This document shows, piece by piece, positions 1 through 64,000 of a stretch of 64,000 bases of DNA. This DNA is from Eledone cirrhosa (lineage: Eukaryota): positions 227,292,001-227,356,000 of the forward strand of contig OZ024743.1 of assembly GCA_964016885.1 (NCBI GenBank), given 5' to 3'. A program made the position numbers and the translations under genes. Below the pieces are notes generated by a model. The model had not been told where the DNA came from. It worked only from the letters and a program-made list of their open reading frames with translations, and did no database searches. Numbering within the stretch: the stretch's first letter is position 1; each line of letters begins with the position of its first letter.

Positions 1-28
1 CTTAGCCATAAGGAATCAAGCATTATGC

Positions 29-1102
29 ATGGCACTAACTGAAACGCTCCTGATAAACATTATAGCAGATGCGAAAATACATATACCAATGTATACTCAT
101 GGTGGGGTTCCCTTGTACATCTGTGATGTCACACCCGTTGTACTGTTGACATATTGCAACTCAGTCTCGGACACACTGATAGTACATATGAAGCAACTGA
201 AAATGGTAATAAGTGTGTCATATCGGCTACCCTACGCCACTAGTCATGAAGGTAAATTTTAGGATAACCTCAAAAGGATGGACGAAGACCTTGACAAACT
301 GGACCAGGGTCTCAACATTCTGCTGCTGAGAGACTTTAACCTACCAAAGCTCAAATGGCCTGAGGGCCACCTCCTCCCTTGAATGACATCACTCGAACAG
401 AGACAGACGGAGTCCCTCACATATTCATGCCACAAGCACTTCTCTTCCCAACAAGAGGCGAGAATGTCCTGGATCTCTGTTTTTGTTTTACAAATAATGC
501 AGTGATCATCCACAATGTAAAGATGAAACCAACGATTTTCTCGGATCCTAATTTAGTAGAACTAATGATATGTGGTCTGAGAGAGTCAGCACAGGCGCAA
601 CCATTAAGAAGTACCGGGAATTTATACCAACACATATTTTCAACATTTCATGACAACAATACAAACAATATGCCATAAGTTTTTCCCGGAGAAAAATGCC
701 AAGGGACACAAGAATCTTATTCCCAGAGACAGGAAAATGCTTATGAGACGAAGAACTGAGCTCTCAAATCAGTTAAATGCACATCAGAAAAACAAGAAGG
801 AACCCTATCTGAAACGTGCACTACTTGAAATAGAAACTGCACTCAAACTTTCCCATGAGAAGCAGAAGGCTGAGAGAGAAGCCAGGGCCATAGTACATAT
901 TAAAACAAGCCTTAAGGCCTTCTTTAAATTTGCAAAAGAAACTGCCTCGGTACACTGCAAGATTGGGCCACTATTCCATAAAAATGGTTCATTAACCGAG
1001 CATCCCCATGGGATAACTGAAATACTGAAGGAACAGTACAAAGGTGTGTTCACATCCCCCATTGAGGCACATGCAAATAACAAAACCAGAGGATTTATTT
1101 AA
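29..1102 (+). mobile_element. Decayed CR1/L2-group LINE ORF2 fragment (APE endonuclease and linker), frameshifted
   Basis: Across frames: ILLLRDFNLPKLKW (GDFNLP..W), PTRGENVLDL, SDPNLVEL (SDH), KAFFKFAK, KIGPL..NGSLT..EILKEQYKGVFT; typical of CR1-group ORF2; stops and frameshifts present. Confidence 0.75.
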
Positions 1103-1281
1103 TGCCACAACACTCCACCAACAAATAAAAACCTAATAAATTGAAGTGAAAACAAGTGCGTGTGTTTTTATTAGCAGCATGACCTTCCCAAAGTATAAAA
1201 ATACATATATATATGTAAGTGTGTTTGTGTGTGTGTATATGTGTGTGACTGAGTCTGTGCGTATCTGTGTGTGTAAAATGT

Positions 1282-1685
1282 TTCTTCCTCGCTCACTTAT
1301 TCCTGGGAGGGTTGTAGAGGCAGAATCGTCAAACACTCCTTTCAGCGCGATATGCAAGATGCAACCGTTACAACTGATCCGGCTGGATCCCGTCATACTA
1401 CTCACGCTCTATGCCTAGGTTTCCTGCCAATTGGTTTTGCCCGTAAAGTCTGTCTAGCGATTCTTTCCTGAAACATTCTAACCACATGCCCTTCGTATCG
1501 GAGCTGTGATCTCTCAATCCGTAGAAATAGAGGCTCTAGCTGGACCAACACTTATTCTCCGAGCTACGCACTCTATCGAGCAATGCTACTCCAAAAACAT
1601 GCGTGTCAACCCCATTTCGTCCGCTTTTATTCACGATCGTATTTTTTCGGTCCTTCCACAACGTTCATGACCATAGCTAATGTTT
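1282..1685 (-). mobile_element. RTE-clade LINE 3' fragment (ORF2 C-terminus)
   Basis: Minus-strand translation: LSYGHE..TEKIRS.IKADEM, VALLDRVRSS, EPLFLRIERSQLRYEGHVVRM..ERIARQ..AKPIGRKPR; matches RTE C-terminal consensus. Confidence 0.8.
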
Positions 1686-1693
1686 CGCACGAA

Positions 1694-1744
<51 letters not shown>

Positions 1745-1842
1745 ATAATAATAAATTTGAAGACTAAAATCCAAAGAGGGCTCGATAAGGATAAATATAT
1801 ATCAAATATATAGGAACCGTAGAGCAAATATTTATTAAAATA

Positions 1843-1918
1843 ACAGATTAAAGTTTAAGCAAAGAATCGTTGCTTTCCCCCTTAACGCGATCTTCTGAAA
1901 CTAAAAAAGTCAATCTGT
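1843..1918 (-). ncRNA. Hammerhead-like ribozyme motif, type I, variant core CAGAAGA (inverted copy)
   Basis: Reverse strand AGUUU-CAGAAGA-UCGC/GUUAA/GGGG-GAAA-GCAA..UUGC-UU-AAACU with distal ACAGAUUGA/UUAAUCUGU helix. Confidence 0.55.
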
Positions 1919-2324
1919 GAACGCAGAAGTAAATATTTCAAAAAACGTTGCAACCGAAGGAAGACAGGAAGACGATACTTTGGTTCGTGGAAACGTTCCC
2001 TGACAAGGAACGAAAAAACACGAGTGTTTTCGCGTATGCTTGTGTATGTACGTATATGGATGAGTGTATGTATATATTTAATTTCATTTACCTCTATATT
2101 TTATTTACTTTCGGTTTCCTAAATAGAATTTTAGTCTACGACATCAGTTATACCATTTGCGTGGTTTTGTCTTTGCGTGTAATTGTTTTCACCGCACCAA
2201 ATAATGACGTATTATCTTCGTTTTTTTTTTCGTTCTTTGCCAGAGAACGTTTCCACGAACCAAAGTATCGTCGTCCTGTCTTCCTTCGGTTGCAACGTTT
2301 TTTGAAATATTTACTTCTGCGTTC

Positions 2325-2400
2325 ACAGATTGATTTTTTTAGTTTCAGAAGATCCCGTTAAGGGTGAAAGCAGCGATTCTTTGCTTAAACTTTAATCTGT
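2325..2400 (+). ncRNA. Hammerhead-like ribozyme motif, type I, variant core CAGAAGA
   Basis: ACAGAUUGA-U7 bulge-AGUUU / AAACU-UUAAUCUGU stem I; CAGAAGA; stem II UCCC-GUUAA-GGGU; GAAA; stem III GCAG..UUGC; UU. Confidence 0.6.
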
Positions 2401-2405
2401 TATTT

Positions 2406-2513
<108 letters not shown>

Positions 2514-2824
2514 TGTAAGTAGAAGAATCTACTGATATTTTAGTAAAGAGCGTTAAGCTTGATGAGTTATTCAAGAATTCTAATACATGCAGGGATCAAA
2601 GTTCTGAGTGTACTGCAAAGGGTTTTGATACTGGTAAATAAAGACGATGCAATTCACAGAGCGTAACTACTCAATACCAAAGGAAAACGCGGGTAGTTAT
2701 TTAGATTCAATCTTTAAAGTCGTGTCTATGTAGCACCAGTGCCAAGAATTAATTAATCGGTCAATGAATTAATAATTAATTATTAATATGAATTGGGCTT
2801 CATACAATTCAATATAAATAATTA

Positions 2825-3905
2825 CTACACTTCTATTTCGCCAAACCTTCTGAACAGTGTTTAATAATGGTGATAAGTGTAAGTAACTTAGTTTGGGCCA
2901 AAATTGACACCATACTTGCTGCAAGGAAGACTATAATTGAATTCGAAATGAGGTTTTGAACCAGAAACAAATCAGCATAGTGATACCATAGTGATATAAA
3001 AAAACTTTGATATCACTATGTTATCAAGTGATTCTGCTCAGGTCACTGATGCAGTACATAATTTCTTACTAAATAAATTATAATGTATGTTCTCTTCATT
3101 TAAAGGCAGCTTATATCGAGATGATATCCTTTTCAGTATTGGTAAGAATAGTAGAAAACTAGAAAGAACTAAGAACCACTTACAAATATGTTAAATAGTA
3201 TAACATAACCATAACTATTCATACCGATAATATAGTAAATTTTCTAGATGCAACCTTAGAACTAAATACCGGGAAATATAAACATTTTCATAAACCCATC
3301 AAACAGCTTTTCTTTTGTCAACAAGCACCTTAATCCTATGCTAAACACGATCAAACTATCATTCTCAACCTTCCATGACATAGTTGATTATTTAACCCCC
3401 AGTAACATCACGAAACTCGAAAATCACAGTAGGATATCCGGCAATGTTAATAACACAAACAGATTATATACATCGACTCGTTTGAATCGTGGAAAGCCAG
3501 GCATTTCCTCTAACAATGGTGCACACCTTAATTATCTTAATACCCAATAAGTAACTGTAGTAACGCTGAATCATACCCTATTAATGACAATTGCCTGATA
3601 TAAAATGTAGTGTACCAATATGCTGTTTCTACAGCTACCAGTACCAAAGTATATACTGGTGCAACTTCGAATAGATTCATTTCCCGGTAGTACATGCATC
3701 TTCATTCTTTTCAGAAGGATACATTAAAAAGGTTTACCTTGCTCACCCGTTACATATGCATATTGGAATTGAAAGATGTTCCTATTGAATACTCCTTTAA
3801 GGGTCACCACCCCGTATAAACAAGGAAACCGTAACACAGAATATTTCCTAATAATTAAATTTCATCTACCACTCTTAAATAGGAAACCTGAAATCCTCTC
3901 TAATT
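2825..3905 (+). mobile_element. Highly decayed Penelope-like element ORF (RT + GIY-YIG endonuclease), YRDD-type RT
   Basis: FDITM, DSAQVTDAV..FLLNKL, GSLYRDDIL (3105), VNFLDATLELNTGKYKHFHKP (3235), then NCLI.NVVYQ..KVYTGATSNRFISR.YMHLHSF (GIY-YIG), with many stops. Confidence 0.8.
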
Positions 3906-4960
3906 ACTTACACAGGAATTCTTCTTCTATCTATTATAGTAAATATGTCCCCACTTAGTATATTATGGTAACCCATTGAGTCATTTCCCTTATATAGTTG
4001 CTTCTGTTTATTTTTATATCTATCAGGTATGAATCAGACTTTAGTGATAATTATGCTGTCTAATTCATAATGGGCAATTGAACTCATAGTAATAAGAATA
4101 TTTTCACTATGGTCATTCTATTTTAGCAATGTATGACCCCACTTAATTCATTATCACAACCTATTATGTGCTTCGCCTGATATAATTGCCCCTTACATCT
4201 ACAAGGTATGAATTTGGTCATCTATTCGACTGGTCACTGTTAAAAGCAAACACCATGGTAAATATGGTAACGTTATATTAATAACACAGCTAGTTGATCT
4301 AACGGTATTTATTTGTTTATATACCAACACGTGCTTGCTTTTGTAAGTAGAACATGACCTTAGTAGCGTTCTACGTTTCATTTAATTCCGTATGAGTAGA
4401 ATCTTTTCTGACAATATCATTAAAGGAACATTTCACTAAGATATTCATAATTACATGTAATATTAGGTTATTGTTTTAGCCATGTATACTGACTTTGAAA
4501 TCCGTTTATTTTCCTCTGAAACGGTAAGATTTCTCACAATATAATTCCTCCAAATTGCTTATGTTATACGCTATTCTCTAATTACACAACTCAGCTGATT
4601 TTATGTGTTATTTTCGCTATTTGAATGCTTGCCATTGTAGTTTCTTGATGTGTTAACGTAACTCAATGGATCTATTTATATTTCCTGATATAAATGCGGC
4701 TAGATGCTTTTGTGCCATATGAATTACTAATTATTAAATATTGAATTTGAATTATGAATTTGGCTTTCCTTTTCTATTGATTTTATATATATTTTTCAAA
4801 GTCTACTACAACACATTTTAACTCTAATAAATATGACATGAAAAGTGTATATACCATAAGTAAGCACTACTCTGGATACGTAGCCATTCAACCCGTATGA
4901 TTAGGCATAACAAGGTAAACGTACTAGTTCTGATAATGGAGAAAATGTGTCATTATTAAT

Positions 4961-5286
4961 ATCCCGCCGAGGTTGACTTTGCCTTTCATCCTTACGGGAT
5001 CGATAAAATAAAGTACCAGTCACGCACTGGGGTCAATTTCATCGACTTCCCCTCCCCCCCAAAAAAAAATTGCTGGCCTTGTGCCTAAATAAGAAACCAT
5101 TATTAATAATTATTTCTACTTTTGGCACAAGGCCAGCAATTATTCCAGTACATTACTGGTACTTTATTTTATCGACCCCGTAAGGATGAAAGGCAAAGTT
5201 AACCTCGGCGGGATTTGAACTCAGACCATAAAGGGCCGTAACTCTTTGCTGCAAAGCATGAGGTCTGACCCTCTACCGATACTGCC
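4961..5286. mobile_element. Two tRNA-derived SINEs tail-to-tail (+ 4961-5104; - 5108-5286)
   Basis: Family core GCCGAGGTTAACTTTGCCTTTCATCCTTACGGGGTCGATAAAATAAAGTACCAGT and tail TTGCTGGCCTTGTGCC..AGAAAC; B-box GTTCAAATCC in the minus copy; central segment resembles the Nin/Deu SINE domain. Confidence 0.85.
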
Positions 5287-6002
5287 ATGCCTATGAAACT
5301 GTCTTTTATTTTAAATGTGCCACTAATTTTCATTAGTTCTTTTTTGCTCTCTATATAGCATTGGACTACTAGAAGCCTTGATTAATAGAGGTAAATTTGC
5401 TAGCACCAGGCCCCATTTTTGCTCGGTTTTCAACATAGACTTAAACATAACCTACTATTTCGAAATTGAATAAGGCTGCGTAACCCTGGATACAGGCCAA
5501 TAACAAGGGTCGTCAGCCGATGCCAGCTTAGTCTGGGATGAAAATATTCTCTCGATATTGAAAGGAACATGAGATAAAGTTATGTACACTAGTGAAACAA
5601 CGTTTCTTTGCATCATTTCACTTTACTTTCAAAGAGACATTTGGCAACGGTACGCCCAGTTTCGAAATTATGCTTCTTTGATTTAAATCCTCTTGAAATA
5701 TCAGAGTGGAAGATTAATGTAAACTTAAATTAAATAGTATTACAGATTTTGAATTATACACCTCACCTGTGAAACAAATGAACTACAAAGTGTAAACACT
5801 TTTAAATAATCTTCCGTTCAGAGAACAATAAGAGATTATTTTTATATATGAATTTAATCGGCATTTTCCAACTGCAATCTTTCCGGGAATAAAGTAATAT
5901 TGCAACCCAACATATTCCAACGCTATATATGTTATAAAGAATATTGACAATGCCTGTAACGATGCGGTACCACCTTAGCTTCATACTCTGTCCTAGATTT
6001 CC

Positions 6003-6033
<31 letters not shown>

Positions 6034-6070
6034 ATTAAATAAATGGAAACTATATTTATAAAACCATATT

Positions 6071-6136
6071 TATTTCATTATATATATTTCAGGGATATCA
6101 TATTAACAATATGCTATGCCTTCCTCAGACAAAATA
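6071..6136 (-). ncRNA. Type I hammerhead ribozyme (inverted copy)
   Basis: Reverse complement of 6301-6366. Confidence 0.75.
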
Positions 6137-6300
6137 CAATATAAACAGTTTTATAGATAAATAGATTCGACATACCGTAACAACATCGACTTGCATTTGA
6201 AGAGGTTGATTTGGCAGTTGTAACATATATATATTTGTAACATATATATATTTTGTAACATGTATACAGTTGTAACATGTATATAGTTGTAACATATATA

Positions 6301-6366
6301 TATTTTGTCTGAGGAAGGCATAGCATATTGTTAATATGATATCCCTGAAATATATATAATGAAATA
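6301..6366 (+). ncRNA. Type I hammerhead ribozyme
   Basis: Stem I UAUUUUGU/AUGAAAUA (2 G.U); CUGAGGA; stem II AGGCAUAGCAUAUU/AAUAUGAUAUCCCU; GAAA; palindromic stem III UAUAUA; AUA cleavage triplet. Confidence 0.8.
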
Positions 6367-6520
6367 AATATGGTTTTATAAATATAGTTTCCATTTATTT
6401 AATATTGTAAATATACTCCAAATATTTGTCGAGTGCTTTTATATCAGTTATAAATATTTACTAGTTGTAACCCAACAATTTTAAATATAACTTTCCATAT
6501 ATATATATGTATGGATGTAT

Positions 6521-6553
<33 letters not shown>

Positions 6554-6555
6554 AG

Positions 6556-6593
<38 letters not shown>

Positions 6594-7311
6594 GAGAGGG
6601 ATGAACAACAATACAAGTATACATGTGTTCAAATTGTAAATGACCAAGTTAGCTGGGATGAAAAATACTAATTTAAAACAATATGGTTTGCCTTTCTCGA
6701 TTTAAAGTAATAAATCAATACAAATAACAAACCTATATTGGGCAATCGCCGTTTGATACCCGGACAGATCTAAATCTGTTCCGCAACAATTATTAAGTGA
6801 AAGTCACTATTCCTGTGCTCTTCTGCTGGCATCCAGGAAATTCGTACCTTTCACTTCAAAAGATTTAAGGAGACTGAAACTATGTGTTGTTGAACGCACA
6901 TGTCACAGCGACTAAAGCGTCTCATACTCGTGCCGCTAAAAATAGCAGCCGGTTGTATGGGACAAAAGTTAGCTCTACGTATGGAGCCGAGATTATTATA
7001 TGTTGAGTTTGAAACTCAAAATAGTCTTTTACAGAACTGTCCGGGTATCAAACGGCGATTTCCCAATATAGGTTTCTTATTTTTTTTTATTTATTACTTT
7101 AAATCGAGACAGGCAAACCATATTGTTTTAAATTAGTATTTTTCAACCTAGCTAACTTGGTCATTTACAATTTGAACACATGTATACTTGTATTGTGTTC
7201 ATCCATGTCATATATTCAATTGTATTACACGGCTCGGAAAGATTCCCTTCTTTGAGCTATTTAATTGTAAAAGATTATTTTGAGTTTCTAACTCAATATA
7301 TAATATATATA

Positions 7312-7387
<76 letters not shown>

Positions 7388-7509
7388 GGAGGTGAGTTTT
7401 ATTGTAGTACAATAAAGCAATGCAGATATCGGATAAGAAGCACTCTACAGTTTGTGGGACTGGAGTATGCATAATATAAGATCAAAAGATGGTTAAAGGA
7501 GTTCAATAT

Positions 7510-7578
7510 ATTTTATTATGCGCATTTCAAAAACAAACATCATCAAACAATAATATTTGTGTTTTCATCAGATAAAAC
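7510..7578 (-). ncRNA. Type I hammerhead ribozyme (inverted copy)
   Basis: Reverse complement of 7701-7769. Confidence 0.8.
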
Positions 7579-7700
7579 AGGAGAACATGATATGAAGGCT
7601 AAAAAAACACTTGTTGATAGTGCAGTTTTAAATCAACATATGTTGATTTAAAACTGCACTATCAACAAGTGTTTTTTTAGCCTTCATATCATGTTCTCCT

Positions 7701-7769
7701 GTTTTATCTGATGAAAACACAAATATTATTGTTTGATGATGTTTGTTTTTGAAATGCGCATAATAAAAT
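7701..7769 (+). ncRNA. Type I hammerhead ribozyme
   Basis: Stem I GUUUUAU/AUAAAAU; CUGAUGA; 16-position stem II with three G.U pairs and one mismatch; GAAA; palindromic stem III UGCGCA; AUA. Confidence 0.85.
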
Positions 7770-7800
7770 ATATTGAACTCCTTTAACCATCTTTTGATCT

Positions 7801-7872
<72 letters not shown>

Positions 7873-7972
7873 ATAATAGTAGAACACTGGTGGGTTCTAT
7901 ACATAGTAGTAGAGAACTCAATCCATGGGACGAGTTTGGTAGAAGTAGTTCCACAACAGTTAGCTCACCATT

Positions 7973-8015
7973 ACCAAGAACAATTGTTTCACCTTATTCG
8001 GATCATCAGTTCGGT
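7973..8015 (-). ncRNA. Minimal type I hammerhead ribozyme
   Basis: Reverse strand ACCGAA-CUGAUGA-UCC/GAAUAA/GGU-GAAA-CAAUUG-UU-CUUGGU; palindromic stem III; first stem I pair mismatched. Confidence 0.7.
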
Positions 8016-8037
8016 TTAAACTACTACTACTACTACA

Positions 8038-8110
<73 letters not shown>

Positions 8111-8567
8111 TATATTTAATATATATGGAACTCTATAAAAGGAGAGTTGAACCGATATAAACATTTATTCTAAGATGACAGAATTAAGGAACTGAGATGG
8201 TCTGTTACACTCACCTGGATAAACATATGTAGAAGAACATATATACAGCTACACACATGTACGAAACGTACAAACAATGTTTTTGCTACACTGCCATTAC
8301 AATTTTAAAGCGAAAACATAAAGAAGAGTACTTCTCACATTTTAGTTGTAACACAGTGTAATTTCTTATATTAAAGTTAACTTTCCTTAATGCAGACAAT
8401 AACTATCTCGACATGATTAATGTACAATTCCATAACTGCCACAGTGTTTCTGTCTACTTGTCTACTGTCGTGGATTGCATACGTATAAATAAATACATAC
8501 TTGCGTACGTACGTACATTCATACACACACAGACACACACACACACAAAGACACACATATATATACA

Positions 8568-8642
<75 letters not shown>

Positions 8643-8955
8643 ATGCATTTGTATGTATATATATGTTACTAGATATAAATTCTTTATTATTATCTCCAAA
8701 ATATTTGTCGAGCAATACTGGCCATGACTGCTGCTACGGTAGTAGGCTGGCCGCTGTCTTATTAACAACCCACTTTCCACCGATTGACCTCGATGTCACA
8801 TGTTCGATTCTTTTTGAATTTGCCACAGACACAGAGGCAGTGATTTTCTCAATGGCTAGGAAGTAAGTCCACGCTTTGCTATTTCCTATTCACTGATTTA
8901 TTTTTTAATAAGCTTCCAGAGTCCTCGCTTTGCCTGGAAACTTATATGAGAATAG

Positions 8956-9037
8956 ACTTTGCTGATGACGGGATGTTTCTCCACACCTTCTCCGGAAGAT
9001 GTATCTACTCCATTCCAGAAACTAATTAGTTGGAAGT
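8956..9037 (+). ncRNA. Type I hammerhead ribozyme, slightly decayed
   Basis: ACUUUG-CUGAUGA-CGGGAUG..CAUUCCA-GAAA-CUAAUUAG-UU-GGAAGU; palindromic stem III; ~50 nt upstream of a (TA)n. Confidence 0.7.
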
Positions 9038-9085
9038 GATATTTTAGTAAGTAAGTTAATTTTATAATTTTCTTATCTTACGTCT

Positions 9086-9172
<87 letters not shown>

Positions 9173-9354
9173 CAATACATAAACCGAGAAAGCCTTAAGC
9201 GATACTCCGACCAATTCCATCTCACTCAACAAACATTAGGATATACTTAAGTATTATCCTAATTTAGTGTTTGGGGTGCTAACTAATCAGTATTTCGTGG
9301 AAAATTGGTTGCATTATTTTATATGAGACATTATTAAATAAATATTTCTTTCCT

Positions 9355-9478
9355 TCCAGACGGCCGTTTCGTTATAAGATTTCTACAAATTGGAATAAAT
9401 AATTTCCAAGTTATGTAGAAACTTGTATATAATCCGTAGTTTTATACACAAGCGGGCTCTTATAAACTCATCAGTGGA
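9355..9478 (-). ncRNA. Type I hammerhead ribozyme with branched stem II
   Basis: UCCA-CUGAUGA-GUUUAUAAGA..UCUUAUAAC-GAAA-CGGCCG-UC-UGGA; GUC triplet; two extra hairpins inside stem II. Confidence 0.9.
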
Positions 9479-9903
9479 TGCCAAAATTAATATCGATATA
9501 AGAATTATATCGACATTAATAGAATAGTGATGGTCTCCCTCAGCGCTAAGAAGAGACTGGTAGATTAAAATCCAGCAGTTCTCCCAAATAAAAAGTACAC
9601 GCTGTCCCCAAAGGCGTAAAGGGAGGTTATCTTAAAATAAAACAATATACACGCTGGTCAATTAAACCTGTTAGGTATTAAACACGTGTATAAGAACTCA
9701 ATTGGAAATTTAAAAGAATAATCATATGTATATATAACCAATGCACAGAGATATTAAAACATAATAAATATATGTATGGATCACCCACACATACACACAG
9801 TTATTCTTTAAGGCTAAATCACACATGGGATACAAGGAAGATCAATCAGTATTTCATATAAAAAATAATAATAATAAAGAGAGCCATACCCTATAACTGG
9901 AAT

Positions 9904-9942
<39 letters not shown>

Positions 9943-10082
9943 TTAAAATAACAGATTAAAGTTTAAACAAAGAATCGGGGCTTTGCTCTACGGTTCTTAT
10001 ATATTTGATATATATTTATCCTTATCGGGCCCTCTTTGGATTTTAGTCTTCAAATGTAATATTATTACTATATATATGTGTA

Positions 10083-10113
<31 letters not shown>

Positions 10114-10763
10114 GTGTATCATACTTTTTCAATACCAAGACACTTCATGAAACCATATTTGTTAATAAAATAAAAAGTGGTTACTTGTTGCTGGGTAATT
10201 CTACCTTTTATTTTAATTTTTAACTGCATGCACACACATACTCACACTCACACTCACACACACATATATATATACCTATATACACGGAGAGAGAGAGAGA
10301 GAGAGGTGGGAGATGTATGGTTGTGTGTGTGTATTACTCATGTCTCGTGACTAATTCAGAGACGGAAGTTGCTTTAAAAAATCTTGTGGGTGAAATAAAT
10401 AGAATAAATAAACAATAGCAATATTAAAATGAAAGAGCATAAAATAAAATAAGGAAATACATTTGATTGTAGTTTTTGTTTATATTTTTTCTTTAATTTT
10501 AGCAAGGTTATTTCTGTTTTAGATAGTTGCATTACTAAACCCGTCTGTTGATTCTCGTCTTAATGACTGCTTTTAATAGCCAGTCAGTACGTAAACTAGC
10601 AGCCATTTTGATTTCTAAGCTTTCTTGCTTTCCGTCTTACTTTATCTTTTTCTATTCTTGCTGGTTTCTGATGTTGTGTTTGTTGTTGTTCTTCATGCTG
10701 TTGTTGTCGCCGTTATTGTCACTATTGCTGTTTTCTTTCCTACAGCTCCACTGTGTCACCTTC

Positions 10764-10809
10764 CTATAAGCTCGTCAGATTTGCTGGAGATGCTTGCTTC
10801 ATCAGATAG
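10764..10809 (-). ncRNA. Possible decayed hammerhead motif
   Basis: CUAU-CUGAUGA-AGC..GC-AAA..UU-AUAG; GAAA and stem III damaged. Confidence 0.3.
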
Positions 10810-11100
10810 CTTCATGTTTGATCCCTTTCACTACATTTTGTTTTTCTCACAGTTATTCTCTATCTTTTTTTACTTTTTCTGTTTTCATTTTCCTTCCATT
10901 CCTCCACCCATCTTCTCTCTCTTCCTCTCTATCTCTCTCACTCTTGCTTTCTTTTTCTATCTGCCTATCGATCAAGATCACTTTCCTTTAGATACTATCT
11001 CTTCCTCTCTAACCCCACCTATAACATCTTTCATTCTCGAGCGAGATCATGTGCTTTCTATCTTTTTCTTTATCTCTCCATCACTTTTGATCGTTTTCCC

Positions 11101-11208
<108 letters not shown>

Positions 11209-11344
11209 GAGGTTATATTTAATTTGTTGGGATTCAACAAGCTTAAAAATGTTTATAACTGATATAAAGCACTCAAGGAAGCTCCAACCGTTAAGGTTGT
11301 CTTTTTTCCCGGGTATGTCAATATTTATTTATAAAACAAACCTG

Positions 11345-11410
11345 TATTTTATCTGATGAAAGCGCACCATAATTTGCCTTGGTTGCTCTTGAAATATGTT
11401 TAATAAAATA
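11345..11410 (+). ncRNA. Type I hammerhead ribozyme, same family as 6301-6366
   Basis: UAUUUUAU-CUGAUGA-AAGCGCACC..GGUUGCUCUU-GAAA-UAUGUU-UA-AUAAAAUA; downstream sequence matches 6367-6407; stem III decayed. Confidence 0.75.
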
Positions 11411-11466
11411 AATATAGTTTTATAAATATAGTTTCCATTTATTAATATATTGTATATATACATATA

Positions 11467-11507
<41 letters not shown>

Positions 11508-11508
11508 G

Positions 11509-11602
<94 letters not shown>

Positions 11603-11743
11603 TATATGCAATAATATGTACACATAAAAGGGAAAACGATATATATATATATATATGTATGTATGTATATATATGTGTGTGTGTGTGTGTATATATTTAT
11701 ATGTATGTATGTATATATATGTGTATATATATATATATATATA

Positions 11744-11850
11744 TAATTGTTTCTACTTTTGGCACAAGGCCATCAAATACCAGTACATTACTGTTACTTT
11801 ATTAATGTACTGGGTATTTGCCGGCCTTGTACCAAACGTAGAAACAATTA
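11744..11850. mobile_element. Inverted pair of SINE 3' tails inside (TA)n
   Basis: AATTGTTTCTACTTTTGGCACAAGGCC..CAGTACATTA then TAATGTACTGG..GGCCTTGTACCAAACGTAGAAACAATT. Confidence 0.75.
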
Positions 11851-12572
11851 TATATATATATATACAGATTAGAGCAAACATCACGGGCGCTCTATCTCGA
11901 AATTACTTTTGAAAAGCATTAGAAATGCGCAACCGGTAAAAACTTCAAACCAAAACTGAATACTAACCAATACCAGTCACGCACTGGTGTCGATTTAATC
12001 GACTTTCCCATTCCCCAAAATTGCTGGCCTTGTGCCTATATATAAGAAACCAATATTGTCTTTCTTGTTGTTAACGGAATTGTTCATTTTTGTTGTTAAT
12101 GTTGACATTTAAACCCAGATCAAGCCTGATTCAACAAGCCTATGATAAAAAGCATTCCAACTATGACCATCTATATAATATTCAAATATGTCAATATTTA
12201 CTTTAAACAGCAATATTACAGCTGGTGCTATTGGTGTTTCTAGCAGGTGTATGGGGTTTAGTAACAGAGTTGAGCTGATTTTGTTTTTGTTTTTGCTTTT
12301 GTTGTTGGTGCTCTTGGTAATGTTGTTACTGTCTCTGCTACTGTTGTTACTGTTTCTGTTGTTAGTGTTGCTGTTCTTTAATGGGCGTAGGCTTGTTGTG
12401 TTTATGATTAATGTTGTTATTACTGTTGTTTTAGTATTGTTGGTTATGTTGTTGTTGCTGCTGTCGTTGTTGTTATTGTTGCTCTCGTAACAGTTGTTGC
12501 TGCTGCTGTTGCCTTTGTTGTTTTTCCTGATCGTGTTGTGTGGATGATATTGTTGTTATTGGTGTTATTGAG

Positions 12573-12775
12573 GGCGGTGGATTGGCAGAATCAGTAGAGC
12601 GTCGGACACCATACTGTGCAGCAAAGAGTTACGGTCATTTATGATCTGAGTTCAAATCCCACCGAGGTTAACTTTGCCTTTCATCCTTACGGGGTCGATA
12701 AAATAAAGTCGGTTTAAAACGACTTTCCCCTCCCCTCAAATTTCTGGCCTTGTGCCAATACTAGAAATCATTATT
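12573..12775 (+). mobile_element. tRNA-derived SINE, near full length
   Basis: GGCGGTGGATTGGCAGAATC (A-box-like), GAGTTCAAATCCC (B-box), family core and tail. Confidence 0.85.
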
Positions 12776-13103
12776 ATTGTTGTTATTGCTATAGTTGATG
12801 TTGTTGTTGTTGTTACTGTTGGTGACATAGTTGTTGTTGTTGTTGTTGTTGTTACAGTTGGTGATATAGTTGTTATTGTTGTTGGTAGTGGTGATGATAT
12901 AGTTGTTGTTGTTGTTGTTGGTGGTCGTGATATAGTTGTTGTTGTTGTTGCTGTTGGTGATATAGTTGTTGTTGTTGTTGTTGTTGTTGTTGTTACTGTT
13001 GGTGATATAGTTGTTATTGTTGTTGGTGGTGGTGATGATATAGTTGTTGTTGTTGTTGTTGGTGGTGGTGATATAGTTGTTGTTGTTGCTGTTGGTGATA
13101 TAG

Positions 13104-13135
<32 letters not shown>

Positions 13136-13346
13136 ACTGTTGGTGATATAGTTGTTGTTGTTGTTTTTGCTGTGGTGATATAGTTGTTTTTATAATTATT
13201 GTTATCATTGTTGTTTTTGTTGTTGGTGATGTGATTATCAGAGTTGTTGTTGTTGGTGGTGGTGATGATGAATTGCGGTGATGTGATTATCAGAATTGTT
13301 GTTGTTATTGTTGTTGGTGGTGATGATGTGATTATCAGAGTTTTTG

Positions 13347-13378
<32 letters not shown>

Positions 13379-13412
13379 GGTGATGGTGTCATTAACAGAG
13401 TTGTTGTTGATG
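12776..13412. repeat. Compound (GTT/GGT)n trinucleotide repeat with recurring GGTGATATAGTT unit
   Basis: Direct inspection; the Thr/Val-rich ORFs are artefacts. Confidence 0.9.
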
Positions 13413-13798
13413 TCGTTGCCATCCTTATCAATTCTACCATCTTTACTACCCGTTGCTGTTATCAATACCACCATATCACGAGATCACACCAACCTTTCAT
13501 TTATTACATGTCATTTCAACAGTTGTCTTTTCATTTCACCCTATTTTCTTCCTTTTCATTTCTTGATATTTTTCGTCGTTTTGTAGTTTTTTTTATTTTC
13601 TTTTATTTTTATTTTCTATATATGTATTTTTATTTTATTATATTTCATTTTAGTTGTTGCTCTTTTGATTTTTTTTTTCTAGCTTTTAACTTCTTCCTTT
13701 TGTTTGCCTAATTAACTTCTCTGTCTAATTCATTCCATTTCATTCTTTTCATATGTTTCTTGCATTCTGTATCGAAAGTTTCTGCCCCCCCCCCTCTC

Positions 13799-13838
<40 letters not shown>

Positions 13839-13991
13839 ATGCTTAATACAGAAAAGGCTTCTACAGGCCTTGAACTGTTTTCTTGAAATGAAAGGGATTT
13901 ACACTCTACTAATGTATTGAGTACCTTACTAACTGTGGTTACCTCCCACACACTCTCTCTCTCTCTCTCTTACACACGCACACACACATAT

Positions 13992-14084
<93 letters not shown>

Positions 14085-14238
14085 TATAACGGAATATGAT
14101 ATAGAAATGGCTTCAACGGGACTAGAACCGCTTCATTCGTATGAAATCATTCTCATACGAATGCAACATTTCTTGTCATATAAAAGCGATTTCTCGTCTA
14201 TATTTCATTGTTCTAATTCTACTTGCATTACTCATATA

Positions 14239-14296
<58 letters not shown>

Positions 14297-14663
14297 TAAT
14301 GCAAGTAGTTTAGCGGTATTCCCTGTACCTTGATAAACACACACACTATCTTGTGTGTTATCTTCTCTATGTTATATTTGAAGAGCCCAGGATTCGTTTT
14401 CCTTTGAGCTCATGAGTTACAGGGACTAACGCGAGTTTCTGACTCCGTTACTTATTTTGATATCTTGCTCCTAACTATGGTCTTCTCTCTCTCTGTTTTG
14501 TCGAGCACCTTTATTTCAGTGGTTTTCGGCTGCGTTTTCTAGCGTCTCATCCTACCCAAGCCACAAGTTTACTGTCCCATGCACACATTTCCTTCTCTCT
14601 CCCAGGTGTTGCAAGGCAGTTATTTTAAGTTCTCTTAGAGTTGTTTGGAATCTATTCACTTAC

Positions 14664-14746
14664 CACACACGCTGATGAACCTGGGTGAGTTCAATCCAAA
14701 CACTAATCTTTTAGCGAAACAACCTCTCTGAATTTGTACGTGTGTG
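14664..14746 (+). ncRNA. Type I hammerhead ribozyme in (TA)n-flanked element 14293-14846
   Basis: Perfect 8-bp stem I CACACACG/CGUGUGUG; CUGAUGA; GAAA; stem III CAA..UUG; GUA; stem II weak or decayed. Confidence 0.75.
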
Positions 14747-14780
14747 ATATGTAAAGGTGGGTAAATTCATTCTGATTTAT

Positions 14781-14931
14781 ATTTATACTTTGAGCTTGTT
14801 AATTGCAGGGTATCAATATGAGTTAATAACTCTATATTTTATTTGTATATATATATATATATACACAAATAAAATATAGAGTTATTTACTCATATTGATA
14901 CCCTGTAATTAACAAGCTCAAAGTATAAATA
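14781..14931. repeat. ~65-bp inverted repeat centred on a short (TA)n
   Basis: ATTTATACTTTGAGCTTGTTAATT..TATTTGT versus ACAAATA..AATTAACAAGCTCAAAGTATAAAT. Confidence 0.85.
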
Positions 14932-14956
14932 CTGAGCATTATAATAATAATATAAT

Positions 14957-15090
14957 ACGGCCATTGCCATTCTGAGTTCAAATGCCGCCGAGGTTAACTT
15001 TGTCTTTCATCCTTACGCGGTCGATAAAATAAAGTACCAGTAATGTACTGGGTAATTGCTGGCCTTGTGGTAAAAGTAGAAACAATTATA
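14957..15090 (+). mobile_element. tRNA-derived SINE, 5'-truncated
   Basis: B-box, family core, tail and (ATA)n. Confidence 0.8.
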
Positions 15091-15096
15091 ATAATA

Positions 15097-15400
15097 ATAT
15101 ATGTAGAAATAAACACAGTAAATTCTGCTTCTAAAATTACGAGGGTAGATTATACCACAAATGTTTTATATATTTAAACTGAAGCATACAGTAAGATACA
15201 AAATTTCATATACAGACCGTATCAATAACGATTTCATCTATCGGACAAACACAATTTTCAGGACGAAACAGATTAAATCTATAGTCTGACCGAATCGGTC
15301 TGTATATGAAATGTTGTATCTTACTGTATGCTTCAGTTTAATATAAAACATTTGTGGTAATTTTAGACGCAGAATTTACTGTGTTTATTTCTACATATAT
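15097..15400. repeat. ~105-120-bp inverted repeat with ~75-bp spacer, next to (TA)n
   Basis: 15097-15220 is the reverse complement of 15296-15400 apart from a small indel; no convincing HHR core found. Confidence 0.8.
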
Positions 15401-15477
15401 TATATATATATATATATATATGTATAAGAAACAAATCTGGACCACGATGGCTGAGCTCCTGCCATTTCAACGAAAGA

Positions 15478-15609
15478 CCAGCGGCTAAGGCCGTCTGGTG
15501 GTGTCCAACAGCAGCAATGAGGACAATCGTCGATGCGCATTTCGAAATTCGCATCGACGATTGTCCCCCTTGCTTCTGCTGGACAACACCAGACGGCGTT
15601 AGCTGCTGG
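15478..15609. repeat. GC-rich 132-nt fold-back (centre 15543/15544) between (TA)n tracts
   Basis: CCAGCGGCTAA-GCCGTCTGGTG-TGTCCA..GGACAATCGTCGATGCG pairs in register with the downstream arm; isolated mismatches, no indels. Confidence 0.85.
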
Positions 15610-15659
15610 AGTTTTGGTATAGCTATGGCTCTCCAAATGTCTATTTTAAACATTCCGTA

Positions 15660-15740
<81 letters not shown>

Positions 15741-15952
15741 GCATATGTTATCTAGATGTTGAATATATTGCTGACAAATTTTATTTTAATATGATATTTA
15801 CTATAATTTAAGACAATTTACGTTGGCTGCTATTTCTAGTGACAATTTTCGACTCACTTTGTCTGTGACTCTGTTGTTCATCATGCTGGTACAACAGAAA
15901 CACATGCTGTTCAGCAACCTTTAATATATCCTTTTTAATATAATAATCAGAA

Positions 15953-16046
15953 CTCCTCCGATGATTGATGTTCCGGTTGTATGGACTGCCTTAATATATT
16001 CAGATGCTCAGTTCTGTTCTTTTGCTTATGAAACTGCAGTAAGGTG
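15953..16046 (+). ncRNA. Decayed hammerhead motif (core CCGAUGA)
   Basis: CUCCU-CCGAUGA..GAAA-CUGCAG-UA-AGGUG; palindromic stem III and GUA triplet; stem II unclear. Confidence 0.5.
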
Positions 16047-16429
16047 AATATTTGCTGAGCCCTCTAGCTTTGATTTGCTTAACGAAATCTTTACCCCCTA
16101 GGGTATGATACTTGTGAATCTTTTCTTATTTTAGATTATTATTTTGCCGGGATAGCGAAACATTTACATAAAGTATTTCTTGGGCGCTAGAGAGATATTA
16201 TAGAGGTTAGAACTTCGTAGAAGGGCTGCTCATCTTTTACTTTTTTAGTGTTAGAAATGTATCATAGAAGAGAAAGTTTTATACTGAGGGGTGGGGATAA
16301 GTTCGCAATGCTAATTTGTAGACGGCGTTCTTCCATTTATGCAGAATGTATTTCAGCACGTGGGGCAGCGGTTGAAAATGTCGGTCCTCATACATAGGTA
16401 CGCTTTCATAGTATGTAAACGTCTTAAGT

Positions 16430-16463
<34 letters not shown>

Positions 16464-17182
16464 AAAGAAAAGAAAATGTTCACTCTACATGGCTGAATAC
16501 AATAAATGAACCCTTGTAAACGGAAATGTTTACATGCCAACACAAGAGCAAGAATGAAGGATTCATTCTACTGACATGGCTTTAAAACTGAGGGTTGTTT
16601 GCATAATTGCAAACGAATTGAATGTTATTATCAATATTCGGAAAACTCAGATTACATTTATTATATATATAAGATCCCGTTAAGTGTGAAAGCAGCGATT
16701 CTTTGCTTAAACTTTAATCTGTTATTATCAATTTTTATATATTTTTATATATTTTTTCATTTATTTCCTCATATATTTCTATATATCTATCTTTATTTTT
16801 ATTTATATTTATTCATGTATTAACAATTATTCATCTATTTGCGCCTCTACCTTCTTCTCTCTATCCTAGTTCTACTTGTGTTTGTCTATCATATTCATCT
16901 ATTTGTGCCTCCACATTCTTCTCTCTATCCTACGCTATCTCTACTTATGTTTGTCTATCATATTCTATACATCTTATTTTTAGCTGTAATAATACCTTCT
17001 TTTTCCTCTTCTTTCTCTATTTCTTTTTCTTTTTCCTTCTTCTTCTTTCTTCTTCCTTTCCCTTCTCTCTTTACTATATCTATCTCCCTTCCTTTTTTTT
17101 TCTCTCTATATCTTTATTATTAATATTATTATTGATGTTGTAATTTGAATTTGTAAATTTGCCGGTTACATATATATTTTTT

Positions 17183-17296
17183 AACAGTTTCTGAAGATAT
17201 GATGCGGCCAACATGTATTTTAAATTGAGTGGCACTACTTTCAGTGTTTAGCAATTTTTAGACAACTCTATCAGTGAAACAATTGTTAGACTTGTT
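17183..17296 (+). ncRNA. Type I hammerhead ribozyme with long stem II
   Basis: AACAGUUU-CUGAAGA-(UAUGAU..AUCAGU)-GAAA-CAAUUG-UU-AGACUUGUU; (TA)n ~200 nt downstream. Confidence 0.65.
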
Positions 17297-17494
17297 TGTA
17301 CTGTTGACCATGTTATTCTCCACTTTTTCAATTTTATTACGCCAAGATAAACTTACATAGGAATACAAGTGAAATCATAAACTCGTCATCTACGTAAACC
17401 TCTTGTTGAGTCAAGCAACGCCGTACGCTAGAACTATCCATAATAAGAGGTATTCACAACCTCTAATTGGATTACCTATAACGATATCTTGTTA

Positions 17495-17523
<29 letters not shown>

Positions 17524-17530
<7 letters not shown>

Positions 17531-19880
17531 CGACTTCACCTCTTCCCACCCTACGCACACTAAGCATTCTATTCCCTACTCCCAACTCCTCAGGATCCGC
17601 CGCCTCTGTAGCCGAGATGCTGACTTTGAGTCCCAGGCCCTTTCCCTAGTCATCCATTTCATCCACAGAGGTTACCCCCCTCTCTCGTCCATACCGCTCT
17701 CACCGCGCCCGTGCTGTCCACCGCTCCACCCCCCTCACCCCCACGCCACAGCACACCCACCCACCGTCTCCCCTTCCCTATCACCTACCACCCCTCCATC
17801 CTACTCCTCCACCGCACCATCCTCCGCCTCTTCCAACGCCTCCAGTCCGACCCCTCCCCCTCCCACATCTTCCAATCCCCACCACTTCCCTCCTTCAAAC
17901 GCGCACGCAATCTCCACACCTTCCTCGTCCGCAGCTCCCCAAAACGACGTCCCCCCCCGGTTCTCTTCCCTGTTCCAGGCCTCGTTGCAACACCTGTCAC
18001 CACATTACCAACACCACCACCTTCCATGGTCCCAACGGCCACTCTCTCTGTGTCCGGCACGCCTTCCGCTGCACCTCCTCCAACCTAATCTATGGACGTC
18101 GCCTGGCGGACCGTTTTACCGAACACCTCCGGTAGTTCCCCCATCGCTCGCGACTTTGGTGCCCCTGGACATTCCGCGCACCACCTCACAGTCTGTGGCC
18201 TACTCCAATGCCACGGAACACCCGCCACCCTCCTCAGGGTCGAACAACGCACCATCTTCACCCTACAGACCCACACTCCCCCCGACCTGAACTCCCCACC
18301 CCTATTCCTTTAGCCTTCACCCCCCCCCCCCCACACACACACATATCCCCACTAACACCGCTAACACACCCCTCATTTTCACCGCCCACCCCACAACTAA
18401 CAATACTAACACCCCCACCCCACACCCGACCACCCTTCCTCAACTAACAAAACTAACATCCCTCCTTTCTTCTCCCCCTCCCCTTATCACGCACACACCA
18501 ACCGGTACATATATACACGCACTCACACTAGCCACACACCCTACTACCACCACTAACCCTCACACCCACACATCCACTCCCACCACTCCACGACTAATAC
18601 CACTAACACCCCCGCCGACCCCACGCACACGAACACACACACCCACTTACACCACCCATTCTACACACCCTACCACCCCTGACCCCCACTAACACCCGCA
18701 TTCAACCCTTTCCCCACCACCAGTATACTAACACCCACTAACACCCCCTTCACCACACACACACTCATCCAAACACGCACACACACACCAGTACACTACA
18801 TACCCTCCATCGGCCCCCACACCTTTCTCTCGCCCTCCCATCCCCGCTCCCCCCACACCCCTTCTCACACACACACACATACGCATCCCACCAACACCTC
18901 TACTAATACACCCCCCCTCAACATTCCACATTTCACACCTACCCATCCTCTCCCCTGTCCACCGCACCTCCGCACACACTGACACACCGACTTTCTCCAC
19001 TTGCCATTCCCCCCGTCTGCTGCAATGCCCTGACCCTCTGACCACCTCTCTACACACACAGACACACAACCCTCCTCCTGCCTTGACCCTCTGACCACTT
19101 CCTGTTGCGCGTGCACCCCACATCTCCCCTATTCCGACCAACCCAACCACGGATTACACACATTGGACATCGCTCCCACGAATCAACTCCATCACAAGGA
19201 GATTACCCGGCATCCCACCACATCCTCTACGGAACTACCTTAGGAACTCACCCACGGACATACACTAAAAAAGATTTTTTTCCCACATGCCACCTACATC
19301 CACAATACGTATAAACACCACACACACGTGCGTACCACCACATATTTACACACTCAGCCTCCGGAATCCTCTCCTCCCCTCCCCCACCCCTCTGACCCCT
19401 CCCCATCCATGCACGCACACACACACCGACCTACACCCCACCCCACACACACCTTTTCCTGAACATGCAACCCCGTTCTTCCCCCAACTCTCACATTCAC
19501 ATACACACACACACACACGTACACCTACACACACACACCACCTCCCCGCTCGGACACCCCGCCTCCCTCTCCCCACTCCACCCGCCACCATCCCTACACG
19601 CCACACAACCTTCCACCACTTGTTTTACTTCAGGTTTATTTTTATTTTTATTATGCTTTTATATTTATTTTCATTTGTACCGTTTCCTCTCATCCCCTTT
19701 TTTCTAAATGTCTCTTCCCCACTCCCCGACACACCCTTGGAACTCTCTTCCCACACACTTTTCGCCTGAAGAAGGGCCCCTAAACGTCGTTTTCCACCAC
19801 CAGCCCACTCTCAAGAGCGTGAAACTAATAAACCTTTGTTCGTACTGCCTCTCTGTTTTGTTCCCGTTCAATTTTTCACT
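17524..19880 (+). mobile_element. 5'-truncated Neptune-like Penelope element inserted in (TA)n: RT C-terminus, Cys linker, partly deleted GIY-YIG, ~1.5-kb C/A-rich 3' region
   Basis: YLDFTSSHPTHTKHSIPYSQLLRIRRLCS..RGYP; RLPFPITYHP; FKRARNLHTFLVRS; PCSRPRCNTCH; GRRLADRFTEHL; GHSAHHLTVCGL..EQRTIFTLQTHTPPDLN; (TA)n on both sides; AATAAA near 3' end. Confidence 0.9.
19766..19789 (+). ncRNA. Decayed minimal hammerhead core at the 3' end of the Neptune-like element
   Basis: CUGAAGA-AGGGCCCC-UAAA-CG-UC; GAAA mutated, stem I not evident; position typical of PLE terminal repeats. Confidence 0.4.
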
Positions 19881-19996
19881 ATATATATATATATATATAT
19901 ATAACGAAGGAAATGTGGTAAGGAACCAGGTGGACCATAACGCACCAAAGTACTCAATACTTGAGGTAGTAGAGTGGGTAATAGGAACCAGTAAGA

Positions 19997-20039
19997 CCCC
20001 GACAGCTGAGCTCAAGCCGTTTCGACGGCTAATTCTGGA

Positions 20040-20043
<4 letters not shown>
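19997..20043 (-). ncRNA. 5'-truncated hammerhead (3' part of core only)
   Basis: (TA)n joined to UGA-GUCC..CGUC-GAAA-CGGC-UUGAGCUCA-GCUG-UC-GGGG. Confidence 0.5.
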
Positions 20044-20085
<42 letters not shown>

Positions 20086-20153
20086 AAAGTTAGTCCATAG
20101 AATCATTTGATAAAATATATATACTATTTTTTCTCCCAATCAGCATAATCAAC

Positions 20154-20223
<70 letters not shown>

Positions 20224-20303
20224 GTAAACAGAAATAACAACACAATCGGTACAGTATATGGAAGGAATATATTGGTTCAACGCTTGAAATAGCAGGAAGG
20301 GGG

Positions 20304-20339
20304 TCTTAACATTTCGGACGCTACTCCTTCATCAGAAGA
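20304..20339 (-). ncRNA. Minimal type I hammerhead ribozyme (dimer type)
   Basis: UCUU-CUGAUGA-AGGA/GUAGCG/UCC-GAAA-UG-UU-AAGA; AAUGUU is probably a CpG-decayed AACGUU palindrome. Confidence 0.65.
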
Positions 20340-21079
20340 AAGAATGAGAAATTAGATAGATTGAAGGGACGGGTGGGGTGGAATTGGAAACATGTCATTA
20401 GATAAAAATAACAGGTCCATTCATGTTACCATCTCTTGGAAAACTGTTATTGCTGGCGTTTTGTGTATGATATATATATACACTCACACACATAGATGAA
20501 CAATGAATGAATATGAGGGTGGCTACGAATGTTTTAAGCTGTGATCGTGTCACAAGTATCTCAGCAGCTGTATAAGAACGCCAGATTTTCGGTGTTTCAG
20601 GATTTTTCTCCATCAAAGCTAATGTTTTTTTTTCACTTGTTACTGAGACAAGATTAAGGTAAGCTGAGAGAATAAACCTCGCCGATGGGTTCTGTGCCAC
20701 CACATGGCATCATTGGCAGCTTCAATTTCTTTTCTTTCTTAATATATATTCTGGACGAACCAAGATTTTTTATGGTAATTTGAAACTTGGAAACCTTCTC
20801 TGAGCGCGAGAAATTGACTGTCCAAAATGCTAAACATATCCAATACTCTCAGCCTATCTCTGGCATAGAATTACTCTAAGAATGTATGTATCTGTAGTAT
20901 ACTCACCCTCTTACTTTTTAGTACAACGGATAAACCGAACAACTGGATCTCTCATTATCGAAACTGATAAAAATCCAGTTATACTACTGGTATTATTGCA
21001 ATTAAAATTAGCTCTACTGCTACTGCTACGGTTAGTATTTCTTCTGCTACCATTGCAGCTATTATTGTTACTATTACAA

Positions 21080-22740
21080 CAGTAATGGCTACTTCTGTCA
21101 TTTCTACTAGTGCTGCTACTACTAATACTGCTACTGCTGTTACAACTACCAGTAATACTTCTCTTATTGGACTTCTGCTATCTTTCCAGCTATTATTGTT
21201 ATTAAAATTACAACAGTAATGGCTACTTCTACTGCCATTTCTACCATTGGTGCTGCTACTACTACTACTAGTGCTGTTACTGCTACTACTAATGCTGCTA
21301 CTGTTGTTACAACTACCAGTAATACTTCTCTTATTGTACTTCTGCTATTTTTTTCTAATTCCGCTACTGTCGCTACAGTTGCTGCTGTTGTTATTTCTCT
21401 TACTGCTGCTGCTGCTGCTGCTGTTACTACTGCTGCTGCTGTTACTACTGATGCTGTTGTTGTTACTGCTGTTGTTGTTACTTCTCTTACTGCTGCTGCT
21501 GCTGTTACTACTGCTGCTGCTGTTACTACTGCTGCTGTTGTTGTTACTTCTCGTACTGCTGCTGCTGTTACTACTGCTGCTGTTGTTGTTACTTCTCTTA
21601 CTGCTGCTGCTGTTACTACTGCTGCTGCTGTTACTACTGCTGCTGCTGTTACTACTGCTGTTGTTGTTACTTCTCTTACTGCTGCTGCTACCACTGTTAC
21701 TGCTACTGCTCCTGCTGCTGTTACTACTGCTGTTACTACTGCTGCTACTACTGCTGCTGCTGCTGTTACTACTGCTGCTGCTGTGTTACTGCTGCTGTTG
21801 TTGTTACTTCTCTTACTGCTGCTGCAACCACTGTTACTGCCGCTGCTACTCCTGCTGCTGTTGTTGCTACTGCTGTTGCTACCACTGTTACTACTGCTGC
21901 TACCACTGTTACTGCTGCTGCTACCACTGTTACTACTGCTACTGCTGCTGTTACTACTGCTGCTGCTGTTACTACTGCTGTTGTTGTTACTACTCTTACT
22001 GCTGCTTCTGTCACTGTTACTCCTACACCTGCTACTACTGCTGCTGCTGCTACTATTGCTGCTGTTACTAGCGCTTCTACTGTTTCTGCTACTATTGCTG
22101 CTGCTAATATTTCTGCTGCTACTGTTGCTGCTGCTGTTACTGCTGCTGCTGTTTTTACTTCTGCTGCTGTTGTTACTACTGCTGCTACTATTGCTGCTGC
22201 TACTGTTGTTGCTGCTGTTACTACTGCTGCTGTTGTTATTACTGCTGCTACTATTGCTGCTGCTCTTACTGCTGCTGCTGTTTTTACTTCTGCTGCTGTT
22301 GTTACTACTGCTGCTACTATTGCTGCTGCTACTGTTGTTGCTGCTGTTACTACTGCTGCTGTTGTTATTACTGCTGCTACTATTGCTGCTGCTCTTACTG
22401 CTGCTGCTGTTTTTACTTCTGCTGCTGTTGTTACTACTGCTGCTACTATTGCTGCTGCTACTGTTGTTGCTGCTGTTACTACTGCTGCTGTTGTTACTAC
22501 TGCTGCTACTATTGCTGCTGCTACTGTTGTTGCTGCTGTTACTACTGCTGCTGTTGTTATTACTGCTGCTGTTTTAACTAATTCTGCTGCTGTTACTAAA
22601 TCTGATGCTGTTAATACAGCTGCTGCTAGTGCTGCCACTATTGCTGCTGCTGTTATTACTGCTGCTGTTATTTCTACTCATACTGCAGCTTCTGCCACTG
22701 CTGCTGTCGTCGCTACTACTACTACTACTACTACTACTAT

Positions 22741-22775
<35 letters not shown>

Positions 22776-22797
22776 TTACTACTACTACTACTACTAT

Positions 22798-22859
<62 letters not shown>

Positions 22860-23108
22860 GTACTTATGCTGCTGCTGATGCTGCTGCTGCTGCTGCTACT
22901 GCTGCTGTAGCTGTGTCTGTTTCTGCTTCTGCTAATATTAATGTTGTTGCTACTGCTATTGCTACTACGGCTACTACTGTTGCTACTGCTTCTATCGTTG
23001 CTGCTACTGCTGCAACTGCACCTAATACTGCTGTTGCTGCAACTACTGCTACTACTAATATTGCTACGACTATTATTACTACTGCTGCTGCTACTACTAT
23101 TATTACTT
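21080..23108. repeat. Compound (CTG/CTA/TTG)n low-complexity array with higher-order duplications
   Basis: Direct inspection; poly-Leu and Ala/Thr/Val ORFs are open on both strands simply because the repeat lacks stops. Confidence 0.9.
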
Positions 23109-23116
23109 CTGGTAAT

Positions 23117-23692
23117 TGGTGTGGATTGGCAGTATCCGTAGAGCGTCGGATAACATGCTATGTGGCATAGAGTTACGCCCCTTTACGTTCTGAGTTCAAA
23201 TCCCCATCTAGGTTAGCTTTGCCTTTAATTCTTACGGGATTTATACAATATAACACCAGTAATACTCTGGGGTCGAATTAATCGACTGATAAGATTGCTG
23301 GCCTTTTGCCTAAAGTAGGGATCATTATTACTGTTGGTAATGTGGGCGGTGGATTGGCAGCATAGAGTTACGGCCCTTTATGGTCTGAGTTCAAATCCCG
23401 CCGAGGTTAACTTTGCCTTTCATCCTTACGGAGTCGATAAAATAAAGTACCAGTAATACACTGGAATAATTGCTGGCCTTGTGCAAAAGTAGAAACAATT
23501 ATTACTGGATTGGCAGTATCGGTAGAGGGTCGGACGCCATGCTTTGCAGCATAGAGTTATGGCCCTTGCCATTCTGAGTTCAAATCCCGCCAAGGTTAAA
23601 TTTGCCTTTCATTCTTACGTGGTCGATAAAATAAAGTACCAGTAATGTACTGGGTATTTGCTGGCCTTGTGCCAAAAAGTAGAAAGAACTAT
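23117..23692 (+). mobile_element. Three head-to-tail tRNA-derived SINE copies
   Basis: TGGATTGGCAG heads near 23120, 23348 and 23506, each followed by B-box, core and tail; the middle copy has an internal deletion. Confidence 0.85.
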
Positions 23693-23867
23693 TACTGCTG
23701 GTAATGATTCCGCTGCTATCACTGTTACTAGTACATACATTGTAGTCACTACTGCAGCCTCTACTACAGCTGCCCATCTTAGTACTACCACTTCTGTCAT
23801 AACTGCTACTACATTTATCACTTCATCAGTTGTTGTTACTACCACTGCTAATGTCCTTCTGGCGGTT

Positions 23868-23955
23868 GCTCTTCTTCTTCTTCTTCTTCTTCTTCTACTA
23901 CTACCGCCACCCCCACCACCACCATCATCACTACTACTACTACCAACACCACCAT

Positions 23956-24024
<69 letters not shown>

Positions 24025-24081
24025 CATCACTACTTCTACTACTACTACTACTACTGCTACTACTACTACTACTACTATTAC

Positions 24082-24114
<33 letters not shown>

Positions 24115-24204
24115 ATCCACCACCACAACCACCGCCACCGCCACCACCACCACCACAACCACCGCCGCCACCACAACCACCGCCGCCACCACCACCACCA
24201 CCAT

Positions 24205-24252
<48 letters not shown>

Positions 24253-24263
24253 CATCACTACTT

Positions 24264-24327
<64 letters not shown>

Positions 24328-24429
24328 ATCCACCACATCCACCACCACAACCACCGCCACCGCCACCACCACCACCACCACAACCACCGCCGCCACCACA
24401 ACCACCGCCGCCACCACCACCACCACCAT

Positions 24430-24483
<54 letters not shown>

Positions 24484-24503
24484 CATCACTACTACTACTA
24501 CTA

Positions 24504-24543
<40 letters not shown>

Positions 24544-24648
24544 ATCCACCACCACAACCACCACCGCCACCGCCACCATCACCACAACCACCGCCGCCAC
24601 CACAACCACCGCCGCCACCACCACCACCACCACCACCACCACCACCAT

Positions 24649-24690
<42 letters not shown>

Positions 24691-24790
24691 ATCCACCACC
24701 ACAACCACCACCACCACCACAACCACCGCCGCCACCACAACCACCGCCGCCAACACCACCACCACCACCACTACTACTACCACCATTACT
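23868..24790. repeat. Compound (CTA)n/(CCA)n array with a higher-order unit
   Basis: Alternating CTA runs and CCACATCCACCACCACAACCACCGCC blocks, about 4 times. Confidence 0.9.
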
Positions 24791-25052
24791 TCAGTGATTA
24801 TCTACACTACAACTAGTATATTACAGCACATGCTGGTGCTAAGGAAGTTGGTGGCCATGATGACAATGATGATGATAATAAGGATGATGCCACTTCTATA
24901 TAATTTTACATAAGACATATCACTGAACGAACAGGCAGATATATTTATGCAAATTAATATATACATACGTGCATAAACACACACACAAACACGCGCATAC
25001 ACACACGCACACAATCACACACACACACATATATATATAATATATGTGTATG

Positions 25053-25088
<36 letters not shown>

Positions 25089-25384
25089 TTGTATATATAT
25101 ATACATTATGTATTATATATGTATTATATATAGGTATTATATATACAGTATGTATTATATATATATATTATATATATATATATATAATCTATATATATGT
25201 AATACATATATGTGCATACACACGCACACGCACACACATACACACATATATATATGTATGTATAAATATATGTATATTTATATATATATATATATATATG
25301 TGTGTGTATGTGTGTGAGTGTGTTTGTGTGTGTGAGTTTGTGTGTGTGTGTGTATGTTTGTGTGTGCATGTGTGTATGAGTGTC

Positions 25385-25430
<46 letters not shown>

Positions 25431-25837
25431 CGAGTTGATTTGTGTTTTTCTGAGTGTGTTTATGGAAATATAACATTTTATTATATTTAAATTCTCTGCA
25501 TATAACATTTCTCATATACATTTCTAACTCTGATTTGTATAAATCTGTCATTATCCATGAATATATATACAATTATATATGTGTATAATTTTACATATAT
25601 ATATTTATCTATGTGATGTGTAAGTGTACTTATATTAGTATATATGTGAGTTTATTGTGTGTATTAACTGAATCATTGTGTGCATGTATGTGAATAGAGC
25701 TTTGTCCCATAAATAAGTCAGAATGGAATTCCTATTGGAAAAGTTGTCCATGTAATACTTTACATATACTCGTATATATGTGATCGACAAATAGATAAAT
25801 AGATGACTGCGTATATAAACGTATACATACATACATG

Positions 25838-25962
<125 letters not shown>

Positions 25963-26106
25963 ATATATATATACATATTTATTTATTTATATGTATATAT
26001 GTGTGTGTGCACATCTCTCTTTTTCTCCTTCTCTCTCGCTCTCTGTATATATATATATATTTATATAATATACACACATAAAGAAATATACATACATATA
26101 TATATA

Positions 26107-26314
<208 letters not shown>

Positions 26315-27042
26315 CAGAAAAGGAGAGAGAGTTGGGGAGAGAAATGTTGATATAATTTTAGCAGGACATTAAAATATCACGCGCGCACACATGCGCACAT
26401 GCAGCAATATATCACCTCACACCACATATTTTTATATGTATGTGCGTATGCACTATCTGTATGTACGCATGTGTGTGAATGTGTACTGTCTGTATGTATG
26501 CATGTGTAAGATTGTGTACTGTCTGTATGCATACATGTGTGTGAACGTGTGAATGTCATAGATCAACTTCTATCAGGGTTCACACAGGTTACTCAACATT
26601 AACGAAAACTAGACCAACAATTGCAACAAGAGCAGCAACAACAACACCAATAACAAAGAGACACTGTTAAAAACAGTGCTATCACCTGCTCACTAATGAT
26701 CTAATTGTAGTGAACAGAGCTTCTGAATTAGCGATGACTAGATGAATAAGTAATGAAACGTTGTACAAACTTTTAGGAAATTTATAATAATTCCTTCATA
26801 AACAACAGAATAAAAGCAAATGGTATCATCATAATCGTTATTATTGATTTTATGTTTGTTGTTGTTCTTGTTTTTGTTGTTATGAATGATGTTATTGTAA
26901 TTGTCGTTCTCATTATTATGATTAATACTATAGATTCACAAAATTGGTAACACAAAGGATAATCTCCCTTTCATTTTGATTTCAAATCTCGCCGAGGTCC
27001 TTTTTTCATTCAATTGTCTGTCATCGATAAAATAAGGTACAT

Positions 27043-27078
<36 letters not shown>

Positions 27079-27079
27079 T

Positions 27080-28058
27080 GTTTTTTTATTTGCCACAGGG
27101 GCGTACAAAAAATGGGACATTACAAGACGTGACGGCGGGGGTTTTACATAAAAATAACTTTAACATTAATAAATAACAATAAACTATATATAATAAAATA
27201 ACAATTGAAATCCCCAGTAAGGGGAAACGTTACTGCAGGGTTGTTTTACACCCCGTGGATAGAACAGCCCTCAACACCAGGAACACGTTTTGTAGGGGTT
27301 CCTGTCTTCCCTCTGTTTATCTTCCTCAACCTACAGGTTTATATACAGAGAAGGCCCATTCACTCGGGCCATTTTCACCACATTCACCCACCTTTCAGCG
27401 AATTTACTGGGGTGTAGCACCTCTCTCTCCACTCTCACCTTCCTTCTGAAGTGATACTTAAAGAAGGGGATAAGTTGTTGTCCGGAGAGAAAGGTGTTAG
27501 CCCTCAGTTCTTTTAACCTCGTCCACCATATTTCCTCTTTCGCCATAGCCTCCAGACAGAGGAAAACTGCCTCTCCTTCGTTCTTAAATGAAGGCGGCGG
27601 GGTGATCCTCACGATGGACTCGGCTGACAACTGGATGCGTCCCACACGTGACAGCAGCTGTTCGACAAAATTCCACAGGTCGGTCACCCCTGGGTACTGA
27701 ACAATTGCGTGCAGAACGGTTTCGATGTCCTGCTCGCATCTTGGACAGGTCCTTTTGGCAGGATCTTTACAGGGCGTCCGTTCCTGTAGATTTTGTCTCG
27801 AACTGGTAGAGTTCCTCGGTAGCACTGCCAGGCCAGAGACCTCTCGAAGTTATCCATTGGCCCTGGACAGAAAGTCCTCCCGAACAGACTTGTCAGTTCG
27901 TCCTCCTCGATGCCTAGATTTTCCCCGAGAACATCGTCGCACCTATCCTCCACTAATCCCCTATAGAATGTTGAAGTGGCGTGTCCGCTGATTGCCGTTT
28001 CCGCTTGGTAGAGGGCTGTGAGCGCATGTAGGCACTCGAGGTGCCAGGCACCAGACAG
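27080..28058 (-). mobile_element. Tx1-clade LINE 3' fragment (ORF2 C-terminus + 3'UTR) ending at (ATCT)n
   Basis: GPMDNFERSLAWQCYRGTLPVRDKIY; CPRCEQDIETVLHA; homologous to 37200-38146 and 42800-43785; CCCCTGTGGCAAATAAA end. Confidence 0.9.
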
Positions 28059-28511
28059 TGGAGGAGAGAGGGTGATATAATGTCACCTCAATTTGACAAG
28101 AAATGGCACAGATTTTCTATCTGAGAGTTTTGCAAGAGGTAGTGTGGTAAATGTAATTGTAAGGATGGAATACAGAGATCTCCCTCTACATTGAAGCCCT
28201 CAAGAAACTTTGTAAGGATGACATGAGATGGGAGATTAGAATGGGAAAAGAAATAGTGCTCACCAATAATTTTGCAGAAATGTTGGTGAAATTGTGCTTC
28301 TTGATGTTTCCACTTTCAATTTTCGTTTGTAATTTCATGACAGGAAGAAGACATTTCATTTCATGTTAAAGAGCATTTAGAGATTTGTGTGTAGTATATT
28401 TTGTTCTAGATTACTATATCCCTATATACATTATATATTTATATACTTTTATTTTTTTTAATATTCTATAGGGTTTTAATTCCTACACAACAATATATAT
28501 ATATATATATT

Positions 28512-28607
<96 letters not shown>

Positions 28608-29020
28608 ATTGTGTGTGTGTGTGTGAGTGCGTGATTGTGTGTGTCTTGTGTTTTTGTAGTCTTCGTTTATGCACTTTACAAAATCTTTACTGTTTATATA
28701 AACAGTTTTTGTAACAAACTACAATAATCGGCAGCTTGGCAGATGAATAAGTGACAAATGTAAATATTAAAACTGCAGTAAAATTACAGTAGAATTACGG
28801 TGACTAGAAAGAGGTGCGACTAGAGAAAAGTTACAACTCGATCTTTGGCTACATATCGGTACGAAAGGCTCCGGAATATTCACAACTAAGAAACATAATT
28901 CACTGGACACATCCCATATAATATGGAAAGCATTGATGAAATAAATTTTTACTACAGCATTAATGTCATACCAGAATTTGTGTTACTCAGTGTTGATGTG
29001 CATTTTTCAGTAATCATAGT

Positions 29021-29391
29021 TAATTGTTTCTACTTTTGGCACAATGCCAGAAATTACACCAGGGTATTACTGGTACTTTATTTTATCGACCCCGTAAGGA
29101 TGAAAGGCAAAGTTAACCTTGGTGAGATATGAACTCAGACCGTAACTTTATGCTGGAAAGCATGGTCTCCAACCCTTTACCGATACTACCAATCCACCGA
29201 CAAATTTCCTAATAAAATGATAAAATAAGAATAGAAAAGACAAATAAAGGCAATAATAATTATAATTTCTGATTCAAGCACAAAGCCAACAATTTTGTGG
29301 TAGGGGTATGTCAATTTAATCAACCTCAATGCGTTACTGGTACATTATTTTGTCGACCTCTTAAAGATGAAAGGCAAAGCTAACTTCGGCA
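29021..29391 (-). mobile_element. Two tRNA-derived SINE copies (29021-29198; partial 29262-29391)
   Basis: Reverse complement of the family core and tail. Confidence 0.75.
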
Positions 29392-30092
29392 GTATACCAA
29401 GCATGTTTTCAGATGCTCTCTCTCAATTATACCTACCTACATTATTGTTTTATCTCCAAGAATGTCATTAGATACTCCAGCGACATCTATTTGATGGCAA
29501 ATTGAATTATGCAACATGTACGGGCAATGAATGATATGTTAATAGCGACATTTCTATCAGGTATTGCCGTGTTTGGTTACTGGCTCTAGGATATCGCATG
29601 TTCGTACGTTCCATCATTAAATTGTATACTTATGCATAATATATCGGGGTTATGCTAATCTAAAATACAGATTTAGCCAATATTGGTTACACAGCAGTAA
29701 TATGATCTGATGTTTCTGTATTCTATAACAATGCTATATTTCGCGGTGGCTGTTTTCCCCTTTTTGTGTGTAGAGAAAAAGAGGGGGCGAGTTAGTTCTG
29801 GTGCTTCTACTAAATTGCTTTATCGTTTTTTTTTTCTGAGAGAGTGTTACAGTGTTAAAATCTGCCCTTCTCATCCAGTATGCATTTTACAGTGTATGCT
29901 ACATTTCTGAGCTCCAAAACTCCTTAAAAGCTTTTGACTATTCAAATGCAAGAGGGGACCATACGGTAGTTATTCAAACACACACCACACAAAACTACAT
30001 GGAAACACTTTGAGCAAATATATATTATTTGCACATATTCTAATGTCTGTTTATATATATATATTTATGTAATAAACAACATAAGGCAATTA

Positions 30093-30153
30093 TTTCATTT
30101 ACCAGTGGTTTCTTGAAAGCAAACAAATTTTGCTTTCAATCATCACAATGAAA
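30093..30153 (-). ncRNA. Hammerhead copy with core mutation (GUGAUGA)
   Basis: Reverse complement of 30266-30326 except C3 to G. Confidence 0.7.
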
Positions 30154-30265
30154 AATTCCTGGTGTATTTATTGACATTGGATTAAAATTTATTTATTGAC
30201 ATTGGATTAATATTTATTAATTGACATTGGATAAAAATCCAATGTCAATAAATACACCAGGATTT

Positions 30266-30326
30266 TTTCATTCTGATGATTGAAAGCAAAATTTGTTTGC
30301 TTTCAAGAAACCACTGGTAAATGAAA
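30266..30326 (+). ncRNA. Type I hammerhead ribozyme, canonical
   Basis: Stem I UUUCAUU/AAUGAAA; CUGAUGA; perfect 11-bp stem II UUGAAAGCAAA/UUUGCUUUCAA; GAAA; CCACUGG; GUA. Confidence 0.9.
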
Positions 30327-30419
30327 TAATTGCCTTATGTTGTTTATTACATAACTATTAAGCTCTGTAACCTACATACACTCTTTTTTCCTGGACCTTT
30401 CCAACGGAATTACTTCACC

Positions 30420-30510
<91 letters not shown>

Positions 30511-30725
30511 GTTAAAAGTGTACATCTACATATGTATACGGAAATATTAGTATGCATATAAATACACACATGTATACATATGTACATGTACTGAGTTTTT
30601 CACTGGACACTTTACTGTGAGTGTCCAGCTAGTCTGTATGTAACCAAACAGACAAACCGGGTTTTAGAGTCATACGGGTTTTCAAGGAAACACATTTCCT
30701 CTATTCTCCAGAGAGCCAGACAGGA

Positions 30726-30768
30726 ATATTGGACTAGTTTCGATGTTATTACATTTCATCAGCAATAT
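30726..30768 (-). ncRNA. Minimal type I hammerhead ribozyme (inverted copy, first stem II base G to A)
   Basis: Reverse complement of 31240-31282 with one substitution. Confidence 0.85.
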
Positions 30769-31239
30769 ATACCCATCTTCCGGCTTCTCTAGAGAATCGT
30801 AAAAGCACATATCGTTATATGCTTTTTCTATGAAAATTAGTAGTGGGCAGACTAATTTGCATAGAACGTGAGTCATTGTACGCACCGGTTCAGCGGAAAC
30901 GATAAAAACAAATAACGAAACGAAATTAAATTTCGTTTCGCTTCTAACTCAGTTTTGTATGACTGACGCTTAAACAATTAAGTTAAAAGTGTACATCTAC
31001 ATATGTATACGGAAATATTAGTTTAAGCGTCAGTTTAAGCGTCAGTCATACAAAAGTGAGTTAGAAGCGAAACGAAATTTAATTTCGTTTCGTTATTTGT
31101 TTTTATCGTTTCCGCTGAACCGGTGCGTACAATGACTCACGTTCTATGCAAATTAGTCTGCCCACTACTAATTTTCATAGAAAAAGCATATAACGATATG
31201 TGCTTTTACGATTCTCTAGAGAAGCCGGAAGATGGGTAT

Positions 31240-31282
31240 ATATTGCTGATGAGATGTAATAACATCGAAACTAGTCCAATAT
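31240..31282 (+). ncRNA. Minimal type I hammerhead ribozyme, canonical
   Basis: AUAUUG-CUGAUGA-GAUGU/AAUA/ACAUC-GAAA-CUAG-UC-CAAUAU; predicted cleavage after 31276 (GUC); stem I extended by AGAUGGG/CCUGUCU and UCUCUAGAGA/UCUCUGGAGA. Confidence 0.95.
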
Positions 31283-31569
31283 TCCTGTCTGGCTCTCTGG
31301 AGAATAGAGGAAATGTGTTTCCTTGAAAACCCGTATGACTCTAAAACCCGGTTTGTCTGTTTGGTAACATACAGACTAGCTGGACACTCACAGTAAAGTG
31401 TCCAGTGAAAAACTCAGTACATGTACATATGTATACATGTGTGTATTTATATGCATACTAATATTTCCGTATACATATGTAGATGTACACTTTAACTTAA
31501 TTGTTTAAGCGTCAGTCATACAAAAGTGAGTTAGAAGCGAAACGAAATTTTATTTCGTTTCGTTATTTG

Positions 31570-31625
<56 letters not shown>

Positions 31626-31728
31626 AATGTAATACTATTGACAATAGTATTACAACAATATGACCCTCCCCAAATATAACAATATTTGTTTCGACACACG
31701 ATTTCATATCAAAATCATCGCAAAACAA

Positions 31729-31787
<59 letters not shown>

Positions 31788-31867
31788 TGTATGTCTATAT
31801 ACGAATGACCAGTTCTATCCAGTGGTGGACCACCAAACTTAAACGTATATAAATATAAATATATATA

Positions 31868-31953
31868 TACAGGTAAAATTCCATTATAACTAATTTTTCG
31901 TTACAACGAAGTTTTTAATACCCAGTGAATTTCGTTATAACGGAACTTCAATG

Positions 31954-31955
<2 letters not shown>
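31868..31955. mobile_element. Small pogo/Tigger-like MITE remnant
   Basis: TA-CAG..TTCCATTATAAC and GTTATAACGGAA..ATG-TA imperfect terminal inverted repeats. Confidence 0.4.
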
Positions 31956-32038
<83 letters not shown>

Positions 32039-32253
32039 ATGTATGTCCGTGTGTGTGTATGCATATGTGGTCTGTATGTTTATATCTATTAAATTTATTT
32101 CTAATCTTTTCTGTTTTTGTATTTACATTTCAATAATTATTTTTTCATTGCATCGTTTGAAAATACAACTTTTGTACTATAATGGCAAGGAAAGAAAGCT
32201 TTCCCGTTGTTATTTTGATTGTTGTTATTTTGATTGTTGTAATTTTATGATGT

Positions 32254-32290
<37 letters not shown>

Positions 32291-32800
32291 CATCATCATC
32301 ATCATCATCATCATTATCAATATTATTATTATTATTATTATTATTATTGGCGACCTACGTAGAAAATCGTATTATCGTGAGCTCCGCATAGGTTTGTTGT
32401 TTTCAGTTGTTTAAAATTGCCATTTATGGAAAAATGTTTATTGTTAACTGTATATAAGTGCACATACATTGTTTTCTGAATAATACACTCAAAAAGATTG
32501 AGGCCTTGAGCCCAAAATTTAAACTTTTATAATTATCAAACAAACATTTCTTAGAAAAAATCATCGACGTCTCACAGTCACACCTTTCTCACAAACTAAC
32601 ACCTCACACCGACACCAACATTTTAAATATTACTACGTTTGCCAACACTAAAAATATAAGCAGTAGCAATATTTTAAATTTGTCTCAGGCAGACATTCAT
32701 TTACCGTCATTACCAATGACTGCATGTGTTGAAGCCGCCACCCCCACCACCACCACAGCGACAACAGAAACAAAAAAAAAAATTATCTCGTGATATCGAA

Positions 32801-34666
32801 ATGAATTCACCCAAAATGATCGCTTCCACACCGAACACCACTGACGCCACCCCCACCACAACTGAAACTAAAATTAACAATAACAAAAATAACGATAACA
32901 ACAACAGCAACAATGAGAAAACCACCCTGTCATTTGCCAGAGTATCAAAAAAAGTGCGAGGCAATCCAGGTAACTCAGGAGGAATTAGAAGAAGCCAAAA
33001 GAATGGTAAAGAAAGATCGGTACAGGGTCAGCCTCCCCCCTCCCCCCCCCCCCACCTAATAAAATGGAGAATCGGCGCCTATGCACCGTGTCTTATCGGA
33101 CGATTAACATAAAATCGCGCCGAGTGGAACGGGCATCCGAGTCCCAAATCCAAAAAGCTTTGGGACATGTGTGGGCAAAAAAACCCCACATCAGACGTGG
33201 GCAGAAATATGGAACCGTGGACGTGTTCTTTGAAACACCACAGGAGGTCAGAGAACACTCCATGGCCCCATTAAGAAGTGACGACTTCACACTCGTCCCA
33301 AGCTATTGTGGCCAGAGACTTGTGAAGATCAGGGTGACCCACGTTCCACCGGCATCGAAATTCCCTGGCTAATAGCTGCCGTCCTCGCCGGCATCGGAGC
33401 CAACACCAAGATAATCGAAATATCAAAAAAGAAAAGCAGGAGAACTGGTCCGGATCTGGGATGGAGTTCCTGATCCAAGCGGACCAAAAAAGCATTGAGG
33501 AGACCCCAGAGGTAATAGACCTCACTGACGGAAGCCACCTCACCGTAATCGTGGAGGGCATGAGGCCTAGGTGTGTCGTTTGTGGTGAAGGAACCCACCT
33601 AAGGGCTTTCTGCCCTCAGGCTAAAAGGTTGAGGCCACCTTTCTTACCCACCCAGTGACTCAACCATCAACACCACCAGTAGGAGGATGGCAACAACAAC
33701 AAACGCAACTGTAACAGCAACAACCCCAGCAACAGTAGCAAAACCGACACCACCACCACCCAACGCGCCAGAACTAGCACCAGCGCCTACACCATCCACA
33801 ACCAAAACCAACGCCTGTGGAGGATTTTCCACTCCCCGACCTATCGCAACTGGAGACAGATTGTGAAGACGAGGAGTGGGAAACGGTATCAGGAAAAATG
33901 AAAAAAGAAAAAGAAACCAAAAAAGAAGAAAATTCTCTTCCTTCCCCCTCCAAAAACAAAATACAGAGGGAAACAAATAAACTATCAAACAAAAAAGTTA
34001 GGACAGCTATGCCACCATCCACACCAGCATCACCAACCCCATCACCACAAACACCAACACAATCACCATCATTAACCCGAACACCACCATCACCAACACC
34101 ACAAAAGTCACCAAAAAGCGAAACAGAAACAAACCCACAACAAACGCAAACAAAACGAAACAACCAAAAGGATACACACTACACAGCATTAAATTTGAAC
34201 ACAAGGGCGGTGGATTGGCAGTATCAGTGGAGGGTCGGACGCCATGCTTTCCAGCATAGTTACGTCCCTTTACGATCTGAGTTCAAATCCCGCCGAGGTT
34301 GACTTTGCCTTTCATCCTTACGGGGTCGATAAAATAAAGTACCAGTAATGCACTATATAATTGCTGGCCTTCTGCCTAAAGTAGAAACAATTAAATTTGA
34401 ACAACAACCAATTATTTCACTAGATCCAACACAACACCAGCATCACAGATAAAGACTACACAACAACCCAAATGTTCACACCACCTCCACACATACAAAT
34501 GACTCGCATCACACGGAAAACGTACACGACACTAAATCAAAAATTCCCCAAAGACATCGGAGACTTCCGACAAGCACTCTCCAGGAGGATTTTTAAGGAC
34601 ATCCTTCCTGGGAGGCCACAAGCAGTGAAAAGGATGGAGAAACCGTCCTTCCTCTACAAGAAGTAA
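32801..34666 (+). pseudogene. Tx1 copy A ORF1 (nucleic-acid binding, CCHC zinc knuckle), frameshifted and SINE-interrupted
   Basis: IRRGQKYGTVDVFF; VIVEGMRPRCVVCGEGTHLRAFCPQ; EEEWETVSGK; Pro/Thr-rich tail. Confidence 0.8.
34202..34389 (+). mobile_element. Full-length tRNA-derived SINE inserted in Tx1 ORF1 with 14-bp TSD
   Basis: ATTAAATTTGAACA at 34188-34201 and 34390-34403; A-box, B-box, core and tail. Confidence 0.92.
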
Positions 34667-34705
34667 GGTAAGTGGTCTTTCACATCTTTTCCACTCCATT
34701 TCAAC

Positions 34706-37700
34706 ATGACCTCACTCAGAATAGGCAGCATAAATGCGCGTGGCTTGGGGTCGTCATGGAAGCAGAGCCACCTACTCAACGACCTCAAGTCACTAAACAT
34801 AGATGTAGTTGCGATCAGCGAGACCAGAATCTCCGAAGCACGGGCCTTCGCACCGGTCTTCGGCGACTACGATGTGTACGCATCTCCCAGCCGTCCTGTA
34901 TCGGGGGAGGGGGAGTTGCTGTGCTTTTTCGGAGAGGTTGGGTCTCACCATACGGGCCATCTTCCTGGACCCAGAAGGTAAGTTGGTGTTGCTGAACGTG
35001 ACCAGCGGAGACGGGCAAGCTTTCAGGCTAGGAGGGTGCAAGAGCCTCACCAACCTGCTCAGGCGTTTTGAACTCTCTGACAGGTACCGATTGGATTTCC
35101 CGAATGTGCCATTGTAGACTTGGACAAATCGCATAGGGTCATCCAGATCATATCTAGATAGAGTATTTTGTAGGGAAATAGATAGGTCTAGCATAGGCTG
35201 GCCACAATTCAAGATAGTCCTCTACACGGACCACAAGTTCGTGACCTGTGTGCTTGACTTAGATAGGCTTCATAGACGAGGACCCGGCTACTGGAAGCTA
35301 AACGCGTCCTTACCAGCGCGCAAGGCCTACAGAGACCGGATTAGCGAACTTGTTAAGCGGGCATTGACGGGGGCCACCGTCAACAACAAGTGGTGGTTTG
35401 CTCTGAAAAGAGCGATTAGAATAGAGTCCATTAGGTTTAGTAAGGTTTTAGCAATAGAGAAAAATAGAGCAGAGGGAGAACTAGTTAGAAAATTAGACGA
35501 GGCGCTTAACAAAGTCATCGCGACCGACGTACTTGCGGCGAAATTGGCCCTTGACCAATTCTTCAATTCAAAGCACGAAGGATGCGTTGTCAGAGCTAGG
35601 GTGCGTGCTCTCAGACACGAGGGGACGAAAGCCGTTCAATGGGCCCGAGTGGCGGTGGCGCGTCGTGCCAACAAAACCACGATCCGGTCTTTGGTGGACC
35701 ACGACGGGCGCATGCTACACGAACCCGGGCAAATGTGTGAAGCTTTTCAGCGACACTTCGCACAGCTGTTCGGGGGCAGCGGCGGGCCGGGTAGAGGGAT
35801 GGACTTTAGTGTCTACCTTGACGGACTGCCGCAGCTCTCGGCCACTGAGGCGGAGTTTTGCGAAAAGCCGATAACAGCCGCTGAAGTAAGGGAGGCAATG
35901 ACTGGCTGCACAAGGGGTAAATCGCCTGGTTTGGATGGTCTGCCCTATGAACTTTACGTACAGATTCCAGACTTGTTCAGAGGCTTCTTGGCAGACGTCT
36001 ACTGCAACTTGCAACAGAACGGGAGAATTCCCAGCTCTGTGAGCCGTGGAGCTGTGGCGCTGCTGAGAAAGGATCCGAACAAGGGGGATAACATAGATAA
36101 TTTCAGGCCCATAACTCTGCTAAACACAGAGTTCAAGATTCTGGCCAAGGTGCTAGCAAAGATGTTGGCGCTTGTCGTTGGTGGTCTGGTGGGAGAGGCG
36201 CAGACATGCGCCATTCCCGACAGATCAATTCACGACAACCTCCACCTCCTGCGATAAATCGTAGAGAGGGTAGCTAGGCAACCTGGCACGGGTGGGTCCT
36301 TGATCAATTTAGATCAGTTGAAAGCTTTCGATAGGGTCGACCATCGTTACCTAGCGGCAGTCCTGAGTGCGGTTGATTTTGGGCCCATCTTCAGAGGCTG
36401 GATCGCTGCCATGCCCAGCGACATCTGCTCTGTGGTGAGAGTGAACGGTCACCATTCGGAACCGTTCAACATCATGCGCTCGGTCCGCCAAGGATCTCCC
36501 CTCTCGTCCCTCTTGTACGTATTGACTCTCGAGCCATTTCTGCACAACTGGAGACGTTGAGGGGGGTCCCGCGCGAACTAGGATGCGGAAGATCCGTGTC
36601 AGCATATGCGGATGTTGTCACCGTAGTGGAGTCGAACGCCAAACACATCGAGGCGTTCGGCACTACACTAAGAGAATACGAAGCGGTGACAGGAGCAATG
36701 ATCAACCAGGAAAAGTCAGTGGGCCTGCAGCTCGGCACCTGCAGAAGCAGGTCATACCGTCCAACAGTGTCGTCCGGCGCTGGACGGACGGACCGGTTAA
36801 ATTGCTAGGGGTCTGGTTCAGTCCGGACCTCTAGACGGACAAAAACTGGGACGAGGTGACGAGCAGGGTGGCTTCTCTCACCCGGAAATTGGCGGAGAAG
36901 TAGCTATCCCTGAAAGGTCGAGCGGAGGTGGCTAACGCGTACATCGCGTCCGTCATCTACTACCGCCTGACCGTCGTACCTTGTCCTAAGCCCCGCCTGA
37001 CTGCGCTGGAGCGTTTGCTACGTGGAGGGCTGGGCATGCCGTGGCTGATGATGCGCAGACACGCGCTCAAGCTACGACATCTCCACCTCTTCCTCGACGG
37101 TGATCAGGTGTGGCGCCGTTTGCTAGACACTTTTTTCCCCAGCTCGTCTCCTTGACGGAGTTGCAGTCCTGGGTCAAGCGAAGACCGAGAGGGAGCGCTT
37201 GGAGACTGGAATGTCTTCAGGCGCTCACAGCCCTCGACCAATCGGGCAATGTGATCGGTGGAAACTCCACCTTGGCGTTCTATAGGGGATTAGTGGAGGG
37301 TAAGAGCGACAACGTACTTGGAGAAACTCTAGGCGTCGACGAAAATCAACTAGCCAATCTCTTCGGAAGGACTTTCGGGCCGGGGCCTATGGACAACTTC
37401 CAGAAATCCCTGGCCTGGCAGTGCTACTGGGGTGCTTTGCCAGTTCGGTGTAAACTCTACAGGCATGGAGGTGCCGTCAGCCGGGCATGTCCGAGATGCG
37501 CACAGGGCGACGAAACCGTCCTGCACGCACTCGTCCTGTGTCCGAGCATTGCTGACTTGTGGGTTTATGTCGAACACCTGCTGTCACGTGTAGGACGGAT
37601 CCAGCTATCAGCTGAGTCCATCGTGAGGATTGCCCCGCCCTCTTCCTGTAGCCGGGAAGGGCAGGCAGTTTTTATCTGTCTGGTGGCCATGGCGAAAGAG

Positions 37701-37904
37701 ATAGTATGGTGGACACGTTTGAAATGGCTGAAGACGAGCACTTACCTCCTCGGTGATGCCCTGATTAACTTTTTCAAATTTCATTTGAAAAGGAAAATCA
37801 GGGTAGAGAATGAAGTGCTCTCTTCCCAGCATTTTGTTGAAAGATGGGTGAGAGAAGCAAGTATGGCCCGAATGAATGGGCCTTCTCTGAGTATGTGTCT
37901 GTAA
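34706..37904 (+). pseudogene. Tx1 copy A ORF2 (APE endonuclease, reverse transcriptase, Cys motif), disrupted
   Basis: MTSLRIGSINARGL, AISET, GPGYWKLN, KSPGLDGLP, FRPITLLNTEFKILAK, LDQLKAFDRVDH, VRQGSPLS, YADV, GGLGMP, CPRCAQGDETVLHALVLC; stops, frameshifts, deletion in EN near 35030. Confidence 0.93.
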
Positions 37905-38393
37905 ATTAAAGGTGGAGAACTGGGAGAGGGCACTTGCCCTGGTGGTCAGGGTCACTGTGGTCTTTTAATGGGCTTTCTCCACAAATGTCCCTCGGAAGTC
38001 TCCCCCCTATTGTGGAATTTTTCTTTGTTATTTTATTACATCCTCTGTTTTTTACACGCAGAAATGCCCATTTGTACCGTCCTGTATTGTCCTGTACTGT
38101 CCTTAATGTCTACTTTATGTAAACCCTTGTGGTTAATAAAGAAAACATTATTATTATTATTATTATTGTTATTAATATTATTATTATTGTTCTAAGCGGA
38201 CGTATTTTGCTCGCTCACAGTAAGTCGCTTTATTTGCCTGTTAAAATTATTTGTTGTTAAATTTTTCTTGTTCTGTAAGGGATATAAGCCCTTAGACTTT
38301 GCCCCGTGAAGGGGAAAGTAAAATATTTGGGCCTTTTGGCCCAAATATTTGAACTTTTTTTTACATGTTAAAAAATTTACGAAGAAAAAAAAA

Positions 38394-40334
38394 ATGGCTG
38401 AGCCACGCCCCCCAGCGATATGTCGGCTGTCGTGCGACAACGACGTAGAAGTTGAGAGGAGCGCTACAGCGAAATTAACACAAATTGATAACACAACCAC
38501 GACCACAAACAAGGTAAACAAAGACACCAATGATACCAATAAGAACACTAATTTTTAATAAAATGACAGTAACAGCTACAACGAAAATACAGATAACAAA
38601 AAAAAAAATAACAAATACAACAACAATATCAACACCACTAACATGAAAACAAATAGCGACAACACCAACAGCAACAATACCAACTGCACCGAGAACAACG
38701 GTGGCAACAAAGACAACAATGATAACAGCGACAGTGCTAACAACAACACCAACAAGAACAACGACAACAAAACCCCCAACGAAAACAAGAACACTTTCGC
38801 TGCGGCAGCAGCAAAAAAGAGGCCATGCTTCAACATGGACCTCTCAAACAAAGATAAAAAGTTGGCCCAGGCATGGAAGCTCATCCAGCAAGAGCAAACT
38901 TGGGCCAACTTAACTGTCCCGGTTGAAGCTATTGAGGCAGTGGAGCGAAAACGGTGCATTATACATGCATCTCAGCACAAACCAAAAGATCAGCTTTAAT
39001 CCCACAAGATGTCGAAGTCGCGCTGAGGTGCATCAGAGAAGACACCCAGTACATAGAGAGGGGCAGACAGTACGGCACCATTTCGGTGTTGTTCAAGTCA
39101 GAAGCCCTCGCTATGAAACACGCTATAACTCCTTGCAAAACCAGCAAGGTCATAATGGAAAAAGAACGGCCCGTCTCCGCATTCCCAGAATCACACCAGG
39201 ACTTGACATGTGCTGGCTTCTGAGATGTGTGATTGTGGTGGGGACTGATACAGTCCCTATAGAAGTGACCAGAACGGCCAGAGAGGACTGGTCCGGGATT
39301 GACCTGGAGATCCTTCTCCAGATCAGGCCCGAGAATTTGAAGACAATCCCTGACCACATCCGCCTTCAGAATGGGACGGTCATTCACATTGTGACCGAAG
39401 ACAAAAGGCCGCAGTGTTTTGTTTGTGGGGAAAAAACCCATTTGCGAGCCTTCTGCCCTCAACTGCTGAAAGAGGCAAGGGGTCGAAAAGCTTCACTGCA
39501 GCCGACGCCGGGGCGAAGACCACAACCAACACCAGCACCGGCAAAACCACCAACAACATTGACCACCCAGGGGGGAAACGAGGAAAGCTGTCAACCCCCC
39601 CCCCCCCCCCCCCCCCCCTAAAAAAATACACACACCAATAAAACCATAAACATACATACAGACACACTTACAGACACAGAACCCTCATCTACCAGTAGTG
39701 AAAATGAGGGAAATCCCAAATCCCCCAAAATACAAAAAAGGAGACACAAAAAGAAAAAAAAACTCAACAAAGCACAAAAGCACCCACAATAAGAAACGCA
39801 GACACCACCCACGCAAACATCACTCCAATAACACCAACATCAACACGACCATCACCATCACCAGAATCCCCCAAACGCAAACAACCGAAACAGACGCAAG
39901 AACAAATATACACACAAACATCTGAAACCACAGACGCCGCACTCACAACAAACACAGATACAACCAAAACAACACCACCAAAACCATCACCACCACAGCC
40001 ACGCAAACAAATAAAATCACACCAACAATACATACAAAACTTCGTGCTCGTCAGGATGGCCAACAAGGAACTGATAGCCCTCGTAGCACGAAGTGAAAAT
40101 ATACAAAAAGAGCGTGAAATTTTTAAATCGAGCACATTTCGCGAGCCGGAAGATTTGGTTCTGGTGCGAATGTCGCTCGACATATTCAAAGAAATACGAG
40201 ACAGCTTTCCTCGGAACGTGAGAATCCCGAACGTAAAACCCACTTCAGGACTTTTAAAGGAGTTCCCAAAAGAAACCCCACTAACTATGGAGGTCGAACA
40301 ACCCGACCTTCACAAGAGCTCGGAAGGTAAGTAA
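38394..40334 (+). pseudogene. Tx1 copy B ORF1, frameshifted
   Basis: Asn/Thr-rich N-terminus, TFAAAAAK, YIERGRQYGTISVLF, KRPQCFVCGEKTHLRAFCPQ knuckle. Confidence 0.8.
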
Positions 40335-40365
40335 ACCTTCCTCTCTCTCTGTTTAACCTGCCAAC

Positions 40366-43300
40366 ATGGCCGTATTAAGAGTAGGATGTTTAAATGTTCG
40401 AGGCCTGGGATCGTCCTGGAAGCAGGGTCACCTGCTCAACGACCTCAGGTTTATAGAAATGGATGTAATTGCAGTCAGCGAGACCAGGATTTCCGACACG
40501 CGCGCACTAGCCCCCATTTTCGACGACTATCAGATCTTTGCATCTGTTAGCCGGCCGGGAATGGGAGGCGGGGTGGGAGTGCTGTTTAGGAAAGGCCTGG
40601 ATCTCGAGGTAAGGTCGATCTTCCGGTACCCGGACGGGAAGTTGGTGGTCCTGGACGTGAACAATAATGAAGGTGGTGCCTTTAGATTGGTGGCAGTCTA
40701 TGCTCCTACTGGGGCAGGACGGCCGGACTTCTTTAGACGCCTGGAAGCCTTTCTGGGTACGTCTCGCCCTTTACTGTTAGCGGGAGACTGGGACGGCATC
40801 TTAGACGCACGCTGGGACTGTGTCGGAGTATCCGATAGGAGCGGGGGGTGCAAAAGCCTCAAGAACCTGATCAGCCAGTTCCAAATGTCTGACAGGTACC
40901 GACTAGATTTCCCTAATGCGCCAGTGTGGACCTGGGCTAACCGCATAGGGTCATCTAGATCGTATATAGACAGGATATTCATTAGGAAAATAGACAGAAA
41001 TAGTTTAAGCTGTCCACGTTTTGAAACATTCGCCTATTCAGATCACAAGTATGTGATCTGTATGGTCGACATAGATAAGACACGCAGCTGATGTGCTAGC
41101 GGCGAGAATGGCATTAGACCATTTCTTCAATGCGAAACACGAAGGTTGCATTGTCAGAGCTAAGGCCCGTGCTCTGAGAAACGAGGGAACCAAAGCTGTT
41201 CGATGGGCCCGCGTGGCAGAGGCGCAGCGTGGTAATAAAACCACGATTCGGTCTTTGACGGACCGAGACGGGCACGAGCTGAGCGATTCCAAGAGGATAT
41301 GTGAGGCCTTTCGCCAACATTTTGCTCGGTTGTTCGGGGGAAGTGGCGGGTCAGAGATGGTGGCGGACTTCAGTCCCTACCTCGATGGCTTACTGCAACT
41401 CTCGACGGCTGACGCTGGGCGCTGCGAAAGGCCAATTACTTCAGCCGAGATTCAGGATGCCCTAGTCGGCTGCATGAGGCGCAAGTCACGAGCTTTACGT
41501 AAATATGCCAGACTTGTTATCCAATCTCCTCGAAGCCCTCTTCAGCAACTGGCAGCAAAACGGGAATATTCCCAGTTCTGTGAGCCGGGGCGTAGTGACG
41601 CTGATAAGGAAAGACGAGAACAAGAGGGACACATTAGACAATTTCAGGCCCATAACTCTGCTCAACACAGAGTTTAAGATTTTGGCCAGGATGTTAGCGA
41701 AGAGGTTGGCGCTTGTCGTCGGGAATTTGGTTGGGGAGGCGCAAACTTGCGCAATCCCAACCAGGTCCATACACGACAACCTCCACCTAATGCGATACAT
41801 CATGGAAAGGGTAGGGTGTAAACCTGGCTTCGGTGGGGCTCTGAACAATTTAGATCAATTGAAAGCATTCGATGGGGTCGACCATCGGTACCTGGAGGCT
41901 GTCCTCAAGGCGGCTGGCTTCGGCCCCGTCTTCAGAAGATGGATAGCTGCAATGCACAGCGGCACCTGCTCGATGGTCAAAATTAGTGGCCACCTCTCGG
42001 AACTGTTTCAGGTCTCCCGATAGGTCCGTCAAGGGTGCCCTCTCTCCTCCCTTCTGTACGTATTGACTCTCGAGCCTTTACTGCGGAAGCTGGAGCTGTT
42101 GCAGGGCATCCCGCTCGAACCGGGACGCGGAAAGGCTGTGTCGGCTTATGCGGACGACATCACCGTGATGGTGTCGGACACCTCAGAAATCGAGGTGGTC
42201 GGCAACTTATTGGAGGAATATGAAAGGTTGACGGGAGCAAAACTTAACCCAGAAAAGTCAGTGGGCTTGCAACTCGCCACCTGGAGAGGAAAGTCCATGC
42301 CGTCCAACAGCGTCGTTAGGCGCTGGACGGACGGACCGGTAAAGTTGCTAGGGGTTTGGTTCGGGCCAGACCTCCAGGTGGATAAGAATTGGGACGAGGT
42401 GACGGGCAGGGTAGTCAGTCTCACCCAGAAATGGGCTGGGTGAAGCTATCACTGAAAGGTCGGGTGGAGGTGGCGAACGCGTACATCGCGTCCGTCATCT
42501 ACTACCGTCTGACTTTCGTCCCTTGCCCCCGTTCGCGCCTCGCCATCTTGGAGTAGCTCCTCTTCAAATTCTTCTGGAGAGGTCAGATTCCGCTGGTGAG
42601 GCAGTCCATCTGCTGCCAGCACCCTCTACGTGGGGGGCTGGACATGCCGTGGCTAATGATGCGCAGGCACGCGCTGAGGCTGCGGCATCTCCAGATATTC
42701 TGCCTAAACGGTGAACAGGTGTGGTCGCCGTTTGTCAGACGGGCCTTTCCGCAGCTCGTTTCTTTGACTGAGTTGCAGTCCTGGGTCAAGAAGAGACCGA
42801 GACTGGGTGACTGGCATCTGGAATGTTGTCAGGCACTCACTGCCCTCTACCAGGCGGGCAATGCGGTCAGTGGAACTTCCACTCTCGTGTTCTATAGAGG
42901 ATTAGTGATGGGCAAGTGCGACGACGCACTCGGAGAGGCTCTGGGAGTCAACGAAGTCGAACTAACCAGTCTGTACCGGAGGACTTTCCAGCCGGGGACG
43001 ATGGATAATTTCCAAAAATCCCTCGCTTGGCAGTGCTACGGGGGAGGGGCACTGCCGGTTCGAGATAAACTCTACAAGCACGGAAGTGCTGTCAGACGGA
43101 CCTGCCCGAGATGCGCGCAGAGCGACAAAACCGTTCTGCACGCACTCGTCCGGTGTCCGTGCATTACTGACTTGTGGAGTTATTTTGAACAGCTGTTGTC
43201 GCGTGTAGAACGGATCCGGCTATCGGCCGAGTCCATAGTGAATATTGATCCTCCGCCTTCTTTTGGCCAGGAAGGGCAGGCAATTTTCCTCTGTCTGGTG

Positions 43301-43519
43301 GCAGTAGCGAAAGAGGTTGTATGGTGAACGAGGTTGAAAGGACTGAAGACAGACACTTTTCTCTTCGGCCAATCCCTCATCAACTTTTTCAAGTTTCACT
43401 TGGAAAGGAAGGTGAGGGTGGAGAGAGAAGTGTTGCCCCCCAGTACATTTGCTGGAAGGTGGGTGAATGTGGCGAGAATGGCCCGTGTGAGTGGGCCTAC
43501 TCTGGTCATGCGGCCGTAG
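40366..43519 (+). pseudogene. Tx1 copy B ORF2 (EN-RT), disrupted
   Basis: CLNVRGL, AVSET, VAVYAP, AGDWD, SYIDRI, YSDH; FRPITLLNTEFK; SAYADDIT; CPRCAQSDKTVLHALVRC; deletions near 41088 and 41490. Confidence 0.93.
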
Positions 43520-43783
43520 GTAGGTAAATTTGAAGAGGAGAGGGATGTCCTTCCAGGGTGCTCTCGAAGCGTCGGGTCGTTCATGATTGGTGGGGTACCT
43601 GAGCGAACTCTAGGTGGTCATCCCCCCTATTGGGGAATTTTTTCTTGTTGTAATTTTATTATTACTTTATTGTTACTTTGTTATTATTATTCATATTGTT
43701 TACTCGATTTTTCTGTAAAACCCCACTGTCCCAGTCTTTTGTATTGTCCCCTATATGTCGGCCCTTGTGGCCAATAAATGAAA

Positions 43784-43833
<50 letters not shown>

Positions 43834-44330
43834 GTTATTCGTTTGTTTTATGCATAAATCTCTATCAGTTATCTGACTTTACATTATTTTAGATTACCCA
43901 GCACCAACACCACCACCACCAGCAGCCTGGCAATTAAAATACAGAGGTCTAACTTGTGGTTCATATTATTTATAATCTCCTGCAAAAAGTGTCCAGCTGG
44001 TGTTTAACTGCTGCAGTAGATGTGTTAATTAGTTTTGTTTCTATGACTCTCTGTAATAGAAATCTCCATATTTCTACTAATGTGTGGCCATTTATTCAGA
44101 AAAAAGCTGACAGTTTTAGATATTAAAACTTCACAACTGATTTCGTCAACTTTCAAAATAAAATGATATGCTAACAGCTTCTTAAAGTAACGTAGAGGCA
44201 TTGAAAAAGGTGATGTTGTGCTATCAAACAGGTTTTACGAATATGCTTATCATATCGACACATAGATTAAATCAAAACGTTTTGATTGATACTTGCAGTT
44301 TTTAAAATGTTTATTTAAATACCATGTTTT

Positions 44331-44401
<71 letters not shown>

Positions 44402-44429
44402 ATATATATATATTTATATATGTGTGTGA

Positions 44430-45000
44430 TCTATGGGATCTATGATTAGCAACGATAACCTCGCTAGACGTTTGTGACGGGGATTATCCTACCTTTGTCT
44501 CTATATGAAACTACAATCGCGAATGTGTTTACCATTTGTAAGACGGTAGTGTGCGATATGAAAGGCATTCGGTTGATAATTCTAGCAGGATGAATGAGTA
44601 CCTAAATGCTCCGTCATTGGTGTGATATCCTGTGATGGGCCATTTTAAAGCAAGAATATTGCTATACATTAATAATTTGAATCGTTTCAACATAGCTATT
44701 GATGTGGTGATAATGCAGAACATTTCCTATATTGTTGACATCAGTCTTTCTGGTGAGCGAGTATTAAGCCAATCTCATATGAATGAAAACATCTGAACAA
44801 ATCGTGCCAAGGTTAACAGCAACAGTGAATATTATACAGAATATAGAAAATTGGAGACACAAATTTAATCCATCTCCATTTTATCATGTCACTCTGTCAT
44901 CTACGTGTTTTTACTGTTGCAAGCATTCGAACTTGATCTTCAATCTGAGGATAACTGTGTTCCGCCCGTCTACCGTTTGCAAGGGCCATTAAATAAAGAA
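44430..45000 (+). mobile_element. Possible very old LINE RT remnant
   Basis: Only weak motifs (FNIAIDVVI, SYIVDISL resembling the RT YADD region). Confidence 0.2.
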
Positions 45001-45811
45001 GCAATGATAGTTTCTGTTATATGCATAGATTTTATAATGTGAGATAAATTATAGTTTTCTTTGAAACAAACATAATCATTTGACTGCAATCCTCTAGATG
45101 ATTCGTTCCCGTTCCTACAGCCGTCTCATTAGAAATGATGACAACACAAACATCGACAAAACCACAAGCCACTAAATTAAATATCAAAACTAAACAAAAC
45201 CAAGAAATGATTCGTAGCAAGTATAAAATAAAGAAATTTACATCTCACACCTATGCAGGTTTACTTGGCCCACTATGAGATTACTTCTTATAGGAGATTT
45301 CTTATAGGGCAAAATTGAGAAGTTCATCATTGGTACTGAAAGGCCAACTCCTGCGTCAGCAGGGAAAATGAGCTTAATATATTTGTGTTGCTTAAAAATG
45401 TATCTTAAAAAAGCTCTCTACATAAAAGCCTTTTGTTTGAAATGTTAGTTAAATTCCTTCAAACATACGAACTTATTCAAATTTAGCAATTTAACATTCA
45501 GTCTTGTGCTTATCTATATCTGCTGATTTGCGATCCTTATATATCATACAGAAAAAAATCAAAAAATCTTATAATTTAATTTTTCAAAAATCTTTATGTA
45601 ATAATGTTGTAATAGGAAATCAAGATATTCTGTAAAACATATTTACAGTCATTTCGATATTGAATCAAAACTTAGAAATTTAGTTAGAATTTAGATTATT
45701 TCTTTTTATTAATTTCTTCAATATATTATTATGATCGTCCTAGTTATTATGTCACCATTTTTCTTTTTGTCGTTGTTGTCGTTATTATTATTATTATTAT
45801 TGTTATTGTTG

Positions 45812-45872
<61 letters not shown>

Positions 45873-46650
45873 GTTACCATCTACATTATTGATATTCCTA
45901 TTATTTATCATTAATGTTGTTGGTCTTATCATCATCACCACCATCATTATTTTGTTGCTCTTGTTGCTATTAATAATATTTCATATTTTTCTAAAATATT
46001 TCTCCGTTTTTCTGAGGTTTCTTTTTCTTTTTCTTTCTTCATAGGTTTTATTTGGTGTGATTCATGCCAGCGACGAAATGCTAGAGAATTCGCAAAGAGT
46101 CAACATTTTATATATACATTTCCAAGGCTTCTTTATTTAGTATCATGTTAATTTGTTGAAGCCATTTTGTATGTAGGTTTCTGTGTATGATATATATGCG
46201 TATGTTGTGTCGAGGAGTTATATATATATATACATATATTTGTGTGTGTGTATATATATATATATGTGTGTGTGTGTCTGTGTGTGTGTGTGTTTGTGTG
46301 TGTCTGTGTGTGCGTGTGTGACGAATGTTAAAGTAACAAAGAACAGAAAACGATCGAGATGAATAGCAGTTCTTTCGTATTTACTTTTAATGTTAATTCT
46401 GTGAGTCTAAATTTCTATTGCAAAGAACTACTCATTGATGGACAGAAAAAGTGTATAATTCAAGAATTCCTGGCAACTGTCATTCTGTGTTCAATGACTT
46501 AGTGTGAAGATCTAGCTTGTTAGTAAACATTACCAAGTGTAAATTAAATACACTCATATAATATATATATTGACAGATGTGTGTATATGTATATGTGTGT
46601 ATATATGTTTTGTAAAGTATCATGTATGTATAAACACATGTATTCATGCA

Positions 46651-46930
<280 letters not shown>

Positions 46931-48100
46931 CTACCTGGAGTTGCGACCGATAGATAGTACTAGCAACTGGAAAGACCGACGAAAACATTGTTTCCTCGGT
47001 CCGATTTGACGAAAGTCGATCGTCTTTAAATAAAAAAAAATATATATATATTATATAAGTACTTATATTCAACTTTTATATGTGAGGGTTTTTCTATTAG
47101 TGTATATGCATGTGTGCAAGTATGTACACACAGCTAATGAAGATGAGATATCTCGCTGTGTAAACGAACTATTCACTACTGTTAAGATATAGATTTACAA
47201 ATGAGCGTCTGTACTATTCGTGTGGAACTGATACTATATAGGATATAGTTAGTGATGCCGGGTAAATTCCTGGTTACACATGCATGGGAATATATTGAAG
47301 TATAGCAAATACTCATACCTTATGTAGAAATATATCGAGAATGCACTCGTGATCCAAATAACGTTAGTGGTTTTGTATTCTGTTTCTTATTTACACATAA
47401 GACTAGCAATTTGAGGTTACGAAAATGTCAATTAATTTCATAACAGTACATTACTGGTATTTTATGGTCATTCATGCCGGAATGATAAAATGTGGAATTG
47501 AGTTCGATGGGATTTGAACTCAGAACGTAAAGCATTTTTCTGACGATAGTATAAATAAGATAGTATAAAGAAAATAATTTATTATTACACTTATTGTGGA
47601 TCTTACCGTAGGAGAAACAGTGAGTGAATTTCCTATCAATTCATGGAAAGATGAAACTAAATTCCGTTTCTTAGTTTGATGTTGAACAGCTTCTGCCAAG
47701 TTTAATCCCTAATTTCACGTATAATATTATTATATGGCTCCAGCTCAGGCCTGATCCATAATAATCTGCTATTGTTAGATTTATTTAGGATCAAATTTTC
47801 CATTGAGACTTTTAGTTTTTGTAAGACAGCATGGTTTGATTTATGATAAATATGGTTGCTCGTCTCATGTTAGACACATAATCATAAGATTGTGTGTTCA
47901 AATTTTTGACTGTGTGGGGAGTGGTGTTTTGGTCCAAGTTGCTTTTCATGATATTTCTGGACTCCTTAACATTAAACCACCCGAAAAAACTTCTATGAAT
48001 TACACACCTAAATAAGATCAACTAATATTACATAACCGCTGGCGAAAAAATTGGTTTCAAATTAAATTTCTGAGTTTTTTATTATTTTTTTCTTTGCTAG

Positions 48101-48139
48101 GTGTGAGACCTAAAAGTCCACCAACGTATCTAGGGAAAG
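48101..48139 (+). CDS. Candidate 39-nt phase-1 microexon of an unidentified host gene (VRPKSPPTYLGK)
   Basis: Long T tract + TTTGCTAG acceptor, AAG|GTAATG donor, length divisible by 3, only one frame open; no transcript evidence. Confidence 0.35.
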
Positions 48140-48804
48140 GTAATGAACTGAAATGCGAATTTGTAACGTTCATACTTTTCTCATTACCATCAACGCAACA
48201 TAAGTGATAGAAAATGACGACAAACATACATTGAAATAGAATAGCGTATATGGCTTGCTGGCAAGCTTAGCTCTCGCTCCACTGCGCTCGTTGCCATTAA
48301 ATTCATCGGAATATTAGCACAAAAATCAATATGGTTTGTAATTTGTGATCATTAGCTTTATTCCGAGTATTTAAACAAAACCAGAGAGAATTAATGTGAA
48401 GATCTAAAATAAAACACAATATGATTTACAGGTTTTTCAAAGAACTTAAATTATATCTTACTAATAACGTACTTGCAGGAATTCCTTGGTAAAAGAACAC
48501 ACAACAGAGAATTACTATGTTCTGGCACCATCTGAAAGAAAAATAAAGATTTATAGCCATTTCATTTAACAAATATGGCCAGATAGTTTGTTTTGTTTGT
48601 TTTTGTTGTTGTTGTTTATGCTGTTTAATGTTTGTTTAGTTGTTCTATTTTCTATTTATTTTAAATAAGTTTTCTCTAAATATCTTCTTCCGCAGCAGTG
48701 ACGTTTTTGTTATTTTGTGAACTGTAATTATTTCGTTAATTTTTTAAAATCTCCTTATGTACATACACACATACACATATATATATATATAGATATATAG
48801 ATAT

Positions 48805-48891
<87 letters not shown>

Positions 48892-48915
48892 CGTGTGTGT
48901 GTGTGTGTGTATGTA

Positions 48916-49035
<120 letters not shown>

Positions 49036-49346
49036 TGTGTGTGTATGCGTGCGTGCGTGTTTTCGATAATTAAACCATATTCTGAAGCCAGAAAAATGTT
49101 GTAAGGAAATATGGATTAAAAGAGATAATTTGATTAGAATTTAAAGAAAGAATAACACTAGACTGCCACTGTGTGTGAGGGAGAGATAGTGAGGCTATAA
49201 ATGGAGTGTGGGAGTGAGCATGGGAGGGACAGATATAGAGACCAGCAAATAAGGAAAATGATATATATCGACGTAAACAGAGAGAAACAGATAGAGGAGG
49301 AAGAGACAGACATACATGAGATTACGGATAGAGAGCGTGAGTGAGT

Positions 49347-49394
<48 letters not shown>

Positions 49395-49602
49395 AGAGAG
49401 AGAGAGACAGAGCGATAGAGAGGTAGATAGAGATAGAGAGAGAGAAAGAGGGAGAGACAGAGAGACAGCCGCAGAGAGGCAGAGACAGAGAGAGATCGAT
49501 AGAGGTAGGCAGATAGATAGATAGAGAGAGAGAGAGAGTGAGAGAGAGAGAGAGTGAGAGAGAGACAGAGAGAGAGACAGAGGGATAGGCAGATAGATAT
49601 AT

Positions 49603-49678
<76 letters not shown>

Positions 49679-50569
49679 TGCAAATGAGAATGTATAGGTT
49701 TAAAGAGGTAGTTGTAATAAGTATTTAATTTAAAGAATATCATATGGAGGAACGAGTGGAGATTTATGTTTGTGTTGCCTGCCAGCAATAAAATATGTAG
49801 ATTAATTTCAAATTTCGTCTTTAGTAAATCAAATTGATTTATTAGCTAAACTATTATTATTATTAAGCCGGGGATTACCTATGAACACATTCCTATATAT
49901 GGAATGTAAACATTGATAAATAGACTATAAGTTCTCATGTTATTACACGATTGCTAACGAAACCACATGGCTTAGTGATTAGAGTGCTGGGTCACTCTGG
50001 TAGGTTCGTGAGTTCGTTTTTTGGACAAGGTAGCCTGTTGTCTCCTTGAACATGACATTTTTTTCACGTTGTTCTAGTCCATTCACTTAAAAAAAAAATG
50101 AGTTGCCACGACACTGGTGCTCAGCTTTGGATAACGTATGTGGTGTAGAGCGGAGAGTCTGCTATGCATAGGTAACCGATGGTCTTCGACAAAACAACTT
50201 CCCCAGGCATTTGCCTCGGAGAGGTCAACTCATAGTCGGTCAGTCATGGACGTATAATCTGAATGGGCAATGGGGATTTTTGTAATTCACAGGAGGGCGA
50301 GTGTATGTCATTGAATCAATCTAAGTATATAACTGTTAATAAATGCATCGATCTTGGAATAAATGACAAACTCTTGAAATTAAACTGATAACGGAACGAA
50401 CTAAATATTGGAAGGCTTTAGCTTGATACGATATCATTTCTTCTAATCTACCACGCTAATAAAGGATAATATTGTATCATATACTTAATTGAACAGGGTT
50501 TGAACGAAGGTGAACTTGACTTCTACATTATTTGTACGACCAAGCTCGAGTTGCTATCTTTTTGTATTA

Positions 50570-51010
50570 ACGACAGAGCATCTACACGATTGCTTGTCTT
50601 GCTATATTATGCAGCCAAGTCATCCTCAAATCTCCCATTTTAAACAAGGAGACATTGGATAATATAGTCCGAGCTACTCAACGCCTGACAAATGATCCAA
50701 TTATCATGACTTAAGTTTCTTTGATCATAGATTGGTTAGATCATTGGTGTCCAGAAGGTAAAGGAGGTGGACATCAACAACAATAATTTATTTACAAAAT
50801 AAATCAGTGCAGGAGCCTCTTCCTAATCGATAGTTCTGCTGTAAACAGCAGCCAATTTCGTTCAAATCACACCCTACCTCATAAACAAAAAAAGAAAAGA
50901 TACATTGATTAATAGGATCATGTGTACAATATGATTAAAATAAACGGATTGAAGGTCTGTTTTTGACGATAGGTCTATTCATACTGGGCTTACCTGCTGC
51001 TAAACAAGAA
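50570..51010 (+). mobile_element. Two diverged copies of an old interspersed repeat (SINE-like)
   Basis: Recurring GCAGCCAAAT..CTCAAATCAC..GACACATTGGATAAT..TTTGATCATAGG..CTAAACAA; further copies ~51530-51730 (-), 53425-53800 (-), 54240-54400 (-), 55945-56375, 58555-58760, 61230-61410. Confidence 0.6.
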
Positions 51011-51297
51011 AAACTTATTTACCGACTGATAGACTGGGTCAATGAGAGAATGACTGTCTTTTTCACAGAAAAGCTCGAAACATGGGATGTCAAAACTTTA
51101 ATTTCTGGAGTATTGTACAATGTAAAGATGGGATTATTTATCAGAACACATAAAAAGCATAAAAGCTACCTCCGATTGACTGATGCCTCAATATTCAGGA
51201 GGTAACTCATTCACTTCAAATAGGAAGTCGATGTTAACCCTCTGCACACAGGTGGAACGCCAATATTTAAAACCTCTTGATTGAAACTTGTTTTAGT

Positions 51298-51367
<70 letters not shown>

Positions 51368-51482
51368 TGTTGTTGTTGTTGTTGTCGTCGTCGTTGTTGC
51401 TGTTGTTGTTGTTGTTGTTGTCGTCGGTGTTGTTGTTGTTGTTGTTGTTGTTGTTCTTCTTCTTCTTCTTCTTCTTCTTCTT

Positions 51483-51515
<33 letters not shown>

Positions 51516-53853
51516 GTTGCTACTGTCGCTGCTGTTTAGACTCTAGTCATCTACCTTGATCGAGAAGACTAAGTCTCAAATAATTTCAGTTGTAACCGTC
51601 TCATTTCTTTGCTCATCTAAAATTACGTTCGCCCATAATTTTTTTTTTTTTTTTTTTTAATCCGTTGGGTGAAATTTTAAAGAGGATTTCGCTGCTGTTT
51701 CAAACAGCGACCACGTATAGATTCTTTCTTTGGCTCGATCAATGTTTCTTTTCATTCGATGTATTGTTTTGTTTATTTTTGTTAAAAAAAAAAATTGATC
51801 ATCTTTTTTGTAGATTGTCTTTCCTTGTCAGGGAAAACTGATAATAGTAAGATCTGTACGTTTTAACTTTGCATTTTATCAGATCTGCGCTTATAATACA
51901 AAATAATCACTTCCGGGTAGGGCGCTTCCTTTTGTTCAATGCCTGGATATTTACCCCTTTGTGCGAGTTAAAATAAGCTGTAAGTAGGTACTGGAGTATG
52001 ATTTAGTTCACAACAGTATGCTAAAAATAGAAAGCATTATCGAGTTTATACAAATATTTTCTTAACATATGGTGTGAACAAATACCTCACAGGACAACTA
52101 AGTAGATGCAGTATCTTAGTGTTATATATATATATACTCCCATACATGTGGGTTTTTGTGTGTGTTGGGGGGGGGGGCGTTTATATGAAGGTTCAAATCA
52201 CTTGTTGTTTAGCTGTATCCTTTTAGTTTCTTTTCTATTTTGAATAAAAAGTTTCTCTCACAGTCCAACCCTGACACATTTTCATCATATTTGACGTATG
52301 TTTAATTAATGATGCAACTGACATCATATAGAAAACAATCTACTCATTTCCTCATAAAACACAGACTTGCAAAAAAAATAAAGTTCCATTAAAATAATTA
52401 CAATAGAAAATAAATAAAATGAAAAATACGACGGAAACAACAGAGTGAAAAGAAAAATAATGTAAAGAGAATATTTCGCAATCTAAATGAAATGATTAAA
52501 TGTTTTTAAATGAATTGATTAAACAATTAATATTTAACAAAAATAAGTTCATTCTAATTGATAATCATTGACAACTCACACAGGAACAATTTGATGCAAC
52601 GGAGAATTTAAGTAAAGTTGATGATTTTGTTAAACATTTCAGCTGCCGTTCGAAGACAAACTGCCAATATGGTGAGGAATTTGTTATTGTAGAAATCAAT
52701 ACATGCTGAACATTAAATAGCCTTCGCTTTCATTCTGTTTTGCTATCTTAATTAATCCTTCTAGTCTCTAGGTATTGGTTTTTCGTCGTTTGCTAACACA
52801 ATGTTTTAGAGCAGGCTGTAGAGTGGGATGGTTGGATGTAAGGAAAGATGTTTGGATGGACGAGAGGTGGAAGAAAAAAAATTTATGTATTCTGCGTTGT
52901 GCAGAATAATCAAATGTAAGTTCCTAATGCAATCTCAAATGTGTTGAGACAAATTTCTCCATTGATCACGAAGACACAGTATTTAAAATATAAACAATAA
53001 ATAAAAAATATATACATAAAACAACAAACCTAAATATAAAATGAATCATTCTTTTCAAAGATAGATAGATAAATAAATAAATAAGCAATAGCCAAGAATT
53101 CTAATAAATGCTAAAATGACAGACTAAACCTATTGTGTTTGTTAGTTGCTTTGGTAAAATATTACCGTTTGGGAATTACAAATGACGGTGAGAAGTTCAT
53201 GAAAAGTCTTGCCTTAAATTCTGATTGACTTACGAAACAGTAACTCAAGAAAATTGATTTACGTTCGTCTCGTACACTCTAAAGATTTGTAGAGCAATAG
53301 AGAGCTCTGCTGCCATACACCAACGTCTGTCAGGATTGTGACACAGTAGTAGCAGTAGTGGGTTTTTTTAAGGCTGTGACTGTTGTTGCTGATGTTATTA
53401 TGTTTATTGTTATTGTGACTGCTGCTGTTTAGCCCCAATTCAGCTTTGAGAGGAACATATGAAAGGGATTCAGCCAAGAATCATCCAACATTTTTTTCCA
53501 ATCATTGTATACTCCGAACTACATTACTTGATGTTTTGTTTTTCATCTAAGACTCTAGGATGTGACTTGAGAACTATTTGGTTAGTAATTGTAGCATGTG
53601 ATATGACAATATGAAGGTTCACTCATTTGCTTGTCTGTGATGATGATGATGTTGTTTAGCACTTGGCCAGCATTGATCAGACAGACCTATTATGTAAAGA
53701 TTGTTAAAATGTGAAATTGTCTAAATCTTTTCTCCAAATCCAAATGCACCGAGAATCATTTTACAGAATGTGTCGTTTATAAGACCATATGGCGAGCTCA
53801 TAGAGATGTTCCATCCTTCAGACATCTTCCCTTGTGTAGTATAGAATCATAAT

Positions 53854-54034
53854 TGTTTCTACTTTAGGCACAAGGCCAGCAATTACCCAGTACATTACTG
53901 GTACTTTATATTATCGACCCCGTAAGGATGAAAGGCAAAGTTAACCTCGGCGGGATTTGAACTCAGATTGTAAAGGGACGTAACTATGCTAGAAAACATG
54001 GCATCCAACCCTCTACCGATACTGCCAATTCACC
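53854..54034 (-). mobile_element. Near full-length tRNA-derived SINE with 15-bp TSD
   Basis: GTATAGAATCATAAT at 53839-53853 and 54035-54049. Confidence 0.9.
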
Positions 54035-57000
54035 GTATAGAATCATAATGAAGTCAGCATACACATATTGCACTATAACTCCACATAAAGAAATGCTAGA
54101 ATATTATAAAGCCTCTACCTAGATCTGCATGTATATGATACATTTCAGCGGAAGATATAAAATATGAAAATCGACTTTCATAAGTAGTGGTCTCTACTGG
54201 TAGGAGTTTGTACTAAATCAAGTACATATTAATAGATGTTGTTTTAACACCAGCAAACAATGGTTAAGTACATTTATGAGCAAAGTCATTCCAGTCATTC
54301 TGTAGACATTATCTAGAACATTATCCAATGTGTCCTTTCATCCTTTAAAAATAGTATAGTGTAACCTGAGAAAGATTTGACAGCTATTTTTAGCATTACA
54401 AATGAACACGCAGAAACTCCCAATTGTGGTGAATATAATGAAATATCTTTCAGAAATCTTTGACTTGATATGAATTGCTATGAAAACACTTTTCGCATCC
54501 GGTTTCAATTCTCTGTTTAGTGTCAATGTCGCGAAGATCCATTGGGATAGGGGACTAATTTGTCAAAAGTAACATTTCAAGAAGATCTGGTATCATTTCT
54601 GGAGATCTAATTTTAATTTATCTTTTATAATTAAGTGCATTGGCAAGAGACACATCCCAACAGTGTTTCATTGAACATAAATTCATTAGCCTGAAACAGT
54701 AATGCAATATCTAGACCTTTCCCCCAAGGCATTGCCTGTTAGTATTAGTACGGACGATGTAACACTTTGATTGTCAGAAACGTTAGAGCGTTGAAAAATC
54801 CAGGCTTGATTTATTAGACTATATATGTGGAGTCGTGTGCTTTATATAGAAATTATTATTAGTTGGTTAGAGTGGCAAAATCGTTAGAGCACCGGGCAAA
54901 ATTCCTTGTCACATTTGTGCCAGCTTTTGATATTCTGAATTAAAATTTCGTCGAGGTCAACTTTCGCTTTTATAATTCCATGGTCAATTTAAATGTAGTA
55001 ACAAGCTTTGGGGTCTATCGAGGGTTGCAATATCTTATATGATCTCTTTTTTGACGATTTCCACTGCTCGAAGACGGCCTGATTCCTTTTCCTTCGAAAT
55101 TTAAGGTAAAAAAGCACGTGGCCTAGTGCTTAGAGTATTGATCGCTTGAAGGACCCAATTAAACTTGCATGGTTGTGAGCAGCGAATGTCACCTCTTTCC
55201 TCATTTCTTTTTCATGCTGGTTGGATTTGATTTAAAGATCTGGCTGCTTTTTCCAGCAGGTTACGTCACCTAGTTAGAGGGTTATTTCTTGACTGTCAAT
55301 ATAATTCTATGTATTAAATGCTTATAATGACTTTAGCACGATGTAATATCAATAAACATTTTCTTCACAATTTAATAGATATTGATTTCTAATTTAGGCA
55401 CAGCAAGATTATTGTGGCAGAAAAGGTTATTAGTCAATTATATTGATTTAATATATAATTATTGATTTCGAAGTAATGCTTAGAAAAGTATATCCCCGAA
55501 CGATATTAGTTGGGATTCCTGTGGGTCAAAATGTGCTACAACCAGATGGAACGATTCTGGGAACCCCGTACAATACGCTTAATTACCCTGACACTTCAGA
55601 TTTTCATTGATTGAACGGAACAGTCTGCTCGTAAAACTAACTTCTAAATCAATGATCATTACACAAACACGTATATTCTTAAGGTAATTTTCAGGGAGAT
55701 TCAGTATGACATAGTGTGTGATACAGCTGGCCCTTTGAATTACAAGTACAGCTCATTGTTGCTAACTGAGTCGACGGGAGGAACACAAAGTAAAGCGTCT
55801 GCCTCAAGTACAGAACTGAATACTGGGTAGCGAACCTATGAGCTTACGGTTGTTACCCGAACATTCTAACAACTAAGACACATGACTTCACAACGTTAGT
55901 ACTACAGAACTCCAAAATAACAAAGATCGTATACAGACGCCTTTACATGATCTTTCGACCTCCCACAAATAGCAGCCAAATTTTCATTATATCACACTTT
56001 GGATTTTGAAGTAAGGTGATATCTATATTGGAGGGCATAATGTGACATACACAATCACCGAATAAAAGACTCAATGATCATGGCTAGGATGCATTTATCA
56101 TACGTAAATTTAATAAGTGTTAAGCTGATACTTAACAGCGTCAACAATAAGAATTATTCTGTTATGGGCCGAATAAGATGCCTCTACATGGTCGCTTTAC
56201 CTGCTAGAATTAGCAGCCAAAATCACCCTCAGACCACACCCATTTTGAAGTAATTATGTCACGTCGGATAGTGTGATCAGACATATACTATTTGAAAATG
56301 TGTCAGACTTTGTGACGACTGAGACATATTTAAACAAAGTCTTATTTGATTAAAGCTGATCTTGGTTACACAACAATATTGATATTGATAATGGTGATTG
56401 TGTGGTGGTTAGAGGGATAATGATGAATATGACAAGGACGAGACGGATGATGTTGTTTTTATCGTTGCTTGTAGTGATAAGGATGACGTTGATAATGATG
56501 CTGTTGTTATATCATATATTTTTGCAACACATTCTCCAGAATAATGGTATGTTAGTCCTTGTGGAACCAACATATCCATATGCACAAAATACACACACAC
56601 CTATCGAATACTAAAGACCAATGTATGTCAATAGAATGCATTCTTGATGTATTCGTTAATATTCTGGTGCACTTAACAGTTATAGAAGCACCAAGAGGCA
56701 ACGTAAGCAGTTATGCAGTTCTACTTATGTGCATACACTGAAAACGCTTAATTATCTATTAGCATTACAATTCAAATGTGCATCAAATGAGCATCATCAT
56801 TGACAAGCCATTGAAATAGGTCTCTTAAAGATGTATAAGTAATAGCTGAGTGGAGAGCAATGCACATAACAAATGCACATATAAATGAACATACAAATTC
56901 ATATGCACAAATTAGACGCATGCATGTCTAATAACTGGACATTGCAGAAAAGTACATGCTATGAGTGCCATATTTGACTACGGACATGATGGTAAAATTA

Positions 57001-57638
57001 AGTGCGTCGTCTGCTGTCGTGTAGAGCGTGGTGTTAGAGAGGTGTACGGCTGGTGTGGTGTGTTGTGGGGTTGGTGTGATGTAGTGTGGGATTGTTATGG
57101 TTTGTTGCGGTCTGCTGGGGGAATAGTATGCTGTAGTGTAGTTTGGTGTGGTGTGGTAGAGTGTAATGGTGGCCTATTCTTCATTAGCATTCAACGCATC
57201 TCTACCTAACAAAAACAGAAGCAACAACAACAATAACAACGCTATTAACAACCACAACGTTACTGCCAATGGCAATAATGACACCAGCGATGACGACACT
57301 AAAAACAACAAAACCATTATCAACAACAACAACAACAACTATGTCATCATCATCAAATATACAATGAGTCATGTCGCCGCCACAACTGTGACACTATGCA
57401 AAATTGACCCTTACCATATCTCTCAGGGAACTGAATATTTCATTTCCTAGAACATTACTACCACCTCCACAGTAACAATCATCATAACCATCACTACCAC
57501 CACCACTATCGTCATCAATTTCTCCCCTACTACCACCACAACCACCAATATCATCATAATAGTCACATCCATCATTACCATCATTTTTTCTACTAGCATC
57601 TTTATATTTTTCTACTAATTCTACTGCCACTACTACTG

Positions 57639-57705
<67 letters not shown>

Positions 57706-59235
57706 CACTACTTCTACTACTCATAATACTACTACCACTACTACTACCATCACCACTACTACCATGTATACCCTTGCTCTCCCTACCACACTCAGACCTA
57801 CTAATTTACAATTGTGCGAGATTATTCTTTTTGTATCTTTATATTTTGCCTCATTAAAAGAATTAGCCGTAATAATTATCATTGTTGTTTTATCATTTCT
57901 ATTCTGAAATATTATATGTGCGTTGTTTTGGCGACGAAAGGGTTAATTATGGCCCCTGAGGACCGCATCCCATTTCTTATCTGCAAAATTTCTTGCATGC
58001 CAACGAAGGAGTGAATCTCTATGCTATCGATGGACTTGTTAGAAATAGTAGCCATATCTAGTTCATATCGAACCCTACTCTCTTAAATGTTTAGCAAAGA
58101 CTTTAATGGACAATATATTTGTTGATTCTCTGTCGGTACCGCGTGTATGTTTCAGCTGTTTGACCAAAGGATCAGCCTGCTTGTGAACTTAACTTGCAAA
58201 TGAATGAACATTTCTAAAGACACGCGTGTTCTTGACTTCGTTCTTAGGGAGATACATATTAACACTGCATATAAAAAATACGACACATTTTCTCCTGCAG
58301 AGCGAACTAAAACAAGTTGAATTATAATCTCTTGTCCAAGGACACAACAGAAATGGAACTCATGGGTCGTGAGCCAAAGATCTCGACCGCTAAGCCACGC
58401 ATTTTGCACACTAGCGTAACTCGAATACAAAAAAAAATACAAAAAGGGACAAAGATGATTATAACTTAGGCGTCTTGGTTCTGTGGCATTATAGACTGAT
58501 CTGGAGCTAAACTAGATCAAAAACAATAATTTTTACTTGTTTCAACTAACAAAGAAACCTCTAAGTGTTCACTTGATTAGTTATATATAGCAACCAATTC
58601 TCCCTCAAAACTCTCATACGCTTTTAACAAAAGAGACACTAGATAATATAATCACTCATATAAAGAGAAAAGAGTGCAGCAAGGTTTTCATGACAAGAAT
58701 TACTTTGATCGTATGTCTGGTACACGAGGGATGATATAGGAGAGGGTGGCTAAACAATAAAATCTACTAAAGTGTTTCACGACGAACTAAAAAGCTGTTG
58801 GTCAGAATACTAATAGGGTATGTTTTGTGTTTGGTCACTAACTGACAACAATTGGTGGTATTTAGTTATTATCACTAGAAAAGATGTGGGGGAAAGGAGA
58901 GGAGAGAAGGAGGAAGGAGTATGTGAGTAATAGTAACGATTATCTTATTTCATTGCTCTTTCGGGAGACTATGTAATTCTGCATTAAAAGGGTCAGAGAG
59001 GTCCGCCACAAAAGAGAAAAATATATATGAAAAAACAAAGAAAATAGAAAGAAAATGGCTTTGATATTAATGATATTCATGGTGATGATGATGGTAATGA
59101 TAATGATGGTATAAAAATGACCATGCGTACATTACCATAAAGAGATATTTAACATATTTCAGAAATATGCCCGTTTTCTCTTTATTCTTCGCTTCAAACG
59201 TGATGCAGTCGCATAACTACGATAATGATTAATAA

Positions 59236-59435
59236 TAATGGTTTCTGATTTAGGCACATGGCCAGCAATTTTGGGGGAGGGAAAGTCGATTAAATCGACC
59301 CCAGTGCGTGACTGGTACTTTATTTTACCGACCCCGTAAGGATGAAAGGCAAAGTTAACCTAGGCGGAACTTGAACTCAGAATGGCAAGGGCCGTAACTC
59401 TATGCCTCAAAGCATGGCGTCCGACCCTCTACCGA
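59236..59435 (-). mobile_element. tRNA-derived SINE abutting the (TTA)n tail of a Tx1 remnant
   Basis: Family core and tail on the minus strand. Confidence 0.85.
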
Positions 59436-59477
59436 AATAATAATAATAATGATAATAATAATAATAATAATAATAAT

Positions 59478-60330
59478 TACATTATTGCCCACGAGGGTTG
59501 AAACATAAAGGGCAATACGAAAACATGGACAGTGGGGGATGTACATTAAATGTATAAAAAAAAATAGGTAACAATTAACTACAAAATTAATAACAATAAC
59601 ATTCCTCAATAGGCGGTTGTACAACCGGTGGTAATTTACGAACCCTACAGATCTTAACCCAACATAATTTCCAAGAGCATGGGCGGGAAGCAGGTCTTTA
59701 TCCACCCTCATTTTCCTCTCCACGTGTAACTTGAAGAAGCTGATCAGGGCTCAACTGAAGGAGAAAGTATCTGTCTTCGGTCATTTCAGCCGCGTCCATT
59801 ACAAAACCTCTTTCGCTACAAACATCAGTCAGAGAAAAAGAGCCAGTCCTTCCCGGTTAAAAGAAGGTTGCGGTGCAATCTCCTAACAGTAAAGAGCACG
59901 ACATTCCCAGAAAAGTTTCCAAACGTCTGAAGAAACTCGGCCGCCCTACTGCAATGAAGGCGTGGGAGCCACCAGTATAATGGCACCACCCTCACTATTT
60001 TTTACATCCAGGGCCAACAACTTAACGTCTGAGTCTAAGAAAATAGTCCGTGCTTCGAACTCCACGCCTTTTCTAAACAACACTTCTAAGCCGCCTCCCA
60101 TTCCAGGATGATTAAGAGATGTATATATATCAAAATCATTAAGATTGGGAGCTCATACACACGTGTCGGAAATCCTGGTCTCGCTGACAACTGTCACTTG
60201 CATAGCTAATGATCTGAGGTCGTTGAGCAAGAGATCTTGCTTCCAGGGCGATCACAGGCCACATACATTTATGCAGCCTATTCTTGAAAATGTCATGTTT
60301 GGCGGAAAGAGGTCCGAGAAAGAAAGATAG
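59478..60330 (-). mobile_element. Internally deleted Tx1 element (EN start fused to ORF2 end and 3'UTR) with (TTA)n tail
   Basis: Minus strand MTFSRIGCINV..WKQDLLLNDLRSL..VSETRISDT, joined near 59880 to APQPSFNREGL..LINFFK-like C-terminus; CCCTCGTGGGCAATAA end. Confidence 0.85.
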
Positions 60331-62660
60331 AAAAAGACGTTGTCCGAACGAGTGGTACTATATGTCAGAAATCATCAATTTTCCGTCCTTGACTTCCGAG
60401 AAGACCAATAGTGCTTTCATAATATATAATAATTTACCCCGAACCGAAAAACCTGAGTAGCGATAGAGCATATCTATAACTTACAATAATACATAGGTAT
60501 GTGATAGTATGTATGTGTGCTTATGTCTGAGTGTATATTTCTCTGTGCATGAACTTGTGTCTACCAAACTATATATAACTATATATGGGGTATGTATGCT
60601 TGATCATGTATATATGCGTGGAAATGTATATTTTAGATTACTCCGTTTTCTCGGTGTGTTCAATATAATCTGGTAGTTTATACGTAAGACTAAAATCAAC
60701 AAAAAATAAGATATATAAATTACGTTTTTGTTTTTTTCTTTTCTTGTTTGTTATTGCCTGCAGACACTTGCCTAAAATATACATTGATATATTCTTAATC
60801 TCTGTTCGCTATCAGATTTGCTTCCGTTATGGCGTGTTAAACCCTAATTTTCTAGAAATATTCAGTTCGAGTTTGTTTATTCTTTCATTCTTTTCTTCTT
60901 TTGTTATTTCATTTTAGTTTTTTATTCCTTATTAGTTTTTCCTGTTGCAATGTTGCTTCTTTCGAGGCAAGAACTATGAGAACAACACCCAGAAAATATA
61001 ATAATTTTAAATTAGAATGCATGTAGTTTTTCTTACTTAGCTTAATTCTAATTTTTGTTATACTAACATCCACAATTTTGGTAGAATCGTGGACTACGAT
61101 TATCTTGAAATTAAAAGAAAAATAGTGGCTAAAATATAAAGAAAACTTACAAATTACATTTCAATTATTTAGAAGCCGCTAATATTGATTTCTTTTGAAT
61201 AAATCCACATCAAATCTAATATAGAACCAACGAAGGAGCCTCAATCAACCTTCTAGAAATATTACTAAATTCTCCTACCATGTTACATGACACCAATATT
61301 TAAAAAGAGGCACATTAGATGATGGAAAATCAATAACCCAAAGGATCGAATTAGAACATCGCTGATCAAAATTTGATTCGATCAGAGCTATCTTGGAGCT
61401 CTAACCAGAACAATAAAATGGAAATTTTGTAGGAATTATGCAGAAGATTTGAACTAACTGTTATTACTGGTACTTATTTTATTGATATACGATAGGTTTC
61501 AAACATTTAATATAGAAACAAGGAACTAACTATTGTCTAAATTGTTTGATTTCATACGAAGCACACACAGTATACTGCCGATGGTGAAAATGCTTGACAC
61601 GTTAATTAAGGTTGCGGATCCTGATCTTGAGTTCGATACACAGCGGTAGGTTGTGTCCTTGAACATGACAATTTATTTCGGGTTGCACCAGACACCTCAG
61701 CTGGTATGAGCTATATCTGTAATACAAGTGACCAGTCATGTCACACATTGTAGTATGCTGAATCTCCTAAGAAATAAGTTAAGATTACATGCGTGTGTGG
61801 AATCAAAATATTCAATGTTTATACTGGCGGATAAAATACCATATATGGTATTTGCTTCAATTCAAAGCTCATCGAGGATGACTTTGCCTATCACCCTTCC
61901 AGGACCGATAAAATAAATTATTATTATATTACCGCGGTCGAATAAATCACCTTTTCACTCTCGCAAAAATCACTAGCTTTATTCCTAAACTAGGAACCAT
62001 TATTCTTATGATTCCAATAGTTTTATATCAGATTCTATTGCAACTGCAGCCACAGCTGAAGTGCGTGAAACATTGTCGTTCGGAAGGGAAGCCCTCCATT
62101 TTATACTACATCACTTTTGCTTTGCACTGGGATTTAGTCTGTTCTTTCTGCTTTTGTATAGTGTTCTGGAATATTGGATGGTGATTATATTTCATATATG
62201 CTGCCTGGTTGAAATTATGTTTTAGTGCTGGACGGTGATTGTGACGAGTGAGAATGTATGGTATGTACACAATCGTGTTTGCAGTGGTTTACATTAATGA
62301 CTTGCAGCAGTGTAGAATGTAAAATATTGGAGTTATTTGTGATACATTATCAGCTATCATTTATATCAAATTGCTCGTTATATTATTTTGTTGGGCGGTT
62401 ATTGTATAAGGTATAATTTTATGCGGAGAGTGTGTATGTTTGAGCTTTGCTATTGAAATGAAACGTATTCCGGTTAGGATATGGATTGTACTAGTTCTCG
62501 TATGTAAAACAAGGTAAGGCATTACATTGTTGATGGATATAAGCCTGTTGCTTATAACCTTAGCTGCACGTACATACCTGTTTCAAATTGATCGAGTGTG
62601 ATTGTAATGAGTTATTGCTGCTTATTTACTGATGTGTTTATAACATCTGTTACGTTTAAA

Positions 62661-63345
62661 ATGCAGGAAAATATCGAACAACGTTACACAATCAAATTTT
62701 GAGTGAACCACAACAAATCTGCCACCGAAATATTTAATTATTTAACATGAGCTTCTGGAGATGTCATTCCATCAAGTTGAAAGATTTTTTATATTTTCAA
62801 AGAAGCTCGGGAAAATTTTGAAGATGCACTTCATTCTGGATGGCTAATCTCGTCAACAAATGAAAAAAATGTGAAAGTGATGCGGGCGGTGATGTTGAAA
62901 GATCGCCGATTAAGTGTTACGATGATTGCAGAAGAAACGAGCTTGGATAAAAAAAAATGTTGTTCATAGAATTTTAACAGAATATTTACACAAGTTAATA
63001 ATTTCTACAAAATTCGAGTCGGAACACAGTACTTTCAATTAGAGAATATTGGCGAAGAAAAATATTCCCATCACACTACAGCCAAGATCTAGTTCCATGT
63101 GATTCATAACGCTTCCCTAATTTGAAATAGAAATTGAAGAATCATCATAGTGTGACTGGAAAACATACAGAAAATTGTAACCAGCCAACTAAAGACACAC
63201 ACAGAAAATGACTTCCAATACTGCTAATATCAATGGCAAAAAAGTTGGAAACTGTGTGACTTCCCGAGGGCTGCATTTTGAAGGAAATAACGTTAATTTC
63301 ATGTACGTCTAAAATAAATTTAATTAAAACATCAGTACTCTTACC
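62661..63345 (+). mobile_element. Decayed mariner transposon (transposase remnant, internally deleted)
   Basis: MQENIEQRYTIKF..KSATEIF..FKEARENFEDALHSG..NEKNVKVMR..KDRRLSVTMIAEE; YSQDLVPCD (YSPDLAP.D) near 63077; HFEG near 63280. Confidence 0.8.
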
Positions 63346-64000
63346 AGCCCAGGTTTTACTTCCCGCCAGTCCGAAAAGTGCGAACTGTCCATGTATCGGC
63401 CACTCTATCATATACTTGTGGCTGACTCTGTAGCAGTGGAGAGGTCCGACGTTTTTGGATATCGGACCACATCCCTACTCACTGCTATCGGAGCAGAGGT
63501 GACTGCCCGCAGGAGCAAGCCCTGTGCGGTCGAGTGGCTCTTCCAGCATGTCTCCCTCTCCGGTATCTGGGGCAATGTTTGCTCCATCCTGTCGGCCGGG
63601 ACCAAGAGGTGGACGACATATTAGGGTAGATTATTCTATCATGTGAGACACCTTTAAGGCCATATAGTTATTTGAAACCTATCAGCATTATCTTTATGAA
63701 AAGTTTTATTTTCTTAGTATAGCTAATCTTATATTTTACAGTGTGCAATGTTATGAGTTCTGGTATAGCTTCTATGTTTTTGTTCAAACTTTTTTATCTA
63801 ATTTCATTTTGCCCTGTGGTATTCTTCTTTGTGTCTGTCATGATTCAATCTTTGATAGTCAGGAGAGGTATTTTTATTGTTGTCGGTACTATGGTCAGTT
63901 ATATTCTTGAGATGTTGCTAAGAACTTTCGTCGGTCCATAGAAAGATATTTTACTGTTTGCAATTCTTGAATATTTCCACCTGTCATTTTTTAGGATTCT

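Follow-up and report, generated by a model that had tools for sequence, protein, structure and literature searches.

In the accessible parts of PMC7229834 and 10.64898/2026.07.22.740005, metazoan non-LTR retrozymes are non-coding tandem repeats with a GC content below 45% and one type I hammerhead ribozyme per unit. They occur in thousands of copies, their circular form is strongly self-paired, and they co-occur with Penelope-like elements (PLEs). In coral, mussel, and axolotl, retrozyme RNA builds up in circular form, and a PLE has been proposed to reverse transcribe it in a rolling manner (PMC7229834; PMC7761336). That PLEs mobilize animal retrozymes has been proposed because the two co-occur, share ribozymes, and are related through the PLE terminal repeats (pLTRs), with the mechanism called unresolved (10.64898/2026.07.22.740005; PMC7229834; PMC7761336). 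On the basis of distribution and a pLTR phylogeny, the first of these sources argues that retrozymes are non-autonomous PLE derivatives, leaving the mechanism open, and it reports cleavage for 1 of 9 Xenopus retrozyme dimers (10.64898/2026.07.22.740005).

PLE insertions themselves contain partial tandems and an inverted 5'-truncated copy, and their tail is usually present at one end (10.1101/2021.04.23.441226; PMC3846280). In the text available from these sources, the origin of the tandem and inverted structures is called undefined (10.1101/2021.04.23.441226), and self-priming by fold-back has been raised as an idea (PMC3846280). The protein of the anole element Poseidon PAc cuts and extends both strands and is modeled as a dimer, and the tail of this element lies between two adjacent internal start sites of reverse transcription (PMC11167929).

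Here we describe an insertion from the cephalopod Eledone cirrhosa, found in a 64,000-nt stretch of contig OZ024743.1 (the window). Those retrozyme features that can be read from DNA recur: the unit is tandem, a few hundred nucleotides long, low in GC, and non-coding, it carries one canonical type I hammerhead, its circular fold is strongly self-paired, and its family is dispersed, high in copy number, and accompanied by PLEs. No pLTR homologue of the unit was found. At 470 nt, the unit exceeds the 170 to 400 nt given in PMC7229834 and lies within the 51- to 972-bp range of 10.64898/2026.07.22.740005. Two-armed, head-to-head, one-tailed insertions, which form the majority here, are not described in the accessible parts of either source.

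The insertion also resembles the EN+ PLEs of the Hydra clade, as far as the available text of 10.1101/2021.04.23.441226 goes, in its (TA)n target, 5' truncation, partial tandems, hammerhead, inverted 5'-truncated copy, and tail at one end. Unlike those elements, it has no ORF for reverse transcriptase and endonuclease, and its tail measures 74 nt rather than the typical 30 to 40 bp. With Poseidon PAc it shares an AT-rich target, two adjacent putative start sites, extension of both strands, and read-through of the hammerhead, but PAc in vitro used the same start site on both strands (PMC11167929), whereas the two ends differ in 41 of 43 insertions here. Start site 2 of our unit ends in TAT, so that 2 to 3 nt could pair with the target. 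The non-autonomous Chlamys-N PLEs are likewise non-coding and PLE-moved and enter microsatellites, but they are green-algal, target (C)n, and belong to an N-terminal-endonuclease clade that, in the parts of PMC9977147 available, is mostly without hammerheads. Our reading, to which we assign a probability of roughly 80%, is that the window holds a young, non-autonomous, non-coding non-LTR retrozyme insertion moved in trans by a PLE reverse transcriptase/GIY-YIG endonuclease.

RESULTS

Anatomy of the insertion in the window

The element at 30505-31576 consists of two head-to-head arms of one 470-nt non-coding unit between (TA)n tracts (Table 1). An earlier note, made from the window's sequence, had described two opposed copies of 470 and 471 nt inside (TA)n with about four differences, each arm running past one unit across its end-to-start junction. 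This description holds with all of its coordinates: exactly 4 differences separate the arms (3 substitutions and 1 indel), and the extra sequence amounts to 74 nt on the plus arm and 47 nt on the minus arm. The unit start is duplicated over 12 nt at the center of the insertion (31020-31046). Read as a circle, the unit has a longest stop-free stretch of 88 codons, and the ORF for reverse transcriptase plus GIY-YIG endonuclease that marks an autonomous PLE is absent from it. The 13-bp hairpin between the two start sites is a candidate protein-binding site.

Table 1. Features of the retrozyme insertion, in window positions.
Feature	Position	Strand	Remarks
(TA)n target, left part	30420..30505	.	
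Left arm	30505..31022	-	full 471-nt unit (30505-30975) plus 47 nt of the previous unit (30976-31022)
Left-arm hammerhead	30726..30768	-	G-to-A change in basal helix II pair
Head-to-head junction	31021..31032	+	12-nt duplication of unit start; 2 bases shared with left arm
Right arm, full 470-nt unit	31033..31502	+	36% GC
13-bp hairpin	31066..31094	+	between both start sites; related hairpin in subfamilies B, C, and D
Conserved hairpin	31143..31182	+	96% of alignment cells paired; changes one-sided only
Type I hammerhead	31240..31282	+	predicted cut after 31276
74-nt PLE-type "tail"	31503..31576	+	start of next unit
(TA)n target, right part	31574..31625	.	

Several other repeats were seen in the window. 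Immediately to the left (30061-30420) is a further inverted pair with a long-helix-II hammerhead (30265-30326) and three 25-bp repeats at its center; its right extension of about 70 nt enters the (TA)n that holds the retrozyme, and the same family flanks locus L058. A third inverted pair, at 6071-6366, has 17-bp repeats at its center and a hammerhead-like motif whose helix III is the palindrome UAUAUA. Broken LINE-like frames, with endonuclease and reverse transcriptase motifs recognized by eye, extend over 35118-43327, and a PLE fragment lies near 17373-18290.

The hammerhead and the fold of the unit

The right-arm hammerhead is composed of a 6-bp helix I with an outer helix, CUGAUGA, a 5-bp helix II, GAAA, and GUC, and its helix III is the palindrome CUAG. 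The earlier note had called it a minimal type I hammerhead. Type I, the GUC, and the palindromic CUAG are correct; by the definitions in the available parts of PMC4209133 and PMC7229834, the predicted ribozyme is the canonical form with a weak helix III and not the "minimal" one. In this helix it resembles the axolotl ribozymes HHR_Amex1/2, which, in the text available, cleave best as dimers. The Rfam model HH9 matched the right-arm hammerhead with 32.9 bits (E value of 9.9e-6, under the gathering score of 52) and the minus-arm hammerhead with 26.4 bits; the G-to-A change in the latter probably weakens it. No other ribozyme type matched in the Rfam search at an E value of 1 or below, and the Rfam microRNA matches, all under their cut-offs, were dismissed as hairpin or microsatellite artefacts.

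Folded as a circle, the unit reaches -160.2 kcal/mol, compared with -94.5 +/- 4.8 kcal/mol for 60 shuffled sequences (z = -13.8). The four hairpins singled out in the earlier note are present both in the sequence and in this fold. The fold is branched. The opposite strand gave a z of -7.3, and the 71-nt hammerhead region by itself folded no better than its shuffles (z = -1.3).

Pairing across subfamilies A to D was assessed in an alignment of 9 sequences. In the hammerhead and one neighboring hairpin, 94% of alignment cells pair, compared with 37 to 48% when the partners are shifted. Within these sequences, 3 pairs of helix I and 3 of helix II have changed on both sides, and the core is nearly invariant. 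Such covariation, from few related sequences, supports a conserved hammerhead and is not expressed as a probability. The core is intact in 77 of 84 subfamily A units and 108 of 110 subfamily B units. Among recent shared variants, those that would break a predicted pair are only weakly depleted (27/101 versus 91/241; P = 0.06), and there was no effect in B.

These properties bear on whether the unit might be an endogenized viroid-like RNA that replicates from RNA to RNA and is occasionally reverse transcribed. Viroids of the hammerhead type carry ribozymes in both polarities. The viroid-sized unit, its strong circular fold, its hammerhead, and a fast turnover of haplotypes fit that idea, but a hammerhead scan of the reverse complement found no ribozyme, the fold is branched, and the hammerhead copies in the genome, which exceed 23,000 and include both young and older subfamilies, require no RNA replication. 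We consider a viroid-like origin highly improbable and have dropped the label "viroid-like" that had been offered earlier.

A large family of dispersed insertions

A search of the 3.0-Gb genome with the unit returned 168 matches from the best 38 of 807 candidate places scored, and 36 loci of this subfamily (A) were taken for analysis. Subfamily B is about 87% identical to the unit; 40 of its 737 candidates were scored, and 29 loci were analyzed. The skeleton of the unit is also shared by subfamily C and by subfamily D, an older group with 4,014 candidates whose copies are 92 to 94% alike. As loci were picked by best score, the sample is biased toward young copies that hold a full unit. Exact pattern counts over the genome gave 4,068 hammerheads of the A-type motif and 23,335 of the superfamily; reversed-pattern controls gave 0. 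Tandem arrays range from 1 to 30 units. The element in the window is thus a young member of a mobile family that is non-coding, carries a ribozyme, and is very abundant. The earlier suggestion of a retrozyme family is borne out: young copies are numerous and dispersed, tandem multimers occur, (TA)n flanks the insertions, and the template exceeds one unit.

Some loci depart from the usual form. At L222-L223 (G000:C1:5.74 Mb), a 30-unit arm with an apparent duplication of a 7-unit block lies inside an otherwise ordinary head-to-head insertion; its unit appears intermediate between A and B, and the array looks like a satellite being born. Subfamily C units with internal (TA)n, the length of which varies among units, occur at L147:7080-8001 and L172. 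At L039:2144-4878, an A-type and a B-type insertion are joined tail-to-tail over a palindromic hairpin. An unrelated 459-bp tandem repeat with a CUGAAGA...GAAA motif lies between (TA)n tracts at L139:6010-6919 and is possibly another retrozyme family. The unit is also partly present in 6 sequencing runs of unstated type, none of them listed as RNA, which has no bearing on its expression; by word match, runs labeled as three other organisms (X4-X6) contain 0.21 to 0.36 of its words.

Insertions follow a near-strict one-tail rule

Insertion anatomy was counted at 66 loci of subfamilies A and B with 114 arms. The counts leave out a segmentally duplicated second copy in L053, a spurious 24-nt piece from L098, an incomplete arm at L066, and 25 nt at each junction end; the variant tables leave out arms below 100 nt and, for A, the B-type insertion of L039. 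The 3' ends of 110 of the 114 arms fall at two fixed sites 74 nt apart, site 1 (n = 58) being the end of the unit and site 2 (n = 52) lying 74 nt into the next unit, and 100 of these 110 ends run into TA-rich DNA. Within (TA)n, target-site duplications do not stand out from the repeat. The 5' ends vary and fall anywhere in the unit. The freely permuted end points predicted in the earlier note are not supported: variation is confined to the 5' ends, and the fixed 3' ends are the PLE signature, which the note had not given as the mechanism. In the window, the left arm would start at site 1 without a tail (30505), and the end of the tail (31576) would be site 2.

Two head-to-head arms are present at 47 of the 66 loci, and one arm within the analyzed stretch at the other 19. 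Among 48 head-to-head junctions, 41 combine site 1 with site 2, 2 combine site 1 with site 1, and none combines site 2 with site 2; 4 involve another end, and 1 could not be resolved. One site per end is therefore used in 41 of 43 classifiable insertions (binomial P = 1e-10). The same orientation was seen, by eye, in a position-ordered hammerhead list, where all 14 mixed-strand clusters among 100 listed matches are head-to-head, and the anatomy recurs in subfamilies B, C, and D. At the center, the arms mostly meet over overlaps of a few bases or short fillers, and none of the 47 junctions listed is common to two loci. By eye, the longer arm of the 41 mixed-site insertions is the tailed one in 25, the tail-less one in 15, and neither in 1. 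That either arm may be longer speaks against a model in which one fixed arm is copied by fold-back.

Errors are common at near-perfect palindromes within microsatellites, and 5 of the 47 junctions are symmetric fold-backs, as an assembly artefact or a local fold-back duplication of DNA would produce. Against this origin for the inversion, the two arms in the window differ at their 4 sites and in their end points, and the same rule-bound anatomy is found at all 47 two-armed loci with differing junctions, and in subfamilies B, C, and D. The likelihood of such an artefact is negligible, and we take the inversion to be genuine.

Two fixed 3' ends, an optional tail at one end, an inverted 5'-truncated second arm, and a (TA)n or otherwise AT-rich target together constitute the signature of PLE insertion. 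Fixed 3' ends, tail, inversion, and hammerhead are also all features of pLTRs, and Xenopus retrozymes are related to pLTRs in the accessible parts of 10.64898/2026.07.22.740005. The unit might accordingly be a mere terminal repeat of an ORF-bearing PLE, seen as truncated end copies. Wherever an arm extends upstream past one unit, however, it continues into the same unit again, for up to 30 units, and PLE protein searches of the analyzed loci found no common ORF upstream. We regard this explanation as very improbable, and the case named in the earlier note as fatal to a retrozyme, a unit that is always the terminal repeat of a Penelope element, is largely refuted. The unit may have descended from a pLTR in the more distant past.

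The template is longer than one unit

Opposite arms of one insertion differ by 0.72 per 100 nt in subfamily A, compared with 2.90 between loci, and by 0.29 versus 1.28 in subfamily B; the two arms are about as alike as units within one arm. This roughly fourfold greater similarity within an insertion than between loci indicates that a single RNA, or a single source, feeds both ends. Of 108 arms, 99 cross the ribozyme cut site, and 4 have 5' ends within 5 nt of it (2.5 expected). A cut site that is crossed, with no pile-up of 5' ends, indicates that the template is not the cleaved linear monomer and is instead a circle or an uncleaved multimer. Arms longer than one unit number 49 of 62 in subfamily A and 39 of 52 in B. 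There was no clear signal of A-to-I editing of the template (A>G 14 versus T>C 7 in A; 4 versus 5 in B).

Rare shared variants (n = 64) are informative about the two remaining templates. In 40 cases the variant is in every unit of its insertion, in 12 it is confined to some units of one arm, and in 2 it is register specific. The 40 all-unit and 2 register-specific variants are as predicted by a bottleneck of one unit, the monomer; the 12 confined to part of one arm count against it. On balance we favor, with moderate confidence, an RNA circle as the template, released by the hammerhead, ligated by the host, and copied in repeated rounds.

The same PLE-driven insertion could also start from an uncleaved linear multimer transcribed from long arrays, which unequal exchange in DNA would renew, circles being absent or a by-product. 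The 30-unit array and one of about 14 units have variants that repeat in multi-unit blocks, which shows expansion at the DNA level and means that long arrays offer linear multimeric templates. In addition, unprocessed RNA is the main in vitro substrate of the anole PLE in the available text of PMC11167929. Arrays with a period of 2 had been candidates for copies of dimer circles; this interpretation was downgraded, since those of L037 and L088 can be DNA duplications, and the period-2 patterns of L088 are missing from its other arm. The variant counts nevertheless run against a linear multimer, as does the absence of a shared center junction, which indicates that short insertions of the ordinary kind do not serve as linear templates by read-through. 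Compensatory changes have, moreover, preserved the hammerhead, and other retrozymes accumulate as circles (PMC7229834, accessible parts). We find the linear multimer rather unlikely, and the circle remains our preferred template.

Candidate helper elements

A search with the Pfam GIY-YIG profile gave 10,596 candidates in the genome. A Hydra-clade PLE stands out, with 59,409 candidates for its endonuclease and at least 150 copies at 98 to 100% protein identity among the listed matches; these near-identical copies mark the family as active. In its representative (L215:3880-7572, G000:C7), a 3.69-kb tandem unit contains an 821-codon frame, and this frame has both defining marks of the Hydra clade, the DKT motif and the CxCX5C linker (10.1101/2021.04.23.441226, available text). 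The family carries a hammerhead, targets (TA)n, and forms head-to-head insertions with a tail of about 87 nt at one end. Several other PLE families are present, and other families likewise use (TA)n.

The window contains a small head-to-head insertion of the 3' end of this active PLE (7383-7804), 96 to 99% identical to L215, with a hammerhead in each arm, (TA)n on both sides, and the tail of about 87 nt on the left only.

At locus L057, a tail-less Hydra arm is joined head-to-head to a tailed retrozyme arm. The Hydra arm, a 3' piece of the PLE with an intact 440-codon frame, ends in (TA)n and matches the active copy at 98 to 99% identity. Comparison of the unit with the Hydra family and with the 50 GIY-YIG loci examined gave no significant sequence similarity, and the helper is therefore not identified by homology. 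We are highly confident that the helper is a PLE, and the chance that it belongs to the Hydra clade is about even.

Other apparent joins were judged individually. L070, whose neighbor is about 30% identical to the active Hydra element, and L091 were rejected as co-insertions, as in neither is the tail status complementary to that of the retrozyme arm; Hydra-like DNA is common in the genome, and both look like chance neighbors. L059, where roughly 65 nt of other DNA intervene at the junction, is ambiguous, and so is L062, in which an endonuclease fragment of another Hydra-like family is fused 5' of the arm over a near-match.

A further PLE family (L140, L141, L144, L150, and L151) has a terminal repeat with a small hammerhead and a palindromic GUAC helix III, and its copies end, by eye, at two positions about 40 nt apart. 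A PLE whose hammerhead resembles that of the unit in its palindromic helix III, and whose tail measures about 40 nt by eye, was rejected as a partner, as its matches to the unit are at chance level (E value of 0.7).

DISCUSSION

Our results place the element within a known kind rather than a new class; what we did not find in the literature is evidence at the level of individual insertions. In full-text searches, which covered main texts and few subscription papers and took in neither supplements nor Repbase, we found no description of head-to-head, one-tailed retrozyme insertions and no cephalopod retrozyme. The main text of an Octopus vulgaris repeat annotation (PMC13282606) contains neither "hammerhead" nor "retrozyme".

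A mechanism can be proposed for these insertions. A PLE protein, probably as a dimer, would cut both strands of a (TA)n target, and the two DNA ends would prime reverse transcription at different sites, one end using site 1 and the other site 2, both on the same RNA or on RNAs from one source. Each cDNA could then pass a full unit, straight through the ribozyme cut site, and the two cDNA ends would be joined at the center, mostly over a few shared bases. The complete version, in which a PLE dimer and one RNA circle act by two-site priming of a (TA)n break, the helper is of the Hydra clade, and L057 is a co-insertion, is tentative; we would sooner expect one of its parts to fail than all of them to hold. 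If true, it would give direct evidence of the way in which animal retrozymes are mobilized.

Across thousands of young copies, an ORF-less RNA of 470 nt bears the complete insertion signature of a PLE; the one-tail rule is nearly strict, and the arms of an insertion share a haplotype. With a short substrate, two start sites mapped on it, and a candidate enzyme from an active family of this genome, both mechanistic questions can be addressed in vitro. The value of this family lies in its insertion rules, a record of how PLE enzymes use one RNA to extend the two ends of broken DNA. If the reading with an RNA circle and a Hydra-clade helper is true, it would explain inverted, one-tailed PLE insertions in general.
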